Shown here: piece after piece, positions 1 through 5,776 of the stretch
How the letters are laid out: every line of letters begins with the position of its first letter
How positions within the stretch are numbered: position 1 is the stretch's first letter
IMG/VR virus record: IMGVR_UViG_3300028187_000193
Span: 1-5,776 of that record
Direction: 5' to 3' (one strand)
DNA: 5,776 nucleotides
Origin: a virus
Program-made: the position numbers and the translations under genes
Notes under the pieces: model-generated
Databases searched by the model: none
What the model saw: only the letters and a program-made list of their open reading frames with translations
Told to the model about the DNA's origin: nothing

Positions 1-114
1 CTGCGAGGCGGTGTAGTCACGCCGGTCGAGCAGCCACGAAACGATGCGAGCGCCACCGATGGAGATGGCCGCAATGGCCCCCAGCAGCGCGAAGGATGAG
101 ATAGCGTCGAACAC
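1..114 (-). CDS. Duplicate partial copy (5' part, cut by the window start) of the 76-aa membrane ORF annotated at 5537-5767
   Basis: It lies inside the terminal overlap. The GTG start at 114-112 is preceded on the minus strand by AGGGGA plus 6 nt (plus-strand tcccct at 121-126). Confidence 0.6.
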   Translation of the reverse strand, partial: MFDAISSFALLGAIAAISIGGARIVSWLLDRRDYTASQ

Positions 115-123
115 CCGTGATCC
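1..123. repeat. Terminal direct repeat, copy 1 (identical to 5654-5776); signature of a circular or tandem unit
   Basis: Base-by-base comparison by eye shows that ctgcgaggcggtgtagtcac...cgaacacccgtgatcc occurs at both ends. The match is limited only by the window edges. Confidence 0.95.
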
Positions 124-127
124 CCTG

Positions 128-177
128 CCCCAAGCCCCAAGAGATCCCGCCAGCGGCCTTGGGGTGCCGATGGCGGG
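128..177. promoter_or_regulatory. Structured leader or candidate ssDNA structure: tandem GCCCCAA x2 plus two interleaved 7-bp inverted repeats
   Basis: ccccaag (135-141) is the reverse complement of cttgggg (158-164). cccgcca (146-152) is the reverse complement of tggcggg (171-177). GCCCCAA is tandemly repeated at 127-133 and 134-140. The region lies between the putative minus-strand promoter and the first minus-strand start codon. Confidence 0.35.
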
Positions 178-178
178 T

Positions 179-196
179 GTTGAGTGATCGCTCAAC
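179..196. promoter_or_regulatory. Inverted repeat GTTGAG-TGATCG-CTCAAC, a candidate operator just downstream of the putative -10
   Basis: The 6-bp arms are perfectly complementary around a GATC-containing 6-bp core. It sits in the divergent intergenic region. Confidence 0.45.
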
Positions 197-203
197 GAGG
201 GGC

Positions 204-232
204 ATGTAAACTGATCGGGAAACACGTGTCAA
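204..232 (-). promoter_or_regulatory. Candidate sigma70-type promoter for the minus-strand phage operon
   Basis: On the minus strand there is a perfect -35 TTGACA (plus-strand tgtcaa 227-232), a 17-nt spacer, then TTACAT (plus-strand atgtaa 204-209; 3/6 match to TATAAT). It is the only perfect TTGACA in the intergenic region and it faces the operon. Confidence 0.4.
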
Positions 233-243
233 CTGATCGATCA
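209..243. promoter_or_regulatory. Operator-like repeats: AACTGATCG x2 (209-217, 231-239; 22-bp spacing), palindrome TGATCGATCA (234-243), palindrome ACACGTGT (222-229)
   Basis: Direct reading of the sequence. The repeats overlap and flank the -35 element. TGATCG recurs at 185-190, 212-217 and 234-239, and inverted at 238-243. Confidence 0.45.
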
Positions 244-255
244 ACAGGAGCCGCA

Positions 256-708
256 ATGTCAGCCGTCAACGAACTACTTGACAACGTGAAAAACCGCTTG
301 AATTTAGGCTCCGACATAGCTTTGGCGGAGCGCGTCGGCGTTACCCGATCTTTGATTTCCCGCTGGCGAAAGGGCGATACCCCCTTGTCCGATGAACGGA
401 TTGCGCAAATTTGCGCCATGGCGAAGATTGATGGCGCCACGTGGATGGCAATGATCCACGCCGAGCGAGCGACCTCCACCACCGAGCGCGCACTGTGGCG
501 ACTGATCTTGGACAGGGTGAGCGCGGCGGCGGCAGTGCTGGTGCTGGTAGTGTTCTCAGCCCCGGGCGTCGCTCGCGCAAAATCCTTTGATATTCAGTCG
601 TTTAGCGCGTCCGGCAACGACAGTATGTATATTATGTTCAGAGCGATCCGAGGGTGGCTGGCACGCATCTTGCCTCGATCCTCAGCCCTGCTGTGGCATG
701 GAGCCTGA
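256..708 (+). CDS. XRE/Cro-C1-type helix-turn-helix repressor-like protein (150 aa) with a C-proximal hydrophobic segment
   Basis: ATG at 256 is preceded by AGGAG (246-250) with a 5-nt spacer. The HTH signature is LGSDIALAERVGVTRSLISRWRKGDTPLSDERIAQIC. The hydrophobic stretch is VSAAAAVLVLVVFSAPGVA (about aa 88-106). The gene is divergent from the structural operon, like rstR-type phage repressors. The track start at 184 is a GTG lying inside the operator region and was rejected. Confidence 0.75.
   Translation: MSAVNELLDNVKNRLNLGSDIALAERVGVTRSLISRWRKGDTPLSDERIAQICAMAKIDGATWMAMIHAERATSTTERALWRLILDRVSAAAAVLVLVVFSAPGVARAKSFDIQSFSASGNDSMYIMFRAIRGWLARILPRSSALLWHGA
615..642 (+). other. dif-like 28-mer, candidate XerC/XerD recombination site (attP)
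   Basis: The site reads CAACGACAGTA-TGTATA-TTATGTTCAGA, compared with E. coli dif GGTGCGCATAA-TGTATA-TTATGTTAAAT. The central hexamer is identical, the XerD arm matches 8/11 (the first 7 are contiguous) and the XerC arm is degenerate (3/11). It is a conspicuous AT-rich island in a GC-rich genome. Confidence 0.55.
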
Positions 709-710
709 TT

Positions 711-1034
711 GTGCGTGATCGCAACCTAACCGGCCCTTGGGCCGGTTTTTCGTTTAAGGCTGACCGACTGGTCACACCCGAAGGCCGTGAGCTGGAACCG
801 CAGGATCTGGCTTGGCTCTCTCTGCTGGCAGCACAGGCGCAGGAATGGCGTCGGATGATGGAGATTGCCCGAGGCGGCCAGAAACGGCCGTTCGGGCGTG
901 CCGACATCGTTGACCTGGCCGAGGTCGCCCATCGTCGCGCAAAGCGGTCTTCCGAGGTGATGGCTGGTCCTGACGCCGATCCTGTCTCGGGTGTCCTGTC
1001 GGTACCGGGGCCGAGGCCTCGCCAGCGCGTGTGA
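711..1034 (+). CDS. Hypothetical phage protein, 107 aa, possibly DUF3653-like; translationally coupled to the repressor
   Basis: GTG at 711 is preceded by GGAG (700-703) with a 7-nt spacer and lies 2 nt after the repressor stop (TGA 706-708). The motif LTGPWAGFSFKADRLVTPEGRELEPQDLAWLSLL recalls the DUF3653 phage-protein domain (from memory, unverified). The C-terminus is basic. An alternative GTG start at 654 would overlap the repressor. Confidence 0.6.
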   Translation: MRDRNLTGPWAGFSFKADRLVTPEGRELEPQDLAWLSLLAAQAQEWRRMMEIARGGQKRPFGRADIVDLAEVAHRRAKRSSEVMAGPDADPVSGVLSVPGPRPRQRV

Positions 1035-1043
1035 GGCGCTTCC

Positions 1044-1062
1044 GTAGGGGCGCCGCCCCTAC
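1044..1062. other. GC-rich perfect hairpin (GTAGGGGCG-c-CGCCCCTAC) in the convergent intergenic region; candidate packaging signal, complementary-strand origin or atypical bidirectional terminator
   Basis: The 9-nt arms are perfectly complementary. No T/A tract follows on either strand, so it is not a canonical intrinsic terminator. It is followed by the direct repeat CACCCCTT at 1062-1069 and 1077-1084. Confidence 0.4.
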
Positions 1063-1095
1063 ACCCCTTAGACCTGCACCCCTTGATGCGCCACG

Positions 1096-2304
1096 CTAGT
1101 TCCCGCTGTAGCGATTCTGCACCGACTCAGGGAACGTAGACATAGGCCGCTCACCAACCGCAATCACTGTACCGGCAACACCACTTGGCTGTGTGTTGAT
1201 CGGTTGCACACCGGCAAGCTGGGTGGTGGCGCCAGAATCAATCTGGCGGGGTGCGCGGTAGGGATTGTAGGCGGGTCCGTCGCGTGCAATCGCAAGGCAC
1301 ACCGGCAACCTGACCTTTGCCTTGGTGCCCTGCTCGGTTACGCACGTGCAGGTAGTGTCCTGCTCGGTGGTTCCAGATGCCATGCAATACAACTCGGGTT
1401 GCGACTGCACGGACCTGTCATCGAACACGGGAGCGGACCACGGCTGAAACTCAATCCGCGGCGTGTGACGTTCGATGTACTCCTCACGCGTGAGGGGCCG
1501 TGCCGCCGGCCCGCCCGCGCCCAAGGGCGCCAGGGCTCCCGCCGCCGGCAAAGCACCGGCCCCCTCCTCCACCTTCTTGGGCGTCGGAGAAGGTTTGATG
1601 ATGAACGCATAGATCATCCAGACACCGAGAATCAGCACGATGGTCACGGACAGCGCCTGCCAAACCTTCTTAGGCACCTTGAACTTGTGACTGGCCGTGT
1701 GCAGCGTAGCGCTGCGATAGCGGCTGTACAGCGCCTTCGGGTAGGCCCAGATTTCTTCCTCGGCTTTGTCGCGCACCTTCTCATCGTAAGGATCGCTCTG
1801 CACACGCGACCACGTGAGCACGCCAGCACGCTGCATGCCGAACGAACGATTCATGTGTGTGTGCGAACCGATAAGCGTGCGCACCTGGTGGTGGATCTTG
1901 TTCGGCCATTGCGTGACGAACACAAGATCGAAGCCACGATGCCGGTGCGTAGACATTGCGCGAATGCGCGGGTCATCCGATTCGCCCGGCTTGCCCGTAG
2001 ACGGGAAAAGCCTGCCATATCGCTCAAGACCCTGTGTGTTGCCATCGGAATGCGCTTCGTCGTAGATCACGAAAGAGCCATCCGGCAGCTGCGTCCAGTC
2101 GTTGTGTTCGGGCAGCTTCTCCATCCATGGGAAGGCATCCGCGCCCTCTTCTGCCGTTGCACCCGCGATGTTCGTAAAGAAGCGACGAGGCTGCGCCTTG
2201 CCTTCCTTTACCTGCTGCTGGTTCTGCTCGTAAAACTCAAGCGCCATGGACATTGCGCGCAGGGTCTTGCCATTGCCCGGCTGACCTGAAATCAAATACA
2301 TCAT
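1096..2304 (-). CDS. zot: Zot-like / pI-family phage assembly NTPase (402 aa)
   Basis: The N-terminal Walker A is GQPGNGKT and the Walker B-like motif is FVIYDEAH. A single transmembrane segment is ALSVTIVLILGVWMIYAFII (about aa 217-236). The Cys-containing C-terminal domain includes TCTCVTEQGT. The ATG overlaps the upstream stop (ATGA at 2301-2304). Confidence 0.9.
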   Translation of the reverse strand: MMYLISGQPGNGKTLRAMSMALEFYEQNQQQVKEGKAQPRRFFTNIAGATAEEGADAFPWMEKLPEHNDWTQLPDGSFVIYDEAHSDGNTQGLERYGRLFPSTGKPGESDDPRIRAMSTHRHRGFDLVFVTQWPNKIHHQVRTLIGSHTHMNRSFGMQRAGVLTWSRVQSDPYDEKVRDKAEEEIWAYPKALYSRYRSATLHTASHKFKVPKKVWQALSVTIVLILGVWMIYAFIIKPSPTPKKVEEGAGALPAAGALAPLGAGGPAARPLTREEYIERHTPRIEFQPWSAPVFDDRSVQSQPELYCMASGTTEQDTTCTCVTEQGTKAKVRLPVCLAIARDGPAYNPYRAPRQIDSGATTQLAGVQPINTQPSGVAGTVIAVGERPMSTFPESVQNRYSGN

Positions 2305-2585
2305 TTGGAAGCTACCTTTTGAACGGCGACCTTGCCCGCATCAATGACGACCTTGGTCACGATGGCGGATCCAATCATCGTGATGGCCTCCCCTGCCCCG
2401 GCCATGAGCATCACGTTTGCTAGATCCGCTGAAATGCCCGACCACTTCTGCGTAATGAGGTTTAGTGCGCCCTTGACAAGCGGCAGGAGCGCTGCGCCTG
2501 TGGCAAGACCAAGACCCGCGCCGGTCAGTACACGCGCAAGGGAGTTGCCCAAGAGTTGAGTAAGAAACGCGGCGAGCCAAGGCAT
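2301..2585 (-). CDS. pVI-position small membrane protein (94 aa), DUF2523-like from memory; minor coat or Ace-position homolog
   Basis: The start MPWLAAFL at 2585 overlaps the pIII stop (TAATG at 2583-2587). The protein has multiple hydrophobic Gly/Ala-rich helices and sits immediately upstream of zot, as in CTXphi (ace) and Ff (gVI). The 16-codon N-terminal extension in the track was rejected. Confidence 0.7.
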   Translation of the reverse strand: MPWLAAFLTQLLGNSLARVLTGAGLGLATGAALLPLVKGALNLITQKWSGISADLANVMLMAGAGEAITMIGSAIVTKVVIDAGKVAVQKVASK

Positions 2586-3556
2586 TACTTGCGTACTCCT
2601 GAAACGATGATGGCGGCTGCCACAGCAGCGCAAGCGATGACTAGCCCCCTGATCAGCAGTGCAAAATCACAGAGAGGCTTGAACTCGAAACTGATGGACG
2701 TGGAGATGGAGCCAACTCCTACAGTCATGGTCTTTGCAGCAGGGCAGGAGCCGCCACCAAGGCCGCTGGACCACTGGCCGAGATAGCTACTCGGAATAGG
2801 CGGGTCGGCGTAAGGCATCGGAATGTCGCCCGGATACGTTGGGTTCTCTGGAAGGCTGGGATTCTCTCCATCACCGTCGCCATCACCGTCGCCATCCTCA
2901 CCGCCGTCACTATCCCCGTCGCCATCACCATCACCGTTGCCACCGCCCTCGCCGTCTCCACCACCGCCATCACCGCCACCATCTCCATCACCACCGCCAT
3001 CGCCTCCGCCGTCTCCGTCACCGCCACCCGTCTCCCCGCCGGTGCCACCGCCATCATCACCACCGCCATCGCCAGCAGGCTTAGGCTCAGGCGCATCGGC
3101 GTTGGTACACACCCCTCCCGTAGGCGCATAGCTGACGCCCGCAACGCCCTGGGGATCCAAAGCGCTGGAATACATGCAGCCGTTATAACAGACGTTCACG
3201 GAGCCCGCAGTAGTGCCGCCCTCCCACCCAAATTCTTCCGGCCTCGCACTGCACTTGACGGTGAACATGCGGGTTTTGGAGGCGTAGCGCCCGTTAGAGG
3301 CAGTAGAGGGCCTGATGAAGCCCACGTAGGTGCCGACGCCATCGAGCTCGACAAATGGCGACCACTTTTGGCCGCCAATAGCATTAGAACGGCCAGCCTG
3401 ATCAGTAGCGGCCGCCCATGCTGCGGTATACGCGGTGCCCTGATCCGGACAAGAATCCGACCCAACGTCAGCGCTGTGCGAGCAGGTGCCAACCTGAGCC
3501 GACGTAGGAGCGCTATACAGCGCAGCAAGCATGATCGCGAAGAGTATGCGTAACAT
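2585..3556 (-). CDS. pIII-like minor coat / host adsorption protein (323 aa)
   Basis: The signal peptide MLRILFAIMLAALYSAPTSA is probably cleaved before Q21. The N-terminal domain is Cys-containing. A Gly/Asp-rich linker spans aa 162-230. The C-terminal domain ends in the membrane anchor ALLIRGLVIACAAVAAAIIV plus a basic tail. The gene lies between the coat and pVI-like genes. Confidence 0.8.
   Translation of the reverse strand: MLRILFAIMLAALYSAPTSAQVGTCSHSADVGSDSCPDQGTAYTAAWAAATDQAGRSNAIGGQKWSPFVELDGVGTYVGFIRPSTASNGRYASKTRMFTVKCSARPEEFGWEGGTTAGSVNVCYNGCMYSSALDPQGVAGVSYAPTGGVCTNADAPEPKPAGDGGGDDGGGTGGETGGGDGDGGGDGGGDGDGGGDGGGGDGEGGGNGDGDGDGDSDGGEDGDGDGDGDGENPSLPENPTYPGDIPMPYADPPIPSSYLGQWSSGLGGGSCPAAKTMTVGVGSISTSISFEFKPLCDFALLIRGLVIACAAVAAAIIVSGVRK
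2867..3073. repeat. Low-complexity imperfect tandem repeat (GGN/GAY codons) encoding the G/D-rich pIII linker
   Basis: The plus strand reads as reiterated caccgccatc / caccgtcgccat units. The translation contains GDGGGDGGGDGDGGGDGGGGDGEGGGNGDGDGDGD. Confidence 0.85.
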
Positions 3557-3619
3557 CTAATCACCGAACGCGATGTACAGCGCGGCAGTGCCAGCGCACA
3601 GCACGAAAAGACCCAGCAT
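3557..3619 (-). CDS. Hypothetical hydrophobic micro-ORF (20 aa, MLGLFVLCAGTAALYIAFGD; 25 aa if started at 3634)
   Basis: ATG at 3619 is preceded by GGGGGGA with a 6-nt spacer. The stop TAG (3557-3559) directly abuts the pIII ATG (3556), which suggests translational coupling. The ORF is not in the supplied track and is too short for statistical support. Confidence 0.3.
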   Translation of the reverse strand: MLGLFVLCAGTAALYIAFGD

Positions 3620-3634
3620 CACGAATCCCCCCAT

Positions 3635-3662
3635 AAAAAAAGGGGCCGGATCGCCCGGCCCC
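3635..3662 (-). terminator. Rho-independent terminator or attenuator immediately after the major coat gene
   Basis: The minus strand reads GGGGCCGG-GCGAT-CCGGCCCC followed by TTTTTTT. It begins 12 nt after the coat stop codon. Ff phages have an analogous terminator after gVIII. Confidence 0.8.
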
Positions 3663-3674
3663 GTGCTACAGCGA

Positions 3675-3812
3675 TCAACCGAAGATCGCGCCCTTCAGCC
3701 ACTTGAAGCCGACCGAGATTGCGGCCGGTGCCAGCTTGGCGGCGCCGATAGCGCCCAAGACGGCAGACAGTCCAGCCAGAACGGTCAGTGCAGCAGTTGC
3801 GTCAAGATCCAT
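3675..3812 (-). CDS. Major coat protein candidate (pVIII analog), 45 aa, apparently leaderless (Pf3-like layout)
   Basis: Manual translation gives MDLDATAALTVLAGLSAVLGAIGAAKLAPAAISVGFKWLKGAIFG. The N-terminus is acidic, the core is hydrophobic and the C-terminus is basic/aromatic (FKWLKGAIF, compare Pf3 IRWIKAQFF). The RBS is AAGGGG with a 6-nt spacer. The gene lies between the small coat-like ORF and pIII and is followed by a strong terminator. Confidence 0.7.
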   Translation of the reverse strand: MDLDATAALTVLAGLSAVLGAIGAAKLAPAAISVGFKWLKGAIFG

Positions 3813-3827
3813 GGTGTTCCCCTTTCG

Positions 3828-4019
3828 TTAGTTGCGGATAGTTCTGCCTATCTGTTTGTAAGCCCATGCCACGGCGAAGCACACCGCAACCATGGACAGA
3901 ATCCCCGTAACCTCGGCAGTAGAAAGGCTGGGAATTTCGGTGCGCGGCACGAATCCGGCTTGCGCGCACTCACCGGTCTGCTGGTTGAACTGCAAGCATT
4001 CGTAGACGTACCGCGCCAT
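3828..4019 (-). CDS. Small membrane protein (63 aa), candidate minor coat protein (pVII/pIX position)
   Basis: The ATG lies 3 nt after the ssDNA-binding gene stop. The C-terminal transmembrane segment is VTGILSMVAVCFAVAWAY and is followed by the basic tail KQIGRTIRN. The N-terminal part has two Cys residues. Confidence 0.55.
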   Translation of the reverse strand: MARYVYECLQFNQQTGECAQAGFVPRTEIPSLSTAEVTGILSMVAVCFAVAWAYKQIGRTIRN

Positions 4020-4022
4020 GAC

Positions 4023-4325
4023 TCAGGCCTGCGCTGCGGCGCGCGGTGCAGCCTTGGGCAGCATGCGCAGGATGGTGAACTTGCTCAGCGAGGCAACGCC
4101 CTTGTTGACCTGCAACATGGATTCGATATCGAGCTCGTACTCGCCTTCGGGGTAACCCGGCTGACCCTTGTCCAGGCGCACGTCAAACGGATAGGCGAAA
4201 CCACCGGTTTCGAGCTTGGCCTTCTGCTTGCGCGTGGTGTACTCGACGTTGTCGCCAGCATCGTTCTTGAAGCTGCCGCCGCGTTCGTCGATTTCGTTCT
4301 TCAGGACGGTGACCTTGACGCTCAT
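4023..4325 (-). CDS. gV-like single-stranded DNA-binding protein (100 aa)
   Basis: The gene sits directly after Rep (3-nt gap) with RBS GAGGGG. Its size and residue pattern (VKV...ERGGSFKNDAGD...YPF...GEYEL...VNKG) resemble the Pf3/Xanthomonas-type inovirus ssDNA-binding OB-fold proteins. This is from memory and has not been searched. Confidence 0.65.
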   Translation of the reverse strand: MSVKVTVLKNEIDERGGSFKNDAGDNVEYTTRKQKAKLETGGFAYPFDVRLDKGQPGYPEGEYELDIESMLQVNKGVASLSKFTILRMLPKAAPRAAAQA

Positions 4326-4328
4326 GTG

Positions 4329-5435
4329 TTACCCCTCTTGGGTTGGTTGTACGGCCGCGATTTCGGGCCAATGCGCTGCTGTTTCGCCTGTTACCCACCT
4401 CGGCAGCTTTGGCGAGGTGCAGGATTCAACGACCGTCCGCAACGACTGATCGTCCGGACAGTTCTTGGAGATGAAATTCAGAGCCGCGCCGTACTGACGG
4501 CGGATGTGGCGACGAACGCTCTTCCACGTGGCTTCAACGGCTGCTTTCGTGATTTCGATTCGGGTGGCGACACAGTTGAGAAAGCTCAGCACCGGATAGG
4601 CGCCCAGCAGGTACGTCGCTGGGTCACGCAGAATGTCGAGCGGCAGTTCCTTGCGATTGGAGTTGCGGAACTGCGCTTCGTAGCGCACCCACGGCGAATT
4701 CTTGTCGCCCTGCTCCCTGCCCTTCTCATACACGCGCAGCTGCTTTTCGGACTTCTTGCCACCCACATAGAACGTTTTGCCGTCACCGCTGTCGTAGTCG
4801 TCCACCAGCTGTGCTTTAGGGCGCTGACCACGGTTGTCAAAGTCGCCCTGGCTGTACCACTTCTGTGCCAGACGCAGCGGGTAATCACCCACAAGGTCAT
4901 CGGCGCATACATCCACTCGGGTAATCCTTCCGGCGCAGCTTTCGAGCTTCGCTCGAAGCTCCAGCCACCGCTGCGCATGGCCGCAGCGCGCTGCACCTAG
5001 CGCTTTGCATCCGTCACCCGTCAATTCAAGGCGTGCGGTGTAGGTGCCATCGGCACGGCGGCACTCTTCGCCACCGAGTTCAATCATCCCGACGAACTTC
5101 TTAGCCGCGTCGATGATCTTGATTCGCCACGTGTAGAAGCGACCGCCGCCAACGGTTTCATCCAGCTCAAGCCCGAGCCCGGCGAAGAACCAGCAGAACA
5201 CCTGCAGGGCCGCAATGCGTGCGTTGTCCGGGGAGAACTCAATCCACTGCCGGACCTCTTCGAAGCTATCGCCATCACGAAACGCGAGTTCGTCCAGCGC
5301 TGCGCGCAGGTCGATGGAAGCGGAAAACCAGTCAATGCCGACCGTCAGGGTTCCCTGTGCATTCCTGAATTCACTGACTCCCCTGTTAGACGAGGGGAGT
5401 CCCGACTCGGCCAGCACCGCACGATCACCGGCCAT
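4329..5435 (-). CDS. Rolling-circle replication initiator, Rep_trans / RstA (phage Cri) family (368 aa)
   Basis: Family motifs recognised by eye are RITRVDVCADD, TFYVGGKKSEKQLRVYEKGREQG and WVRYEAQFRN. The preferred start is ATG at 5435 (MAGDRAVL), preceded by GGAAGGGTGG. The track start at 5510 adds a Cys/Arg-rich 25-aa extension that overlaps the better-supported 39-aa ORF. Confidence 0.85.
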   Translation of the reverse strand: MAGDRAVLAESGLPSSNRGVSEFRNAQGTLTVGIDWFSASIDLRAALDELAFRDGDSFEEVRQWIEFSPDNARIAALQVFCWFFAGLGLELDETVGGGRFYTWRIKIIDAAKKFVGMIELGGEECRRADGTYTARLELTGDGCKALGAARCGHAQRWLELRAKLESCAGRITRVDVCADDLVGDYPLRLAQKWYSQGDFDNRGQRPKAQLVDDYDSGDGKTFYVGGKKSEKQLRVYEKGREQGDKNSPWVRYEAQFRNSNRKELPLDILRDPATYLLGAYPVLSFLNCVATRIEITKAAVEATWKSVRRHIRRQYGAALNFISKNCPDDQSLRTVVESCTSPKLPRWVTGETAAHWPEIAAVQPTQEG

Positions 5436-5544
5436 TGCAACCACCCTTCCGGCGCAGAGCGAACACCAGCGACCAATACAGCCCCGTGAGCAGCACGCCG
5501 CCAACGACATAGATGACCAGCGGTTCGCGGAAGAAATCAGCCAT
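5425..5544 (-). CDS. Hypothetical single-pass membrane peptide (39 aa)
   Basis: ATG at 5544 is preceded by a consensus AGGAGG with a 6-nt spacer. It overlaps the upstream ORF stop (ATGGCTGA) and the Rep start by 11 nt. The sequence is MADFFREPLVIYVVGGVLLTGLYWSLVFALRRKGGCNGR, with one clear transmembrane helix and a basic tail. Confidence 0.55.
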   Translation of the reverse strand: MADFFREPLVIYVVGGVLLTGLYWSLVFALRRKGGCNGR

Positions 5545-5767
5545 GGACGGCCTCCTGCTGCTCAGCGAGGCGGGCAGCGGCCAGCAGATCGCCACGCTTG
5601 GTGGCGGCAATCTCAGCGCGTGCGAGCGCGATTACCTGGGCTTCGCGTGACCGCTGCGAGGCGGTGTAGTCACGCCGGTCGAGCAGCCACGAAACGATGC
5701 GAGCGCCACCGATGGAGATGGCCGCAATGGCCCCCAGCAGCGCGAAGGATGAGATAGCGTCGAACAC
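5537..5767 (-). CDS. Hypothetical membrane-anchored protein (76 aa), first gene of the minus-strand operon
   Basis: The start is GTG at 5767 (equivalent to 114 in copy 1). The RBS AGGGGA with a 6-nt spacer is visible in copy 1. The N-terminal transmembrane segment is FALLGAIAAISIGGARIVSWLL, followed by an Ala/Arg/Glu-rich helical tail. Confidence 0.5.
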   Translation of the reverse strand: MFDAISSFALLGAIAAISIGGARIVSWLLDRRDYTASQRSREAQVIALARAEIAATKRGDLLAAARLAEQQEAVHG

Positions 5768-5776
5768 CCGTGATCC
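5654..5776. repeat. Terminal direct repeat, copy 2 (identical to 1-123)
   Basis: Same 123-nt string as at 1-123. Confidence 0.95.

Follow-up and report, generated by a model that had tools for sequence, protein, structure and literature searches.

How does a filamentous phage that encodes no integrase come to lie in a bacterial chromosome, and what becomes of a repressor gene that carries the point of crossover within its own reading frame? Both questions are raised by a viral DNA of 5,776 nucleotides (IMG/VR record IMGVR_UViG_3300028187_000193, positions 1 to 5,776; the whole of this stretch is referred to as the window). An initial annotation had proposed that a dif-like XerC/XerD attachment site is embedded in the 3' end of the repressor gene. 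We are highly confident that positions 615-642 are indeed the attP of an integrase-less temperate filamentous phage, whose double-stranded RF enters dif via host XerC/XerD.

The window contains a genome of 5,653 nt with circular redundancy, positions 1-123 being a repeat of 5654-5776. Gene content and sequence matches identify the element as a filamentous phage (Inoviridae) of the Stenotrophomonas phage group. Stenotrophomonas phage phiSHP2 matches it with 83.5% identity (about 83%) over 81% of the window length, and partial matches are found to phiSMA7, PSH1, phiSMA6 and the Xanthomonas phage phiLf2. phiSHP2, phiSMA7 and phiSMA6 are Stenotrophomonas inoviruses, reportedly described by Liu in 2012 and Petrova in 2014 ('integrative properties'). 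On the minus strand lie the genes for Rep_trans, an ssDNA-binding protein, small coat proteins, a glycine-rich pIII-like protein, DUF2523 and Zot; the plus strand carries a 150-aa HTH_3/DUF3693 regulator (256-708), followed by a 107-aa DUF3653 protein (711-1034). The Pfam families represented in the genome are Rep_trans, Phage_DNA_bind, Zot, DUF2523, HTH_3/DUF3693 and DUF3653. No recombinase or integrase was found when Pfam was applied to the seven largest ORFs, the other conserved ORFs being shorter than 80 aa, and the earlier statement that an integrase gene is absent agrees with both the ORF list and the Pfam result. The features on which the argument turns are these:

177..246, plus strand: three repeats of about 20 nt, TGTnnAnTGATCGnnnAACA, 5' of the repressor start.
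256..708, plus strand: HTH (XRE-type) regulator/repressor of 150 aa with a DUF3693 region (Pfam HTH_3, DUF3693); attP lies in codons 120-129.
615..642, plus strand: attP, dif-like, 28 bp built as 11-bp arm, 6-bp central region and 11-bp arm; recombines with host dif.
615..625, plus strand: XerC-side arm, degenerate, CAACGACAGTA; 3/11 versus host ATTTCGCATAA; goes to attR.
625..640, plus strand: unbroken identity between attP and attB, ATGTATATTATGTTCA; 15 nt versus the TTATGTTCTAA variant.
626..631, plus strand: central (overlap) region TGTATA, the same as in host dif; strand exchanges must fall at its borders.
632..642, plus strand: XerD-side arm, TTATGTTCAGA; 10/11 versus host TTATGTTCAAA; goes to attL.
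711..1034, plus strand: DUF3653 protein of 107 aa (ORF107), a PSB15 and XafT-domain homolog (Pfam E = 4e-9).

Is the resemblance to dif more than superficial? Positions 615-642 read CAACGACAGTATGTATATTATGTTCAGA, that is, CAACGACAGTA + TGTATA + TTATGTTCAGA. The dif site of E. coli K12 is GGTGCGCATAA TGTATA TTATGTTAAAT (GGTGCGCATAATGTATATTATGTTAAAT; PMC2731167). The two share an identical central TGTATA, the right (XerD) arm agrees at 8/11 positions and the left arm at 3/11, exactly as first described: an E. coli-type central hexamer, an XerD arm of 8/11 and a degenerate XerC arm. Measured against the host dif ATTTCGCATAA TGTATA TTATGTTCAAA, the right arm rises to 10/11 and the left arm stays at 3/11. 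The 13-mer core TGTATATTATGTT has no second match on either strand of the window, even with two mismatches allowed, against an expectation of 0.01; a match appeared in 3 of 200 shuffled sequences. No second dif-like site was present in either orientation when both strands of the window were searched with very relaxed matching, and the view that the genome holds a single such site is thus sustained. That it is also the only strongly AT-rich patch is true at the scale of 14 nt, where the lowest-GC 14-mer of the genome falls at 622-625 (GC 0.14); at 20-28 nt the claim fails, with ties near 579 and 2287. Translation places SMYIMF at codons 123-128 of the 256-708 ORF (S123-F128), as the annotation had read the core. 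An inverted repeat that touches the left arm (592-602 / 616-626) was considered and set aside as chance, with no conservation apparent in the phiSHP2 alignment.

Sequence comparison identifies the host partner of attP as the canonical Xanthomonad dif. The host arm ATTTCGCATAA followed by TGTATA is the XerC arm and centre of the X. campestris dif, taken as the reverse complement of the published entry (PMC2731167). The suggested alignment of the 28-mer to a host dif gives the same TGTATA centre and an XerD arm of 10/11. In chromosome coordinates, the attL of CP040429.1 sits at 50.1% of the length and that of the S. forensis chromosome NZ_CP082270.1 at 51.2%, as would suit a target at the replication terminus; GC skew across the 20-kb S. 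forensis locus (L006) displayed no clear sign change.

Integrated copies allow the junctions to be read directly. Retrieval by exact look-up of the ORF107 protein yielded prophages in three assemblies, L015 (CP040429.1, a complete chromosome of 4.54 Mb), L016 and L017, which are 92-99.8% identical to the window. In all three, the left prophage end matches the window from 625 onward; on the right the match extends to 644 in L016, and to 676 in L015 and L017 by way of a decayed phage-tail fossil. The attL of each consists of the host arm ATTTCGCATAA, TGTATA and the phage arm TTATGTTCAGA, after which window sequence continues from 643. The attR is composed of the phage arm CAACGACAGTA, TGTATA and the host arm TTATGTTCTAA (L015, L017) or TTATGTTCAAA (L016), followed by host DNA; the arm CAACGACAGTA is present at the attR of L015, L016, L017, L072 and L073. 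Hybrid dif sites, which had been proposed as the hallmark to look for, therefore flank these prophages, with the crossover inside the 28-mer. More distant relatives, drawn from one-per-species genomes, are integrated alike in S. maltophilia D5.1 (L005), S. forensis (L006), S. terrae (L011) and X. euvesicatoria (L007): one end of each prophage bears a host-type left arm and the other a phage-type left arm. The host-arm site likewise bounds at least 14 IMG/VR proviruses on the left, and the phage-arm site bounds them on the right. Of the 29 IMG/VR pattern matches, two from giant-virus bins (L069 and L074) arose by chance in AT-rich DNA. Insertion at a tRNA or at another att core, named beforehand as an outcome that would speak against the site, was not seen among the integrated copies found. 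Several right flanks hold decayed phage-tail remnants, so that some of the 'host' arms at attR come from earlier elements and not from a pristine dif.

The unoccupied target exists as well. A metagenome scan for the predicted empty site returned 36 contigs. Many of these, L031, L033, L039, L042 and L050 among them, have the empty site ATTTCGCATAATGTATATTATGTTCAAA directly against the right flank of the L016 attR, with 97% identity from base 1, and the empty sites of L033 and L039 are colinear with the left flank of L015, too. Since these contigs share their flanks with the prophages, the locus is found both with and without an insert. The junctions show that a single double-stranded phage site exchanges reciprocally with dif, inside 15-16 bp of identity centred on the overlap. 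Because attP and attB are identical across 625..640, sequence places the crossover no more finely than within these 15-16 bp.

Could the patch owe its dif-like appearance simply to the codons for MYIMF, without any function at the DNA level? It does lie inside an ORF, and MYIM is kept in most relatives. The nucleotide block TGTATATTATGTTC is nevertheless unchanged in phiSHP2, phiSMA6 and phiSMA7, with flanks that diverge on both sides, and TGTATA is constant in attP, attB, attL and attR as well as in these three phages. phiSMA6 translates TGTATATTATGTTC in a shifted frame, HSVYYV versus GMYIMF, and regains the frame downstream; L006 likewise retains the DNA block in another reading frame. As the block is invariant even where the phiSMA6 frame is shifted, constraint acts on the DNA, not on the peptide. 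The 'proviral' GenBank record of phiSMA7 starts and ends exactly between ...GTATGTATATTATGTT and CAAAGC, within its ORF150, and is cut directly after ...TGTATATTATGTT; the depositors of phiSMA7 had therefore put the prophage ends at this site. Taken with a chance expectation of 0.01 per genome and with prophage junctions that fall exactly at the patch, these data leave a mere coding coincidence virtually no credence. The junctions have already refuted it, unless those assemblies are artefacts.

How would the exchange proceed? We infer that integration depends on XerC/XerD. XerD would occupy the well-conserved right arm and, as we picture it, recruit XerC cooperatively to the poor left arm. The crossover itself lies inside the 15-16 bp common to attP and dif, which comprise TGTATA and the inner part of the XerD arm. 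Since attP and dif have the same six central base pairs, both pairs of strand exchanges could be completed; the reaction should then be reversible, and excision would restore attP and attB. At attL, a host XerC arm and a phage XerD arm together reconstitute a complete dif, at which chromosome dimer resolution can continue and further elements can be accepted; attR combines the degenerate phage arm with a host XerD arm. The regulator is cut after codon 128, its stop being provided by the host arm or arriving a few codons on, and the translationally coupled DUF3653 gene is carried to the other prophage end, off the regulator's promoter. What counts against this account is the XerC side itself, where no more than 3/11 positions agree with the host arm and the positioning of XerC is hard to account for.

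What part might the DUF3653 protein play? ORF107 scores 36.9 bits against PF12375 (DUF3653; cut-off 22.4). DUF3653 genes are found beside dif in Xanthomonadales phages, and the XafT protein activates Xer at TLCphi (PMC6744903). By analogy, ORF107 could act like XafT of TLCphi in an FtsK-independent activation of XerD, a serious candidate role to which we would not quite give even credence. PSB15 of phiLf-UK, also a DUF3653 protein, binds the packaging signal, and its loss did not reduce integration (bioRxiv 10.1101/2024.03.19.585677). That PSB15 is dispensable for phiLf-UK integration weakens the XafT-like sub-step and renders a role of ORF107 in recombination uncertain.

Three other routes into the chromosome deserve to be weighed against a complete XerC/XerD exchange. 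The same attP and dif could be used as in VGJphi: XerC alone would carry out the productive exchange without FtsK or a phage factor, the resulting pseudo-Holliday junction would be resolved by replication, and the DUF3653 protein would be an assembly factor. A single double-stranded site and the lack of an integrase fit such a route, as does the integration of phiLf-UK without PSB15. VGJ-type sites are marked by canonical XerC and XerD arms, the former good, and by a centre that is homologous only on the XerC side and blocks the exchange by XerD. With an XerC arm of 3/11 and a centre identical to dif at 6/6 positions, the window presents the opposite of what XerC-only catalysis prefers, and DUF3653 genes moreover cluster at dif-integrated elements (PMC6744903); we regard a VGJphi-like entry as possible but rather unlikely. 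A folded substrate of the CTXphi type, in which the packaged single strand pairs two inverted dif-like half-sites, would suit a single-stranded genome and a left arm that is poor as duplex. It is scarcely credible here: the relaxed search of both strands disclosed no partner site, both prophage ends derive from one site by simple reciprocal exchange, and no sequence is lost when the phage passes between its episomal and integrated forms. The annotation's preference for dsDNA RF integration over a folded CTXphi-type site is well founded on the single site and on the simple reciprocal junctions.

Homologous recombination by RecA, acting on the 15-16 bp shared with dif in place of Xer, could also yield such prophages. 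The identity between attP and attB is indeed no longer than this, and sequence by itself cannot separate the two mechanisms. RecA substrates are efficient only far above 15-16 bp, however, and what is shared is exactly the dif central region together with the XerD arm. Phages with different flanks have their junction at precisely this place too, and the literature treats the homologous sites of related phages as Xer sites. A RecA origin of these prophages is accordingly very improbable, and we return to the exchange of attP with dif by XerC/XerD.

The least expected property of this attP is its left arm. Scoring of arms in about 27 IMG/VR contigs plus genomes gave 9-11/11 for host-type XerC arms and, in every case, 2-5/11 for the phage-type left arms of the Stenotrophomonas-centred group; XerD arms score 7-11/11 throughout. 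Judged by its own arms, the window's attP lacks a recognisable XerC-binding arm (CAACGACAGTA, 3/11 versus ATTTCGCATAA) and has a recognisable XerD arm (TTATGTTCAGA, 10/11 versus TTATGTTCAAA and 8/11 versus E. coli). Left arms of 2-5/11 next to XerD arms of 7-11/11 imply that attP relies on its centre and XerD arm. By the composition of their arms, attL is a working dif and attR a crippled site.

Do the Stenotrophomonas phages define a class of their own? The literature searched, with the phiSMA6/phiSMA7 integration paper outside its scope, contains no description of an attP class with a degenerate XerC arm, only minor Vibrio dif variants. We suggest tentatively, and with some doubt, that the Stenotrophomonas group could represent an uncharacterised class of Xer-exploiting attP, a mirror of TLCphi with a good XerD arm, a perfect centre and an XerC arm that is essentially absent. 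If so, XerC would be placed by protein-protein contacts alone, or with the aid of a split XafT-like pair, HTH and DUF3653, that straddles attP. The crippled attR could then shield the prophage from FtsK-driven excision, and integration would amount to a physical switch, in which the HTH protein is truncated at a host-supplied stop and the DUF3653 factor is uncoupled from its promoter. To call the group a strict mirror of the Cf/Lf-type attP proved too strong, for phiLf2 retains both arms; on that ground the group is better placed in the attP lineage of those phages, its XerC arm having decayed.

What does integration do to the regulator? The 150-aa form is encoded in the window and in L018-L022, episomal contigs that are 100% identical to the window, one of them a circular-type contig of 5,683 nt. 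In the L015 and L017 prophages the protein ends ...SMYIMF-stop after 128 aa, the TAA being furnished by the host arm (TTC TAA), and in L016 it ends ...SMYIMFKAD-stop after 131 aa. The regulators of relatives are 123-149 aa long with unrelated tails. The comparison of repressor C-termini that had been called for hence returns different forms, 128 or 131 aa in integrated copies versus 150 aa in episomal ones, and the forecast that the last ~22-26 repressor codons would be exchanged is close to what is found: 22 residues are lost, or 19-22 replaced. ORF107 begins with a GTG 2 nt past the repressor stop; this start (711) is 69 nt past the last attP base (642). In the prophages ORF107 is the neighbour of attL and the regulator runs out through attR, which sets the two genes at opposite prophage ends, again as anticipated.

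The regulator tail lost upon integration (GWLARxLP...LLWHGA) is conserved among the episomal forms, and this conservation suggests that the full-length regulator has a function of its own. By analogy with what has been proposed for phiRSS0 ORF13 and XacF1 ORF12, the long and the short regulator may have different functions. The TGTnnAnTGATCGnnnAACA repeats 5' of the repressor start are probably operators of the regulatory switch. A scan of window positions 1-1150 found no sigma-70 promoter and so speaks neither for nor against a promoter of ORF107's own in the prophage.

How does this locus compare with known systems? Its closest counterparts, phiSHP2, phiSMA7 and phiSMA6, have the gene order, the HTH-attP-DUF3653 module and the TGTATATTATGTTC block of the window, which differs from the phiSHP2 group in its own left arm CAACGACAGTA and in an overall identity to phiSHP2 of about 83%. 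In phiLf, phiLf-UK, phiLf2, Cf1c and XacF1, attP lies inside the regulator ORF12, and integration at dif splits the regulator ORF as it does here; for XacF1, truncation of ORF12 by integration has been described (PMC5666396). The HTH protein of phiLf2 is 47% identical to the regulator with the MYIM codons aligned, and its ORF112-like protein is 44% identical to ORF107, with shared LTG, WAGFSF and TPEG motifs. A phiLf2 site annotated as 'xerc/d recombination' agrees with that of the window in position, orientation and frame (..RIMYIMS.. versus ..SMYIMF..). The arms differ. The phiLf/Cf1c/XacF1 type has a 15-bp core, TATACATTATGCGAA (TTCGCATAATGTATA), in which the XerC arm and centre are shared with dif. 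In contrast, only ATGTATA of TTCGCATAATGTATA is present in the window, where the identity has moved to the centre and XerD arm, and the phiLf2 attP keeps an XerC arm, TCTTCGCATAA, of 9/11 versus 3/11 in the window. phiLf2 further combines HTH and DUF3653 in one 283-aa ORF with the XafT domain layout (PMC6744903), unlike the two coupled ORFs of the window.

TLCphi resembles the window in that it lacks an integrase, has a centre that permits full exchange, carries its HTH-XRE and DUF3653 gene(s) beside attP and has one degenerate arm. That arm is XerD in TLCphi; the window is the reverse, with an XerD arm of 10/11 and an XerC arm of 3/11. XafT of TLCphi is a single fusion of HTH-XRE and DUF3653, which the window divides between two proteins. 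In phiRSS0, a dif-like attP lies in the 3' end of ORF13, XerCD integration shortens the protein of 156 aa to one of 130 aa, and the two forms have been proposed to play different roles (PMC3816273). The repressor/attP overlap that the initial annotation ascribed to RSS0-type phages is therefore real. phiRSS0 belongs to another phage lineage and uses another host dif (TATTTAACATAAGATAAAT), and is likened to the window by description only. In Vibrio IMEXs, attP has the repressor on one side and an XafT-like gene on the other, and in the prophage these two are the outermost genes (PMC12715192). The terminal gene pair is like that of L015-L017, but in IMEXs attP sits between the genes and not within the repressor CDS, and hosts and dif sequences differ. 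Of the properties by which an IMEX attP is recognised, the window has the 28-bp 11/6/11 layout with a dif-matching centre, and its integrated copies have hybrid flanks at dif.

The architecture of an attP embedded in a regulator has already been published for phiRSS0, XacF1 and phiLf, and the window adds another member. Its lysogeny logic, as in those phages and the Vibrio IMEXs, confirms known biology and opens no new question. The point of wider interest is Xer recombination on an attP with an almost wholly degenerate XerC arm, the sole feature that could repay experiments. For the small Stenotrophomonas filamentous phages, exact integration site, orientation and junctions are now fixed, which provides precise prophage borders near dif. 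Natural episomal, integrated and empty-site sequences document the change of the regulator from 150 to 128 or 131 aa, together with its separation from the PSB15/XafT-like gene.

Prophages at the host dif site in three assemblies (L015, CP040429.1; L016; L017) are 98–99.8% identical to the window in the regulatory module but only 92–94% identical in the structural genes, a disparity that indicates modular exchange. All three also contain some 335 bp absent from the window (10362–10697 in L015), placed between zot and ORF107, the DUF3653 gene directly 3' of the repressor gene. This extra segment corresponds to window position 1072 and holds a small ORF of 68–105 aa. In S. riyadhensis (L004 1347–2056, with the site at 1956), a phiSMA7-like repressor and its left arm are followed by a phiSMA6-like tail TCATGCTGAGGTGGCTGG, the two parts meeting at the dif-like site. 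This junction suggests either two different phages in a tandem array or a recombinant that arose at attP.

Within the window, the regulatory module contains the following features:

Window 177–246: motif of ~20 nt in three copies (GTGTTGAGTGATCGCTCAAC, TGTAAACTGATCGGGAAACA, TGTCAACTGATCGATCAACA), just 5' of the repressor start codon.
Window 517–567: strongly hydrophobic stretch AAAAVLVLVVFSAPGVA, repressor residues ~88–104, inside the DUF3693 match.
Window 728–747: GC-rich hairpin and T-run (AACCGGCCCTTGGGCCGGTT TTTCGTTT) within the first ORF107 codons, in the segment that codes for the LTGPWAGF DNA-binding motif.

The three motif copies are probably operators of the divergent regulatory region. 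Could the repressor itself be tethered to the membrane? The hydrophobic stretch, also conserved in the Xanthomonas phage phiLf2, suggests a membrane-anchored HTH protein, whose integration-altered tail would be located past the anchor. The hairpin could be a terminator or attenuator 3' of the repressor gene; it could also be a mere by-product of the codons.

In phiLf2 (L059 4989–5840, minus strand), a single 283-aa ORF can be read through the HTH regulator, a linker encoded by attP and the DUF3653/PSB15 domain, in the same domain order as XafT, the Vibrio Xer activator. In contrast, the window and the Stenotrophomonas phages encode the HTH and DUF3653 parts as two ORFs.

The DNA around dif holds further features:

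L005 (S. maltophilia D5.1) ~3000–3026, minus strand: a further dif-like sequence, inverted (ACTTCGCATAA CGTATC TTATGTTTCTG), ~870 bp left of attL, the left hybrid prophage end.
L005 10389–10800; L015 15913–16300; L006 (S. forensis) 10390 onward; sequences L037 and L058, to the right of the site: repressor-tail and ORF107-region DNA in decayed copies.
L016 1082–6497: BrxR/WYL gene and CBASS-like operon, directly adjoining dif/attL on its XerC side.
Sequences L027 415–4400 and L051 4397–8385: an insertion of ~3.9 kb, unrelated in sequence, that separates the XerD arm of dif from the conserved right flank.

Often present on the host side of dif, the decayed copies look like fossils of past integrations, so some 'host' XerD arms are phage-derived. 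Among the 36 metagenome contigs, almost every one has a different left dif flank, and many share a conserved right flank. The ~3.9-kb insertions begin some 20–55 nt past the XerD arm and may represent another element that uses a different route to target the surroundings of dif. The CBASS-like operon of L016 encodes a patatin, a DncV-like nucleotidyltransferase, ThiF/E1 and JAB.
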